Shown one piece after another: positions 1 through 64,000 of a DNA stretch of 64,000 nucleotides. Every line of letters begins with the position of its first letter. Within the stretch, counting starts at the first letter, position 1. The position numbers and the translations under genes are program-made. The stretch covers positions 160,001 through 224,000 of the forward strand of contig CAWAKC010000003.1 in NCBI GenBank assembly GCA_963782525.1, in the 5' to 3' direction. Below the pieces are notes generated by a model that was given only the letters and a program-made list of their open reading frames with translations, had not been told where the DNA came from and ran no database searches. Source of the DNA: Candidatus Bathyarchaeota archaeon (GTDB lineage Archaea; Thermoproteota; Bathyarchaeia; Bathyarchaeales; Bathycorpusculaceae).

Positions 1-83
1 TATCTTTGAGCAAGTCTGGGATCGTACCCGTAAATACCATTGATTTGGTGTCTTTGAGGGCTCCATGATCATTTGTTGTTGGG

Positions 84-935
84 TCAAGCCCAGTACTTGC
101 TTACCGTTTTTAGACTTTGCTCGCCAACAATAAGCGATCGTATTGCTTCAGCATCATAACTAATCAAGCCAGCCATCACCATAGCCGCCTTCTTCACCAA
201 ACCCTTAGGCCTCACCCAGCAATTCCTCAAAACGTTAGCTTTAAGATGCCCATTAAACTGCTCAACCACATAACGCTTAGTCTCCAAGAGTCTAGCATGT
301 TTGATTCTTTTGCGTTTTCCCCTTCTAGGATTAGGAGCAATAACAGGCTCAGCTTCAATGCCCTTGGCTGCTCTTTTGTTTGTTTTCGAGTCATAACCCG
401 CATCGGCCAAAACGTATTCTGCTTCCAAATCCTCAATGAGACCGGGAAGAAAAGGCGAGTCATAACGATTACCAGGCGTAACAACTGCTCTCAACGGCAA
501 CCCCAGCTGATTTACCGCTGCATGAAGCTTGAAACCTCTGAATTTTCCACGGCTCGTGTGACCCCAGCCCGCTTCCATATCGTAGAGATCCACTAACGGC
601 GTTGAGTCAACAATTAGAATAGTGGTCGGTGTCACTAGTTGAAGCATAGCCGATATCTTCTTAAAAGTTTCTTCAAGAACGTCAAGATAGCGTCTCCACC
701 ATCTTCCAACAGTGGTTCTATTGGGTACTTTGAATAAACCAAGTGTTCTAGCAACGTCCGTATGCTTCTTTAGATGTTCAATTACACGTGTGTCGTTCTC
801 TAATCCTTTCAGTCTGGCATAAACGAGAACTCTTAGTGCTCTTAGGCGTCCGTAGCCTGGATTTCCGCGTCTTTTGGGTTCTACAGAAACGATTGCTTTG
901 TTGACGAAAAGCCTGACAACTTCACAGGCTTCCAT
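84..935 (-). mobile_element. DDE transposase (IS4/IS5-like, DDE_Tnp_1)
   Basis: IVDST, GFKLH, ADAGYDS and RYVVEQFNGHLK motifs of DDE transposases; terminal inverted repeats not identified. Confidence 0.85.
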
Positions 936-1202
936 ACTAGAACATAATTGGGAAGCAGCTTAAATTCTGCACACCCCTATATTGTTAAATATCAGATTTG
1001 CAAAAACAACTTCTCTGCCAAATTTGGCCTTTTAAGTGCTCCATCCTGGCAAACAAAGACTTTGCCTCGAACGGAGTAAACCCTTAGCAGGGAACATCTT
1101 CTTTATTCGTTTGCAGTACGAAATTTTTAATTTCTTGAATAATTAAAGAAACAAGTACACTGTGAAGGTAATGAAGCTGTTAAAGTGCGCTCCAGTTTAA
1201 TG

Positions 1203-1436
1203 TCAAGCGTGGACTAGCGTTTCAGATAGAGTTATTGCATCGATTTTGTATACAGCATCACGGATGCGTCTTACGTCCTCTACGTCCTTTCCTTCTGCGT
1301 AGAGGATCACATCATAATTGCCCATGACAGAATGAACGACTTTAACGCCTTCAATCTTTTGTATTTCATGGACAACTGCCTTAGACTGACCAATTCTAGT
1401 GTGAAGAAGCATATAGAACGGAAGTGCCATTTGCAT
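1203..1436 (-). CDS. Stand-alone Lrp/AsnC ligand-binding (RAM) domain protein
   Basis: IEGVKVVHSVMGNYDVILYAE matches the AsnC C-terminal domain; no HTH. Confidence 0.8.
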   Translation of the reverse strand: MQMALPFYMLLHTRIGQSKAVVHEIQKIEGVKVVHSVMGNYDVILYAEGKDVEDVRRIRDAVYKIDAITLSETLVHA

Positions 1437-1818
1437 TTACCCATCTAAATAAAAATAAGAATAAGATCTATAAAGTTTCCTAATGCGATCTTTCATTTGA
1501 CTTTTTCTTTGCTATGGTGAGTCGATTTTTAATTGCGATATTCAGCCAACAACAAAAAATGTGGTGCAATCACTTTGACCCCTAAATCCTCTATCCGAAT
1601 CTAAAAGAATGTATAGTACTTGAAAAATCTACGCAGCATAGTAGGGTTTTATTTTGAAAGATGCCAGTTGTCTTTGTGCAAAATCGTGGTGCAGCAGCAT
1701 CAGCAGCAACTCCTCTTCAAAATCGTCTATTTGAGCCCTTTTAATTGAATATTTCGTAAAGTTTTACAGTCCGCCGAAGAAAACTAACGATTATTACTTC
1801 AATTGTGTAACTGTAACT

Positions 1819-2247
1819 ATGGCACTTGACATTCAAGGGACTGTCGTTTCTATCATTCAAGTCATAACATTAATTTTGCTCGTGATTGGTGTGTATCCTA
1901 ACAGGATAAGAACTAAGAATAGAAACCTCATCATGCACGGATTCTTTAGCGTTGTAGCGATTATCTTAAACCTTGCAACTGTAATTTCAGTAATGATTCC
2001 TGTTTTCGTCGGTAGTTTGGCTTCTATTGGTAATTTGTCGCTCGTTCAATCAGTTATTGTTTGGTTACACACTGCCTTGGGAATCGTGGCTATTGTTTTG
2101 GGTTTAGTCATAATTTTTTCGTGGGTGACTCATCCTTTGGGAGAACTTGGATGTTCAAAAATGTGGCGACTAATGATACCTACTTTCGTTATTTGGGCTT
2201 TTGTGTTAGTTCTGGGTTTAGCGATACATATTTTCAACATAATTTAA
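1819..2247 (+). CDS. Four-TM membrane protein (DUF420/cytochrome b561-like)
   Basis: Four hydrophobic segments with intramembrane His (MHG, WLH, AIH). Confidence 0.6.
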   Translation: MALDIQGTVVSIIQVITLILLVIGVYPNRIRTKNRNLIMHGFFSVVAIILNLATVISVMIPVFVGSLASIGNLSLVQSVIVWLHTALGIVAIVLGLVIIFSWVTHPLGELGCSKMWRLMIPTFVIWAFVLVLGLAIHIFNII

Positions 2248-2352
2248 TCCAAAGGTCAATCTAAAGACGGTACTTTGTGAAAATTGAGGGAAGTTGGTCT
2301 AATTAACCCCTAAATATTACTTAACATATCTGTTGAGACATTGTGAAGTGAT

Positions 2353-3156
2353 ATAACGAGAAGAAAAACAACCAGCATTCTGATGACATCAGTCTTGCTC
2401 TTTGCCGTTTTGATTGCCTCGACTTGCTTCCAAGCAACAAAAAACAAAGCCGTTATAGCCGAAACAACATCATCATCGGAATCTTCGACAAATTCCCTTC
2501 CCGCCTATGCCTTTAACGGCGCTTACGTCACTTATACTCTAAATGACTACATTGACCGCAAAATAACTTTTACTATTAGTGACGTTAACGTAACTTCTCA
2601 AACATTCAAGGTTTCTTGGAACTTCATCGGATCATGGGACTTCAAAAGTTCAAGCGAAGTCATATCCTTTGCAAGCATTTCGCCCTTTCCAGGTAATAGT
2701 TCAAAGAGCCCTTTTTCCGCAGTTAGTTTTGCCGATCTTCAAACGCTAAACAAGGGTGAAATTCCCGGGGATATGCCAAGCGGCGTTTTTGTTAGATCTA
2801 ACCAGTCTACTTACGCTTTGGGTGGATATTATTTCAATACGGACGAGCTACAGATACCCAGTGATATTAACGGCTCGAATGGCGTTAGTGTCTACGTTGA
2901 CGCCCATTCCGGTCTGACAGTTGTTGAGGATTTAGGAGAGAATGGCGCAGCATGGGGCATTGCTTATGGTCAACTGAGCTTAGTAAATACAAACGTTCCT
3001 ATGACCGTTAGCGTTAGAGCCTCTTTATCGCCCTCAGGCTCGGCGTTTTCAATGTTTCCTGTTCAAGTGGCTGTTGCAGGAGTTTCGGCAGTGGTTGTAG
3101 TCGGTGTTAGTTTGTTTGTCTATTTCAAGAAACGCAAGCGCCAAACAAAAACTTAA
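2353..3156 (+). CDS. Secreted, C-terminally anchored surface protein
   Basis: Signal peptide plus C-terminal TM followed by KKRKR; the basic n-region (TRRK) is only included if the start is ATA at 2353 (ORF track starts at 2383). Confidence 0.7.
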   Translation: MTRRKTTSILMTSVLLFAVLIASTCFQATKNKAVIAETTSSSESSTNSLPAYAFNGAYVTYTLNDYIDRKITFTISDVNVTSQTFKVSWNFIGSWDFKSSSEVISFASISPFPGNSSKSPFSAVSFADLQTLNKGEIPGDMPSGVFVRSNQSTYALGGYYFNTDELQIPSDINGSNGVSVYVDAHSGLTVVEDLGENGAAWGIAYGQLSLVNTNVPMTVSVRASLSPSGSAFSMFPVQVAVAGVSAVVVVGVSLFVYFKKRKRQTKT

Positions 3157-3381
3157 CATTTTTTCAATTACAGAAACTGCGGATCCCCTAAAATGAGTTA
3201 CAACAAACAAACTATGTCCAACTTTCAACTCCTAATACCCCTCCCCATTTAAAGGCAAACTTCTCGTAAGCTATGCCTCCATATTCGAAACGTTAGCTGG
3301 ATATTATTTGGGTTAAATTTGGGCGTAATGTGAGTGTAAATCTGAAAAATCGATTAATAGTCTTTTTGGACCTTATGAGAA

Positions 3382-3684
3382 TTGAGTGAAAACAAGATGA
3401 GACAGAAAACAACCAAACAAATCAGCGCATTCAAACTTGACATATCTAAGACCAACCGAGAAGGCGCATTTCTATGTCCAAACTGTAGAGCGCTAATCTG
3501 TCCAGATGACAATTCAGATGTTATCTATTCTATCCACGATATTGTCTTAACAGATAATAACCAAGTAGATGAGCTGGTGCTACGCTGTAACAGATGCTCC
3601 AGTTTCATCCATTTAACAGGACTCTCAAACATTGAAAAAACTCCATATCCAAAAATTTTGGGAACTGACGAAAACCGTTGGTAG
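3382..3684 (+). CDS. Small Zn-ribbon protein
   Basis: CPNC and CNRC pairs. Confidence 0.6.
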   Translation: MSENKMRQKTTKQISAFKLDISKTNREGAFLCPNCRALICPDDNSDVIYSIHDIVLTDNNQVDELVLRCNRCSSFIHLTGLSNIEKTPYPKILGTDENRW

Positions 3685-3761
3685 TCCTCACTCTACTTTA
3701 ACCACGTTTAAAGCGAGTGACTTACAAGCAAGCGATAAGTAAAAGGCCCTTAGCGATTCAA

Positions 3762-4019
3762 ATGAAAGAAAACAAAAGCAAGTATCGGACAGTGGCTGCT
3801 GCCTTGGCTTTATTTGTCATTAGTCCGCTCGATGACGTGCTTTTCGCAGCATTGTTTGGTTCTGCAATATTTGGATTGGGTTCAATGCCTTTCTACATAT
3901 TTGTCGGCGCTTCCTAGCAATTTCAATAGTATTTTGGAGGAGACGTATGAAAAGCGGAAAAAAGAAGGGCTTTAAAGAAAATAACCAACATCAACCAACC
4001 AAATTCTTTAATGAATTAA
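3762..4019 (+). pseudogene. Small membrane protein, apparently frameshifted
   Basis: Hydrophobic ORF (ISPLDD) stops at 3917; a hydrophobic then basic continuation follows in another frame. Confidence 0.35.
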
Positions 4020-4064
4020 GACTTTAAGGAAGCCTTTTTATTCCAACCCATTCTATCGATAATC

Positions 4065-4817
4065 ATGGTGCACAGCAAGTTTTTCTCGTTACTGCATATT
4101 GTTATCTTAGTTTTCCTAAGTTTTATGGTCGTTAAACCTTAGTTTGTTCAGTCAGTTTCTAAGCCCTCTGTACCAGGATTCACAGTTAAGCCCGTTGGGT
4201 CTTCGTTTGAAGGCCGCCAACTTACACCTTGGACACAAACACTGGACTGTTTGATACTAACAGTGGCTATCAAATTGAGTACAGCGCAGTAAACATAACT
4301 ATTAAGAATCAACCGTTTTCGACTTCTAACCAATCAGATAATCTCTATTTCTACTATAACGTACGGGTAAAACCTCATAATTATCCCGACAGCTATTGGC
4401 TTGAGCTTTTCTATTCGGGCGCTACGGCTATCCTGTACAATCGCTTTCTAATTATACCATAACACCTCTCCCAGTAGAAGGCGCTGTACCTGAAGAAAAC
4501 ACCATTGCAACAGGCGAAAAAACAGACACTCAAATTGAGGCTATGATAGAGTATATCGGTCGTAACAGTTTATTTCCCTATCCTTACGTTTTTTTTGGTG
4601 AATTAAGCGGTTGGAGCAACACCCAAATAGTGACATTGCCGGCGAATACTCCTCTAAACCCTCTCAGTCGCCCTCCGCTAATACAACGCCAAACGTAACA
4701 TCTATTCAAATTTCTGATGTATTGAGTATACTTATTGCAGTTTTGGTGGTCTTTTTAGTTATAATTGTATCTTTATTGCTATTGCTTTACAGAAAAACCG
4801 AAAGACAAACCAATTAA
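4065..4817 (+). pseudogene. Fragmented Bathyarchaeia-type anchored surface protein
   Basis: Pieces KPSVPGFTVK, AVNITIKNQPF, YYNVRVKPH, SGWSNTQIV and a C-terminal TM spread over several frames. Confidence 0.65.
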
Positions 4818-5295
4818 GCGGCTTATCTGAAGGCATCAACGAAAGATGCGCTGCAGCATCCAAAACACCCCGAAGAGGAATTGCGCTAACAGCTAAACTT
4901 GCATGGCGCTGTCCCCCTGTTTATCGGATTCATCGTGATGATTGGTAGTGGACTTTACTTGCTTTTGACATTGCAGTTATTATTGGTGGTTTCTTATGGT
5001 AATGGTAGACTCTTCATATCCGCAGGAAAATAAGCCCGAGAAAACGATACCTCTTAATTCTCCTTTTTTTCCCTCTAAGGGCGATTTAATTGAAAGCAAA
5101 TGGCAATGCAGAAATGCATGTTTGTTGTATTATCTAATGAGTTGGATTTTGTGGTTTATCGTAGATATTTTGATTCTCCTAATTGTGGAGGTTGTATGTA
5201 CAAAGGAAGCAGTTACTGTTGGGGACAATGCTCTCTAAACATCTGGAAAAAAGAAAGAGAATATTGATGCTTAGTTATAGCGGAGATTTAGAAAG

Positions 5296-5634
5296 TTGAA
5301 TTCCCTTTTGGAAAAGACTCACACTTTTACAGTAAATGTTGTTAATTCTAAGCAAAATAAACCAGTCAAAAACGTTAACGTTAAGTTCTTCAGATTAGAA
5401 AAGGAATCAATAACACTCAAACAATGGACTGAAAACCTCAAAAATGGAACTCCGTTTAAAAGGTTGATGCTCTCGGTGGATACAGACAATAACGGCAACG
5501 TAACCGCCGAGCTTCCCGAAGGTGTTTACGAAGCTAAAGTAGAAGAATACGGGCTAAGTCAGGTTTGCGAATTGACGCATAATGTAGAGATTCTTTTTGC
5601 TGAACCCAAAAAAAATTGGTGGCAACATTCTTAA
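5296..5634 (+). CDS. Hypothetical beta-sandwich (carboxypeptidase-regulatory-like) protein; paralog of 44380..44733
   Basis: KPVKNVNVK...TDNNGNVTAELPEGVYEAKV; colinear similarity to the second copy. Confidence 0.7.
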   Translation: MNSLLEKTHTFTVNVVNSKQNKPVKNVNVKFFRLEKESITLKQWTENLKNGTPFKRLMLSVDTDNNGNVTAELPEGVYEAKVEEYGLSQVCELTHNVEILFAEPKKNWWQHS

Positions 5635-5894
5635 ATCGGGTTCGCATAGAAAAGTTTTGAAATGTGCAATAAATTTAATGATGTTTTTATCTTTGGTTTA
5701 TAAGTGCTTTAGCCTATATTATATGTTGAAAGTTTCTTTTGCGCTTGGGTTTGGGGTAGTAACAGATGCTTTTCAAAATAGAAGCGAAACAAAATGTGTA
5801 TGTTAAGAGTTAGTTTATTGAAAAATTGTGTTGAATCTAAGTCAGTAAAACTTTATGTTCACATTAGTAACAAGAAGAGGGGTGACGCAACGGC

Positions 5895-6101
5895 ATGGTA
5901 AGCATAGGCAACTCAGCGAAGTGTCCACAATGCACTCAAATGGGACATATTGTTTGGGTTTCCCAAGATGGAAAAATGGTTGGGATCCAATGTTCTAAAA
6001 GTCATCGCCTAGATAATTTACCCAATGCATATGGGTTCGTACGTCCTCTTTCCAAACCGAACAAGAATAGCGTTTTTCTAGTAAAAACGGAATCATTGTG
6101 A
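5895..6101 (+). CDS. Small Zn-binding hypothetical protein
   Basis: CPQC and CSKSH; SD-like GGGGTGA upstream. Confidence 0.6.
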   Translation: MVSIGNSAKCPQCTQMGHIVWVSQDGKMVGIQCSKSHRLDNLPNAYGFVRPLSKPNKNSVFLVKTESL

Positions 6102-6114
6102 CGCTTCGATAAGT

Positions 6115-6675
6115 ATGATCCAACAAAATTATCATCTCTCTAATAAAATAAAGATAGGCCCTGAATCTGACAAAACTGATTATCCTAAGCACTGTGGATT
6201 TTACACAAGTTATTCTCGGTTTATCTTGAAAGCACTAAAAAAATCTTCTTTTCAAGAATTTCTATGCTCTATGCTTTTAGCCGAAAACATAGAAGAAAAA
6301 ATTGTCAACGCCGTTGATATCAAAGTTTTTCCAGCCCCTAGAAAAAACGGTTTCAACATCGTCGGCAAATGTGACACATTTAAGGGCAGAATTCGGATTT
6401 ATCCAAAAACTTTTAACTACTGCTTTGCCTTCCGAAAAAAGTACGGCAAAGACTACTTTTTTGTATTTGTTGAAAACAGAGCTAGAGCAGCGTTAATTCA
6501 TGAATTGCTGCATCTAAAATACATCAGTGATGAAGAAAAGGTACAAGAATTAACAGGAATATATTTTTCAGCTTACCTGAAAAAACGATTTAATAAGAAT
6601 TCAAATTTAGTATCATTGAATGAATTAATTTTTGCTTCGAAAAAGCACACACCTTTTTGCAGGGAAAGCTTGTAA
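6115..6675 (+). CDS. Zincin-like (HExxH) metalloprotease-fold protein
   Basis: LIHELLH motif preceded by GRIRIYP strand. Confidence 0.55.
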   Translation: MIQQNYHLSNKIKIGPESDKTDYPKHCGFYTSYSRFILKALKKSSFQEFLCSMLLAENIEEKIVNAVDIKVFPAPRKNGFNIVGKCDTFKGRIRIYPKTFNYCFAFRKKYGKDYFFVFVENRARAALIHELLHLKYISDEEKVQELTGIYFSAYLKKRFNKNSNLVSLNELIFASKKHTPFCRESL

Positions 6676-7561
6676 TTGGATTGAAAACGCAAGGTCTCCG
6701 TCCTTCAGCGGAAGGGTTTGCTGACATCGAGCGTGTTGTTTTTGGGTTTGTATATGATGATAAGTGTGTCGGGTTCTGTTTTGTTTATGGAGTGTTTTGT
6801 TCTCCAGAAGCTTCCGGTTTGGCTGGCAAGTTGATACTTTGTTAAAATGTTTTGTAATACTTTTTTTGTTTCTTCGTCTAATACACCTTTGATGAAGGCG
6901 ACACATTATTCATCAATGCTTCCGTAGGCAACAGTACAATCACAGGGCAGGATTATTCTTATCAATTCTAGCATCGTCAGAATTAGCTAATTAGGAAAGA
7001 ATATAGCTCTTCCATAACCCTTTTGCTTATTGAGGCTTTTGCGGAAATGGTTAACCTGATAATTGTAGGCACTTTAACTTGGTTTCATATATTCTCTGTT
7101 ATAGGTTGAACTGGCGCAGCATTAACTTTCTTAGTAACCATCAAGCCCTCGCTTGCAAAATTTTCGCCTCAAGGAAGCGGCGAATTCATTGTTAAGGTGT
7201 TGCCGAGGTTTATACGGTCTGTGCAAGTACTTTCCCTCCTTACTATCATTTTTGGGCCTTCTCTTGCTTTTGCAATGGCTGATGGTCCCCCAAAAGCCTT
7301 TGATCTGAAATCGCTCTGGTCTATCTGGCATTGTAATTGGTGCCTCGATTGGAATAACCGCGGTTCTGGTTGTTTTTCTCGTTTTAACTCCAACCGCGAA
7401 GAAGCTATCCAGTTTGATAGGGCAAATGCAACGTAATCCTCAACAGCCCCCACCCACCGAGTTAAGAGCATTACAAAAACGTCTAGCACTCATTCCACCT
7501 TTAGCCGTTTCGCTTTTACTTACAACGGAAATATTCATGGTGGCGGCTGCGCAATTTTAGA

Positions 7562-8227
7562 TTAGTCTTTGTGTTTTCGGCACATTTCTAAACCCAAAAG
7601 TTTTACTCCTCGCAGCCGTGATAACGAAACAATCAAAGAAGAAGCCACAACACCTTCAATAATTCCTGTTGGAAGGTACCACATAAGCAATGAGGGCACT
7701 GTGACAAATATGCCGCCGAGGGTGCCGACCATGGGGAAAAGACCAATCTCTATGCCCACTGCCAAAGCGGTGCACACGTTGGAGATGAATGAAGCCACAA
7801 ACATGCCGAGTGCCAACCGTTTTGTTGTGAATCCTTTTGATAGGAAGGCTTTTACTATGAAGAATGACATGGCGCCGATTACTGCCATGTTAAAGAGGTT
7901 TGCGCCCCAAGTGGTTAATCCGCCGTCTCCAAAAGCTAAGGCTTGGATAACTAAGGTTATAGCCATGCTGATGATTCCTGCAGCGGGTCCAAGAACCATT
8001 GAGATGGCTGTTCCACCCAAGAAATGCCAGGTGCTGCCGCCGCCTGCAACAGGAAACTCAAACAACTGAACCACTAGCAAAAGAGCACTGACAACGGCGA
8101 TTAGAGGAATGATGTATCTTGGGTAATTTCTTTTCATACCGTGCCAAGCCCATGCTAAGAAGCTGAAGGCTACGATGTACATACTTATGCATGCGTATGG
8201 GTTTAGGATGCCGTCGGGAATGTGTAT
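7562..8227 (-). CDS. cbiM: ECF transporter S component CbiM/NikM
   Basis: In-frame extension gives (M)HIPDGIL; GSTWHFLG and QALAFGDGGLTTWGANLFNM motifs; start codon reads ATA. Confidence 0.9.
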   Translation of the reverse strand: MHIPDGILNPYACISMYIVAFSFLAWAWHGMKRNYPRYIIPLIAVVSALLLVVQLFEFPVAGGGSTWHFLGGTAISMVLGPAAGIISMAITLVIQALAFGDGGLTTWGANLFNMAVIGAMSFFIVKAFLSKGFTTKRLALGMFVASFISNVCTALAVGIEIGLFPMVGTLGGIFVTVPSLLMWYLPTGIIEGVVASSLIVSLSRLRGVKLLGLEMCRKHKD

Positions 8228-8240
8228 TTATGTTTCCTCG

Positions 8241-8268
8241 GTAACACGAATTAGAAAAATAGTATTAC
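8241..8268. promoter_or_regulatory. NikR-like operator
   Basis: GTAACAC-N14-GTATTAC, a 28-bp imperfect palindrome between the TATA box (~8277-8283) and the cbiM start. Confidence 0.7.
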
Positions 8269-8436
8269 AGTGATGGATTTATACCAATCGATTGATTTGA
8301 CAAGCTCTTGTGTCGAGAAATTTTGGCAAACCAACTCTTAAACCCATATCACAGATGATTGCCATGAGTAACAATCTGCATTTGGAGGCAACATTGGTCG
8401 TTCTACCTAAAGACGAAAACACTTAGCAATCCTGAG

Positions 8437-9474
8437 CTAGCTTGCGTTATCAGACAACTCAGCGTTAAAGAACGTTTTAAACTGAGTTGGTTTGTCCTTA
8501 GAGCATAATAGCGGGGCAAAAAGGTTAACAGGCCAATGCGGAAACGTCTTATACAGGTAAGTATCCGCTTTTTCTATTCCTTTTATTCTTCGGAATGTTT
8601 CTGTTACCTCAAATAAATCCTCAAAATCATGAATAGCCACCAGCGCCCTCACATCGTAAGGTCCCACTAATTTTATTGCTATAATCAGGTTGGGCATCTT
8701 AAAAATTTGAGCCATAATTTCCTGCATCTTACTTCTATTTGAAATTTTAATAAATAAATGTGCCATAGCCTTAAAACCGACCTTATCTAAACTAACAGAT
8801 ATTGTGGCTTTAGTCAGAACTTTTCCTTTAAGTCTGTCGTATCTTTGGATAACATTTTTGGGTGAAATACCCAACTGCTTTGCCACTACTCTAAACGGTG
8901 TGCGAGCATTTCGTGACAAGATGGCGGCTATTTGCCGGTCGGTTTCGTCGAGTTTCTCTTCGTGGCGGTTTATTTCGAGGGGTTTGTAAATTTTCGCCTG
9001 CTTTAGGGGTTTAATGACTAAATTTTCTGTGTGGTCCATATTTACTGATTCTGCCCAAATGAGGCTATCTATGAGTTCAACTTTGGGGCTGGTTTCAATC
9101 TCCATAAGTATTCCCGACAATTTTTCGATGTCGTGTAGTACTAAGAATGCTTGGATATTGTATTTTCCAAAGTTACCGTTTGCCCCGCAGATGTAGGGTT
9201 TGCTTCTTAGGAACTTTATTACTTCTTCTTCATTTTCTGCGGAAGTTACGATTCCTAAATCGACAGTACATTTATAGCCTAAGCTGTAAGGGTTCACAAG
9301 CATTATTTCGCCCTTGATTATGCCTGCTTTTTTTAATCGTTGGTAACGGCTTCTGACGGCGACAACCGATATCTTGCAGTCTTTTGCAATGGTTGTGAAG
9401 CTTGTTCTTGAGTCGCTTAGAAGTATCTGCAAGATTTTCGCATCGATTTCGTCAAGTTTTTTTGTTTTTTGCAT
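8437..9474 (-). CDS. Tandem (double) Lrp/AsnC transcriptional regulator
   Basis: Two HTH+RAM units (LDEIDAKILQIL...; LDETDRQIAAIL...); likely ATG at 9474. Confidence 0.9.
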   Translation of the reverse strand: MQKTKKLDEIDAKILQILLSDSRTSFTTIAKDCKISVVAVRSRYQRLKKAGIIKGEIMLVNPYSLGYKCTVDLGIVTSAENEEEVIKFLRSKPYICGANGNFGKYNIQAFLVLHDIEKLSGILMEIETSPKVELIDSLIWAESVNMDHTENLVIKPLKQAKIYKPLEINRHEEKLDETDRQIAAILSRNARTPFRVVAKQLGISPKNVIQRYDRLKGKVLTKATISVSLDKVGFKAMAHLFIKISNRSKMQEIMAQIFKMPNLIIAIKLVGPYDVRALVAIHDFEDLFEVTETFRRIKGIEKADTYLYKTFPHWPVNLFAPLLCSKDKPTQFKTFFNAELSDNAS

Positions 9475-9594
9475 GGAAGGGCGACCTAATTTAGCACTGT
9501 GTATTTGATGGGCAAGCAATTAAACTTTTTCCGCTTTCAGAGGACGCAAACAGCTAGATAATCTTCAATACACGTTTAAATTGTTTCCATTTTA

Positions 9595-9607
9595 GTCAAC
9601 AATTGAC
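9595..9607. promoter_or_regulatory. Palindromic site next to TATA box (candidate Lrp site)
   Basis: GTCAA-CAA-TTGAC directly upstream of TTTTAAATA, in the divergent Lrp/propeller intergenic region. Confidence 0.45.
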
Positions 9608-9659
9608 ATAATTTTAAATACCCAACGCTCGATTATTCAATTACCGAAAAGGTGAAAAA

Positions 9660-12500
9660 ATGAAAAAACTTAATAGTAAATCAATTGCAATCGCAGTAGT
9701 TATACTCTTAAGTCTATCAGCAATAATTGCAATTTCAAACAATACCGCAAAAGCAAACATAACTCCCTACAAAGGCGAAGTTTATCCAACATGGACATAC
9801 GTTTCGGTTGCACCATTAACTGAAGGCGTTGGCCAAACAGCAACCATACTTTGCTGGTGTAACTTCCTACCACCAACCGCCATCGGACAATACGGCGACC
9901 GCTGGACGTTCAACATCAACGTCATTAAACCAGATGGAACCAATGACACTATAGGTCCACTTGAATCTGATCCCGTGGGCGACGGATATTCAACCTACAC
10001 TCCAACAGAGACGGGAACATACACCTTCCAAGCTATTATGGAGCAACACGTAATTGACGGCGGCGCAAGCAGAGGATTAATCTCTCCCGGTGGAATCGGC
10101 TTTTGGCCATCAGGTTCGCCCTATGCCCTTAGCTATGGACCCTCAGGCCCTGTCTACCTTGATCCACGCGGCGACGTATTCCTATCCAGTGTAAGTCAAC
10201 CTCAAACCATGATCGTTCAGTCAGAACCAATTCCATCCTATGTAGAAACCCCCCTTCCTAGTGATTATTGGACTCGACCAGTATACGATGCTAACCGACT
10301 TTGGGGGCAATCAATTATGGGCGAATGGTTCAATGCAGCAGAACTTAATCAATTCGGCAACGGCGGCAGATATAACCCCTACACCACAGGACCAGCCAGC
10401 GCCCACATCCTATGGACATCACCATATTGGGATGGAGGAACAGCAGGCGGAGTTGCAGGTAATGGCAACGGAGGAAATGCTGTTAGCTACTACAGCGGGC
10501 AATCATACGAAGGCTACGGATCACAACCATACATGATTCTAAACGGTAAAGCATATGTAAGTGTACAAACTGACCCCCGAGAAGGCTTCTACGAATTAGA
10601 CTTAGCCACTGGAAAACAAGTTTACTATGCAAACTCAACGGGTTCCGTAACAGGCGCGGGAGGACCATTCGCAGGTTCAGGAAGCAGACCAGGCGGAATA
10701 CCAGCATTCGGCCAAATTCTTGATATGGAAACTCCTAATCAACATGGCACCCTTGGATACTATTGGGTTACAAGCACCAACGCTTCTAACAAATGGGATC
10801 TGTATGATGACTTCTCAAACAATTACATCTGCAGCATCGGTAACATACCAACATGGGCAACTGGTGCAGGTGGACTTTTCGCAGCGACAACTACCGTGAC
10901 CTCATACGGCAATGATGGAAGCATACTCAAATATCAAATCGCCAACTTGGGAAACGCAACTAACCCGAAACTGTACCTACAGTGCTGGAACACGACTCAA
11001 TCCATATTAGCTCCAAGCATGCTGTCAGATTTTGGCTACATACCAGTCACAGGACAGCCCGTTCCAACATCAGTCACTGGTTCAGGAAGCAACACCTACT
11101 GGATGTGGAGACCCCAAATGAATAACATATACGACGGAAGCCTCGGCTACTCGATGAACATCTCAATACCTAGTAGCATAGCTTACTCAGTTCCAGGCTT
11201 ATTTGGTGCAAGCGGTGACATCCAACAGATTATTCCAGACAAAGAAATGATCGGCATCTACCCTGGATCCAACAATGGCACAGTATCGGTGCCTGGTCAA
11301 GTTTGGGCTCTTAGCCTAAAAGCTGGTTCAGAGGGACAAGTGCTCTATCAATACAACTTTACTGCTCCAGCCGGTTTAGGTGATGCAGCAGCCCAATCGC
11401 AACAATTCTTTGCTCATGACACAGCATTCGGAGGAATGGACGCAAACGCGAGTATTTTCTGGTATCAGAACTCGATGCTACGACAATGGTACGTACTAAG
11501 TCTGGCTGATGGTCACGCAATGTGGACAAGCTCGCAACAACCGCAGTTTGAATTCGAAGGAATGGGCACTGTAGTCGTCTATGACAACCAATTCATCGAC
11601 ACCGGCGGATACGGTGGAGTAGTAACATCCTGGAACGCACAAACAGGCGATTTCCTATGGAACTGGTCAGCTCCTATCGTAGGACAAGGCGAAACACCCT
11701 ACCAGAACACACCAACATACTTCGGCGCGCTTTCAGGCGACGGAATAATGTACATCTACTCAAACGAGCACTCAGTCAACAACCCAATAAGACGCGACGC
11801 AATGATCTGGGCACTAAACGCTACCACAGGAAAAGAAATTTGGGAAGAAACCTGTTGGCCAAGCGGTGCACCAATTCTTGGCGACGGTGACCTTTTAGTT
11901 CTCGATGACCATGACAACCAAATCTACAATTACGGCAAAGGACCCAGCGCAACCACGGTACAGACACCGCTGAGCGGTATAACACAAGGACAAACCTTCA
12001 TGATCCAAGGAACAGTAATGGACACGTCCCCTGGAACTACTCAATCTAGTATAGCTTTACGATTCCCCAACGGTGTTTCAGCAGTCTCTGACGCAACCGA
12101 AAATGCATGGATGGAATACGTCTATCACCAAGCAGCAATGCCTACTAACGGAACAGGCGTTTCAGTTGACATCACTCTAATCGACCCTAACGGAAACATC
12201 GTGAACTTACCCTCTGCGACAAGTGATACGAGCGGCCACTATCAGCTACCTTATGATTCTAGCAGTGTACCCGGAGAATACAAAGTCATAGCAACATTCC
12301 ATGGCTCTAACTCTAACTATCCCTCCTACTCAGAATCGAGCTTTTACGTTAACTCTGCACCTTCAGCAACCAATGCACCCACACCAACTCCTTCATCAGC
12401 TGCTGACATGTACTTTGTTCCCGCAATCGCTGGACTATTCGTTCTCATCATTATCGTCCTCATCGTAGTAGTGCTGCTAATGGTAAGAAAACGACCGTAA
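9660..12500 (+). CDS. PQQ-binding-like beta-propeller cell-surface protein
   Basis: Signal peptide, repeated xNAxTGxxxW motifs, PT linker, C-terminal TM + RKRP. Confidence 0.9.
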   Translation: MKKLNSKSIAIAVVILLSLSAIIAISNNTAKANITPYKGEVYPTWTYVSVAPLTEGVGQTATILCWCNFLPPTAIGQYGDRWTFNINVIKPDGTNDTIGPLESDPVGDGYSTYTPTETGTYTFQAIMEQHVIDGGASRGLISPGGIGFWPSGSPYALSYGPSGPVYLDPRGDVFLSSVSQPQTMIVQSEPIPSYVETPLPSDYWTRPVYDANRLWGQSIMGEWFNAAELNQFGNGGRYNPYTTGPASAHILWTSPYWDGGTAGGVAGNGNGGNAVSYYSGQSYEGYGSQPYMILNGKAYVSVQTDPREGFYELDLATGKQVYYANSTGSVTGAGGPFAGSGSRPGGIPAFGQILDMETPNQHGTLGYYWVTSTNASNKWDLYDDFSNNYICSIGNIPTWATGAGGLFAATTTVTSYGNDGSILKYQIANLGNATNPKLYLQCWNTTQSILAPSMLSDFGYIPVTGQPVPTSVTGSGSNTYWMWRPQMNNIYDGSLGYSMNISIPSSIAYSVPGLFGASGDIQQIIPDKEMIGIYPGSNNGTVSVPGQVWALSLKAGSEGQVLYQYNFTAPAGLGDAAAQSQQFFAHDTAFGGMDANASIFWYQNSMLRQWYVLSLADGHAMWTSSQQPQFEFEGMGTVVVYDNQFIDTGGYGGVVTSWNAQTGDFLWNWSAPIVGQGETPYQNTPTYFGALSGDGIMYIYSNEHSVNNPIRRDAMIWALNATTGKEIWEETCWPSGAPILGDGDLLVLDDHDNQIYNYGKGPSATTVQTPLSGITQGQTFMIQGTVMDTSPGTTQSSIALRFPNGVSAVSDATENAWMEYVYHQAAMPTNGTGVSVDITLIDPNGNIVNLPSATSDTSGHYQLPYDSSSVPGEYKVIATFHGSNSNYPSYSESSFYVNSAPSATNAPTPTPSSAADMYFVPAIAGLFVLIIIVLIVVVLLMVRKRP

Positions 12501-12624
12501 ATAAAGAAACCAAACAAATATCTCTCTTCTTTTTTTATTTTAAGAACTTCAGAATCTTTTTTTGGTAGAAGTTTATGTGCTATCGAATTAGCTTTTTTTG
12601 TATTTTTTGTAAAAGTTTAAGAGC

Positions 12625-12638
12625 ATGACACGTGTCAT
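12625..12638. promoter_or_regulatory. Perfect 14-bp palindrome, candidate repressor operator
   Basis: ATGACACGTGTCAT just downstream of TATA-like TTTAAGA, before the 12671 gene. Confidence 0.45.
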
Positions 12639-12670
12639 ATGAGATTATTAAGTCCAGATGAAGGAATAGA

Positions 12671-13465
12671 ATGAAAAATAAACTTCAAACCTGCATTCTA
12701 CTACTAATTTTTGGGTTATCGCTAATAACATCCGTAGGAAAAGTTTCAGCAAACACTGAATGGAATTTAACAGTAACAAACTTGGCAGGCAGCGCGACAA
12801 ATTATAGTTTAGATCAACTCTTGGCAATGCCCGTAACTAATGTAAGTGCCTCCCTTTTATGTTATGGCAATATAGTAACCTATGGCATTTGGAGTGGCGT
12901 AAGCCTAAGCTATTTGCTTCAGCAAGCTGGAGTAGACTCAACTGTTGCTTCAATTGATTTTCTAGCTCAAGATGGATATGCAGTAAGCATACCATTACAG
13001 GTAGCTGCCCAACCAAACGTTATCATAGCCTACGAGAAGAATGGTTCGCCGCTTACTGAAGAGCTACGTCTGGTACTTCCAGATGAAAACGGTGCAATGT
13101 GGATAGCATTGATTACTTCAATAAAGATGGACACAGCTATTATCAATTTGAACCAATATTTAGCGTCAACCGCTCCAGGAACAAACATAGTGCCCCAAAT
13201 GAAATCAAGCGGGCAATCTGTACAACCGCAACAAACACCCGTCCCAACCCAACCTACAACCCTACCCAAAAACGAAGCAAACGTAACTCCGACTCCATCC
13301 CCAACAAATATTACGCTACCAACCCAAAACACAAATTCCCTGCCAAGCTCAAGCACTAATACAGTTATGGCGATTTACGTAATTGCACCCGGAGGAATTA
13401 TTGCCTCTGTAGCTTTGGGCTTTTTGATTTACAGTCGTAGACGCATTAAGCAAGCAGCAGAATAG
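12671..13465 (+). CDS. Secreted, anchored molybdopterin-oxidoreductase-like (sulfite oxidase fold) protein
   Basis: LLCYG...WSGVSL...DGYAVSIP...IIAYEKNG...LRLVLP; PT linker and TM. Confidence 0.8.
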   Translation: MKNKLQTCILLLIFGLSLITSVGKVSANTEWNLTVTNLAGSATNYSLDQLLAMPVTNVSASLLCYGNIVTYGIWSGVSLSYLLQQAGVDSTVASIDFLAQDGYAVSIPLQVAAQPNVIIAYEKNGSPLTEELRLVLPDENGAMWIALITSIKMDTAIINLNQYLASTAPGTNIVPQMKSSGQSVQPQQTPVPTQPTTLPKNEANVTPTPSPTNITLPTQNTNSLPSSSTNTVMAIYVIAPGGIIASVALGFLIYSRRRIKQAAE

Positions 13466-13550
13466 TAAAAAAAACTGCAAAGCCAGCTACATAAAATTCT
13501 ATAGAACATTAATTAGTCGTTTCAACCATTATGTATCTTGAGGAATTTTT

Positions 13551-14390
13551 GTGGCGACACCTCAAGAAGAAATAAAACGAAAGTTGCCATGCATCGTCGA
13601 CATCGCCTATGAACAATACAAACGTGAATTGCCGCTTTATCGAATGGCAAACGAACTGATGAGCCAAGATGTCATAACTATAACTCCAGAAGCTTCGCTT
13701 GATGATGCTGCTCGCATAATGGGTGAGAAGCATATCGGAAGCCTGATTGTTGAGAAATACAAGACGCCGGTGGCGATTGTTACGGAGCGGGATTTACTAA
13801 GCAAGGTTTTGGCGTATGGATTATTCTTGAAAGATGAAAAAGTCGAGAACGTAATGTCGTATCCGTTGGCTGGCGTTTCTGAATCAGCTAAGATAAAAGA
13901 AGTTGCTAAGCAGATGATTGCTAAAAAAAGTAGGCTTGTCGTGTTTGATGCTGGAACACTCGTAGGTATCGTGACTGCTTCTGACTTAATTAAAAGTTTA
14001 CCTGATGTTGCAGAAACGGAAATTAAAGTTGATGAATTCATGACCAAAGAAGTCGTTTATGCTGACCAAGAAACATCGGTACTTAACATCGCTAAAACTA
14101 TGGGTAGCCATCGCATAGGCAGCGTAATAATTACACGAGAAAAAGAGCCATTTGGGATTTTTACTGAACGCGACTTGCTCACGAATTTTTTAGCAAAAGG
14201 CAAGGCGTTGTTTACAGATGTGGGACCTGAATGTTCACAGCCTATCATTGCTATTCCAGCTGGTACAAGTGTTCATAGGGCTGCGGCTACGATGGCTTTA
14301 GAGCATATTAGAAGATTACCGGTTGTGAAGGATGAAAAAATCGTAGGAATTATTACTGCGAGAGACCTTATTGAGGCATATGCAAAATAA
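13551..14390 (+). CDS. Four-CBS-domain protein
   Basis: Four GIVT/GIFT-xxDL CBS motifs. Confidence 0.9.
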   Translation: MATPQEEIKRKLPCIVDIAYEQYKRELPLYRMANELMSQDVITITPEASLDDAARIMGEKHIGSLIVEKYKTPVAIVTERDLLSKVLAYGLFLKDEKVENVMSYPLAGVSESAKIKEVAKQMIAKKSRLVVFDAGTLVGIVTASDLIKSLPDVAETEIKVDEFMTKEVVYADQETSVLNIAKTMGSHRIGSVIITREKEPFGIFTERDLLTNFLAKGKALFTDVGPECSQPIIAIPAGTSVHRAAATMALEHIRRLPVVKDEKIVGIITARDLIEAYAK

Positions 14391-14496
14391 TTTCTCTTTT
14401 TTTTTATTAAAAATAGCTCATAATTAAATAACATGGATGTTTCCAAAAAAAAGTGGAGTTTTACGGTTTTCCGTATTTATTTGTCATCCACTTAAG

Positions 14497-14725
14497 TTGC
14501 AAGTCAGGTCTGAGCCTTATTGTTGATTACGGCCCATCTAAGCAGTCTTTGTCGCTGCAGATTCTTGCGCCGTTTTGAACCTGCTACTTAAGCTTAGATG
14601 CTTCAACACTATGCATGTTTAGCCCACGGAGGCAAAGTCTTGATCGCGAGCTGATTTTACGCTGTTTCAATTAGCCCGCTTCCGTGCCTCAGTGCATTGC
14701 AGCTAAAGCTTGCTCCCTGACTTGT
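14497..14725 (-). ncRNA. Unknown ~230-nt structured RNA with two homologous domains
   Basis: Closing stem CAAGUCAGG/CCUGACUUG, two internal multi-stem arms with repeated loop and bulge motifs, BRE-TATA 31 nt upstream of the stem start. Confidence 0.7.
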
Positions 14726-14966
14726 AAATTTAATTTAGTTCTTTCTTTTTAATAAATTTTGTGACTTTTATAGTGCAAAATTAGACATATTTGCACCATT
14801 TGAAACATAAAGATGCGGCAAAAACAGAAGCAAAAAACCCTTTAATTAAAAGCAGCAACTTTGGGTTCTTCAGTTAGTCAACAGATAACCTTTATAGTAA
14901 GCTTCACGTTTCACAAGCATGCAAAACAATTTGCAAATTAAGTAGTAAAAGGAAGTGAAAATAGAA

Positions 14967-15110
14967 ATGTCATATGGCAACAAAGAGATGCATAAGGCAA
15001 CCTGCGCAGACTGCGGAAAAGAATGTGATGTTCCATTCAAACCAGACGGTAGCAGGCCAGTTTACTGCCGAGAATGCTACGCAAAACGAAGACCACCACG
15101 AAGATATTAA
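14967..15110 (+). CDS. CxxC-x17-CxxC domain small protein (missed by ORF track)
   Basis: MSYGNKEMHKATCADCGKECDVPFKPDGSRPVYCRECYAKRRPPRRY. Confidence 0.92.
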   Translation: MSYGNKEMHKATCADCGKECDVPFKPDGSRPVYCRECYAKRRPPRRY

Positions 15111-15272
15111 GCTTTTAAGCTAACATCTTACTCGTTTACAATATCCTTTTTCTTTTTTAATTTTTTGGGTCCTTTGGGCTTAAAAATTTGCTTTTAACTT
15201 AGAGCTTTTTGAGGTTATTCCCGCATTTGTAAGGGACAAAACTATTATGCTGATAATAACAATGTTGTAGTT

Positions 15273-15337
15273 AAGTGGGCGGGAGGCATAGAAAAGCACC
15301 TTTGCCCAATCGTGCATCCCCTGCTTCCCGCTCATTT
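15273..15337 (+). ncRNA. Candidate small GC-rich hairpin RNA
   Basis: 16-bp stem AAGUGGGCGGGAGGCA/UGCUUCCCGCUCAUUU with three G-U pairs, inner GCAC/GUGC stem, TATA-like element ~30 nt upstream. Confidence 0.5.
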
Positions 15338-15804
15338 GCCTCAATTTCTTGGTTGTTTCTTGCCACCAAAATATGTTTAAGAAGACAAATGCATTTCTGA
15401 GGTTAGGTTTTATTTTTAAAGTTTTTAATCATATAGGTAAAGGAATCGATCACGGCGGGTCCAATGGACCCAACCTATTTCGTCATGTCCTCTGAAAAAA
15501 TAATTTTGCCAAGCATCGAAATGGTAAAAGACTGGGAAGAATTGAGGGTCATCGTAGGCGGACTATACGCAGGGTCAAAGAGCCGGTGTTATGATTATTG
15601 AGCTGCCTCAGGTGAGAAACTGAGCAGTTGGATGCAACGTTTGCCCTTCTAGCCTTAAAATACTTGGAAGTAATTCCGCTTAATCATTCCAATCAGCTAT
15701 TGAAGGCGTGAAAGGGCAAATCGTCAATGCAAAGAAAATGATGGAAATTTCTGCTCCCAAACCAAAATGCGAGCATACGCAATTTAGCTCAAGGCAGAAA
15801 TTGC

Positions 15805-16335
15805 TTAGATTTGCAAATCTGCCATTTCAACTACTCTTCGAAGAAGCCTAGACCTTGTTTCAGCATGAACCTTCTTATCAGTAACTGGAAGATCAAGGTC
15901 TTTGGCTGTTAAAGCCAAAATTTTTTGCACCAGAATTTGAGTTGCTTTCGTGATTTCTTCCATATTTAACGTTTTTTCTTCGGATATCCCGATGCAACAA
16001 AGTGAGAAAGGAAAGTTCATTTCTAACTCTATCCGATTGTTTTGATAATCATAATCCATTATGGTGAATGGCTCCATCCTGCAGGCTGCCGGACGAACCT
16101 CATAAATGGCGCATTTGCTGTCCTTGGTGAGGAAAAAACAGCTATCATCCTTTTTTCTACGAATCCACATAATTCCCGTTTCATCTGGCGGAGCTAAGAA
16201 ATCTTTAAATCCTTTTGCTTCTATGACCTTTCGCTCATTTTTGTCGACGTCTGGCGGTTGCATTCGGCAGCAGACGCCGCAGTTTTTACATTTGAAGCCT
16301 AAAGAATCGGGAAAGATCACTTTTGGGGGGTTCAA
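15805..16335 (-). CDS. YkgJ-family CxxCxxCC cysteine-cluster protein
   Basis: CKNCGVCC...CFFL...CAIYEVRPAACRMEP. Confidence 0.9.
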   Translation of the reverse strand: MNPPKVIFPDSLGFKCKNCGVCCRMQPPDVDKNERKVIEAKGFKDFLAPPDETGIMWIRRKKDDSCFFLTKDSKCAIYEVRPAACRMEPFTIMDYDYQNNRIELEMNFPFSLCCIGISEEKTLNMEEITKATQILVQKILALTAKDLDLPVTDKKVHAETRSRLLRRVVEMADLQI

Positions 16336-16555
16336 GGTAAGGGTGAAGTATCAAATTAGCTTAATTTAGATTGTGCGGTGAAAAAACAAATCCTGTAACG
16401 ATTATTGGAAATTGGCACCGAAAGAAAGAAATGGAAGAGTTTCTAAAACAGGAAATGACTAAAACATAATGGCAAAAACGGGCAACACTTAACAATTATA
16501 AATAGCTAAAGCTGTGATTTAACAAACGTACGGTGACATTTATGCCATCAATCTG

Positions 16556-17062
16556 CTAGTAAAGTGAGGCTACTATTGCTGTTACGGTTCCTTGAATGTG
16601 TGGAACTTTTTCTTGTATTTGAGAAATAAGCTGTTTTAGGTCTTCCTTACCGCTTGCTTTCACCGCAACTATTACATCGTTGGGTCCAAAAACAGTGTCA
16701 GACGACAACACCTGGGGAATAGCGTGAAGTTTGTTTTGAACCTCCTCGAGATTTCTTGGTTGAGTATTTAAAAACAAGAATGCATATGGTTCTTCTGTGA
16801 AAGGTTTCCCTTCGGAGATCACTATTAGGGTTTGTGTTCTTTCAATCATCGATTCTTGTGGCATTATGTTTCTTATAGGATTAAACCATTTGGCGATGAA
16901 TTCGTCGAGGCTTTTTAAGCCGTTGAATTGGATAAGGATGTCGATGGGTCCAAAGAGCAAAAAGACATCTTTTTTGGAAAGGTTCAGTTTTATCAGTTCA
17001 TCTAAGACTCGATTGAAAGCGCCTACTTTACAGGATAATCCCATATAAGCTTTCATAATCAA
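16556..17062 (-). CDS. Tandem Lrp/AsnC ligand-binding domain protein
   Basis: Two FGPxD RAM repeats; no HTH. Confidence 0.75.
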   Translation of the reverse strand: MIMKAYMGLSCKVGAFNRVLDELIKLNLSKKDVFLLFGPIDILIQFNGLKSLDEFIAKWFNPIRNIMPQESMIERTQTLIVISEGKPFTEEPYAFLFLNTQPRNLEEVQNKLHAIPQVLSSDTVFGPNDVIVAVKASGKEDLKQLISQIQEKVPHIQGTVTAIVASLY

Positions 17063-17240
17063 TCAAGAATTAATGGTGATTGCGGCTTGATAAATATAGC
17101 GAAATTAAAAGAAATCTCCTTCTAATCGAGGCAATTTATGGTGGACTTCTAATTAAACTGACTAAAATGCCTTCTTACCCCTAATTTTCGTGCTTTAAAA
17201 CATTTTTTAAAGACCGTGACGTTAGATAAAAACGAATGAT

Positions 17241-17444
17241 ATGCCTGCAAAAAAAAGTTTTAACCCTGAAAAAGTAAATCAAAGAAAGAGAACCGTTGGC
17301 ATAATTGCAATAACTCTCCTTTTGGTTATCACTGGTTTAGCCATTTTGCTGCATATTTCGTTCCTTGTGTGGGTAGTAGCAGATTTGGTTGTGGCTGGCG
17401 TAGCTAATTTGCTGTTAAGAAGAGTTGGAAGAACCCCGCTATAG
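17241..17444 (+). CDS. Small two-TM membrane protein
   Basis: Basic N-terminus and two hydrophobic helices. Confidence 0.6.
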   Translation: MPAKKSFNPEKVNQRKRTVGIIAITLLLVITGLAILLHISFLVWVVADLVVAGVANLLLRRVGRTPL

Positions 17445-17447
17445 CTT

Positions 17448-18137
17448 TTACCAGACGTAAGGGATCAAGCGGTACTTGACTTTCTGGCGATATTCGCTGT
17501 ATCCCGCCAATTGTTGGGCAAGGAAATTTTCTTCTTCGTTGAGTCGTATAGCAATTGACAGCAAGATAGGTGGGAACGCAAGCAATCCCCAAAACGAACC
17601 CAGTGCAAGGGGAATGAACAGCAACATTACCAAGGCACCTGAATACATTGGATGCCGAACAATGCTATATGGACCCGTAGACACTACTTTCTGTCCCTCG
17701 TTTACTTCTACGAGGACTGAAGTGTAACTGTTCGCTTTGAAAACCAAAAAAATAACAAATAACCCAAGCACAACAAAGCCGTCTGCCAAAAGACTTAGGT
17801 ACGCTGGGACAGTGGACCATTGAAAATGATGGTCAATCGATGGAACCAAAAGCAGCAGAAGGAAAAAGACAGTTATGATTGCTTGAGTGATTTTTTGGTT
17901 GGCTTGCTGTTCAGCGGTTGGACCCACCTTCAACCTGCTTGCGATAAGGGTGAGGTCTTTTTTGAGGAAAAAAGCACTGATAACTGATATGCAACCGACA
18001 AATACAAGCCAAAATACCCATGCTTGCCAATAATTCAAAGTCCCCGCAGGCACAAACAACGCCAACCACAGGAAAAATGTTAAAGCCGTTAAGCCCAGGA
18101 TTGCTTGTTTGGTTATGCTGAGCGAAGGTTTGTTCAA
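17448..18137 (-). CDS. Isoprenylcysteine carboxylmethyltransferase/PEMT family protein
   Basis: TGPYSIVRHPMYSG and EEENFL...YRQKVKYRLIP. Confidence 0.9.
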   Translation of the reverse strand: MNKPSLSITKQAILGLTALTFFLWLALFVPAGTLNYWQAWVFWLVFVGCISVISAFFLKKDLTLIASRLKVGPTAEQQANQKITQAIITVFFLLLLLVPSIDHHFQWSTVPAYLSLLADGFVVLGLFVIFLVFKANSYTSVLVEVNEGQKVVSTGPYSIVRHPMYSGALVMLLFIPLALGSFWGLLAFPPILLSIAIRLNEEENFLAQQLAGYSEYRQKVKYRLIPYVW

Positions 18138-18322
18138 AGTGGTCTTGTTTATTTGTTCATTCGAGCTTAAATATGCTACCTGAGAGAGGCATAGCGATAA
18201 TAAAATTTGATTAAAACCTTAAAGCATAATTGGCTAACCAGTTCCAACGATCAACGATTAACTTATCATTAAACTGTAAAACTTATTCAAATTATTCTGA
18301 GCCAACGAACAATTTTCATACA

Positions 18323-18631
18323 TTACCGGTATTTCGGTCGCTTAGATTCTCGAACCCAAAAATCAGGATCATCTGGCTGAATAATCTGAACCTCACAAAT
18401 GTTTGCGGGATTGGTTATTACTGCACGGAACTTTGGAGGGCAGTTGGGATCCGCAAGAAACGCCATCCTCGATGCTTCTAATGTTTCAGCGATGCGTTCA
18501 GTTTTCTTGTTTGGGTAACCTCGGTACTTGATGCTTTTTCCTTCAGTTATGGCTTTGTCGAACGTTGCTTTGTCGCATTGGATTAGTTTCTCGCCTTCTC
18601 TAATAAACCAGAATGCAGTAATGGTGGGCAT
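18323..18631 (-). CDS. Hypothetical protein
   Basis: 102-aa ORF with protein-like composition; no motif recognised. Confidence 0.5.
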   Translation of the reverse strand: MPTITAFWFIREGEKLIQCDKATFDKAITEGKSIKYRGYPNKKTERIAETLEASRMAFLADPNCPPKFRAVITNPANICEVQIIQPDDPDFWVRESKRPKYR

Positions 18632-18819
18632 GGATATCGTATCAATAACGCCTCTCGATTCCTAATTAACATTGTCCAACCAACTCGGTTTGGCGCCTCA
18701 GAACATATTTGGTTAAAGTCATCTAGGAAATTTTTGGTCTCCAATACTTTCGTGCAATTGTCATCATAGGTGGGAGAGTTCAAGTTAACCTAATCACTTT
18801 ATACTTAAAAAGAAATGTT

Positions 18820-18900
18820 GTGCCTCCGAATTCGTATAACTGACATCATTTTTGGGACTACCAATCCCTCTCAGACTGACGTGTTATTCATCATAGGCAT
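18820..18900 (-). ncRNA. Box C/D guide sRNA
   Basis: C box AUGAUGA (18894-18888), D' CUGA, GGGAU/GUCCC hairpin, C' AUGAUGU, variant D CGGA, terminal UGCC/GGCA stem; TATA upstream and U-tract downstream. Confidence 0.72.
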
Positions 18901-19013
18901 CCACTAATACGCGGTTGTCAGATAAAAAATAGTCCGTTGCCCAAAATTTATTCGTATTAAAATAGAAAAAAATAAAAAACTGAAAGGGAAAGCAAAACAC
19001 CGTTTAGACTAAA

Positions 19014-19106
19014 TTAACTAGTCTGTGTTTTGCTCTGCTTTGCCTTTTTTGCTTTTCGTTTCTCGTCGCGTTCTTTTTTAGTTAACGGTTTTTCTTTTTT
19101 CGGCAT
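19014..19106 (-). CDS. 30-aa highly basic micropeptide
   Basis: MPKKEKPLTKKERDEKRKAKKAKQSKTQTS; GGAG SD upstream. Confidence 0.5.
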   Translation of the reverse strand: MPKKEKPLTKKERDEKRKAKKAKQSKTQTS

Positions 19107-19163
19107 CGGGTTTTACTCCGAGAATAACCTTATAGCGATTACTGCTTTAATAACTTTTCAAAA

Positions 19164-19514
19164 TTACGTGTATTCCCTGAACGTGTGTCCGCATTTTGTA
19201 CATCGCATAAACTGAGTTGATGCTTCGTCGCCGCCCCGAGTTTGCACCTGCCAAACATAAACTTCGTTATTCTCACATTTTTCGCATTTCATCTTTATGG
19301 TTTGCATGGTCTTTATGTTGGCATCTTCTTCTGAAATGATGGTCATGAACGGTTTAGGCTTAGGTTGTATGACTGCGCCTGTTCTTGCTTCAGCTTTTTT
19401 ATCGTTCGGCTGCTTTGTGTAGCCACATTTTTGGCAGGACAAAATAAACGCGTTACTGCCATCTCCGGTTCGTTTAGGTTCAAGACGGCACCCGCATGTT
19501 GGACAAAACTCCAT
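19164..19514 (-). CDS. tfs: Transcription factor S (TFS/RpoM-like)
   Basis: Two Zn ribbons; QTRGGDEASTQFMRCTKC with the catalytic DE. Confidence 0.95.
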   Translation of the reverse strand: MEFCPTCGCRLEPKRTGDGSNAFILSCQKCGYTKQPNDKKAEARTGAVIQPKPKPFMTIISEEDANIKTMQTIKMKCEKCENNEVYVWQVQTRGGDEASTQFMRCTKCGHTFREYT

Positions 19515-19656
19515 TGAACAGAATTCCCCACTTTAACGATCATAATGATATGCAAGAAGATATAAGGCTTATTTTATTAGTTCATGAAAATTTTGGAGAA
19601 TTAAAGTAACAAACTTTAACTATGGTTCCCAAGCCAATCGTCTTTAGGTTACAGAA

Positions 19657-20307
19657 ATGCCTGAATATAACAACCAACAAAGTGAATGGCTAACAATCGA
19701 ACATGCACTATCATATTTGGCGAGGGCAGATAAGCTGCCACATCGGACAGAAGGCGAAAAAGCGCTGCTTGAGCAAATTCCTGTTAGTGCTAAAAAAGTT
19801 TTGGATTTAGGAACAGGCGATGGAAGACTGCTTGCGCTTGTGAAATTGAATAGTCCATCGGTTGAAGGTGTAGCCTTAGATTTTTCTGACCCGATGATTG
19901 AGCAAGCGAAGAAACGTTTCGCAAACGACAAACACGTAACCATTGTTAAGCATGACTTTAGCCTGCCGCTTCCCGCAGAACAATTGGGCAAATTTGACGC
20001 CGTAGTCTCCAGCTTAGCAATCCATCATCTAACGCACCCAAGAAAAAAACAGCTCTATACGGAGATATTCCATCTTCTGAATCCTAAAGGTGTCTTCTGC
20101 AACCTCGAACACGTTTCATCCCCAACTGATAACCTGCATGCGAAATTCTTAGAAGCTATTCATTGGACTCGTGAAAGCGAGGACCCTTCGAATAAGCTAT
20201 TAGATGTGGAAACTCAATTGCAGTGGCTTAGGCAAATCGGGTTTTTTGACGTGGATTGCAACTGGAAATGGCTTGAATTAGCGCTTTTAGCGGGTTTTAA
20301 GCCCTAA
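19657..20307 (+). CDS. Class I SAM-dependent methyltransferase
   Basis: VLDLGTGDG; FDAVVSSLAIHHL. Confidence 0.9.
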   Translation: MPEYNNQQSEWLTIEHALSYLARADKLPHRTEGEKALLEQIPVSAKKVLDLGTGDGRLLALVKLNSPSVEGVALDFSDPMIEQAKKRFANDKHVTIVKHDFSLPLPAEQLGKFDAVVSSLAIHHLTHPRKKQLYTEIFHLLNPKGVFCNLEHVSSPTDNLHAKFLEAIHWTRESEDPSNKLLDVETQLQWLRQIGFFDVDCNWKWLELALLAGFKP

Positions 20308-20378
20308 ATTTTTTCCTAGTTAAGCAAGCGACAGAAAGATATTAATAACAAACGCTCACACTGAAATAATAGGAGTTT

Positions 20379-20858
20379 TTGATTAAATTGACAACAGAAA
20401 TTGAGCAGATAAACTGGATGCACTGGATCTACCGCTTAATCGCGCTTATCATTGATAGCATTATTACCGGAATAATTGGCGGCATAATATTCACGATATT
20501 GGGAGTCGTAGCATGGTGGGGCGCAGCGCTTCTGTTTCCGTTCATATATGGAATAATCCTTGTTATTTACAGCGCCATCTTGGAAGCTTCATGGAATGGA
20601 ATGACAATAGGCAAAAAGCTACTCGGAATGCAAGTTCAAACAACAAATGGCGGAAAATTGGCTTTCGACAAAGCGTTCATCCGTAACGTAAGCAAAATTT
20701 ACTGGCTATTGCTGCTCTTGGATTGGCTAGTGGGAATCGTAACCCCTGGGAACAAGATGCAGAAATACACCGATCGCATGGCAGGAACAGTTGTTGTTCA
20801 AACAAAGCAAGTGTTCGCAACACCCCCGTCTCCACCACCCCCGCCACCACCAACATAA
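20379..20858 (+). CDS. RDD-family membrane protein
   Basis: RLIALIID...TIGKKLLG...DRMAGTVVV; Pro-rich tail. Confidence 0.9.
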   Translation: MIKLTTEIEQINWMHWIYRLIALIIDSIITGIIGGIIFTILGVVAWWGAALLFPFIYGIILVIYSAILEASWNGMTIGKKLLGMQVQTTNGGKLAFDKAFIRNVSKIYWLLLLLDWLVGIVTPGNKMQKYTDRMAGTVVVQTKQVFATPPSPPPPPPPT

Positions 20859-20901
20859 AACAAAAATTTCTTTATTTTTTTCTTTTTTATTAAAAAAAAA
20901 A

Positions 20902-21243
20902 TTAATGCTCTCTAATTGCTCTTAAATCTTCTATCCACTTCTTGAAAGAACTTTCACTTAGGCCCCTTCCTAATTGTGCGTCAAGCCTCTTGCAAGCCTT
21001 GCCGTCCTCAAAATAAATAATCGTTGGCACGGCGGGGACATCGTAGTCATCCCATAACTTGTTATCATAGTCGTCGAGGAGAATATGGATGACACTTTCA
21101 AAACCCATTTTCACAACTGTTTTATCAAAGGTTGGAACAAATCCCACACAGAAGGGACACCATGAAGCGTAGAACAATGCAAGGACCTTTTTGTTTTTCT
21201 TCAGTTCCAAATCTAGGTCTTGCTTGGTGTATATTTTGTTCAT
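20902..21243 (-). CDS. Thioredoxin-family protein
   Basis: FYASWCPFC and cis-Pro AVPT. Confidence 0.9.
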   Translation of the reverse strand: MNKIYTKQDLDLELKKNKKVLALFYASWCPFCVGFVPTFDKTVVKMGFESVIHILLDDYDNKLWDDYDVPAVPTIIYFEDGKACKRLDAQLGRGLSESSFKKWIEDLRAIREH

Positions 21244-21363
21244 GGATTAGGAACGGGTTTTGGGTTTGATAAACATGTCGTTTCGAGTAGTGCTTTTATG
21301 CAACTTGATAAAGTAAGCAACAACTAAAATAACCAAAGCTGCACAAATGAATAGCGAACAAGA

Positions 21364-22086
21364 ATGAAACCTAAAAACTACAAACGCGGCTACCCTGTCG
21401 CAGTCCTCATTGGAATGGAAGCGGACCGCGCAGCGCTCTGGCACATTTATAGCCAAGTCGCCAAACCCCAACAAACCATACCCTTAAACAGCGACCGCAA
21501 AGACCAAAAAGTACTCTACAGCTTTCATGAAACTATCGTAAACGCCCTAAGACCTGTGCTAAAAGAAGGCGTTAGAAGTGTAATAGTTGCTTCGCCGCCT
21601 AGAACTAGCTATGCATTGGACTTTTTGTTCCACATAAAAACCCATCATTCATGGCTTTCGCAGGGAACAAACAAAGCCTCCATCTCCCAGATAACAGGTT
21701 CCGGAAGCACACCTCCGCAAGTAGCTGCCTTGACAAAGACCTCCGCTTTCAAAAAGTTAATTCAGGAAAATGCAGCGGAAGAAACTGAGAACCTGCTCGA
21801 AATTCTCGAAAAACGCCTAAACAGAACCGACAACCTCGTGCTTTTTTCCCTCCAGGAAGCGGAAAACCTCATCTTATTCCCTCAAGCGATAGGGAAACCT
21901 CAACCAGAATACCTTCTGCTGACAAATGATTACCTAAACGGTAGCCGCCAGAAAAACCGAGTAAATCGTCTCATGCAGATTGCCGCTAAGAATGGCGTTA
22001 AAACACGTGTCATTGATGCTGAATCGAATGCTGGCAAACGCCTCACGCAACTAGGCGGGATTGTTTGTTTAGCGAAGCTCGATTAG
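21364..22086 (+). CDS. Pelota/aRF1-like protein containing only the middle and C-terminal domains
   Basis: VIVASP and ESNAGKRLTQLGGIVCL resemble the eRF1_2/eRF1_3 domains; N-domain absent. Confidence 0.65.
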   Translation: MKPKNYKRGYPVAVLIGMEADRAALWHIYSQVAKPQQTIPLNSDRKDQKVLYSFHETIVNALRPVLKEGVRSVIVASPPRTSYALDFLFHIKTHHSWLSQGTNKASISQITGSGSTPPQVAALTKTSAFKKLIQENAAEETENLLEILEKRLNRTDNLVLFSLQEAENLILFPQAIGKPQPEYLLLTNDYLNGSRQKNRVNRLMQIAAKNGVKTRVIDAESNAGKRLTQLGGIVCLAKLD

Positions 22087-22871
22087 AGGAATTCTTCTCG
22101 TTTTAACTGTGCAATGGTTATTTTGCCAGCATGCAAGGCAGTGGCAATTAGTACGCCTGATACGCCAAGGTTTCTTAATTCAACCAAGTCGTTTATGTTT
22201 CGGACGCCGCCGCCGACAAACAAGTCGACACCAACCGCAGCGATTACTTCCTTGAGGAAATCTATGTTTACTCCCTCGTCGTTGCCAACGCGAGCTAAAT
22301 CCAACACAATAACCTGTGAAACACCCATCTGCTTAAAATCTTTCAAGAGGCAAATGGGGTTTAGGCAGCCGTCGAACCCTAATTTAACGAGGATTTTGTC
22401 GCCTTTCAAATCTAAACTGAGAACAACACGGTCGCTTCCAAAAACATCTACGGCTTGCTCAACAAATTTTTTGCTCTGCAAGGTTTCCGTTCCAATTATT
22501 AACTTAGAAACGCCATTGTCGAGCAATTTTTGGGCTCTTTCGATGTTTGTTATGCCTACATCAACCATTAGTTTAATTCCTGTTTTTTCTGCGATGTTTC
22601 CAATGGGTTGAAAACTGGTGGAACAGTCAATTATGGCATCCAAATCTGCAACATACAATTCTGAGAATCCAAGGTTTTTGAAGGCTTGGGCGACATCTTC
22701 GGGCGCAGTAGACTTTGTGAGGACGCTTTGGAGCGGTTGGTATTCTTTCCTTTTGCCTCTTATCGCATGCACAACTCTGCCATTTAAAATGTCTATGACT
22801 GGTATAACCTTCAAGACGTGGGCACCTTTAGGAATTGTCTCCAACCGTATAGAAAAACCTAACCGTTTCAA
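22083..22871 (-). CDS. HisA/HisF-related TIM barrel linked to methanofuran/H4MPT C1 clusters
   Basis: VIPVIDILNGRVVHA, LYVADLDAI, VGGGVR; probable TTG start at 22814. Confidence 0.85.
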   Translation of the reverse strand: MKRLGFSIRLETIPKGAHVLKVIPVIDILNGRVVHAIRGKRKEYQPLQSVLTKSTAPEDVAQAFKNLGFSELYVADLDAIIDCSTSFQPIGNIAEKTGIKLMVDVGITNIERAQKLLDNGVSKLIIGTETLQSKKFVEQAVDVFGSDRVVLSLDLKGDKILVKLGFDGCLNPICLLKDFKQMGVSQVIVLDLARVGNDEGVNIDFLKEVIAAVGVDLFVGGGVRNINDLVELRNLGVSGVLIATALHAGKITIAQLKREEFL

Positions 22872-23005
22872 GTCTTTAAAAGGTCGTATTGGCGTTTTTT
22901 TTTATGTCCTAAGATGTTAAAAAAATACACTGACCATTAAGAAACCCAGCCAACTTTACAGGAAAACTTTAAAGGCATCAAAAAAGGGCATCAATATGAA
23001 ACAAC

Positions 23006-23734
23006 TTGAAGCTGCTTATAAGTCCAATGAATGAAAAAGAAGCCCGAGAAGCCATCGCAGGGGGAGCAGACATAATCGATGTAAAAAACCCGGCTGAGGG
23101 TGCTTTGGGCGCAAATTATCCTTGGGTTATAAGGCGAATTAGAGAAATAACACCAAAAAACCTCGAGGTTAGCTGCACAATCGGCGAAGTTGGAAACCAT
23201 CCAGGTGCAGTTTCGCTTGCGGCACTTGGCGCAGCATCATTAGGGGTTGACTACATCAAGGTAGGGCTTAAGGGAATTAAAACGGCAGAGACAGCAATTT
23301 TTCTGTTGCAAAACGTCTGCAAAGCTGCCAAAGAATGCAATCCAAAAATCAAAATCGCTGTTGCAGGCTATGCCGATGCAGAAAAAATCTGCGTAATCAA
23401 CCCCTTGTTAATTCCTGAAATTGCATATAAATCCCAGGTGGATGTTGCAATGCTTGACACATCCATTAAAGATGGTAAAACCTTATTCAACCATTTAACT
23501 GTTGAGCAACTAGAAAAATTTGTTTATTCCACGCACAGCTTCGGCTTAGAGGCTGCTTTGGCTGGTTCACTTAGAAAACAGGATTTACCCATTGTTTACG
23601 GTTTAGGCGCTGACATTGCAGGGTTACGCGGGGCTGCATGCACTAACAGCAATCGGGTGACGGGGCAAATTACCAGAAAATTGGTAGCTGACTTGGTTGA
23701 GGTTGTTAGGCAAACTGGTTCTAAGAGGGCTTAG
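23006..23734 (+). CDS. mfnB: (5-formylfuran-3-yl)methyl phosphate synthase
   Basis: LLISP...GADIIDVKNPAEGALGA, DYIKVG, MLDT, ALAGSL, GLRGAAC. Confidence 0.93.
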   Translation: MKLLISPMNEKEAREAIAGGADIIDVKNPAEGALGANYPWVIRRIREITPKNLEVSCTIGEVGNHPGAVSLAALGAASLGVDYIKVGLKGIKTAETAIFLLQNVCKAAKECNPKIKIAVAGYADAEKICVINPLLIPEIAYKSQVDVAMLDTSIKDGKTLFNHLTVEQLEKFVYSTHSFGLEAALAGSLRKQDLPIVYGLGADIAGLRGAACTNSNRVTGQITRKLVADLVEVVRQTGSKRA

Positions 23735-23736
23735 TT

Positions 23737-24873
23737 TTGCGGCCTAAAGGCTTACCTCAAAAAACCATTTTGGATGAACTCAAGAGAATTCGCGCCTTAA
23801 ATCAAAACTATACTGATGGCAAAATTCTGTGTTCCATGTGTACCAAACCGCATCCAATCGCAGAAAAGGTCTACCGAATGTTTTTTGAATCAAATTTAGG
23901 TGATTCGGGGCTTTTTCCTGGAAGTGTTCAAATAGAGAAAGAAGTTATGCAAGAACTTGCTGCACTTCTTCACGGAGACCGTGCAGTGGGTTTTTTGGTT
24001 TCAGGCGGAACCGAAGCAAACCTTATGGCAATGCTTTTGGCAAGAAATTTGGCCAAAGTCAATAAGCCCGAAGTGGTCCTTCCTGAGTCAGCACATTTCT
24101 CTTTCACAAAAATCTGCAACATGCTAAACCTCAAGCCAATATATGCCAGTTTAGACAGCTCTTTTAGGGTTAATCCGTCAGAAGTTGAAAATCTCATAAA
24201 CAAGAACACGGTCGCTATCGTTGGTACGGCGGGAACTGCGGAATTAGGCGTAGTTGACTCAATAGATCAACTTTCAGAAATTGCGTTGCGGCGAGGGGTT
24301 TATTTGCATGTTGATGCAGCGTTTGGCGGCTTAGTAATCCCTTTTCTAAAAAATACTCAACCCATATTTGACTTTAGCTTAGAAGGCGTAAAATCAATCA
24401 CAGTTGATCCTCACAAGATGGGCATGGCGGCAATTCCATCCGGCGGAATCCTTTTCAAAGAAGCTAAAATGCTTGATTACCTCAAAACAGAAACGCCCTA
24501 CTTAACCGACAAAACTCAATTCACAATTGTTGGAACAAGAACCGGAGCTTCGGCTGCTTCTGTGTGGGCTGTTTTAAAAACGTTGGGTCGAGACGGTTAC
24601 GTGAGAGTAGTTGGCGAATGCATGAAAAACACAAAATTGCTTGCCAACGGCATAGAAAAAGCCGGTTTTAAACTAGTCGTCGAGCCAACTTTGAATCTGG
24701 TTGCCTTCCGTGACGACAATATTAAGGGGTTAGCCGAGAATTTGCGGCGGCGGGGCTGGTTTGTCTCTTACGTTCCACGGTACGATTGTATAAGAATCGT
24801 TGTTATGCCACACGTTAAAAAGCGGCATATTGCAGCTTTTTTGAGTGAATTAGGTCAGATAGAAAAGCTTTAA
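23737..24873 (+). CDS. mfnA: L-tyrosine/aspartate decarboxylase (PLP)
   Basis: SMCTKPHP, SGGTEAN, HVDAAFGG, DPHK. Confidence 0.95.
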   Translation: MRPKGLPQKTILDELKRIRALNQNYTDGKILCSMCTKPHPIAEKVYRMFFESNLGDSGLFPGSVQIEKEVMQELAALLHGDRAVGFLVSGGTEANLMAMLLARNLAKVNKPEVVLPESAHFSFTKICNMLNLKPIYASLDSSFRVNPSEVENLINKNTVAIVGTAGTAELGVVDSIDQLSEIALRRGVYLHVDAAFGGLVIPFLKNTQPIFDFSLEGVKSITVDPHKMGMAAIPSGGILFKEAKMLDYLKTETPYLTDKTQFTIVGTRTGASAASVWAVLKTLGRDGYVRVVGECMKNTKLLANGIEKAGFKLVVEPTLNLVAFRDDNIKGLAENLRRRGWFVSYVPRYDCIRIVVMPHVKKRHIAAFLSELGQIEKL

Positions 24874-24915
24874 GCCATCCTTCACATAGCAAAAACGACT
24901 CTCGAAGGGCATTAC

Positions 24916-26139
24916 ATGAAGATTATTGTTTACGAACATGTTTCAGGTGGCGGATACGCAAAGCAGCCTATTCCAACAAGCGTTTTAGCTGAAGGTTTTG
25001 GAATGCTACGAGAGATTGTGGCTGATTTTGCGGCGGCGGGGCATGAAGTTACGGTTTTACTGGACGCAAGAATAGCAAAACTTCATCCTCCATTAGAAGT
25101 ATTCTGCATATTACCCATCTACTTAAGCAAAGAATCAGAAAGATTTCTCAAAAACATTGCTCCAATCAACGACGCAACCTACATCATTGCACCTGAAACG
25201 GGGCAAACTCTTCAGTCGCTGGTTGGCCTTGCAGAGCAAACTGGCAAGATTTCGCTTAACTGCGAATCAAAAGTCATCAAAACTGTTGCCAACAAAGCTG
25301 CTCTCTACGAGGATTTGCAGAAAAAAGGTTTTCGAACACCAAAAACATTGGTTCTAAATAGCTCTAACAGTTTAGCGCAGGTTAAGCAAGCCATTAAACG
25401 TGAATTTAGTTATCCCATTATCCTCAAACCTATGGATGGAGTAGGATGTGCCGGATTAAGTATCGTCAAAGAAGACGCCCAGGTTAAGGTGGCTGTCAAA
25501 AAAGTAAAAGCTGGATTTAGGGTGACACATTTTGTGGTTCAGCAGTTCATCGAGGGAGAACCCGCAAGCGTAAGCCTTCTTTGTAAAGGTAAAAAGGCTT
25601 TGGCGATAAGTTTAAACCGGCAAAGCATAACCCTTGCCGAACCCAACGAAACCTCATCCTACGACGGCGGCTGTGTGCCCTTCAGTCATCCCCTAAAGCA
25701 AGAAGCCATGTCTTTGGCTGAAAAAGTGGTTGAGTCGTTTTCGGGTTTGCGAGGGTATGTTGGTGTTGACTTGGTTTTAGCAACGGATGGGCCTTACGTT
25801 GTTGATGTTAATCCAAGATTAACAACGTCTTACGTTGGATTGAGCAAAGTTGCCAACTTCAACGTTGCTGAAGCGTTAATTAACTCCGTTATCAACGGTC
25901 AATTGCCGTTTAAACCTGAAAATCGATGCTTTGCCTGTTTCTCAAAAGTCGAAACACCCACTCCATCGATCATCACTTTCCAAAAAGCCACGCAATCAAG
26001 CAACATTATTTCGCCGCCCTTTCCATTAGATGAAAAAACCAAATTGTATTCCCTTGTCATCGGCGAAGGCGAGAGCTTGGATAAAGCTCTGCGTGATTTA
26101 GAAGAAGCTAAAAAGAACTTGCTTAACAATATCACTTGA
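24916..26139 (+). CDS. mfnD: ATP-grasp tyramine-glutamate ligase
   Basis: AEGFGML, IIAPET, KPMDGVG, GYVGVD, DVNPRLTTSY; operon context. Confidence 0.88.
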   Translation: MKIIVYEHVSGGGYAKQPIPTSVLAEGFGMLREIVADFAAAGHEVTVLLDARIAKLHPPLEVFCILPIYLSKESERFLKNIAPINDATYIIAPETGQTLQSLVGLAEQTGKISLNCESKVIKTVANKAALYEDLQKKGFRTPKTLVLNSSNSLAQVKQAIKREFSYPIILKPMDGVGCAGLSIVKEDAQVKVAVKKVKAGFRVTHFVVQQFIEGEPASVSLLCKGKKALAISLNRQSITLAEPNETSSYDGGCVPFSHPLKQEAMSLAEKVVESFSGLRGYVGVDLVLATDGPYVVDVNPRLTTSYVGLSKVANFNVAEALINSVINGQLPFKPENRCFACFSKVETPTPSIITFQKATQSSNIISPPFPLDEKTKLYSLVIGEGESLDKALRDLEEAKKNLLNNIT

Positions 26140-27211
26140 GGAAAAACAGTTTGGTTGATGTGGTAGGCTACGATGTTGGAGGCGCTAACACAAAAGCCGC
26201 ATTCGTCACTGTTAAGTCAGGTGAACTACTGAATGCTGAGGGGGCAGTTGAGTATTTTCCAGTTTGGAAGCACCCCGAAAAACTGGTTGATGTCCTTTTA
26301 GCTCTAAAAGAACGGTTGGGCACGGGTAGACTTGACGGTGTAGGTTTAACAATGACTGCTGAATTATCCGATGCTTACCAAACCAAACGGGAAGGCGTTT
26401 ACCACATTTTAGACTGCGTTAAGAAAGCCCTTCCTGAGGTGCCCATTTACGTTTTGAACACCGACGCTAAAATGGAACCATTAGAAATTGCCAAACAGTT
26501 GCCGCTGGGAGTTGCCGCGGCTAATTGGGCAGCAACGGGCTGGATAGTATCTAAACACTTCAAGGATTGTGTCATAGTTGATGTAGGGAGCACCAGTACT
26601 AGCATAATTCCCATCCTAAACGGCAAGGTTGTAGCGCGTGGCAAAAAAGACTTAGACAAACTCATATGTGGAGAACTCGTTTATACGGGCAGTTTACGAA
26701 CGAACGTTGCTGCAATCGTGCAATCCATACCCACCTCAAAAGGAGTTGCAACGGTAGCTTCTGAACTTTTTGCTTTATCAGGTGACGTTCACCTTGCGTT
26801 AGGAAATATTACTGAGAAAGAATTTACTTCTGAAACCGCTGATAGAAGAGGAAAAAGTCTGCCTGAAGCCTATGCCCGGCTTGCTAGGGTAATTTGCGCT
26901 GATTCAGAAATGTTAACCTCCAGGAAATTTTGGATATTGCCCAATACATCTATGGTAAACAACTTTTGCAAGTTGAAGAAGGCTTATCCAAAGTTTACGC
27001 TTATACGAAAACGTTGGTTTCAGGTAAAGTGCCTGTGGTGGTTACTGGACTTGGAAAAAACTTTATTGCTAAAAAAGCAGCAATGAACCTTTGCGTAGAT
27101 TCAATTATCGATTTGAGCACTTTATTGCCAAAGAATGCTGTTTTCGCTACTCCAGCTTTCGGTGTAGCTCTGATGGTTGCAGATCTGCTTGAGGGAGAAA
27201 GCCACAAATGA
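26136..27211 (+). CDS. mfnF: MfnF (hydantoinase A-like) methanofuran biosynthesis protein, split by a 1-nt frameshift near 26920
   Basis: YDVGGANTK, TMTAELSD, AAANW, DVGSTST; C-terminus continues in ORF 26930..27211. Confidence 0.85.
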
Positions 27212-27876
27212 ACGCTACAGTTCTAAAGGTGGGCGGTAGCTTGGCATTGTATCCTGAAAAGCTCAAAGCCTTATGCACAGGACTAAGCTTATCCTCGAAG
27301 AAGCACAGGTTGATTGTTGTTCCTGGCGGCGGCGAATTTGCAGATGTCGCCAGAAGTTTAGACAAACGTTTTTCCTTATCTTGTAACGCATCACATAAGA
27401 TGGCGATTTTAGGCATGGATCAATATGGTTTATTGCTTTCTGATTTGATTCCGAATTCGGTTGCGGTTAGTAAGCTGGACGAAATTGACTATTTCTTGGG
27501 GATGGGAAAGTTGCCTGTTATTTTGCCTTCGAATCTGATGCTTGGCGAGGATCCGTTAGAAAATTCTTGGGATGTAACTTCAGACTCCATAACCGTATAC
27601 CTTGCAAACAGATTTAATTTTTCGAAGGTGCTTCTAATTACTGATGTTGACGGAATCTATACAGATGACCCAAAAAAGCATCCAGAAGCCAAATTAATTG
27701 CACAAATAACTGCTCGAGAACTTTTAAGACTAAAGATTCGGACAAGCGTTGACAAAGCTTTGCCTAAATTGCTTTTGGTCTCGCCTGTTGATTGTTTTGT
27801 TGTTAACGGGTTGTTTCCTGAGCGGGTGAAGGCAATTTTGGAAAATAAAATTACCGTTTGCACGGTAATTGATTAG
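27208..27876 (+). CDS. mfnE: Amino-acid-kinase-family MfnE
   Basis: KVGGSL, PGGGEFAD, SWDVTSDS, TDVDGIY; operon context. Confidence 0.85.
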   Translation: MNATVLKVGGSLALYPEKLKALCTGLSLSSKKHRLIVVPGGGEFADVARSLDKRFSLSCNASHKMAILGMDQYGLLLSDLIPNSVAVSKLDEIDYFLGMGKLPVILPSNLMLGEDPLENSWDVTSDSITVYLANRFNFSKVLLITDVDGIYTDDPKKHPEAKLIAQITARELLRLKIRTSVDKALPKLLLVSPVDCFVVNGLFPERVKAILENKITVCTVID

Positions 27877-27991
27877 TTTATTTTGACCGCTTCTATTAGT
27901 AACCTGAGGCCACCGATTCAAAACTTACTGAGATGCAGTTTTGTAGAACATCGTATGAAATAAAAAATAGAAAAAAGGAAATGGAAGAATT

Positions 27992-28156
27992 TTAGATTTT
28001 CTTTTTATCTAAGACTTCGCGGAAAGTCTTACCGCAGCAGTCATAGAGAGCTATGGTAAGTTGTGTCCGTTTGCCTTTTTTGTCTGGTTTTCCAGCCATC
28101 TTCCAGGTTTTCTTTGCGGTTTTAACTTCTTTTCCACATGTGGGGCATTTTGCCAT
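27992..28156 (-). CDS. Cren7-like small chromatin protein, Zn-ribbon type (missed by ORF track)
   Basis: MAKCPTCGKEVKTAKKTWKMAGKPDKKGKRTQLTIALYDCCGKTFREVLDKKKI; resembles the Cren7 W...IGLF...GKxFR pattern. Confidence 0.75.
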   Translation of the reverse strand: MAKCPTCGKEVKTAKKTWKMAGKPDKKGKRTQLTIALYDCCGKTFREVLDKKKI

Positions 28157-28363
28157 GGTTATTCCTCTGGTGTGAACGTATCATATGTATGTATTTAAAA
28201 CACTTTCTATCGCTTGCTTGTTAAATGAGTAAATTAGGGGTTTTTTGAAGTAAAATCATGTTGAATTTACTATTTTTCATGAGAAAAAGTGAGGTCTAAC
28301 GGGCGATTTGCGGTGGGCACGAGAGAAGTATTAAGCCAAGAACAACAGTTAATTTGAGTTTGA

Positions 28364-28950
28364 ATGAGGATTGTTGGATTAGATCTGGCAGGAGTTGAAA
28401 AGAGACCAACAGGATTTTGTATACTCAGGGGTATGCATGCGGAAACACGCTTAGTTTACACTGACACGGAAATCCTCCAAAAAACAGTTGAAGCTAAGCC
28501 AAAAATAGTTGCCATCGATGCACCCCACCCCTATGTTTGCCGCCTGGAAGAAAATCGATCGACGAGCGAACAAACATTCACCTCAGAGATTGCGACCGCG
28601 AACTGTTGAAAATGGACATAAAACTATTTCTTATTACGCGGGGTCCCATGAGAAAACTAACTGTTCGAGGTATAAGTTTGAAGTGTGTTCTTGAAACTCA
28701 AAAGTTTACAGTGCTTGAGGCTTATCCAGGTGGCGCTCAAGACGTTTTAGGCATTCCAAGAAAGCAAAAAGGGCTTGAAAAACTAAAAGTAGGCTTAGAA
28801 AAGTTGGGCATCATTGGTTTGAAAAATCAAATGAGGGACCCTAGCTTGATGCTGTAACTTGTGCTTATGGTGGAAAATTTTTTTGGAGGGACAAGCCGTG
28901 GCTTATGGGGGCTCCAAATCAATGTATTATTCTGCCAAAAGGGGATTTTA
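28364..28950 (+). pseudogene. DUF429-family (RNase H-like) protein, frameshifted
   Basis: IVGLDLAG, AIDAP, LRDCDREL, LEAYPGG, LDAVTCA across three frames. Confidence 0.75.
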
Positions 28951-28980
28951 AAAAGAAGAAATAAAGGGCTGTTATTTGAG

Positions 28981-29526
28981 TCATTTTAGGATGACTGGTT
29001 TGTTTCGTTTTCCTGCGCCCTGCTTAGTCTTAGGATGCCCCATGATAAAGGGAACCATCATTTTGCAGTTTTCGGGGACTCCGACTTTCTTTAGTGCCTC
29101 AGGATTGTTGTTTAGAAAGTTAACGAAACCCATGTAGCATGTTCCAAGCCCCAGTTCATATGCTTTGAGAAACATGTTCTGTGCCGCTAGGACGCTGTCG
29201 AGTAAATTCAAGTTGTCCCATTGGTCATCTTTTTCACTACATACCAGTATAAGCACGGGTGCATTGTAACAGATTATGTCGGCTTCTGTAGTGAATTGTT
29301 TGGCTAATGGCGGCATCATTTGCTGGATCAAAACCTTGGTTTCATCTGAGACATACTTGATTAGTTTTTTGTCTTCGATAACTATGAATTTCCAAGGCTC
29401 CCTATGCATCCCCGTAGGTGCCCATGTACCTGCCTCAAGGACCGCTTCAATTTGCTCTATCGAAACGGGTTCTTGCGTGTAGGTTCTTACGCTTCTTCTA
29501 CCTTTAATGCAAACATCTAATTCCAT
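28981..29526 (-). CDS. Nitroreductase-family protein
   Basis: RRSVRTY, APTGMHREPWKF, AYELGLGTC. Confidence 0.92.
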   Translation of the reverse strand: MELDVCIKGRRSVRTYTQEPVSIEQIEAVLEAGTWAPTGMHREPWKFIVIEDKKLIKYVSDETKVLIQQMMPPLAKQFTTEADIICYNAPVLILVCSEKDDQWDNLNLLDSVLAAQNMFLKAYELGLGTCYMGFVNFLNNNPEALKKVGVPENCKMMVPFIMGHPKTKQGAGKRNKPVILK

Positions 29527-29594
29527 AACTAAACATCAGAAATTACCAACACTAAATCAGGTAATAAACTGATTGCTTGAGAAACCCGAATCCG

Positions 29595-30179
29595 TTAATT
29601 TTTCGAATTTGGCGTCAACTGCCTCTTGTAGATTGCTAAAAGAACCAGTATGTTTGTGATTATTAGATAGCTTGGGAAGGCGTAAGCTGAAAAAGTCCAA
29701 AATGTCGCAACAACCAAACTTGAAGCTGCACCGAATACTCCAACAACATAGGGCCAAATGGATTCAGTTTCGGGGTTGCTCAATGCTTTTGTGATTGTAG
29801 GTATTGAAGCCAAAGCATCGCTGGATATGGCGAAAACAATGGCAACATTAGGATCCTTAGTTAACCACCACATAAAAAGTGCAAGACCCGAGAGTGCCCC
29901 GCAAACGTAATCAAATGTTGAGGGCTTCCAGTATGCCTTCTTGGCAAAAAAAGATGCGGTGAAAATCATCAGAGGCGAAAACCCCGCCATAAACACGGGT
30001 AAAACTGCCCATCCTACACCGTTTGATAGGGCAGCGGCGGCAGCAATCAACGGCGCAATAGTCCACATTAACCAAGTCACACGGTTTGGCTTGGTTCTTC
30101 CAGAAAACATCGAACGTATGTAAACCAAAGCAGCAAGCGTCGAAGCAAAAGCAGCGATAATGACCAGATACTCAAGCAT
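29595..30179 (-). CDS. Multi-pass membrane hypothetical protein
   Basis: TKPNRVTW...DALASIPTITKA...PETES with ~7 TM segments. Confidence 0.75.
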   Translation of the reverse strand: MLEYLVIIAAFASTLAALVYIRSMFSGRTKPNRVTWLMWTIAPLIAAAAALSNGVGWAVLPVFMAGFSPLMIFTASFFAKKAYWKPSTFDYVCGALSGLALFMWWLTKDPNVAIVFAISSDALASIPTITKALSNPETESIWPYVVGVFGAASSLVVATFWTFSAYAFPSYLIITNILVLLAIYKRQLTPNSKN

Positions 30180-30245
30180 ACGCTAACAATTATTGCTAGC
30201 AAATATAAGCAAATTATCATAGAACTCATAAATTTTGAAGAATGA

Positions 30246-30288
30246 TGGTGCCGAGGGCTAGCTTGACACCGTCGTTTAAACCGTCGTT
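30246..30288 (+). repeat. 43-bp att-like repeat, copy 1
   Basis: Identical to 41313..41355; first 13 bp equal the tRNA-Phe 3' end at 52415..52427. Confidence 0.95.
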
Positions 30289-30630
30289 TTCAACCTTCAA
30301 TTTCCTAAAATGCCATTCCAAAGTAAGTCAGAAGGGGGATTCTATCACCAATTTACCAGTAAAAAGATGCTAAGGATGGGACAAACAGGATTACACTAAA
30401 CGGTGCAAGTCCCTACGCTTAATTTGAAAACTTCCTTTAATGTCTCCAGCTTTCCGTCTGCAAGCGCTTCAGCAAACCCCTAGGCGATGTTTGCTTCAGT
30501 GAAAAACATAAAACTGTCTATTGGCGTAACATATAGTGATCTACAGTTAACGGTAAGGATGTTACTAATATCAAGAAAAGGCATAAAAAAAATTGAAAGA
30601 TATTCTAAACCAGAGTTCCTTATACCACGC

Positions 30631-30927
30631 TTAAGTTGGTCTTAAGTAGAGGGATAATTGATCTTTTGTTACTTTAAGGTTTATTCCGTGTTCGGTGTAG
30701 TCTATAGCGCCTTTTTCTAATGCGGAAATTGCTAATGTGTTTCTGGGAAGGTCAAACAACGCGGGTTTTACGCCATGGATTTGTTCGCTAGCTTCTTTGG
30801 TTAATTCGATTTCAAGGTGGGTTATTTTCCACTCTTCAGGATCTATAACAGCGTCTTTTACTTTGCCTACGACAAAACCGTTTGCGCCAGTCACCATTTG
30901 GTTAACTAATTGATTAAATTTCATCAA
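30631..30927 (-). CDS. PRC-barrel domain protein
   Basis: VTGANGFVVGKVKDAVIDPEEWKITHL. Confidence 0.8.
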   Translation of the reverse strand: MMKFNQLVNQMVTGANGFVVGKVKDAVIDPEEWKITHLEIELTKEASEQIHGVKPALFDLPRNTLAISALEKGAIDYTEHGINLKVTKDQLSLYLRPT

Positions 30928-31587
30928 AACCTACTCCAATTGTAATATCACTATTGTTTTCTTATAAAACATATCGGTTACAAAGCATACGCAACGACTA
31001 ACGACATAAAAAAAACTAAACAAGTTAGCAGGGCAGTTGGGGTTAAAGAGTATGCTTTCTTTTGAGGTTTGTTTCTTTTTTGTAAATACTATTTCGGTTT
31101 TTTGGAAGGCTCTTCTGTTTCTACTGGCAAAAATCGTTCTAATGATGTTTAAGATTCACCCTTCAAGTGAGTAGCGTATTCAGGTTTCTTTTTCTTAATT
31201 ATTCTGCCAACAAGAAAGGGAATTATCAATGATATTATTAAAGTCGCAAGTATGACTAAAGAAAAGCCAGATTCGTTCAATGAACGAGACTGTGTAAAAA
31301 GTCAGTTCGGATTTTGAAAATTGCTTCATTGTTGTTAAAAGCCGTTTTATCAGCCATTGCTTTTTGCGAGCAAATCAGCAATTTTTTGAAAAGCAATTGA
31401 GTTATCACACAGTCTCGAACCTTCACTAAAAGCGACAGATGCTATAACAATCAAAACGTCAGTTATGATACCAAATAATGCCATCAATTTTACAAATATT
31501 GCTGTCGAACAAATATTTCTTTCTGAGGTGCTTTTTTATCACCCGATTTTATAGGTTTAGCGCGCACTACGCGATGTAATCATAAAG

Positions 31588-31875
31588 TTTTTAGCCGTTC
31601 AAAAAAAAGACACAACAGTGCAGTTTTCAACTCTCTTGTACTTGCCACCAGGGCAAAAAAAGCGCGGCGTATCAGGGCACATTAACTATAGATAGCGAGT
31701 AGATGTTAAATGGTGAACCCTCGAAGCAAAGAAAAAAAGCAAAAACGCTACAGTAGGCGTGATGCAAATTTTACGAAAATAGCCCTATTCAGCTAGTTTG
31801 AGCAAAGGGACCGGGTGCGAGGATTGCCGTGTGTTCAGACTCAGTTTAAGCAAACAAATGGCAAATGGGAATAGA
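31588..31875 (+). pseudogene. Degenerate copy of an unknown gene (homolog at 52164..52345)
   Basis: QFSTLLYLPPGQKKRGV...CEDCRV..QFKQTNGKWE* shared with the inverted copy. Confidence 0.6.
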
Positions 31876-32000
31876 GCGCGCCTGACTCGAACAGAGAACC
31901 AACTCAAACGCTGGAAGAATAGACAAAGCAGGCTCACCAACTTATTTCAACATATAACAAAGGGACAAGGCAGCGCCCCTATTACCTTTTTATTGAGCGT

Positions 32001-33743
32001 CTAAATATCCACGACTTCGCTAACTGAGGTTGCTTGTTCAGGCGACTTTTCGCCTCTCCACCTCTTGAACCTTGGAAAACGCAGTGACAATCCACGCTTT
32101 TCTTCGGTATGCCAATTACAGGTATGCACTGGACTCTGGGTAACCTCAAAACCTAACACTTCAACTACATATTTTGGAGCAAACCAATAATCCGGAAACA
32201 TCTCCTTGTTAACAGCAACTCTCGCAGGCTTCTCGCCTACTTTTGTATCTTCAAGTTTTTTTGGTAGGCTGAAAAGTTGTTTGTCAGAAAAGCCGCTTCC
32301 AAGCTTACAAACAGTCTGGAAAACGTCCTCACTCCTATTGTATGCGGCGCACAACAATGCTCCATAGGTTCCGCCTCTTTTGCCCTTGCCTGCGTATGCA
32401 CCAACCACAAATAGGTCAAGGGTATCTGTAAGTTCGGAACTATAGCTTGGTTTCCATTTAATCCAAAACCAACCACGCCTCCCAGCTTGATAGTAAGAAT
32501 CGCCCGCAGTTGACTTGCACACAATACCTTCCAATCCTCTTTCTAAGCAATCCTGAAAAAAATCGTCGATTTCTTCTATTTGGGTGCTTACCACTCGACT
32601 AGCTATAGCTATTCGCTTGTTGTTTTCCACAATTTTTTCTAGTTTGCTCCTCCGCTGAGGATAACTTGTTTTTACGCAAGATTTTCCATCAACATAGAGA
32701 ACGTCAAAAAGCATGTATTTGACAGGACTCTTCTCCGCAAACTCTTCAACATTGTACTTTCTTTTTCTCTGCATAAGCTTCTGAAATGAATCGAAAGCTT
32801 CTTTTTCAAAATTGTAAGCCACAATTTCTCCGTCAAGAATTGCCTTTTTAGCCAATATCTGCTCGTGTACTTGATCAACAATTATTGGAAATTGATCAGT
32901 GACATCTGTTAACCTTCTGGAGAAAAGCTTGACTGAATCGCGGTTCTTATGAGCCTGAATTCGTTCTCCGTCGTATTTCTCTTCGGCAGCTATTTCCTCA
33001 GACTTCATATGTTCCGTTATTTCAGATAGCTTGGAAACGCGTTGAGCCAACATTGGCTGTATTGGCTTACCTAAAGAAATTCGAATATGCTTGACCCCGC
33101 TTAACCCGTTTCCTGCTAGGATTTTGGCGACGTAGCCTATATCAGAGCAGAAATTATAAGCCTCCTCGAGAGGCGCACGCTTTTGCTTGGACCCGAGAAA
33201 GGTAACTGCAAGAGCATCCAGCAGCGTCATATCCGCCACTCCAAAACGCATGTTGCCCAAAGCAAGCCTGATTATGTACTTTCTTTCGTGAGGAGTTGCC
33301 CCAGCCAAAATATTAGTCAAAGTCTTCTTTTTGAAATCTTGAGAAATAGGTCCTTTGGCTCTGGCAATCTTTAAGAATTCTTTGTGTAAACCGTTCACAG
33401 AGATGTTCTCTTTGAGTGAGAAATCTTCAATTTCCTTTTTTGTTGTCTTGTTGATTTTTGAAGCTACTGTTCCTAGGTCGCCTAGTTTTTTCAATTCATT
33501 TTCGACTTCAGTTTCATCCATTCCAAAGGCAAGAGAAACAGCCGACTTGGCGATTTCGCTGCCTATTCCTATCTGCAAATTCTCATACGCAGCTACAACC
33601 TCTCCAAGTGCGAAGTAGCATACAATATCGATGTTGCTGGCTGTGGCTTTTTTCAGCAATGAAACTAACGTTTGAATCATTGCTTTCTTAGATGAGGTTT
33701 TTTCTAGTTTTTCAAAGTATTCAACAAGGCTTGAAAAACGCAA
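32001..33743 (-). CDS. lig: ATP-dependent DNA ligase
   Basis: EEKYDGER, LDGEIV, LEGIVCK, WIKWK, SLRFPRF. Confidence 0.97.
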   Translation of the reverse strand: MRFSSLVEYFEKLEKTSSKKAMIQTLVSLLKKATASNIDIVCYFALGEVVAAYENLQIGIGSEIAKSAVSLAFGMDETEVENELKKLGDLGTVASKINKTTKKEIEDFSLKENISVNGLHKEFLKIARAKGPISQDFKKKTLTNILAGATPHERKYIIRLALGNMRFGVADMTLLDALAVTFLGSKQKRAPLEEAYNFCSDIGYVAKILAGNGLSGVKHIRISLGKPIQPMLAQRVSKLSEITEHMKSEEIAAEEKYDGERIQAHKNRDSVKLFSRRLTDVTDQFPIIVDQVHEQILAKKAILDGEIVAYNFEKEAFDSFQKLMQRKRKYNVEEFAEKSPVKYMLFDVLYVDGKSCVKTSYPQRRSKLEKIVENNKRIAIASRVVSTQIEEIDDFFQDCLERGLEGIVCKSTAGDSYYQAGRRGWFWIKWKPSYSSELTDTLDLFVVGAYAGKGKRGGTYGALLCAAYNRSEDVFQTVCKLGSGFSDKQLFSLPKKLEDTKVGEKPARVAVNKEMFPDYWFAPKYVVEVLGFEVTQSPVHTCNWHTEEKRGLSLRFPRFKRWRGEKSPEQATSVSEVVDI

Positions 33744-34073
33744 GGTATCTCCTTGACAAGGTTATCAAGAGTGGATAAAAAAGATTTTCGGACAGATCCA
33801 ACCTTGCACGGCACTCTATTGCCTGTACTTCCAGAGTTCCCCTTGTGGATTCCGCCTACGATAATGATTATCACTGCTTTAGCAGTGTCTAAAATTTAGA
33901 CAAATAGTTCATTAGGTTTTAGCTTTGTCTCTGTCTCTCTACGGCGTAATCCTTTTTGACGAATTCGAGGCTGAAAAACTGGCGGTTTGAGATTCGGGTT
34001 CCAGACCTGAATGGGCCCGCGCTTGATAATAGCGTCTGATTAACAAAACACTGTGCCATTAAGCGCGCGGAAT

Positions 34074-34763
34074 CTAGTAGTATTTCTTTAAAAGGTTCTG
34101 AGAGTCTGACGCCAACTTTATGCTTCTCGAAATCCGTACGCCTTTCCAACATAGTTTGAAGGCTTTTTGTTTTTTTGAAACCAAGCTCCAATTAGCTAAT
34201 TCAAGGTCACAAACCGACGCTCGATCCTGCGGATTCTCCAACTTACACATCTGACCTCTACTCAAGTTTTCAAAAACCCTTCTAAAAGGGCGCATGGAAT
34301 TGTTATGGCAAGAAATCGCCACATTGCCTGGGTTTTGCTTAAGCCACTCTGTGAGTTGGTCAAGAAACGAAATTACGCGTTTTTCAACCATCTCCAAACT
34401 CTCGCCACCAGGTGGACCAAAACCATAGCCCCGGTGAATTCGAGCGTACCAATCAGGATTTTCATCCTTCATTTTTCTTTTGTTTCTGCCTTGGAGTAAA
34501 CCGTAGCAGCGTTCAATGAGGCGGTCGTCGATGAAAACTGGAACTTGCGTGCGGTCCTGGAGTACGATTTCAAGGGTTTTTCTGGCTCGTTTCAAATGTG
34601 AGGTAAAAGCATAATCAATTTGGTATGGTTTGAGTTGTTCAGAGGTTTCCTGTGCCTGGGAAAGCCCCTTCAAAGTAAGTTCAGAGTCACGCCAGCCAGA
34701 AAATACCCCGCGACTGTTATCAAACGTTTCAGCATGCCGAAAAACAAACAGCTTACAAATCAT
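34074..34763 (-). CDS. Histidine phosphatase / phosphoglycerate mutase family
   Basis: RHAET (RHG variant), ERCYGLLQG, PPGGESL, SCHNNSMR. Confidence 0.88.
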   Translation of the reverse strand: MICKLFVFRHAETFDNSRGVFSGWRDSELTLKGLSQAQETSEQLKPYQIDYAFTSHLKRARKTLEIVLQDRTQVPVFIDDRLIERCYGLLQGRNKRKMKDENPDWYARIHRGYGFGPPGGESLEMVEKRVISFLDQLTEWLKQNPGNVAISCHNNSMRPFRRVFENLSRGQMCKLENPQDRASVCDLELANWSLVSKKQKAFKLCWKGVRISRSIKLASDSQNLLKKYY

Positions 34764-34842
34764 ATTTTCCAACCAGGCAAATTGAGTTCGATCAACAGAT
34801 AGGTTAATTCTATTTCGCTGTTTCTGTTTTTTAGGCACACCG

Positions 34843-35331
34843 CTAAATGGAACCGCTCATGCTTATGTAGCATTCAGCTAATTGCTCTTGTCTTCTAGTG
34901 AGGGTGAACCCGTTGCACATTCGCTCCAACGCTTTTCGCAGCCTTTCTACGTCGTTTTCTGGTATCTGGAAGGAAAACTCGCCGTTCCTGTAAGCAGTCA
35001 ATATTGAGTCTAGGCCATCAATGTATTTTCTGTTTCTAATAACGTTCTCGCGTTTTGTTCTGAATTTCCTAAACCACTCTGATGCCTTGCGGTTCGTTAA
35101 GCGGTCTATACATCTGTTTCCAACACGCAGTTCCCGACCATCATTGCTCCTTATCACCGAGACATTCTTTATCGGATGATTTCCACATACATCACATCTC
35201 GTCCAAGGCGACGCCACATAATTGTTAACTAAACGGTAAGTCTTGTTCTCGTATTCGAAGGGGAAAAAACTCTTCAGGTTCGCAGCGAAAGTCCTGCTAA
35301 ATTCAATTGAAATATCATCTGTTTTTGTCAA
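34843..35331 (-). CDS. Hypothetical Zn-binding protein
   Basis: CDVCGNHPI...VGNRCI. Confidence 0.6.
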   Translation of the reverse strand: MTKTDDISIEFSRTFAANLKSFFPFEYENKTYRLVNNYVASPWTRCDVCGNHPIKNVSVIRSNDGRELRVGNRCIDRLTNRKASEWFRKFRTKRENVIRNRKYIDGLDSILTAYRNGEFSFQIPENDVERLRKALERMCNGFTLTRRQEQLAECYISMSGSI

Positions 35332-35349
35332 TTTGCCTTACCTGATAAT

Positions 35350-36511
35350 TTATGTCAACGGAAATCTTCGCCTCAAATATTCTTTCGCAAATTCACGGTC
35401 ATGAGACAATTCGGTGCTTTTCACAATTTGACCCTCAAGCCTATCCAAAGCAACCTTGAATGTCTGTTCCACACCATATCCCTCACCTGGAACTAAAAAA
35501 TGAACCTTTAACAGTTCTAAATTGCAGACGACAGTGAACCAGTTGGTCACCCTTAAAATTTGTACCATGCGTCTTCATGTAAACAAAGAGCGTGCCCGAC
35601 TCCAAAGTTTTTCCATATCTGTGAGTGAAAGATTCAAAGTCATCCATAATCAAGCCTCGTTGTAGTTCATCAACTTCCACGTCTTTAACGGAAAACTGCA
35701 CCGTAAGCTTTTGCGGCGGCTGCTCTATTTGAGCTAATGGCTCAAGAAAATCACGTTTAGTTACGATACCTACAGGTCTTCCTTTGCTAACAATTACCAA
35801 AGATGAGATATTGAATTTGTGCATTTGCTCTTCTGCATCCTGCAATTTAGTTTCAGGCAAAACAGTGACCACAGGCTTAACCATTATACCCTTAGCTGGA
35901 ATACTTAGAACAGGTACTTTCTGGCCTACTCTATCGCCAAACCTTTGCACCTGTCTTGGCTGAAAAATACTTTCAATTATATCGTAAATGCTTACTATTC
36001 CGACGAGTTTTCCATCTCTGACTATCGGTACGTGAGAAATCCCCTCTGCTCTTAAAAGGCTTAACACAGCCCCTAACGATTCGTCTTCTTCGACGACAAA
36101 CGGCTTCTTAGTCATTATCTCTTCAACACGAGTATTGCCCCATCGCTCGTTTACGGCCCCATGGATAACATCCTCATCTGTAACAAAACCCAAGAGTTTA
36201 TCTTCATTGTAGACTGGAAGCTGCCTAATCTCGCTCTCAATCATTAGCTTAGCCACCTTGTTAAGAGAATCCTGCAAAGTAACAGCAGGTGCAGGTCGCA
36301 TCAACGTCTTAACCTTTGTTTTTGAGGAGTCAAGACTCGAACGTATTATCCATTTGCGAGAAATAACCCCTTTATAATTACCTTTATCATCTAGGACCGC
36401 TAAAACAGGCGGCGTCTCTTCTTTGAAAAGCGATAAACAAGATGAAAGGGTATCATTCTCATGAACTTCCAAAAACCCCTTTCTAAAAATATCCTCAACA
36501 ATTTTAACCAT
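35350..36511 (-). CDS. Four-CBS + HPF/RaiA-like domain protein (Hib-type ribosome hibernation factor), +1 frameshift near 35489
   Basis: Removing one C joins ...FFSSGEGYGVEQTFKVALDRLEGQIVK, resembling the HPF C-terminal helix. Confidence 0.75.
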
Positions 36512-36949
36512 AAAAAATCACTTAGTATTATTATTCTCATAGCGCAATTTAAGGATTAAAAGAAAAATCGCCGTACCACTCGGAAAATAGGTAAAAAGAA
36601 GCAATAATTTTTCAAACGTCGTTTTCGAACCACCAATGTTCGGGTTGCCAGCTATAAAACAGTAGACGAGTACTTCAGACTGTTCAACATTATCTGCCTC
36701 GCATACATCTCCATTCACATATTAAGAAGCTGTGCATCAAGACCTGCCCCCAAAACGATATGGATCATCCTCGGCTATCTACTACTCGGTTTCGGTCAGT
36801 ACTCTTCGTTGATTTGGTCGATTGATTCAAGCTTCACAGCATATGTAGGTGCACTTTTCCTTCGGCTGTCAGGATTATTGGTTCTCCTGTTGTGGTCTAC
36901 CAAGCTTTCTTCGGTACGCGTGAAGCGTCCTCAAAAAGAGAGATTAGAA

Positions 36950-37224
36950 CTGAGAAAGCGTCCACGCAGAGATAAAATGAAAATTTACGGTGACCTACTT
37001 TTCGTTCTTTACAGTGAATCGAAGAAAGAAAAAATTGTTCTAACTCGTGTTCAGCAAAGAATACACGTTCCTTATGACCGCTTAAAAACTTACATCGCCG
37101 AAATCAAAGAACTCGGTTTGATCGAAGATGAAGCATCATTAAAACTGACAGAAAGGGTAAACTGTTCCTTGGAGAGTATGAGACAGTTCTTGATTCGATG
37201 AAGCGCATGGGCTTAACTTATTGA
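36950..37224 (+). CDS. Winged-helix DNA-binding protein, frameshift near 37155
   Basis: RRDKMKIYGDLL...YDRLKTYIAEIKELGLIE...LTE/GKLFL. Confidence 0.7.
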
Positions 37225-37534
37225 TGGAACAGCTGATTTGGATATAATTGCAGTACGAGCAAGAGAAAGATTAAGAATTGATCCGAGGACAGGGTATTTT
37301 CTAATTTATATTTCTAAATTATCTAAAAAATTAGAAAATTAATACTTTATCAATTTATTTTCTTATTTATTTTCTTTAATCGATTAAGATTTAGAAATTA
37401 AAAATTTAGGAAATGAGTGCTCCTTATTACTCCCTGAATTGAACCTTTTTCTTCTCAAGGACACCGCGTCATTTGGTAGGGGGATAAAAAATTTATATGT
37501 ACTCTCTGTTCAGTAGTGAACCAAGGAGATCAAT

Positions 37535-38602
37535 ATACCAAAGGTAATTAAGGGTAGAACAAAAAAAGCCGGTTTGCCCCCTGGGACAATCGTATACATT
37601 GGGAAACATAAAAACGAAAAAGTACGTATCAGATTTATCGATTACGATGAACAGCATTTTGAAGAGAAAGAAGCTAAAGCAATTGAAGAGATATTTGAGT
37701 TTAGAGACAAGCCTACCATTACTTGGATAAATATTGATGGGCTTCAGAGAATTGATGTTATCGAAAAAATTGGGAAACACTATAACCTGCATCCGCTTGT
37801 TCTTGAAGATATTGCAAACACTGAACAGCGTCCAAAAATGGAGGACTTTACGGATTACATCTACATTGTGTTGAGGATGCTGCGGTATGATGATCAGAAC
37901 AGCGAGATCATATCCGAGCAGCTTAGTCTGATTCTTGGTTCAAGCTGGGTGATATCTTTTCAGGAAAGTGAGGGCGATGTTTTTGACCCTGTTAGAGAGC
38001 GATTAAGAAACAATAAAGGTCGCATTAGAACGCTGGGTGCTGACTACCTGGTATATACCCTAATAGACGCTGTGGTAGACAACTATTTCACAGTCCTCGA
38101 GAAGATGGGCGGAAAAATCGAAGATATAGAGGATGAATTAATTGCAAATCCAGAACCCGCAATCTTAAAGGTCATACACGACTTAAGGAGACAAAGCATA
38201 TCTCTACGCAAATCAGTCTGGCCCTTAAGGGAGGTCGTCAGTTGCTTAGAGAGAATGGAGTCAAAATTAATCAACAAAACCACAAATATCTATCTAAGGG
38301 ATGTGTACGACCACACAATTCAAGTTATTGATTCGATAGAAACGTTTCGCGACATGCTCTCAGGAATGCTGGATATTTACCTTTCCAGCATCAGCAACAG
38401 AATGAATGAAGTGATGAAAGTGCTCACGATTATCGCGACTATTTTTATTCCTCTAACTTTAGTCGCAGGCATTTATGGAATGAACTTTGCCTATATGCCT
38501 GAACTTAGGTCGCCTTGGGGTTATCCGTTCGTATTAGTTGTTATGTTATCAATAGCAATAGTGATGTTGTTTTACTTCAGAAAGAAGAAATGGATATTAT
38601 AG
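37535..38602 (+). CDS. corA: Magnesium/cobalt transporter CorA
   Basis: GIYGMNF and MPEL motifs; N-terminal PKVIKGRTKKAGLPPGT begins at ATA 37535. Confidence 0.96.
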   Translation: MPKVIKGRTKKAGLPPGTIVYIGKHKNEKVRIRFIDYDEQHFEEKEAKAIEEIFEFRDKPTITWINIDGLQRIDVIEKIGKHYNLHPLVLEDIANTEQRPKMEDFTDYIYIVLRMLRYDDQNSEIISEQLSLILGSSWVISFQESEGDVFDPVRERLRNNKGRIRTLGADYLVYTLIDAVVDNYFTVLEKMGGKIEDIEDELIANPEPAILKVIHDLRRQSISLRKSVWPLREVVSCLERMESKLINKTTNIYLRDVYDHTIQVIDSIETFRDMLSGMLDIYLSSISNRMNEVMKVLTIIATIFIPLTLVAGIYGMNFAYMPELRSPWGYPFVLVVMLSIAIVMLFYFRKKKWIL

Positions 38603-38836
38603 AACTGAAAAACGAAAGTCACCTGCCCCAAAGAATACCTCGGAAAAACAGTCTACCGAGTCATAGTAGATGAACCAACCGAAGGGAGCCAGCAACCATG
38701 AGCGAACTTGTTTGCGGAACCCATAGAGACCAAACCGTACTTTTCTACAGACCTCAACGACAAGAATATCAGCTTGAATTCCCTCGAAGTTATCGGGGAT
38801 CTCAGCCCCTATTTACCAGTAAAGAGATGTTGATGA

Positions 38837-38892
38837 TGGGTCGTACCGGACTTAACCCCTTCGCGATATGAGCCCCTCTTGCCCAAACTTTG
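38837..38892 (+). repeat. tRNA-Val-like 3'-end remnant plus hairpin
   Basis: GGTCGTACCGGACTTAACCCC identical at 41383..41403; TGGGTCGTACCGGACTT is close to the reverse complement of the tRNA-Val 3' end. Confidence 0.75.
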
Positions 38893-38999
38893 ATTATTTT
38901 ACTTTTTTTTTTATCTAAACGTGTTATGAGAAAACCCGCAAAAAGTCAACTATGTGCTTTTGCTAAAAGTTTTGGTTTGTCCGCTCTTTATTGCTTTTT

Positions 39000-40562
39000 T
39001 TATTCAAAAGCCTCTTGGTCGAGATAGTATTTTCCGTTGACTTCTACGAACATTTTTGTTTGCTCTCTACGTCTTTCCATGATTCTTACAAATATTCGTG
39101 ACAAACCCAGTTCTTTAGCTGTCATGGCAGTTTGGGGGCTGGTGGCTCCTTTTTCTTGGAATTTTTGGATGATTTGCTGGATTTTCTCATCTCTCCAGCC
39201 TTGTGGCTCTTTTGGTTCTTGTTGGCTTGGTGGTGGAGGAGGTGGGGTTGGGGCAAGGATTGGCGCAGATTGTATTGGAACTTGCGTTTGTTGCTGTTGG
39301 GCTACAACGCGGTTTGTTTTGCCTTCATTGTCAGGGCCATTTCCACTGTTGCTTATTTTCGGTGCTTCAGAGGGTGATGCAGCCTTATGTTGACGTTTGC
39401 GCCATAAGAGAATTATGAGGATCAGTACTATAACGATAACTATGATCACTATTAGCCATTCAATCGTACCAAAACTGGGTGAGCCTGAGCTGGGGGTAGG
39501 CGAAGTAGACGTAGTTGGGATTGGTGTTGAAGAGGTTGTTGTGCTCGGTGAAGAAGACGTAGTTGGATTAACGGAAGGGGAGGTTCCTGAGCTACCTGTT
39601 ATCACTTTTGCGGTATTGCCGTCGTTGATGACAGCGAATATTTCGCCTTTGCCAAGGTCGTAAACTAAATTGTTGACGTTTATGGAGGCTTCATCAACTA
39701 TGGCATTGTTGCTTTCAGAAATAATGATAAGATGCTGGACAGGTACGATTATTTCGTCTCTAGCAGGATTGTAAGCTAGGGTCTGGGGGTCCCCTCCATA
39801 GACGCCTAGTGAAATTTCTTTTACCACCGTGTTGGTTTGATCTGATATTACGGAAACCGCTGCGGCGTTATAATCAGCGACGAAAATCTCGCCTTTACTG
39901 GAAGCATAGGCTAATCCTTCAACAGCATTTCCTCCCATATCAATGGTTGCAACCACTGTATTGTCGCTGTCTCTTATCACCGAGATACTTGGGGCGCCCG
40001 AATTGGATACGAATATTTCGTTTTTGCCAGAATCATATACTATGCCAGTAGGTGAGTCTCCTACGGTTATTGTTGCAACCACGGTGTTAGTGCTGTCTGA
40101 TATTACAGATACAGAGTGGGAATCGGCATTGCACACAAAAACTTCACCTTTAGAAGAATCATAAGCTACTCCACGGGGGTTACTTCCCACAGTCACGTTT
40201 GCGACCACACAGTTAGTGCTGTCTGAAATTATTGAAACTGTGTTGTCACCGGAATTAGCGACGAAAATCTCACCCTTTCCGGAATCATAAGCTATTTCTC
40301 GAGGATATTGCCCGACGGGTATAGTTGCAACAACAGCGTTGGTGATATCCGAAATAACAGAAACAGTGCCGTCACCAAGATTGCAAACAAAAATCTCGCC
40401 CTTTCCAGAATCATAAGCTACACCGTAAGGAAAGTGTCCCACGGTTATTGTAGCAGATACTGCAAGTGTTGATGCCGCGTTAACCAGATTGACCGCTGAC
40501 AAAATAAAAATCATAATGAATAATAAGACTAAAAGTTTCGAAACTTTAAGTTTCATAGACAT
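39000..40562 (-). CDS. YVTN/YncE beta-propeller membrane protein with a cytoplasmic C-terminal domain
   Basis: Repeats PxGVAYDSGKGEIFVxNxxxxTVSVI; S/T linker; TM; Pro-rich region. Confidence 0.88.
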   Translation of the reverse strand: MSMKLKVSKLLVLLFIMIFILSAVNLVNAASTLAVSATITVGHFPYGVAYDSGKGEIFVCNLGDGTVSVISDITNAVVATIPVGQYPREIAYDSGKGEIFVANSGDNTVSIISDSTNCVVANVTVGSNPRGVAYDSSKGEVFVCNADSHSVSVISDSTNTVVATITVGDSPTGIVYDSGKNEIFVSNSGAPSISVIRDSDNTVVATIDMGGNAVEGLAYASSKGEIFVADYNAAAVSVISDQTNTVVKEISLGVYGGDPQTLAYNPARDEIIVPVQHLIIISESNNAIVDEASINVNNLVYDLGKGEIFAVINDGNTAKVITGSSGTSPSVNPTTSSSPSTTTSSTPIPTTSTSPTPSSGSPSFGTIEWLIVIIVIVIVLILIILLWRKRQHKAASPSEAPKISNSGNGPDNEGKTNRVVAQQQQTQVPIQSAPILAPTPPPPPPSQQEPKEPQGWRDEKIQQIIQKFQEKGATSPQTAMTAKELGLSRIFVRIMERRREQTKMFVEVNGKYYLDQEAFE

Positions 40563-40814
40563 TTCCCTTACTTTCCTTCTGAATCGGGTAGTTTCAAAAT
40601 AGATTTAAGGCTTTCGTTTGCTCGCTTGGGGTACCCGTCGATGGCATTTGGCGACGCTATTTATTTTTGTCGACGAATTCGCCAATGGGATTTTGTAGCC
40701 AACCTAGCAGTAAAAATGATTTGAGGAATCCAAAATCGAAAATTGGTTTGGGATAGATGGGATTCGTTTAAATTATTAAGCAAATCCTTATTTTTCCTCG
40801 GAAAAAGAATGAAA

Positions 40815-40840
40815 CGGGCCCGCTGGGAATCGCACCCCAA
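40815..40840 (-). repeat. Degenerate tRNA 3'-end fragment (Arg-like)
   Basis: GGGTGCGATTCCCAGCGGGCCCG resembles T-loop + T-stem + acceptor strand + G discriminator. Confidence 0.5.
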
Positions 40841-41312
40841 AACTAAGTCTCTCCTAGACCTAACAAGCCGACTTTTGATTTTCAAGTCCGTTTGGGAACC
40901 GAACCCTGAACATTCATGTCAGTAATTATATTGGGGATGGGCTTTTGACTTGAGGTGCGATTTCCTACTTGTTTACAGTTCAAGGGCGTGCCTTGTATTT
41001 TAACTGCCTTAATTTGCCAAACCAGAATCGACTGAGGATTTTAGCACTAATTTACCTTAAAAGAAATTTAAAGTGAAAGACATTCAAAACATTGGATTCG
41101 AGTCTAAAGCGGTTTCAATCTTTATGGTTCTGCGTCCAAAAGGGGTTGGAACTTTTTAATAATTTATTGATTTTTTCGAATCTTGCTGTAAGATTTAAAC
41201 GCTCTCCGGGAATGCTTGGACCCGAAAAATTATTTATAGACAAAATAAATTAAATTAAGCCCGCTCTACGCTAATGCACTCCATATCAAGTAGATTGGTT
41301 TATGTTAATTGG

Positions 41313-41355
41313 TGGTGCCGAGGGCTAGCTTGACACCGTCGTTTAAACCGTCGTT
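41313..41355 (+). repeat. 43-bp att-like repeat, copy 2
   Basis: Identical to 30246..30288. Confidence 0.95.
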
Positions 41356-41407
41356 ACAACATTATCTAAAAAAACAGGGGCAGGTCGTACCGGACTTAAC
41401 CCCGAAA

Positions 41408-43030
41408 CAGACTGTGTGAAAAGTCCTATAGTCCACTTACCGTTAAGCTTAAAGCTAGCTTCAGAACAACTGAAAAGCCATGAGCGAACATGTAAACGGA
41501 ACTCACAGAGACCAAACAGTGCTGTTTCCAGACACCATCGACAAATATGTTGACAAAGAAAATCCCGTCAGGTTCATTGACGCATTCGTTGAAAGCCTCA
41601 ACTTGGAAAAGTTGGGGTTCAAACACTCAAGCCTGGCCGACACTGGAAGACCATCTTACAATCCTTCAGACCTTCTCAAGCTCTATGTTTATGGCTACCT
41701 CAACCAGGTAAGATCCAGCAGGAAACTGGAGAAAGAATGCTACCGCAACGTCGAAGTCATGTGGCTCATGAAAAAGCTGTCTCCAGACTTCAAAACCATC
41801 GCAGACTTCAGAAAAAACAACGTAGACTGCATCAAAGGAGTATTCAAAGAATTCGTTTACCTCTGCAGGAGCTTGGACCTTTACGGTGCGCAACTTGTAG
41901 CGATTGATGGAACCAAATTTAGGGCTGTCAACTCAAAAAGCAACAACCTCAACGAGAAAACCGTTGCGTTGAGGCTTAAGCAGACAGAGGAAAAGATAGC
42001 ACAATACCTCAACGAATTAGATTCTAATGATGCCAACGATTCAGAGGACGATGATAATGCACCTGCTGATGAGCTTAGGGAAAAAATAGGCCAGCTTGAA
42101 GAGAAGAGGCAGCAATATGAGCAAATTCGAGAGCAGATGAAGGCTACAGGCCAAAGGGAGGTTTCACTTGTGGATCCAGACAGCCGTTTAATGCGAGTTG
42201 ATAGTCAACGGCTTGAAGTTGGCTACAATATTCAAACTTCCGTTGATGCAAAACAGCACCTCATTGTCGATTATGACGTGATAAATATCTCCACTGATCA
42301 CCATCAGCTGGTTAAGGACGCTTTAGCAGCGAAGGAAACCTTAGGTGTGGATAGGCTAGCTGTTTTGAGTGACAAGGGTTTCTACGTCGAGAAAGATGTT
42401 GCAGGTTGTGAGGATAATAATATACCCTTTTCATGCCTATACCTGGGGCTTTGAATCCATACAAGAGCGTTGGCATTCCTGAGCCTGAATTTTACTCTGA
42501 CAAATTTGTTTATGATGCCGCTAAGGACGTGTATGTTTGTCCTGTGGGAAATGAGATGCCTTTTTGGAAGCGTAGTAACCGCGGCAAAGGTTTTGATGGT
42601 AGGCTGTATAGGTCGAGGTGTTGTGATTCTTGTTTGGTGAGAGGTAGGTGTACTAGGAATAAGCGTGGACGGTATATGTTCAGGGGTGAATATGATGGGG
42701 CGGTTGATCGTTTAAGGGAGCGGTTGAAGGGTTCGGAGGGCAAAAAGATGCTTCGTTTGAGGCGGTTGTTGGCGGAGCATCCGTTTGGGACGATGAAGCG
42801 GGCTTTTAATCAGGGTTATGTGCTTTTGAAGGGTCTTAGGAAAGTGAGAGGAGAGGTTGGTTTCACTATGTTGGCTTACAATATGAGAAGGGCTATCAAT
42901 ATTCTTGGAGTTGGAATGCTAATAGGTTTGATTAAAGCGTAAGGAAAAAGAAAGTAAGTGCAGGTAATCGAAGACAAGAGATTAGGCGCCAGATATCTCA
43001 GGCTTTAGCGGTGAGTTTTAACACAGTCTG
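41408..43030 (+). mobile_element. IS1182-family insertion sequence; transposase 41480..42942 with a 1-nt frameshift near 42428
   Basis: IRs CAGACTGTGT(G/T)AAAA at both ends, 4-bp GAAA target duplication; GRPSY, SSRKLE, PDFKTIADFR, GYNIQ, EHPFGTMK. Confidence 0.95.
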
Positions 43031-43748
43031 GAAAGGGTATGAGTCCCTTCACCTAAATTCTTTGAATTAGGCTATTTTGACGAGTTGAACTATGATATGA
43101 AGCCTCGCTCTCCCTAATCAATCAGAGAACAAGTCCGCCGAGTCGCAGACCTGAACAGGTTCAAGTCCAAGTGATGCCTCTTCAGAAACTAACCTTCTTT
43201 TCCTAAGTAGGGGCATTTCGAGTCAGCATCTAATTTTTTCTTAAAGTAATCAAAGGGCCAAGCCTAAGCGGTGTGGTTAGAAAGAGTGTTTGATGAAAAC
43301 TCCTTTGTATAGGCCGAGCTGGCGTTTTCTATGTATTCGTTGATTTCTTGTAGTAGGCTGGGTGTGTTTTGTTGGAGTGGATTTGGGCTTGTTGTTGGTC
43401 TTGGAAGTGCGTGGTTAGGGTTTGGCGTGCGTTATCGCTGGAGTGGTGTAACCTTATTACTCATATGTCCTTTTCCAAACATTAATCGAACACTGATTTC
43501 AACAGTAAGAACTCCCCTTGTATATGCAGTTGCTACATCCAGGATTAGTAAAATATCTACTCTTACTCAAAAAGAATCCATCAAACAACTAATATACGCC
43601 CAAGTTACATTTCAGGTTTTGCAAGCAAAACACTTGATTGACAGAAAATAGGTATGGTACTGCAAAGCGATTGATTGATGGGTTACTCAAAGTGCTCTTA
43701 GAAATAAAATGGATTGAAGCACACTAAAATTTGGCGTTTCCTTTTGTG

Positions 43749-44159
43749 CTATTCTAATTTTAACACTACTGCAACTTTTTTCTTGGTTAAATCTTCAACT
43801 ATTTGAATCCATGCAAATGGAATATCCACTTTCTCTTCTTCTGTGAGTTTCCTCACTTTGAAAGCGCTTTGGACGAAAAAAGAACGTTTGCATGATTCAC
43901 AATTCAAATATGGAAAAATTCCATCTAACGGCCTAGTGACTTCTTGTTTAGCACCGCAATAAGGACATTGTTGAATCTTAGGTTTCTCGAGGCTGGTTGT
44001 AACGTTTGATTTAACATCGATACTACTTTCTAACTCGTCCCAGGAAGAATACATTCGATGCAAAGGGGAATTTCCGCTAGACCATAATTCTTTGAAAATG
44101 CTAAGGGCTTCTTTTCGATCATTTTTTGTGGATACTGGATAATCATTTTGATCGACCAT
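43749..44159 (-). CDS. Zn-ribbon hypothetical protein
   Basis: CPYC and CESC. Confidence 0.65.
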   Translation of the reverse strand: MVDQNDYPVSTKNDRKEALSIFKELWSSGNSPLHRMYSSWDELESSIDVKSNVTTSLEKPKIQQCPYCGAKQEVTRPLDGIFPYLNCESCKRSFFVQSAFKVRKLTEEEKVDIPFAWIQIVEDLTKKKVAVVLKLE

Positions 44160-44379
44160 CAGAAATCACCCAGTCTACTGGTAAAAATGGTGTTCATTAA
44201 AACTAATAACGTTTGTGAATAAAACAAAAACGCGCTGCATCCCAAATAGTTTTACTATTTGGACTGAATTTATTCATGATTATTTGCAGTTCCAGAGAGC
44301 CTAAACTCCAAGAGATAATTGGTTGTTTTTTCACCAAGTTCTATGACAACATGTTTGATTATTTTTATGGCAGTTAAAT

Positions 44380-44733
44380 TTAAGAGTATTGCCACCAATG
44401 CTTTTTTGGTTCAATGAAGAGAACTGTGTCATTTTGCGTTAATTCACAAACATTACTTAAACCGTATTTTTTGACTTCCACTTCATAAGAACCCTCTGCA
44501 AGTTCAGCAGATACCATACCATTATCATTTGTATTCATCGCGAGTATCAACTTTTTAAATGGTGTTCCATTTTTGAGATTCTCAGCCCACTGCTTGGGCG
44601 TTATAGGTTCCATTTCCAATCTGAAAACTTTAACGTTAACATTCTTGATTGGTTTATTTTCTTTAAAATTAACCACTCTTACAACAAACATGTAAGTCTT
44701 TTCTAAAACGTTATCAACATTTTGGGTGCTCAC
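44380..44733 (-). CDS. Hypothetical beta-sandwich protein; paralog of 5296..5634
   Basis: Shared KQWxENLKNGTPFK and EPKKxWW. Confidence 0.7.
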   Translation of the reverse strand: MSTQNVDNVLEKTYMFVVRVVNFKENKPIKNVNVKVFRLEMEPITPKQWAENLKNGTPFKKLILAMNTNDNGMVSAELAEGSYEVEVKKYGLSNVCELTQNDTVLFIEPKKHWWQYS

Positions 44734-45051
44734 TGTAAAAACCTGGATAACTTTATTCTGTGATTTGTAGATTTAAGACTTTTGAACATAGACTTCATGA
44801 TACTGCACCGTACACTCTAAAACTATGATGCATGTAGTAATAGAAATTTTATTTTTCCCGATTTCAAATCCTTATGGGGTGAAGATGTGAAGGCTAATCG
44901 AAAATATGAAGTGTTGGCTATTGCTTGCTTATGGGTCCTTGAGGGTAAGGCCTCAGCGCAGAGTACGCAACGCATAAGAAGTTGTTGGAGGCTAGATGTC
45001 CAGGGCAAGATACGAGTAGGATTGTGGTTGTGGCTTAACGGATGCTGAAAG

Positions 45052-45384
45052 ATGGGCGGGCATTTGGAAATGAGTAGCTCCAAAAAATCTGTGACGTGCC
45101 CTACTTGCCACAAGGTTTTCGGTTCATCGATTGAGTATCAACTTCACTGGTCGCATAATCACCCTGGGAGGGTTCTTGCTCCATTGATCCAGTTTGTGCC
45201 TTCGGGCATTGCGGAGCCTGCAGTATCTAAAGTGGTTGTGTCCGCTTCAAATGGTACCGCTCAAGGATGCAGTTGTCCCGTCTGTGGGCACATAATCAGC
45301 GCTGACGTTTACGGCAAGTTGCGGCTTAAGTTCTCGAAGTATCCTGGTCTGTTTCCAGCAGTGGATAGGGACGTGGCAACATGA
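45052..45384 (+). CDS. C2H2 zinc-finger protein
   Basis: CPTC...HWSHNH plus CPVC. Confidence 0.6.
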   Translation: MGGHLEMSSSKKSVTCPTCHKVFGSSIEYQLHWSHNHPGRVLAPLIQFVPSGIAEPAVSKVVVSASNGTAQGCSCPVCGHIISADVYGKLRLKFSKYPGLFPAVDRDVAT

Positions 45385-45833
45385 CTTTTGAATAGGAGTA
45401 AACCTTGGTGTGACTATGAAATGTTTTGCTTGCAGTCAAATGCTTAAGCGAATAAAGGGTGTATGCAGCGATTACATCTAAATTAATCCTAAGTGCTTTA
45501 AAAACAAGAAAGCACGCGTGCAGGCGCACGCAAAGTTTTGCAGGCTCTCCAGAGCAGAAATACGCGCAACTATGGTGTAGCACTTACCAAAAAATAGGAA
45601 GGAGAAATAGCCAAACACTAAAATAAGGTAAATAAAATATAAATAAAGTGAATGAACAACCTGTGAAAAACTTGAATAACGTTTTATGTTCAAATTGTTC
45701 TTATTGTGGTAGCACTCGCCTTGAAGAAGATGAAGATGTCGTTAAGTGTCTTAATTGTGGCATGGGAAAGTATAAGCAAGGTAGACATAAGAAGTATTGT
45801 AAATAATTGCTTAAGTAATGATATGGAAAAACA

Positions 45834-46037
45834 TTGGAAAATGTAAACGTGTTCAAATCTAATAGAAGTCCACGTAGCAATTGGGGAAGCAATCAACCTT
45901 ATGAGTGTCTTCGTTGCGCAACCACGATGGGTGAAGACATAGAGGAGAGAAACGGCTTAATCAAATGTATCGTATGCGGATACAGAGTTTTAAAGAAGAC
46001 GAAGCCCCCAGTTGTAAAGAGAGTTCTCGCAAGATGA
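45834..46037 (+). CDS. rpoP: RNA polymerase subunit Rpo12 (P) homolog
   Basis: YECLRC...IKCIVCGYRVLKKTKPPVVKRVLAR. Confidence 0.88.
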   Translation: MENVNVFKSNRSPRSNWGSNQPYECLRCATTMGEDIEERNGLIKCIVCGYRVLKKTKPPVVKRVLAR

Positions 46038-46091
46038 TATAAGGCTGAATCGCCGTCAGCGTAAATTGACGTTTATCTGTCCCTTCCGGAA

Positions 46092-48260
46092 TTACACTAC
46101 AAAAGGCACAGGCTTCTGCAGCCTTCGAACCTGATTCATAAAGTTCCTGTACCAATTCTCAATTTCTGGCGCTATGCTCGGCGGAACCTCTTTCATAGCT
46201 TTCTCAAAATCGCTTAAGGTAACCTCTTTTGCGTTGTTGTCTCTTCTCAAAGCGTTCATGGCGGCCTCCCTGCATACGGATGATATGTCGGCGCCGGAGT
46301 AACCTTTCGTCATGTGATACTCCTTGATGTCTACATCATTTGCTAGTGGCATGTTCTTTGTATTAATCTTGAAGATTTCAAGTCTGGCCGCTTCGTCGGG
46401 TTCTGGAACATAAATTAGTCGATCGAATCTGCCTGGCCTTAATACTGCTGAGTCGACAATATCGGGCCTATTTGTTGCAGCTATAACTATGATGTCTTCT
46501 AAGGGCATTATTCCGTCCATTTCTGTTAAAAGTTGGCTGATGACGCGTTCAGTTACTCCGGTGTCACCGTCACCCTGCCCCCTCCTTGGAGCAAGAGAGT
46601 CAACTTCATCGAAGAATATGACCACTGGCGAAGCCATTCTAGCCTTCCTGAAGATTTCTCGAATAGCCTTTTCAGATTCGCCAACCCACTTAGAGAAAAC
46701 CTCCGGGCTCTTAATCGAAATGAAGTTTGCCTCGCTTTCAGTTGCAACAGCCCTAGCCAGCATTGTCTTCCCACACCCAGGCGGGCCTATCAACAGTATA
46801 CCTTTAGGCGGCTGAATCCCCATTCTCTTGAAGACTTCAGGATTTTTCAGCGGCCACTCAACAGCCTCCTTTAACTTTTCTTTAACCTCCTCCAAGCCTC
46901 CCACTTCATCCCAATGAACAACCGGAACTTCCACAGCAATCTCTCTCATAGCTGTAGGCGTAATCTCCTTGAAGGCATTCATGAAGTCATCTATCTGAAC
47001 CTCCATCTTCTCCAGGACGCAGGGAGGTATTCGCTCTTCCTTCAGATTTATCTCGGGAAGATACCTGAGTAGAGCTTTCATAGCTGCCTCTCTACACAGG
47101 GCGGCCAAGTCAGCACCCGTGTAACCGTACGTCCGCTCAGCAAGCACCTTTAAGTCAACATCACTGGCTAAGGGCATACCTCTGCTATGAATCAACAATA
47201 TTTCATGACGCCCCCGCTTGTCTGGGGACCCTATCTCTATCTCGCGATCAAACCTCCCAGGCCTCCTGAGAGCTGAATCCAAGGCATTCGGCCTGTTTGT
47301 TGCACCTATTACTATAACATTTCCTCTACCAGTCAATCCGTCCATAAGAGATAGAAGCTGAGCGACAACCCTTTTCTCCACTTCACCAGTAACCTCCTCC
47401 CGTTTGGGCGCGATGGAGTCCAACTCGTCTATGAGTATGATGCTCGGGGCGGTTTTATGAGCCTGTTGAAATATTTCTCGAAGCTTCGCTTCCGACTCCC
47501 CATAGAACTTACTTATTATTTCAGGTCCGTTTATTGAGAAGAAGTTTGCGTCAGACTCGTTCGCTACTGCTTTAGCTATGAGGGTCTTTCCGCAGCCGGG
47601 TGGACCGAGCAGTAGAACCCCTTTTGGAGGATCTATTCCAAGCGTCTGGAAAATCTCAGGATGCCGCATTGGAAGTTCAACCATCTCCCTTATGCGTTGA
47701 ATCTCCTCCTCCAAGCCTCCTAAGTCCTCATAGGTGATACGTGGCACACTTTCAGCTTCCGTCGAAGGTTCAGTCAATATCTTCAATGTGGTATCTTGGG
47801 TCATCTTTACTATTCCTTGGGGCTGCATCTTCGCAACAGTGAACTGAACAGAATGACCAAGCATCATAACGGACGTCGTGTCTCCTTCAACAAACGTCCT
47901 ATCGATAAGTCTGTTCTTCACAAAATTTGCAAAGTCTTCGTCAACGTTCAATCGCATATTCACTGGAGCAAGCACTATTCTCAGGGCATTTTTAACTTCA
48001 GCCTTTCGAACTAGAACGTAATCGTTTATTGATACGTCAGCATTTTTACGTAAGACCCCATCGATTCGCATAATGTCTGGATCCTGGTCTTCAGAGTACG
48101 CTGGCCAAGCGATCGCGGACGTTTTTTTCTTCCCTGAGAACTCTATTACGTCTCCAGATGAAACCCCTAACTTTTGCATTGTTCTCGGGTCTATTCTAGC
48201 GATTCCTCTTGCCACATCTGTCTGTCTGGAATCCAGAACTTTCAGCTGAACTTCGCTCAA
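46092..48260 (-). CDS. cdc48: Cdc48/VAT AAA+ ATPase
   Basis: N-domain plus two AAA modules (GPPGCGKT x2, RPGRFDR x2). Confidence 0.97.
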
Positions 48261-48485
48261 TTTTCAACGTTCCATTAAACATATTTCTGATAGAAGCACT
48301 AAATCCGTTCTCTCAACATCATTAGAACATATTGTTATTCGGGAAGGGTGTCAGGACACTTTCTTAGATATAAACTTGGCAATTTTCTGAAAGTGAAGCT
48401 AGTTTTCAGCGCACACGCTGATTAGTTTAATTCAATTTTTTCTCGGTTGTTATTTGGCTTTATTTGGCTTCACTCTTCGTAGTTG

Positions 48486-48626
48486 TTATTTAGTTTCACC
48501 CTTCTTCTTGGTGTCTACGTAGGTTTTCTTTTTCATTTTCTTTCTAATCGGGCAATTAAGTCGAATACTCGATTTGCATCTGCGGCAGTTTTTAACTAAA
48601 CCTGCTCTTAATTGGCACATTTTCAT
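48486..48626 (-). CDS. Small Cys-rich basic protein
   Basis: MKMCQLRAGLVKNCRRCKSSIRLNCPIRKK...; GAGGT SD upstream. Confidence 0.5.
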   Translation of the reverse strand: MKMCQLRAGLVKNCRRCKSSIRLNCPIRKKMKKKTYVDTKKKGETK

Positions 48627-48998
48627 TTACCTCTTTTCTCATGCTTATACTCAATGCGCTTATGTTTATACTAATGCTTTTTTTTAGCTTAATTTTTTAT
48701 TTTTGCAATAGTTAAGCGATTAATTAAAATTAACAATTCACTATATTTACCAAACTCAGATTTTAATTTGTCTCGGTGACTTGGTTTAGGCTTTTCTGGT
48801 TGCACTGTCTCCTCTACCCATGCGTTCAACCATAACCTTTATCCTCGGTTTTTTCGTATTGAGGTTTCCACTGTTCACTTTTGCCTTTGCTCATAAATTC
48901 ATTTAAACTTGTGTTATTGCGTAAACTACTGCCTAAATTAATAGCTAAAACCTTGCCCATTACTTTCTCGTCTATTTCTTTTGCTTTAGTTCCCTTCT

Positions 48999-49151
48999 TT
49001 AGACTGTCATGGCTCCAGATCTTTTCCTAACATAACTTGCCCCACACTTGTTTGAATGGTACACTTTTTTTGGATCATACGTTTCGAATACGATCCCGCA
49101 AGGGCAGGTTCTAATAAGAACTTTATTGCTTAATCTTTCAAAGTTTTCCAT
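48999..49151 (-). CDS. Small putative Zn-finger protein
   Basis: RTCPCGIVFET...YHSNKC. Confidence 0.4.
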   Translation of the reverse strand: MENFERLSNKVLIRTCPCGIVFETYDPKKVYHSNKCGASYVRKRSGAMTV

Positions 49152-49305
49152 ACCACTCTACCCAACAATTTTTACATTCAAGAGACTTATGAACAGCCTT
49201 ATCCACATCATTATACTCAACGATTAAAGATAATAAGTCCTTCTTTTTCTCTTCAGTATTCCATGGATACTTTTTTTCGTCAGTTCTTCTCTGGAATGGT
49301 AAGTT

Positions 49306-49866
49306 TTATTCGTAGAATATGAGGTTTTGTTCCTCCAATATTACATGAAGCTTATGCACTGCGTCAAAAACGTACTGTTCTTTCTTCGCTCCGGTACAAA
49401 CTAGACTCCCGCTTGCGAATACTAGTATGACAACCTTAGGCTCGTCCATCCTGTAGATCAAGCCTGGAAACTGCTCTGGCTCATACATCGTTTTTGTAAG
49501 CGTGGAAACTGTCTTCTCCAAATCTACTGTTCCGCCTAGACTTGCAGAAGCAACAATGTTCACAACTTCCACGCTCGGTTTGCTATGGAAGATTATTCCG
49601 CACTTTTTCAGTTCTTTAACAACATTCATGATTGCGCTGCGGAATTCCTTTCCAGATTTTGCTCCTGTACAAACCATTTTACCCGAGCCAAAAATCAACG
49701 TACCCGTCTTCGGTCTCTTAAGCCTAAACACTAACCCGGGAAACCGGTCCGGACGATATTCTGCTTTTGGATAACCCTTCACAACAGCGTTTAAGTCAAT
49801 TTTCTGATTTAAAGTCGCTATAGCCACGACGTTCTGAATGTTTATTATGGCTTTAGTTTTCGGCAT
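49306..49866 (-). CDS. tbp: TATA-box binding protein (diverged paralog)
   Basis: Two TBP repeats NVVA..FPGL..SGKMVCTGAK / NIVA..PEQFPGL..LVCTGAK. Confidence 0.97.
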   Translation of the reverse strand: MPKTKAIINIQNVVAIATLNQKIDLNAVVKGYPKAEYRPDRFPGLVFRLKRPKTGTLIFGSGKMVCTGAKSGKEFRSAIMNVVKELKKCGIIFHSKPSVEVVNIVASASLGGTVDLEKTVSTLTKTMYEPEQFPGLIYRMDEPKVVILVFASGSLVCTGAKKEQYVFDAVHKLHVILEEQNLIFYE

Positions 49867-50205
49867 TAAAAAACCACTTCGTATAGTGTAGCGGATGCCT
49901 AAATAACCTTCACAAAAGTCTTACGTTGCCAGCGTAGGGAAGTTTCCCGTACGTTCCCTATTTTTCTCTATTACATAAAATTGGATTGATGGAGGCTTCT
50001 TAGGGGGATGAGCGCAAATCGCGGCTTGAATGGTTGTTTATTGTTTGAGTGGTTAACATAAAACACAAACGTTCCATCCATATCATTCACCGCTATAGCA
50101 TCATTAGCTTTTTATAATATATTTCTTGCCTAGCTACCTTTTTGACTTTTTTAACATGAACAAATAGAGCATGGAAAAATGCAAAAAATCATAGTTTTCA
50201 TATAT

Positions 50206-50274
50206 TTACCAGTCCTCTTCTTCCCAATCTTCTTCGGTTGGCTCTTCTTCCCCTTCCTCCTCTTCCTCAAACAT
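50206..50274 (-). CDS. 22-aa hyperacidic micropeptide
   Basis: MFEEEEEGEEEPTEEDWEEEDW; TATA-like CTTATAA and SD-like GTGAG/GAGG upstream. Confidence 0.55.
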   Translation of the reverse strand: MFEEEEEGEEEPTEEDWEEEDW

Positions 50275-50404
50275 GCCTCTTTCAACTCACTTTTTAAAAA
50301 AACGTATTAGTTACTATACTTATAAGGTTTAATTGAAAAAAGAAGCAGAAGCGAGCTAAACTTATCCACCCAACGCTTCAACACACTCTTGATGCATCTT
50401 CCTT

Positions 50405-51583
50405 CTATAGAGCCTTAAATGATTCAAACCATCTGTCGTATTGCGCCAGCATGTCAATGGATACACTGGGCTTTCTTTCTTCGAGTATCTGCCTAAAATC
50501 CTCCATCGTCAACGGCCGTGGCTTGGCCCTTCTGTCGCTTGCCTTACCTGAATCAAAGAATTCGCCGATGAGTTTCAGCTGTGCCGACTGGTTGAGATCT
50601 CTTATGTCGCTTCCTGAGAATCCCTCTGAGAGTCTCGCGAGCTCCCGCAGCTTAACATCTGGAGCAAGTTGAAGACTGGCAGTGTAGAGCTTGAACATCA
50701 TCAATCGTGTATGGCGCTCAGGCAGTGAGACCAGAATTCTTTTCTGAAATCTTCTTATGAAAGCCCAGTCCAAATCCCAAGGCTTGTTAGTCGCTCCAAT
50801 CACGTACACGTGAAGGTTCTTGCCTTTGTCTAAGATACCATCCATCTCTTTCAAAAACTGGTTGCGAACACGGATTTCGCCGCCTACCTCATTTGCGTGT
50901 TTTCCCATCAAAGAATCAAGCTCATCGACGAAGATTATTGCAGGCTTTCCTTCCAACGATGTTTTCCTTACTTGACCAAACAGGCGTGCGACATTCTGTT
51001 CACCTTCACCCATCCATTTTGACATTATCGAAGCCGCGTCAATTGAGACGAAAGTAGCATCTATTTCCGTAGCGACGGCTGCTGCAAGCAATGTTTTCCC
51101 GCAACCTGGCGGTCCGAAGAACAATATTCCCCGTGGCCATCCTAATGGAAACAGGTCGGGTCTCTGAACAGGATAGAGTATTGCCTCCTTCACCGCCTTC
51201 TTTGCGGGGGCCAGTCCAACGACTTCCTCCCATTTCACGTTGAGCTTCTCTGTACCTATCAGTTCTTCGTAACTGGATTTGCCGCCTTCACTCTTTTTGG
51301 TTTCACCCTCACGCCCGCTATATCTAACTTCTGCGTGAGGTTGTTCGCGCGGCACACCTAGGGCGCCTTGAATCGCCTTTATGCGTTCTTGGTAGGCGAT
51401 CGCTTTTTGCACGTAGACTTTGTTCAAGTCGTATTCAGGATAGAGTTTAACAAGTTGCAGTAGGCTTTCTATGGATTTCTGGTACATGATTATTGCCATG
51501 CCCCTTGAGCCTTGCTTGTCCAAGCGCACTGCTTCCGACGCGTAGTTGGTTGCATTCTTCTCAAGCTCTTGGGAAGCACTCAT
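50405..51583 (-). CDS. cdvC: Vps4/CdvC AAA ATPase with MIT domain
   Basis: N-terminal MIT helices; [22 protein letters not shown]; ATNKPWDLD; RRFQKRI. Confidence 0.93.
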   Translation of the reverse strand: MSASQELEKNATNYASEAVRLDKQGSRGMAIIMYQKSIESLLQLVKLYPEYDLNKVYVQKAIAYQERIKAIQGALGVPREQPHAEVRYSGREGETKKSEGGKSSYEELIGTEKLNVKWEEVVGLAPAKKAVKEAILYPVQRPDLFPLGWPRGILFFGPPGCGKTLLAAAVATEIDATFVSIDAASIMSKWMGEGEQNVARLFGQVRKTSLEGKPAIIFVDELDSLMGKHANEVGGEIRVRNQFLKEMDGILDKGKNLHVYVIGATNKPWDLDWAFIRRFQKRILVSLPERHTRLMMFKLYTASLQLAPDVKLRELARLSEGFSGSDIRDLNQSAQLKLIGEFFDSGKASDRRAKPRPLTMEDFRQILEERKPSVSIDMLAQYDRWFESFKAL

Positions 51584-52163
51584 AACCTCTTTTCTCCAGT
51601 CTGCAATTCAACTTTTATTTTATCTTTCGACCCTAAACTTTCAAGGCGCACACGCGCTAAGCTGAAAAGTCTACGTTTACTCACAAAGAACTCGCCAATT
51701 ATCTAATAAGCACAATCAACATTTCAGTTTTTCCTAAGCAACAAAGAATCATCACAAGCATTCCAAGTAATCCAGATGGTTTTTTTCTGATAAGGGCAAG
51801 TTACCTAGACGACTCGTTATGCTAATCATTGAACAGTTGGTGAATGGAGGAAAATATTGCGCTTGTAGCACATTACAACAAGAAAAAAGATTTGCTTACT
51901 CTGATTATTGTGGCAGTTCTTGGTTTGGCAAAGGTTTCTTCTTTGTCAGGTCCTGTTGTGCCTTAGTTAAGTCTTTGAAGCCGTAGGTTCCAACTGGCGA
52001 CCAACCTGCTTCCGGCATAACCCCTGGCACTAACATGATTGTGTTTGTTTGCGATTGCTGACTTAACACGCAGAGCAAAAAACCAAAAACGTACCAAGAG
52101 GCAGGAGTATGAGTTGAAGTATATTGCCTACGCTTTTTGAAATCGCAAGGCAACTCGTAGATT

Positions 52164-52345
52164 CTATTCCCATTTGCCGTTTGTTTGCTTAAACTGCATC
52201 TGAACCACACGGCAATCCTCACACCAAATCCGCTACATCTTCAAAACAGATTCGCCCTGGTACGCCGCGCTTTTTTTGCCCTGGTGGCAAGTACAAGGGA
52301 GTTGAAAACTGTGTGTTTGATCCTTTAATTTGAACGGTTAAAAGC
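52164..52345 (-). pseudogene. Degenerate copy of an unknown gene next to tRNA-Phe (homolog at 31588..31875)
   Basis: QFSTPLYLPPGQKKRGV...CEDCRVVQMQFKQTNGKWE*. Confidence 0.6.
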
Positions 52346-52414
52346 GAGCGCTAAGCGCACATAATATCGTAATTTATGCCCAATATTGCAAAATAACCTC
52401 AAATTAAGGTTATT

Positions 52415-52491
52415 TGGTGCCGAGGGCAGGGTTTGAACATGCGACGACTCGGTCTTCAGCCGAGCGCTCTCCCAGGCTGAGCTACCTCGGC
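52415..52491 (-). tRNA. tRNA-Phe(GAA), CCA encoded
   Basis: Cloverleaf GCCGAGG/CCUCGGC, anticodon stem CUCGG/CCGAG with GAA; one T-stem mismatch. Confidence 0.95.
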
Positions 52492-52804
52492 ACATTTTGA
52501 TGGACTTTCCGATATACCTCGGGATATTCCACTTTCGGGAGAGTCGAAACATTTACGCCTTCTGAGGAATATTAAGTTATCTTTTTGACAAGCCCATTCG
52601 AAACTAACTTCAAGCGCCATTTTTCCCAAGCTCACAAATATGAAATAGACACCAGTCGCTTGCTCTTGGCTAAAACTTTTTAGGTTCGTTCTTACTTTAT
52701 AATATTTTTGCAGCAGTTCTTGATGCAAACGCAACTTTCTGCTTAAAGTTAATTTTAAAAACTCTGGATTTTAAGAACTGCCACATATAAAGAAGGAAAA
52801 AAAA

Positions 52805-55528
52805 ATGTCTAAAAAAACAATTTTCGGAAAAGCCAATCTAAAAGAAAACAAAAAAACGATATTCTCAGCCTTTTTCATTGCGTTATTGACTCTAAGCCTC
52901 ACCGCAGTTTTATCACCATATGCTACTGCGCACAATCCACCTATTTCAATCCCAAATTACGTATACATCAGTGCATTCCCTAACCCCGACGGAGTTGGTC
53001 AACCAATTAGCTTATTTGCATGGAGTGCAACTTATCCGCCGACTGCACAAGGAGAATTCGGTGACCGTTGGGAAAACTTGACGATAAATGTCATATTGCC
53101 AAATGGCTCCAACGCAACCTTAGGACCCTACGAATCAGACCCTGTAGGCACAATTTTCGCGTCGTATATTCCCACTGATCCCGGCAACTATACCTTCCAG
53201 TTCCATATGCCCGCCTATAAAATGGTAGGTTACAACCCACAGTACCCCGTAACACCACCTAACCAGGTAACAGGTTCACAATACATCAACGATACTTTCC
53301 AAGAGGCATGGTCTGCACCTGTCACAGTTCAAGTGACCACCGAGCAGGTTCCACCTGCGCCGAATTATCCGTTGCCAACTGACTACTGGTCTACTCCAAT
53401 AAGTCAACCTGGGCACCAATCCTGGCAATATGTCACGGGCAACTGGCTCTCCGCTCCGATACCTGGCGCTGCCGTAAATGATTACTCGCAGCCACCGACA
53501 ACTGCCCACATTCTCTGGACGAGGCCAATTAACTTTGGGGGCGTTGGCGGTCAACCAACTGCTATTGATTCCGGCGGCGACAACTACTACTCATATCTTT
53601 CATACGAAGGCATGTTCAATCCCCCAATCCTGATGAACGGGCGACTCTACTACAACACACCTAATCCGCCAGAATATGGTTTCCAATGCGTCGATTTGCA
53701 AACAGGACAACAAATCTGGTACAATAACGGCACACAGGATCCTTTAGCATTAGGAAACATAAATGTGGGCTTCGGTTTTGCCAAACAGAACTATCCGCAA
53801 CTAAGCTTTGGACAAGAACTCGACTATGAATCTCCAAACCAGCATGGTTTAATCAGCTATCTTTGGGCTACTTACACAGCTAAGAACGGCTCAAACGTTT
53901 GGGCAATGTATGACCCATTCAGCGGTAACTGGATATGCGACATAGTAGGCGTTCCAGCATCTTCAGCATTTTTCGGAGCCTCAAGCCAGATCACAGACCA
54001 AATTGGCAGCTTCCTTATCTTTAGTGCATCAGCAGACTTTAAAACTATGACTGTATGGAACAGCACCCAATGCATACAAAACACCAATCCATCGATGGCA
54101 CAAACTAACGGTTATTGGATGTGGCGTCCACCATTAGGAGGACTCATACCTGCAAGCACAGGAACAACGATCTATAACACCACAGGTATACCGGTAGCTT
54201 TCCAAAAAACAGCAATCGGAATTTTTGGACCAAGCAATGCCATGGGTTTGAGTCTTTTAGGAGTTGATGCACAAAAACAAATCGCGATTTATAGCAACGC
54301 TACAGCAATTTTAGGCATGGCTAGTTTTCCCCAACCAAACGCTATCGCATCTATGGGTATCAGTATAGCTCCCGAAAGCATGGGCACCTATCTATGGAGC
54401 AACGTTCAGTCGTATCCAGCGGGTAACATTACTCTCTTAAGCGGCTTTGTAGGTGACGGAGCTTACACTCTCTACGAAAAAGAAACAACCACATGGTTAG
54501 CTTACAACTCAACTACTGGCGCCTACATGTGGACTTCGCAAACGCCTGAAGTTAGTCTTCACTCCTACGGCGTTACGGGTGGCATCTATAACAATGTACT
54601 CTACAGCGGCGATTCAATCGGCGAAGGCGGCACAATCTACGCATATGAAATAACCAACGGAAACATGCTTTGGCAGACAACGCCCGTCAGTATGGGCAAC
54701 ACAGGCTATTGGGATTATGTACCCCAAAGCGTTGGAACATTCGCAGCAGGTAACATATACTGGTATGGCTCAGAACACAGCCCAGGACCCAACCTGGAAT
54801 CAGGATTCAAGATAGGCGCTACAAACGCTTCAACCGGCGAACCGCTCTGGAATATAACTTGCTGGAGTTCAGGCGGCGGCATAGGTACAGGGCTTCCAAT
54901 TGCAAGCCAATATATGACAGTGCTTAATGCTTATGACAACCAAATCTACTGTTTCAGCAGAGGACCAACCGCAACCATACTGCAAACTCCCTTAACCGAA
55001 GTGGCTTCTGGACAAGGACTAATAATTCAGGGAGCAGTGATGGATACCTCTGCAGGCACCAAACAAACTGCAATCGCCTCCCGTTTCGCAAATGGTGTTC
55101 CAGCTGTCTCTGATAATGATCAGACGCCATGGATGGAATACGTGTACATGCAGAATCCGAAGCCGACATCTGTTACAGGCATATCAGTGACCCTAACATT
55201 CATCGACTCTAACGGCAACTTACACCAAGATACTGTTACAACTGACGGTGCAAGCGGTACATTCAGTTACGTTGTGCCTTCCAACATGATTCCTGTTGCA
55301 GGGAGATACATAGTTATAGCGTCTTTTGATGGAACCCACGCGTATGCATCTTCAAGCGCTCAATCGAGTCTTCTCATAGGGAGCAGCGCGGCAGCAACGC
55401 CGACACCTACCCCAACTGGTCCATCAACACTTGTCGATACATACTTCCTACCTGCTGTTATAGCCATAATCGTCATTCTCGTAGTGGGCATTGCCCTGAT
55501 TATGCTGATGCTTAGAAGACGACCATAA
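52805..55528 (+). CDS. PQQ-binding-like beta-propeller cell-surface protein (paralog of 9660..12500)
   Basis: Same architecture; shared PLPxDYW, ExPNQHG, YWMWRP, WMEYVY. Confidence 0.9.
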   Translation: MSKKTIFGKANLKENKKTIFSAFFIALLTLSLTAVLSPYATAHNPPISIPNYVYISAFPNPDGVGQPISLFAWSATYPPTAQGEFGDRWENLTINVILPNGSNATLGPYESDPVGTIFASYIPTDPGNYTFQFHMPAYKMVGYNPQYPVTPPNQVTGSQYINDTFQEAWSAPVTVQVTTEQVPPAPNYPLPTDYWSTPISQPGHQSWQYVTGNWLSAPIPGAAVNDYSQPPTTAHILWTRPINFGGVGGQPTAIDSGGDNYYSYLSYEGMFNPPILMNGRLYYNTPNPPEYGFQCVDLQTGQQIWYNNGTQDPLALGNINVGFGFAKQNYPQLSFGQELDYESPNQHGLISYLWATYTAKNGSNVWAMYDPFSGNWICDIVGVPASSAFFGASSQITDQIGSFLIFSASADFKTMTVWNSTQCIQNTNPSMAQTNGYWMWRPPLGGLIPASTGTTIYNTTGIPVAFQKTAIGIFGPSNAMGLSLLGVDAQKQIAIYSNATAILGMASFPQPNAIASMGISIAPESMGTYLWSNVQSYPAGNITLLSGFVGDGAYTLYEKETTTWLAYNSTTGAYMWTSQTPEVSLHSYGVTGGIYNNVLYSGDSIGEGGTIYAYEITNGNMLWQTTPVSMGNTGYWDYVPQSVGTFAAGNIYWYGSEHSPGPNLESGFKIGATNASTGEPLWNITCWSSGGGIGTGLPIASQYMTVLNAYDNQIYCFSRGPTATILQTPLTEVASGQGLIIQGAVMDTSAGTKQTAIASRFANGVPAVSDNDQTPWMEYVYMQNPKPTSVTGISVTLTFIDSNGNLHQDTVTTDGASGTFSYVVPSNMIPVAGRYIVIASFDGTHAYASSSAQSSLLIGSSAAATPTPTPTGPSTLVDTYFLPAVIAIIVILVVGIALIMLMLRRRP

Positions 55529-55873
55529 AACAGCGATGTAGTCATAAAAATTTCCCTCTTTTTTTATTTTAGACCGAAAGTACTCCTTGTTTATCAAGAA
55601 ATTGGTAGCTCTTTTGCTTTTAATTGTTAGATCTGCAGCGGTTTAGGGATTGGACCATTTAATGTATGAAGTATGTTAAATGGGTTAAAATGTAGCCAGC
55701 TGACGCGCTGACAAAAAAGCAAACGAAAATCAACAAACCATCGTGCTTGTGTTCTACAAATCCCTCGTATTCTTCATGCTTACTCAAGTTGGGTTCCCTT
55801 AAGTTAATAGTTTTAGTGCTTGTTAAGTAAAGGTTTTATGAAGGAAACCTATGTATTCACAATCCCCAGATAG

Positions 55874-55947
55874 GGGCCGTTAGTCTAGCTGGCTAGGACG
55901 TCGCCCTCACGCGGCGAAGATCACCGGTTCAAATCCGGTACGGCCCA
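55874..55947 (+). tRNA. tRNA-Val(CAC)
   Basis: GGGCCGU/ACGGCCC acceptor, UCGCC/GGCGA anticodon stem with CAC, ACCGG-UUCAAAU-CCGGU T arm. Confidence 0.96.
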
Positions 55948-56061
55948 TTTTCATAGCTATTTTGCTGTAAATTCGAGAAAAATCCCATTTGTGCGTTTAA
56001 TAATTGTGGACTAATTGACTAATTTCTATATTTGTTTTCATAAAACAGCTTTAGTTAATAC

Positions 56062-56122
56062 GGGCTCAGCCCTCAACAGGGATGGGCCCAGTAGAAACCT
56101 GCCCGACTCTGGGTTTGAGCCC
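56062..56122 (+). other. GC-rich extended hairpin downstream of tRNA-Val
   Basis: GGGCTCA-GCCC...GGGT-T-TGAGCCC; resembles the hairpins at 38848 and 41392/43035. Confidence 0.5.
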
Positions 56123-56211
56123 TTTGGTTCTAGAAATAGCGCACTGACTTGTCCCAAAATTGAAAAGTTTATAACTAGACCTTGCACATAAGGACTCAGG
56201 AATCGCTTGCA

Positions 56212-57307
56212 GATGGAAAAAAACAGCACAATTTACTTAAATTATTGAAAACTATTCTTGGAACTTACATTATTTTAGCTATTTTAATAGCGGGTATTAA
56301 TTATGGATATGCAAGCGTAGCCCCTAAAAACATTGCCTCAATTATTAATTGGGTTTGGTTGGTCTACGAAAACTGGATAAAGACAGCCTTTATTCTAATC
56401 GGCTCGTTTTTGACCTTAAAAATCATCGGTTCTTCAAAGAGAACAACCATGAGGAAAACAAATCTCATCGGTTTTATAATCGCGGCTTTAACCGTACATG
56501 TTGTTACTCCGCTGCTTGTTAACAATTATGACCTTTACTTTTACGCTATGCCCCTACCATGGACAACCACGCCGCTACAATTACTAAACACTAATTCATC
56601 GCTATATCACAGCACTATAACATCATGGGGAAGTAGCGGAATCCTATCAGCTTTAACCTTCTTCACCGCGATTAGCCTTGTAGTATTGATTGGAACGCTG
56701 CTTTACGATAGCCGATTCCAATGCTCCTCAATCTGTCTTTTCAATGGATTTGCCGCTGAGGTTTTTGACCCCGCAATTCCATTACTTGGCAAACGAAGGA
56801 AAATTAAATCCAGAACACTCCGATTTATGAGTATTCTTAGATGGGTATTTCTTGGAATTGCATTATTATTTATCGTATATTGGGCATTATACCTACTTGG
56901 AGTAGCTGTCATACCTAATATCGGTATAATAGCGAAAATTGAATCGTACAAATATCTTGTCGGAGAGCTTTTGTTGTCTTTGTTTTTCTGGATTGCTTTC
57001 ATTGGTAGAGGCTACTGCTATTATTGTCCGTTGGGAAACGGTATTGAGTGGATTTGCCAGAATAGCTGGTCAGAAAATAGTCACTAACAACACAAAATGT
57101 GTACAATGTAACAAATGCAATGAGACTTGTCCAATGTCCATTGATATCAAAGGCAAAGCAATCAATGGTAAGATCGTTCAAGATATCCGATGCGTAGGTT
57201 GTGGTCACTGCGTTGATGAATGCCCAACAATGAATCTTAGTTATTCAACAAAGTTTACAGAACGCATTAAGTCTAAGAAAACACCTGTGCAAATCGTTAA
57301 GAAATAA
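56212..57307 (+). CDS. Membrane 4Fe-4S (NapH/polyferredoxin-like) protein, frameshifted near 56218 and 57037
   Basis: TM helices, CSSIC, YCYYCPLG, two CxxCxxCxxxCP motifs. Confidence 0.8.
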
Positions 57308-57357
57308 CATCTGTCCCGACTCCATCTTACCCTGGATTGGGAGTATTATCTCACTTT

Positions 57358-57889
57358 TCAGCGACCAGTTTTATTATCATGGTATTCTACTTCGATTGCA
57401 ACTTCGTTTCTTCGCAAGAATCCTGGAATAAAAGGCGGATTGTAAAGCATTGTGAACACGTTTCCTTTTGTTTTGATTTTTTCTTTAGCCAGCTCGTTTA
57501 GTAGTTCTTGTGTTTCTTTTTCAAAATGTGACTCTGACCAACCGCCAGAAAAACATAAGGCGGCAATGAGTCTTTCTGGGATTTCAGCAATTTTCACCCT
57601 TGTATCTAAGGGTTCGGGTGTGGTTTCTATGGTGAATTCTTTTGGCATTACAAACGCCATTGTTCCCGTTTCTGAAAGGACGGGTGATGTCATTTGGATC
57701 TCTTGAGATACAACTGGAGCTGTCATTTTCACTTTGACTTTTTGCCTATTCTCTCCCGGTTATGAACCTGTAAAGTAGATTGAACCCATTTGACGGGTCT
57801 TCGACTTTGGCTACAATAATTTTGGGGTACCTGCGTATCTCTACTTTGTCTATTTCATGTATGATCTCATATCTTATCGTTTCAACCAT
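57358..57889 (-). CDS. SOUL-family heme-binding protein, +1 frameshift near 57757
   Basis: EIRRYP, GFNLLYRFITG/EN, KMTAPV, MAFVMP, YNPPF..RRNEV. Confidence 0.88.
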
Positions 57890-57976
57890 ACCTTCACGCT
57901 CATTTTGAATAATTGGTTTCCAATTATTTTGGCTGCTCAAAGCTTAAAAATGTATTAAAAAAAGAAAAGGAAGGGG

Positions 57977-58807
57977 TTAGAAGGGTCTGAATAGACCAAC
58001 AAACACTAACCAAACTAGAAACGTTTTCGCTACGAAACTAAGGACAATGTAGGTTCTTTCTCCATAAAGATAGTCTCTCCATCGTCCAACAGCCTTGTAC
58101 TGCAAAACTTGATTGACCGCAAAACTCATGAAAAGCGCCAGATATACAACGAATATCACATAAACGAAGTTTGGAACATTGCCTCCACTTGAGGCTACAG
58201 CGCCTCCGAAGTAGGCAAACAGGACAACCCAGGGAAAACCGCCGGATATGCATCCTAAAATAAACGATGACCAGTTTGTTTTCTCCGTTTTCTGATTAAC
58301 CAACTCCATGAGATATCCAAACATTATCATCATAGCGTTCAAAACAAATATCATTGCTAGCGACCAGAAATCCCAGATCCCAACGAAAGTAGCAATTATC
58401 CAGATCATTATCGAACTTGAAAAAGCGTATTCGAACCAGCGATAGGGGTTCATGCCTTTTTTGAGGTTTTCATTGTATGATTTATTCTTTGGAAAAGCTA
58501 CTGTGAAATGTGCAAATGCAGAGATAAGCGGGAAAGCGGCAAGTAGCAATCCTAGATGAGTGACGGTGAAGAGAACCTGCGGGTTTGGCGCTGCAAAAAA
58601 TGCGGGAGTTGTTGGACTGACATGGGCAAACGTGAGGTAGAATGTGTATATGTCTGTGCCTTTGGGCCAAGTTAATAGAAATGTCAATGCCAGAATGATA
58701 ATGCCGTTTATCAACTGTAGGGTGCCTGCACCTATGTTGAATTTTTTTAGGTATCCAAGAGAGATAGGCGATTTGGCAATTATTTCCTGTCTTTCTTTGT
58801 AATTTAT
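57977..58807 (-). CDS. heR: Heliorhodopsin
   Basis: SAFAH, NPYRWFEYAFSSSIM, FGYLME, YGERTYIVLSFVAK (SxxxK retinal lysine); N-terminus extends to ATA at 58807. Confidence 0.95.
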   Translation of the reverse strand: MNYKERQEIIAKSPISLGYLKKFNIGAGTLQLINGIIILALTFLLTWPKGTDIYTFYLTFAHVSPTTPAFFAAPNPQVLFTVTHLGLLLAAFPLISAFAHFTVAFPKNKSYNENLKKGMNPYRWFEYAFSSSIMIWIIATFVGIWDFWSLAMIFVLNAMMIMFGYLMELVNQKTEKTNWSSFILGCISGGFPWVVLFAYFGGAVASSGGNVPNFVYVIFVVYLALFMSFAVNQVLQYKAVGRWRDYLYGERTYIVLSFVAKTFLVWLVFVGLFRPF

Positions 58808-58942
58808 AATTATTCCTCCTTTCTACTCTTGTCTATCGGTATCTTGGATTAATTAGATTAACTGTTGCCTCAGAGCCTGAGCAGTGCCGCAAATGAAAAA
58901 TTTATATTCAACAGTATTTTCATATGATTCAGGTGTCAAATT

Positions 58943-59116
58943 TTGTCGAAAGTTCAACCTCATCCGGGTCATGAAAATCACCTCTGCAAAATGGTAGAGG
59001 ACAAAGTACCAATAGAAAAGATTAAGCCACTTGTGAAAGATGCGAAATACATCTGCAAAGGATGCATGCGCACAGCTGCCAAAGCAGAAAACCTCTGCGC
59101 CCCAGAAAAGCTCTAA
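58943..59116 (+). CDS. Small His/Cys-rich metal-binding protein (missed by ORF track)
   Basis: MSKVQPHPGHENHLC...YICKGCMRTAAKAENLCAPEKL; AGGTG SD upstream. Confidence 0.75.
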   Translation: MSKVQPHPGHENHLCKMVEDKVPIEKIKPLVKDAKYICKGCMRTAAKAENLCAPEKL

Positions 59117-59181
59117 ACATCTTTTCTTTTTTTTGTATCAAGTGAGAAGCTTAGTGAAATTTGTTGGCTTTTTTGTTTTAG

Positions 59182-59988
59182 CTATGATACTTTTCGTCTG
59201 AACAATAAGATGCTGGCGCCTAAGCTTAGCACACCAACGATGAATATTGCGATTAGTGCGTATTCTATTTTTTGCCAGACCAAACCATTTATGATTAAGG
59301 ATTGAAACGCCTCAGCTATGTAGGTGAAGGGGTTAACGTTTGCGACTTGCTGTACCCAACTTGGCAGCAGTCCGATTGGCATTACTGATGCCGATAAGAA
59401 TAGCAGTGGAAAAGTAGTTAACAAGCCCACTGAGAGTGTGGTTTCTGCGTTCTTTGTGTTTAGAGCCACAAACAGGGATATACCAGACCAGGCAACTCCA
59501 AATAAGGCTGCTAAAATGAAAATTACTATCGCGCCAACGATACCTGAAGCTATGTTTACGCCCAAGGCTAAACCGATAACTAATATTATGGCCACCTGGA
59601 GAACTGTAGTAAGTGCGCTGCTGAAGAGTCTGCCAAACAAGATTGAGGATTTGTTAATTGGAGCTACTCTCATTTTATCCATAAAACCGCTATCAAAATC
59701 ATTAACTAAACCAAGACCGGTGTTAAGGGCGGAAGAAGCTATGGTTTGTATTATGACGGCAGCAGTGAAGAAAGTAATGTAACTACTAGTGCCTGTAAGC
59801 AACTTAAATGAAGGAATGTTTCCGATCGCTGAGAAGGCTTGTGTAAAAAGCAAGAACCATACTAACGGTTGAATAAGGTTAAAGAAGATCAAGATAGGTT
59901 GACGAAGTAATTTCTTGTTCCAACGAGAGAAAATCGCTACGATTTCGGAAAGCATTTCTATCATTTTTATCTTCTCCTTCTTCCCCAT
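59182..59988 (-). CDS. ABC-2 type exporter permease
   Basis: Six TM segments; LPSWVQQVANVNPFTY. Confidence 0.9.
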   Translation of the reverse strand: MGKKEKIKMIEMLSEIVAIFSRWNKKLLRQPILIFFNLIQPLVWFLLFTQAFSAIGNIPSFKLLTGTSSYITFFTAAVIIQTIASSALNTGLGLVNDFDSGFMDKMRVAPINKSSILFGRLFSSALTTVLQVAIILVIGLALGVNIASGIVGAIVIFILAALFGVAWSGISLFVALNTKNAETTLSVGLLTTFPLLFLSASVMPIGLLPSWVQQVANVNPFTYIAEAFQSLIINGLVWQKIEYALIAIFIVGVLSLGASILLFRRKVS

Positions 59989-60992
59989 CCACCTGTTGTT
60001 TGCTTGCGTTCCACTACATTCAACGTTTTTCCTGTAAGCTTTAGGAAGACTTCATCAAGAGTGGGAGCTGAAAGGTTGAGTTGTTCCACATTGATTCCAG
60101 CTCCATCCAAAGCTCTTACTACCTGCGTGACCAATGCGGAACCATTCTTAGTCATTATTGTTAAGCCGTTTTCAGCAGCTAACCCGTCTCCACATTTACC
60201 CACTGCTTCGATTCCTTGCAATTTTGCCATCGACTCCTTGGCTTTTTGGCAGCCTTCAAGATCATCTGCTTTAAAGCGAAGCGTGATCTTATCTGCTCCA
60301 ACTTGAGCCTTGAGTTCTGCGGGTGTCCCTTCAGCTACTATCTTACCTTGGTCGACTATGCATAATCGGTTAGCTAACCGATCTGCCTCTTCCATGTACT
60401 GTGTCGTAAGGAAAATTGTCATACCTTCTCGATTTAGTTTAACTATGTATTCCCAGATGTCTTGTCTACTCTGAGGATCTAACCCTGTTGTCGGTTCATC
60501 TAAGAACAGAACTTTTGGATCTGAGACCAAGGATGAGGCTAAGTCCAGTCGTTTTCTCATTCCCCCCGAAAACGTTTTCAATCGTCGATCTGCAGCTTCA
60601 GCAAGACGGATAGTTTGCAGAAGCTCCTTTACCTTGGTTTCTGCTTTTTCCTTTGGTATATGGTGAAAGCTGCATTGGAGCATAAGGTTCTCTCGTGCCG
60701 TAAGATCGTCATCTACTCCTACTTCCTGAGAGGAATAACCTATTATTCGTCTAACTTTTACCTGATCAGCGTCAACGTCTAATCCGTCGATTGTGGCTTT
60801 TCCAGAGGTTTTTTCCAGCAATGTTGTGAGAATTTTAATGGTTGTGCTTTTGCCAGCCCCATTTGGGCCCAAGAAACCGAAAATCTCTCCTTCTTTAACG
60901 GTAAATGATATGCCGTCTACAGCAATTACGTTTTTTCCGTAAGTCTTATGCAGATTATCAACTATTACAATATCTTTCACGCTAAAAGCCAC
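59967..60992 (-). CDS. ABC exporter ATPase (DrrA-like)
   Basis: GPNGAGKST, FSGGM, LDEPT. Confidence 0.95.
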   Translation of the reverse strand: MAFSVKDIVIVDNLHKTYGKNVIAVDGISFTVKEGEIFGFLGPNGAGKSTTIKILTTLLEKTSGKATIDGLDVDADQVKVRRIIGYSSQEVGVDDDLTARENLMLQCSFHHIPKEKAETKVKELLQTIRLAEAADRRLKTFSGGMRKRLDLASSLVSDPKVLFLDEPTTGLDPQSRQDIWEYIVKLNREGMTIFLTTQYMEEADRLANRLCIVDQGKIVAEGTPAELKAQVGADKITLRFKADDLEGCQKAKESMAKLQGIEAVGKCGDGLAAENGLTIMTKNGSALVTQVVRALDGAGINVEQLNLSAPTLDEVFLKLTGKTLNVVERKQTTGGWGRRRR

Positions 60993-61035
60993 CGTTAGAC
61001 TGAATAATTAAAAAAAATAAGGTATTTTTACCTTA

Positions 61036-61452
61036 CTACTTGGGCATTAAAACTTTGTCGATCACATGGATAACGCCGTTGTCTGTAGCAATGTCTGCTT
61101 TAACTATTTCGGCGTCGTTTATCTTCACATTCTTGTGCATATGCCACTTAGATGCGTCGACTTTTAGATCTTGACCTTGTAGCGTAGTTAGTTTTTGATG
61201 TTGTACTACATCGCTTGCCGGAACGTTTCCAGCCACGACATGGTATGTTAGAACAGCCGTCAACTTTGGAATGTCTTTCAATAGACCATCAACTGTGCCC
61301 ATAGGCAATTTTGCAAATGCTTCGTCATTTGGTGCAAAAACCGTAAAAGGACCTGTGCCTTTTAATGTGTCAACTAAATTTGCTGCTGTTACAGCCGCTA
61401 CAAGAGTTTTGAATGTACCTGCCGCTACTGCGGTATCAACTATATCTGCCAT
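61036..61452 (-). CDS. Cytoplasmic fasciclin (FAS1) domain protein
   Basis: [28 protein letters not shown]; no signal peptide. Confidence 0.93.
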
Positions 61453-61746
61453 AAAAATTCATCTCTTACTGTTTATAGGCTATACCACTAGTTAAGGATT
61501 CATTAAGTTGTGGACTCACACTAACACTTTTTGCGTCTTTTTTGATTTATGGGGAAAAAACTGCAGAGGAACTTGGCGTTAATACATTCCCGAGACTGGG
61601 GTAGAACTAGTAAAAGTTGAGCCTGAGAAAAATCGAATTAATCGATATGTCTTTAAAAAAAACAGGCTTCAGCCCACGGCAAACACTCAACGTGAACTAA
61701 TTTCTTTAAGCATATTAATCGGAGTTTAAAATAAGCTGTATTTCAA

Positions 61747-62025
61747 CTATTTGTTTGCATCCAGCTTTCCAAACCAACGCGAACGCCAACTTAAAACTTC
61801 CATCATTTGGCGTTCCAATTCCTCGTATCGATTCTTGTACTCTTCGTCTAGCCATTTGTGGGGTAGTTCATATTCAAACTCAATTGATGGAAAATCGTTA
61901 TTTGCTTCGTGCAAAACGTCCCGAATATACTCAGGAGGAACAATCTTGCTGGGTAAGTAGGGATCGACAATTGTTTTCTCTAATTTTCCTTTGATCATTT
62001 TTGTTTTCTCTATATGGAATGTCAT
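61747..62025 (-). CDS. Hypothetical protein
   Basis: 92-aa ORF with ATG start; no motif recognised. Confidence 0.5.
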   Translation of the reverse strand: MTFHIEKTKMIKGKLEKTIVDPYLPSKIVPPEYIRDVLHEANNDFPSIEFEYELPHKWLDEEYKNRYEELERQMMEVLSWRSRWFGKLDANK

Positions 62026-62184
62026 CCGAATAATCTAATATTTCTTATGTTTATCCACCTCGCTTTGAGGAGAAATTGGCAAGTTTTTTTTTAATTTCTA
62101 CCGTTTCAACGTAAAAATTGGCAAGTCACTAACAGTTCCGCAATCAAACCTGAGCTGCTGACTCTCAATAGTTTTAGTGTTAAA

Positions 62185-62673
62185 TTAAGGCGACTTGAGT
62201 CCTATTTTTTCTATCACTTCATCAAGCTTTATTATTAGAATCGGTTTGTCTGCAGAAAAATCGCTCCAGTCGGAACCCATGGAAAAGCCATGAGCCAACA
62301 GAAAGTTTTTTGAAATTTTCTGTTTGCCCACTTCAGCCATCGTTTCTATAGCCAGTTTTCTTTCCTCGCGGTCCTCCACCAATTGAAGTTTTCCAGTAAG
62401 CACAACAAACTCATATTCGCTAAAATTTGGAGTGTACTGTTCTATTTCTACGCAAACTGGGGTTTCTTGCTTGAAAAAACTCATCTTCTTCCCGTAATCT
62501 GTGAAATGAAAGTAAAGAATACCATTAACATAAGCGTATTGAAAAGGAGCAATGTAAGGCTTCAAGTCACCTTTGAATGCTATTCGACAAAGGAATTGCC
62601 CTCTAATTAGTTCTTCGATCTCGTTTTCTTTCATTTTTGGCAGCTCTACCTTCGTCATTTCTAATACCCGCAA
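62185..62673 (-). CDS. Pyridoxamine 5'-phosphate oxidase-like flavin-binding protein
   Basis: CRIAF...PYIAPFQY...LYFH..GKKM...PVCVEI. Confidence 0.85.
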   Translation of the reverse strand: MRVLEMTKVELPKMKENEIEELIRGQFLCRIAFKGDLKPYIAPFQYAYVNGILYFHFTDYGKKMSFFKQETPVCVEIEQYTPNFSEYEFVVLTGKLQLVEDREERKLAIETMAEVGKQKISKNFLLAHGFSMGSDWSDFSADKPILIIKLDEVIEKIGLKSP

Positions 62674-62799
62674 TTACTAAATTATCCCTTCTCCTTTTTT
62701 AGAGTACTCATCATCCAGGCAAGACTATTCTGTGGTGACTACGAAAATGGAGAGCTTTAAGACAGATGATCAATTAAGTCTAAGGAAGAAGGATGAGTA

Positions 62800-63732
62800 A
62801 TGAGAATAGGTTATCCTTGTATCAATAGAACTATTGACTGCACCGCAAACAGCACTTTTCGGCTAAAATCTTACTCTGAAACCCGACTTAAGGAGACAGT
62901 GAAAAATAACTTAGACTGCTTGATAAGAATCTTGCATTTCAATCTTGAGCATGGTTTATTCTTTTTTAGAATTTCCTCAGACTTGGTCCCTTTTGCATCT
63001 CATCCGATAAATAAGTTCGACTGGCAAGGGCATTTCCAAGAAGATTTTGAAGAAATTGGCGAGTTCATTACCAAAAATAGAATGCGAATCTCAATGCATC
63101 CAGACCAGTTTACCCTAATTAACTCAATTAAAGAGGATATTTTCGAAAGAAGCAAAAATGAACTCAAATATCACGCCCAAATACTTGACTTATTGAAACT
63201 TGACACTTCGGCAAAAATTCAAATACATGTTGGCGGAGCTTACGGAGACAAAAAGAAGAGCATGGAGAGATTTGTAACAAGATTCAATGAGCTTGATGGT
63301 TCAATAATTCGGCGCTTGGTAATTGAGAATGATGATAAATTGTTTGATTTGAAGAACTGCCTTGAGATAAATGCACAAATCCAAATTCCAATTCTATTTG
63401 ATGTCTTTCATCATAAACTCAACAATTCCGTAAACCAGACGATAGAAGAATCTTTCAAACTTACTACAAAGACATGGACTGAAAAAAGCGATGGAATCCC
63501 AATGGTCGACTACAGCTCTCAAGAACCTAATGGATTGCCAAGGCAACATTCCGAGGCAATTAAACTAGAGGATTTTGAACTGTTATTGAAACAAACTGAA
63601 ACCTTCGATTTCGATATAATGCTGGAGATCAAAGATAAAGAAAAAAGTGCAACCAAAGCAATTGAATTGGCAATCACAGATTGGCGAGTTCAGAATTTTT
63701 TGAATAATAACTCTGACCCTTTAGTCGCCTAA
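62800..63732 (+). CDS. uvsE: UV DNA damage endonuclease
   Basis: RIGYPC, FRISSDLVP, MHPDQF, IHVGG, IENDD, DVFHH, MLEIKDKE. Confidence 0.96.
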   Translation: MRIGYPCINRTIDCTANSTFRLKSYSETRLKETVKNNLDCLIRILHFNLEHGLFFFRISSDLVPFASHPINKFDWQGHFQEDFEEIGEFITKNRMRISMHPDQFTLINSIKEDIFERSKNELKYHAQILDLLKLDTSAKIQIHVGGAYGDKKKSMERFVTRFNELDGSIIRRLVIENDDKLFDLKNCLEINAQIQIPILFDVFHHKLNNSVNQTIEESFKLTTKTWTEKSDGIPMVDYSSQEPNGLPRQHSEAIKLEDFELLLKQTETFDFDIMLEIKDKEKSATKAIELAITDWRVQNFLNNNSDPLVA

Positions 63733-63767
63733 GTTTTTTTCTCTATCATGAGGCATATTTACGTTTC

Positions 63768-64000
63768 TTATTTCCAGTAGTTTTTTCCATCAACCTCTGA
63801 AAAGACAGTTTCAAGTTCTGCAAGCTGTTCTGGGTAAGGTTCTAGCAAAGTCTGGCTCGATAAATATTCTTGATTGAACCTAACAATCCAAGCCTTCAAA
63901 ACACTCATGCATGCACTCAGAGGCAATCTTCCTGCCCTGTACTTGTCAACTGAAGACAGGAAGAAGAGCTTTTCATCCTTAGAAAGTTGATGAGAGAAAT
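63768..64000 (-). CDS. C-terminus of YbgA/DUF1722 protein (partial)
   Basis: FSHQLSKDEKLFFLSSVDKYRAGRLPLS...EYLSSQTLLEPYPEQL. Confidence 0.8.
   Translation of the reverse strand, partial: FSHQLSKDEKLFFLSSVDKYRAGRLPLSACMSVLKAWIVRFNQEYLSSQTLLEPYPEQLAELETVFSEVDGKNYWK

Follow-up and report, generated by a model that had tools for sequence, protein, structure and literature searches.

It is very likely that translation of about 1% of the genes of this archaeon starts at genuine near-cognate codons, AUA and less often AUC, AUU, ACG or CUG, and that such starts occur widely in related Bathyarchaeia. In the window, the 64,000-nucleotide stretch of DNA that was analysed, the affected genes would be cbiM, corA and a heliorhodopsin gene, and elsewhere in the genome argG, pstA, rpS11, an ESCRT-III gene, a homolog of the NfnI small subunit and others. 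Archaeal start-codon stringency is thought to permit AUG, GUG and UUG. No in-frame canonical start precedes the conserved N-terminus in cbiM, corA, heliorhodopsin, pstA, argG or the others, and the start codon is aligned with the canonical starts of orthologs (3 of 13 loci for cbiM, 15 of 77 for argG, 23 of 37 for pstA and five species for heliorhodopsin). As far as aligned DNA can establish it, these comparisons show the ATA sites to be working starts and not dead alleles. Decay is contradicted by the purifying selection on the codons behind the ATA, and an assembly error by the agreement of several independent assemblies and by the contigs of two DNA runs, which keep the ATA. The original prediction that this lineage begins translation at ATA is supported by the start columns of relatives for cbiM, argG and pstA; the relatives do not all carry ATG, and the contigs of public DNA runs carry ATA. 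The part of it that singled out AUA holds in so far as ATA is in use, but ATC, ATT, CTG and ACG are also found at conserved start columns. Among the papers listed in literature searches none dealt with non-canonical starts in Bathyarchaeia. Non-canonical starts themselves are known; a conserved set of them, dominated by AUA and found in core genes throughout an archaeal class, did not turn up among those papers.

The window belongs to a genome (G000) of 2.87 Mb in 12 contigs with ~43% G+C. Re-reading of the sequence confirmed the predicted bases, an ATA behind an SD-like motif at the Met1 position of cbiM, corA and heliorhodopsin (Table 1). In all three genes an in-frame stop lies 0-5 codons ahead of the ATA and the first ATG, GTG or TTG 13-31 codons after it, within conserved sequence. 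In cbiM an upstream start in frame is excluded because TAA directly precedes the ATA, and the next canonical start is the ATG at 8182, 15 codons past the ATA. The CbiM protein matches Pfam PF01891 with an E-value of 8.9e-46, profile positions 1-201 corresponding to residues 2-205, and the x-His-[IVL]-P-D-G motif is present at its N-terminus, with profile position 1 at residue 2. The ATA of corA, at 37535, is followed by PKVIKGRTKKAGLPPG, and the next canonical start, TTG 37574, encodes the Leu of the conserved GLPPG. For heliorhodopsin the ATA occupies 58807-58805 (-) and the next canonical start, TTG 58714, is 31 codons downstream. A fourth candidate, the gene at 2353, had been ranked as the weaker case and is indeed weak, since an ATG lies 10 codons downstream at 2383 and a good SD is lacking; the ATA lies two codons past an in-frame TGA, and no ortholog of the gene was found in the closest relative, G010, with blastn or tblastn.

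Table 1. Features of the window genes (window positions), and genes elsewhere in the genome for which a non-canonical start is indicated.
Feature	Position	Strand	Start codon	Remarks
cbiM-family gene read from ATA	7562..8227	-	ATA	221 codons + stop; translation IHIPDG...; PF01891
ATA in Met1 column of cbiM	8225..8227	-	ATA	then CAC ATT CCC GAC GGC = HIPDG
In-frame TAA abutting the cbiM ATA	8228..8230	-		read from bases
GAGG, short SD-like motif	8236..8239	-		8 nt (aaaca + TAA) before the cbiM ATA
Dyad GTAATAC-N14-GTGTTAC in cbiM leader	8241..8268	-		kept in the 11 ATH-type leaders aligned
GGTATAAAT, TATA-box-like element	8277..8285	-		~50-60 nt before the cbiM ATA; conserved in leader alignment
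corA gene read from ATA	37535..38602	+	ATA	355 codons + stop; PF01544, E 1.6e-77
corA upstream	37514..37528	+		in-frame TAG TGA 37514-37519; AAGGAG 37523-37528, 6 nt before ATA
Heliorhodopsin gene read from ATA	57977..58807	-	ATA	276 codons + stop; PF18761, E 1.7e-84
Heliorhodopsin upstream	58815..58825	-		in-frame TAG 58825-58823; AAGGAGG 58821-58815, 7 nt before ATA
Secreted/membrane protein candidate	2353..3156	+	ATA 2353 possible	ATG 2383 sufficient; no Pfam family
pstA			ATA	needs non-canonical start (conservation screen)
argG			ATA	needs non-canonical start (conservation screen)
rpS11	G000:C7:48390-48800	-	CTG	needs non-canonical start (conservation screen)
Snf7/ESCRT-III gene			ATC	needs non-canonical start (conservation screen)
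ATP-citrate-lyase-like gene			ATC	needs non-canonical start (conservation screen)
Membrane protein	C1:451563		ATC	needs non-canonical start (conservation screen)
sufS			ATC or ATA	needs non-canonical start (conservation screen)
NfnI small-subunit homolog			ACG	similarity to 5jca_S from residue 2 on
DUF362 gene			ACG	needs non-canonical start (conservation screen)
Tubulin-like gene			ACG or ATC	needs non-canonical start (conservation screen)
DUF1616 gene			CTG	needs non-canonical start (conservation screen)
Mannosyltransferase gene			ATA	behind AGGTGA; found by SD screen

CbiM and NikM are the substrate-binding components of ECF transporters, in which the N-terminal Met1-His2 has a metal-binding role. 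Among 13 related cbiM loci from species-representative genomes the Met1 column holds ATA in nine, ATT in one and ATG in three. All five species of the genus in which the gene was compared (84-100% protein identity) have ATA at Met1, and the HIPDG codons that follow differ among them only synonymously. Two public DNA runs, with contigs that are identical in one case and ~90% alike in the other, show no other letter at 8225-8227. A relative's cbiM gene is covered in part by contigs from RNA libraries (X17 and X18), though contigs cannot show transcription or translation. Paralogs of cbiM in other species carry ACG (L016, in G015) or ATA (L012, in G006) in the Met1 column, and an in-frame stop precedes each of them, by two codons in L012 and by three in L016.

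Two types of cbiM leader are seen (L273-L285): loci with ATA or ATT share GGTATAAAT, the dyad and the GAGG, and those with ATG have a different leader with GTAACAC...GTTCACAC. If GGTATAAAT serves as the promoter, the leader would be ~35-40 nt long. The dyad could be the operator of a metal regulator, or a hairpin beside the SD. As an RNA structure it was considered insufficient, having a 7-bp stem, one compensatory pair and a covariation term of -0.12 kcal/mol. Neither of the downstream ORFs (7169-7489 and 6625-6906) belongs to a Pfam family and no cbiN, cbiQ or cbiO partner was recognised in the ORFs adjoining cbiM. Upstream on the same strand, 8437-9519 (-) encodes a 360-residue protein that has two AsnC/NirDL-type HTH domains and is similar to fused proteins of the siroheme decarboxylase or regulator kind.

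Seven of ten heliorhodopsin orthologs could be scored and share one start column, M-N-[YFS]-[KQE]-E-R, with the next 14 residues conserved. The column holds ATA in G000 and G001, ATG in three species and TTG in two. Between G000 and G012 all four changes in the 23 codons after the start are synonymous. G001 has an in-frame ATG seven codons upstream of its ATA, so that only the heliorhodopsin gene of G000 strictly needs the ATA. No close ortholog of corA was found in the genus; the matches were a homolog in G040, with 66% identity, and a fragment from G022. The two informative homologs share the N-terminal KKAGLPPG and begin with GTG or ATG 13-14 codons before GLPPG, as against 12 codons for the ATA of corA.

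The widest comparison is for argG. Six codons before LAYSGG, 22 species of the genus have ATA (17), ATT (2), ATC (1), ATG (1) or TTG (1), and a stop lies one codon upstream in one species and four codons upstream in another. For Bathyarchaeia as a whole (80 loci, 67-95% protein identity, 77 scored) the column contains ATA in 50, ATG in 11, ACG in eight, TTG in four and ATC in two, with two misaligned; the two argG sets and those for cbiM and pstA overlap, and counts from related species cannot be treated as independent. In one locus of the wide set a stop immediately precedes the ATA. An in-frame ATG is present five codons upstream in 13 of the 77 loci, and many loci have a GTG one codon before LAYSGG. 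The SD of argG is GGGGG, which requires a G-U pair. For pstA, of which 37 of 44 loci were scored, the column is ATA in 14, and in 23 a canonical codon is found at the column or within one codon of it. Most of these loci, ATA and canonical alike, have the same GGAGG 9 nt upstream and, after it, the N-terminus [M/I]-I-S-N-Y-A-F-R-K-F in common. The ATA loci of pstA have no upstream canonical start, and the next one downstream is 13-74 codons away.

In rpS11 (L223-L252, 28 of 30 loci scored) the 22 species of the genus read GGAGGCGG-YAG-ATT-YTG-AGC, one of them with GTT for ATT. The ATT was rejected as the start, the 28-species alignment placing it at the next codon, YTG. Nine species, G000 among them, have CTG there, and the rest of the genus, about half of it, has TTG. 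Other families have ATG-AGC at the aligned position in five of six species and TTG-AGC in one. The YTG overlaps the TGA of the upstream gene (YTGA), and the arrangement looks like a termination-reinitiation junction that would tolerate CTG.

To what extent other genes are affected was assessed against G010 (~88-91% DNA identity, 2.51 Mb), for which 1,781 ORFs were paired with those of G000. A screen that ignored SD motifs and looked for conservation of the coding type ahead of the first canonical start flagged 35 ORFs. Differences before the first canonical start concentrate at third positions, with counts at the three codon positions of 4, 1 and 18, 1, 0 and 11, 3, 2 and 12, and 1, 1 and 9. 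The Pfam domains of CbiM, ArgG, rpS11, SufS, LeuA, Snf7, the tubulin-like protein and a response regulator all start before the first ATG, GTG or TTG. Together with the three window genes, ~16 genes appear to need a non-canonical start, ~1% of the 1,781 ortholog pairs, a number that depends on a choice among the flagged ORFs made by eye and with Pfam, in which frameshifted or 5'-truncated ORFs were dropped without a rule (Table 1). The expectation that AUA would be used routinely, with many genes truncated, is therefore right about the gene callers, which do mis-call these starts, but too high in number. Several flagged ORFs, among them those at C3 minus offset 452392 and C7 plus offset 211642 and including a fumarase/aspartase-like gene, are 5'-truncated or frameshifted in G000 relative to G010 and may be pseudogenes or assembly errors.

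Two further genes were noted. A response-regulator/histidine-kinase fusion at G000:C1:89379-90863 (-) begins TAA AAA TTA AAA ATC CTC GTA (KLKILVIEDN) behind AAGGAG and has no ATG, GTG or TTG for 19 codons; its sole ATH is 15 nt from the SD, and the start would be TTA, AAA or ATC. In a leuA/homocitrate-synthase-like gene at G000:C1:222432-223961 (-) there is no canonical start for 38 codons (64 in G010), and no obvious near-cognate start was found after an SD.

These comparisons also bear on whether translation could instead begin at the next downstream canonical codon, the codons before it being a leader or the ATA alleles decaying G-to-A mutants. Gene callers do pick such a start, 60 of 120 database relatives of CbiM beginning MYIVAF, and for the gene at 2353 the ATG 10 codons downstream is adequate. 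However, a downstream start would cost CbiM its HIPDG, ArgG its LAYSGGLDTS, rpS11 30 residues of the S11 domain and PstA its first helix. The codons before the downstream start evolve as coding sequence and the ATA is retained across dozens of species in argG and pstA, all of which makes this explanation very improbable.

SD motifs are found more often at the near-cognate sites than at ordinary starts. Unambiguous starts in G000 (n=803) comprise 466 ATG, 217 TTG and 120 GTG, in agreement with the heavy use of TTG originally noted, and an SD of at least 5 nt precedes 23% of the ATG, 20% of the TTG and 6% of the GTG starts. Such an SD is present in seven of 11 candidates from the SD-blind screen, compared with the 23% of the 466 ATG starts. 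Of 15 near-cognate genes scored, 10 have an SD of 5-7 nt at a distance of 5-10 nt; cbiM has only GAGG (4 nt). Genome-wide, ATA is not enriched behind SD motifs (0.94% vs a mean of 0.95%); no more than a small fraction of ATA codons can act as starts. In a stricter screen, with an SD of at least 6 nt and at least six codons before the first canonical start, ATA ranks top, with 8 of 564 (1.4%) against 104 of 26,121 (0.40%) for all codons, a suggestive result that would lose its significance once corrected for 61 codons. Another SD screen was confounded by codons adjoining true starts. At first-ATG columns ATG in one of G000 and G010 is replaced by ATA in 16 cases, AAG in seven, ACG in six and CTG in six; this exchange does not discriminate, because the 16 cases are no commoner than internal Met/Ile exchanges (141/9,676) and many have a nearby start.

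Within genes, ATA behaves as an isoleucine codon. Of 8,999 internal ATA codons in two close genomes 1,289 align with ATC or ATT and 126 with ATG, and there is therefore no change in the genetic code. In mitochondria (NCBI tables 2 and 5) AUA is both a Met codon and a start codon. Initiation at AUA is common to both systems, but mitochondrial AUA is Met everywhere whereas internal ATA in Bathyarchaeia is Ile. Internal Ile usage is 27:33:40% for ATA:ATT:ATC and the argG start column is 50:0:2; given that internal ATA turns over (1,289/8,999), this column indicates that the third base of the start codon is under selection and that the ATA there is not an ordinary Ile codon.

The same internal codons weigh on a further explanation, in which AUA would be reassigned to Met or the genes would be reached through an out-of-frame ATG with a frameshift or by read-through of the upstream stop. 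It draws some support from argG, many of whose leaders contain ATGGGGGAG with an out-of-frame ATG 16 nt before the ATA. In many species, however, this ATG is missing, with ACGGGGG or AAGGGGG in its place, and in others it is in frame; cbiM, pstA and corA have no such out-of-frame ATG, the sequence upstream of cbiM is a promoter-like region and not a gene, and internal ATA pairs with ATC or ATT, not with ATG. Recoding of any of these kinds is accordingly extremely improbable. The argG leader as such, AAAA[TC]GGGGGAGCAAA (G000:C1:348579-348610 (-), L253-L365), is conserved across Bathyarchaeia and often holds an ATG, which does not share the reading frame of argG except in the 13 of 77 loci already mentioned.

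Initiation at near-cognate codons would proceed with standard components. The mRNA leader, through its Shine-Dalgarno motif, would pair with the CCUCC end of the 16S rRNA, the gene for which, located by an Rfam family search, ends in GGAUCACCUCCU in G000. Pairing would place the near-cognate codon, 6-10 nt downstream, in the P site, where the ordinary initiator Met-tRNA (CAU) would accept it with one mismatch, so that Met comes first. The data establish which codons occupy the start column, that they are conserved, that the sequence after them is coding and that SD motifs accompany them; use of the initiator tRNA, and Met as the first residue, are inferred, and a weak start codon might keep output low or adjustable. 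The initiator tRNA gene of G000 looks standard, with A1:U72, three G:C pairs in the anticodon stem, the anticodon CAU and the loop CUCAUAA, and aIF1 (SUI1, C11:152399-152785) begins with ATG and looks ordinary. Neither gene shows anything unusual. No tRNA with the anticodon UAU was found among the 46 tRNAs of G000. The only Rfam matches in the window are two tRNA genes, at 52418-52491 (-) and 55874-55947 (+).

It is conceivable, though improbable, that the same sites are used by other chemistry, AUA being preferred through a lineage-specific change: an initiator tRNA with a modified C34, less stringent aIF1 or aIF2, or initiation by the AUA-reading tRNA-Ile2, with Ile as the first residue. The preference for ATA would fit: ATA:ATT:ATC is 50:0:2 at the argG start column and 9:1:0 at that of cbiM, and the three codons are about equal in the E. 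coli data as given in that report (10.1101/063800). G000 has a second CAU tRNA, with G1:C72, that could be tRNA-Ile2. In CbiM the metal is bound by the N-terminal amino group together with His2, so that Ile as residue 1 would be tolerated. On the other hand, the initiator tRNA gene and aIF1 are as ordinary as described above, the ACG and CTG starts fit a simple one-mismatch tolerance better, and DNA cannot reveal tRNA modifications. One-mismatch decoding by the ordinary initiator tRNA gives no explanation for the preference of ATA over ATT and ATC, and this leaves room for a lineage-specific feature of a tRNA or initiation factor. A stronger version, that AUA is a positively selected fourth start across Bathyarchaeia, favoured over AUU and AUC by a lineage-specific property, either initiator tRNA modification or the stringency of aIF1/aIF2, and setting the output of argG, pstA and cbiM, is possible but seems rather doubtful. 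A point against near-cognate initiation in general is that an output of 1-2% of that of AUG, as in model organisms, sits oddly with rpS11.

In bacteria the weak start of infC, which encodes IF3, is autoregulated. The infC start is AUU or AUA (PMC2830850). The genes described here resemble infC in having a weak start whose use would hinge on discrimination by the initiation machinery but, being transporters, a rhodopsin and biosynthetic enzymes, they are unrelated to initiation, and since aIF1 starts with ATG an infC-like loop is not indicated. The closest parallel is in Deinococcus, for which the same source describes conserved non-canonical starts in dnaA (ATC), rpsL (CTG) and infC (ATA) shown by N-terminal proteomics (PMC2830850). 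There, too, near-cognate starts in conserved housekeeping genes are kept across relatives and missed by annotation, giving heterogeneous predicted N-termini. Deinococcus is a bacterium with four such genes and proof from peptides, whereas in Bathyarchaeia an archaeal class is concerned, more genes are affected, AUA is dominant and ACG is also used, all this being known from sequence. In E. coli, AUA, AUC, AUU and CUG initiate at 1-2% of the level of AUG (10.1101/063800). The codon set is the same, the mRNAs are SD-led and Met is expected first; those are reporter measurements, in which the portion of the report drawn on mentions no preference of AUA over AUC or AUU, whereas the genes here are natural and conserved.

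For annotation the consequences can be seen in the 120 closest CbiM proteins in the database, of which 42 start M-HIPDG, 60 start at a downstream Met and lack HIPDG, as expected if gene callers truncate, and 18 are extended, mostly reading ...I-HIPDG. Callers of the Prodigal type permit only ATG, GTG and TTG, which leaves database proteins of the class with missing or spurious N-terminal residues (78 of the 120 CbiM entries). The entries for ArgG, PstA, rpS11, SufS and ESCRT-III are probably affected likewise. Mis-called starts distort domain calls, signal-peptide calls, structure predictions and pseudogene counts in a widespread and mostly uncultured class. Since AUA and ACG starts are conserved in core genes, the class is also a natural setting in which to study how start-codon stringency depends on aIF1, the SD helix and the initiator tRNA. 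Were AUA indeed a fourth start, a whole archaeal class would use a set of start codons for which present gene finders make no provision. Among database records, a few contigs with Bathyarchaeia-like argG or pstA (L320, L353 and L394; 71-82% identity) occur under the titles Limnocylindrales, Sulfotelmatobacter and Anaerolineales, and these bacterial-titled contigs are probably mis-binned.
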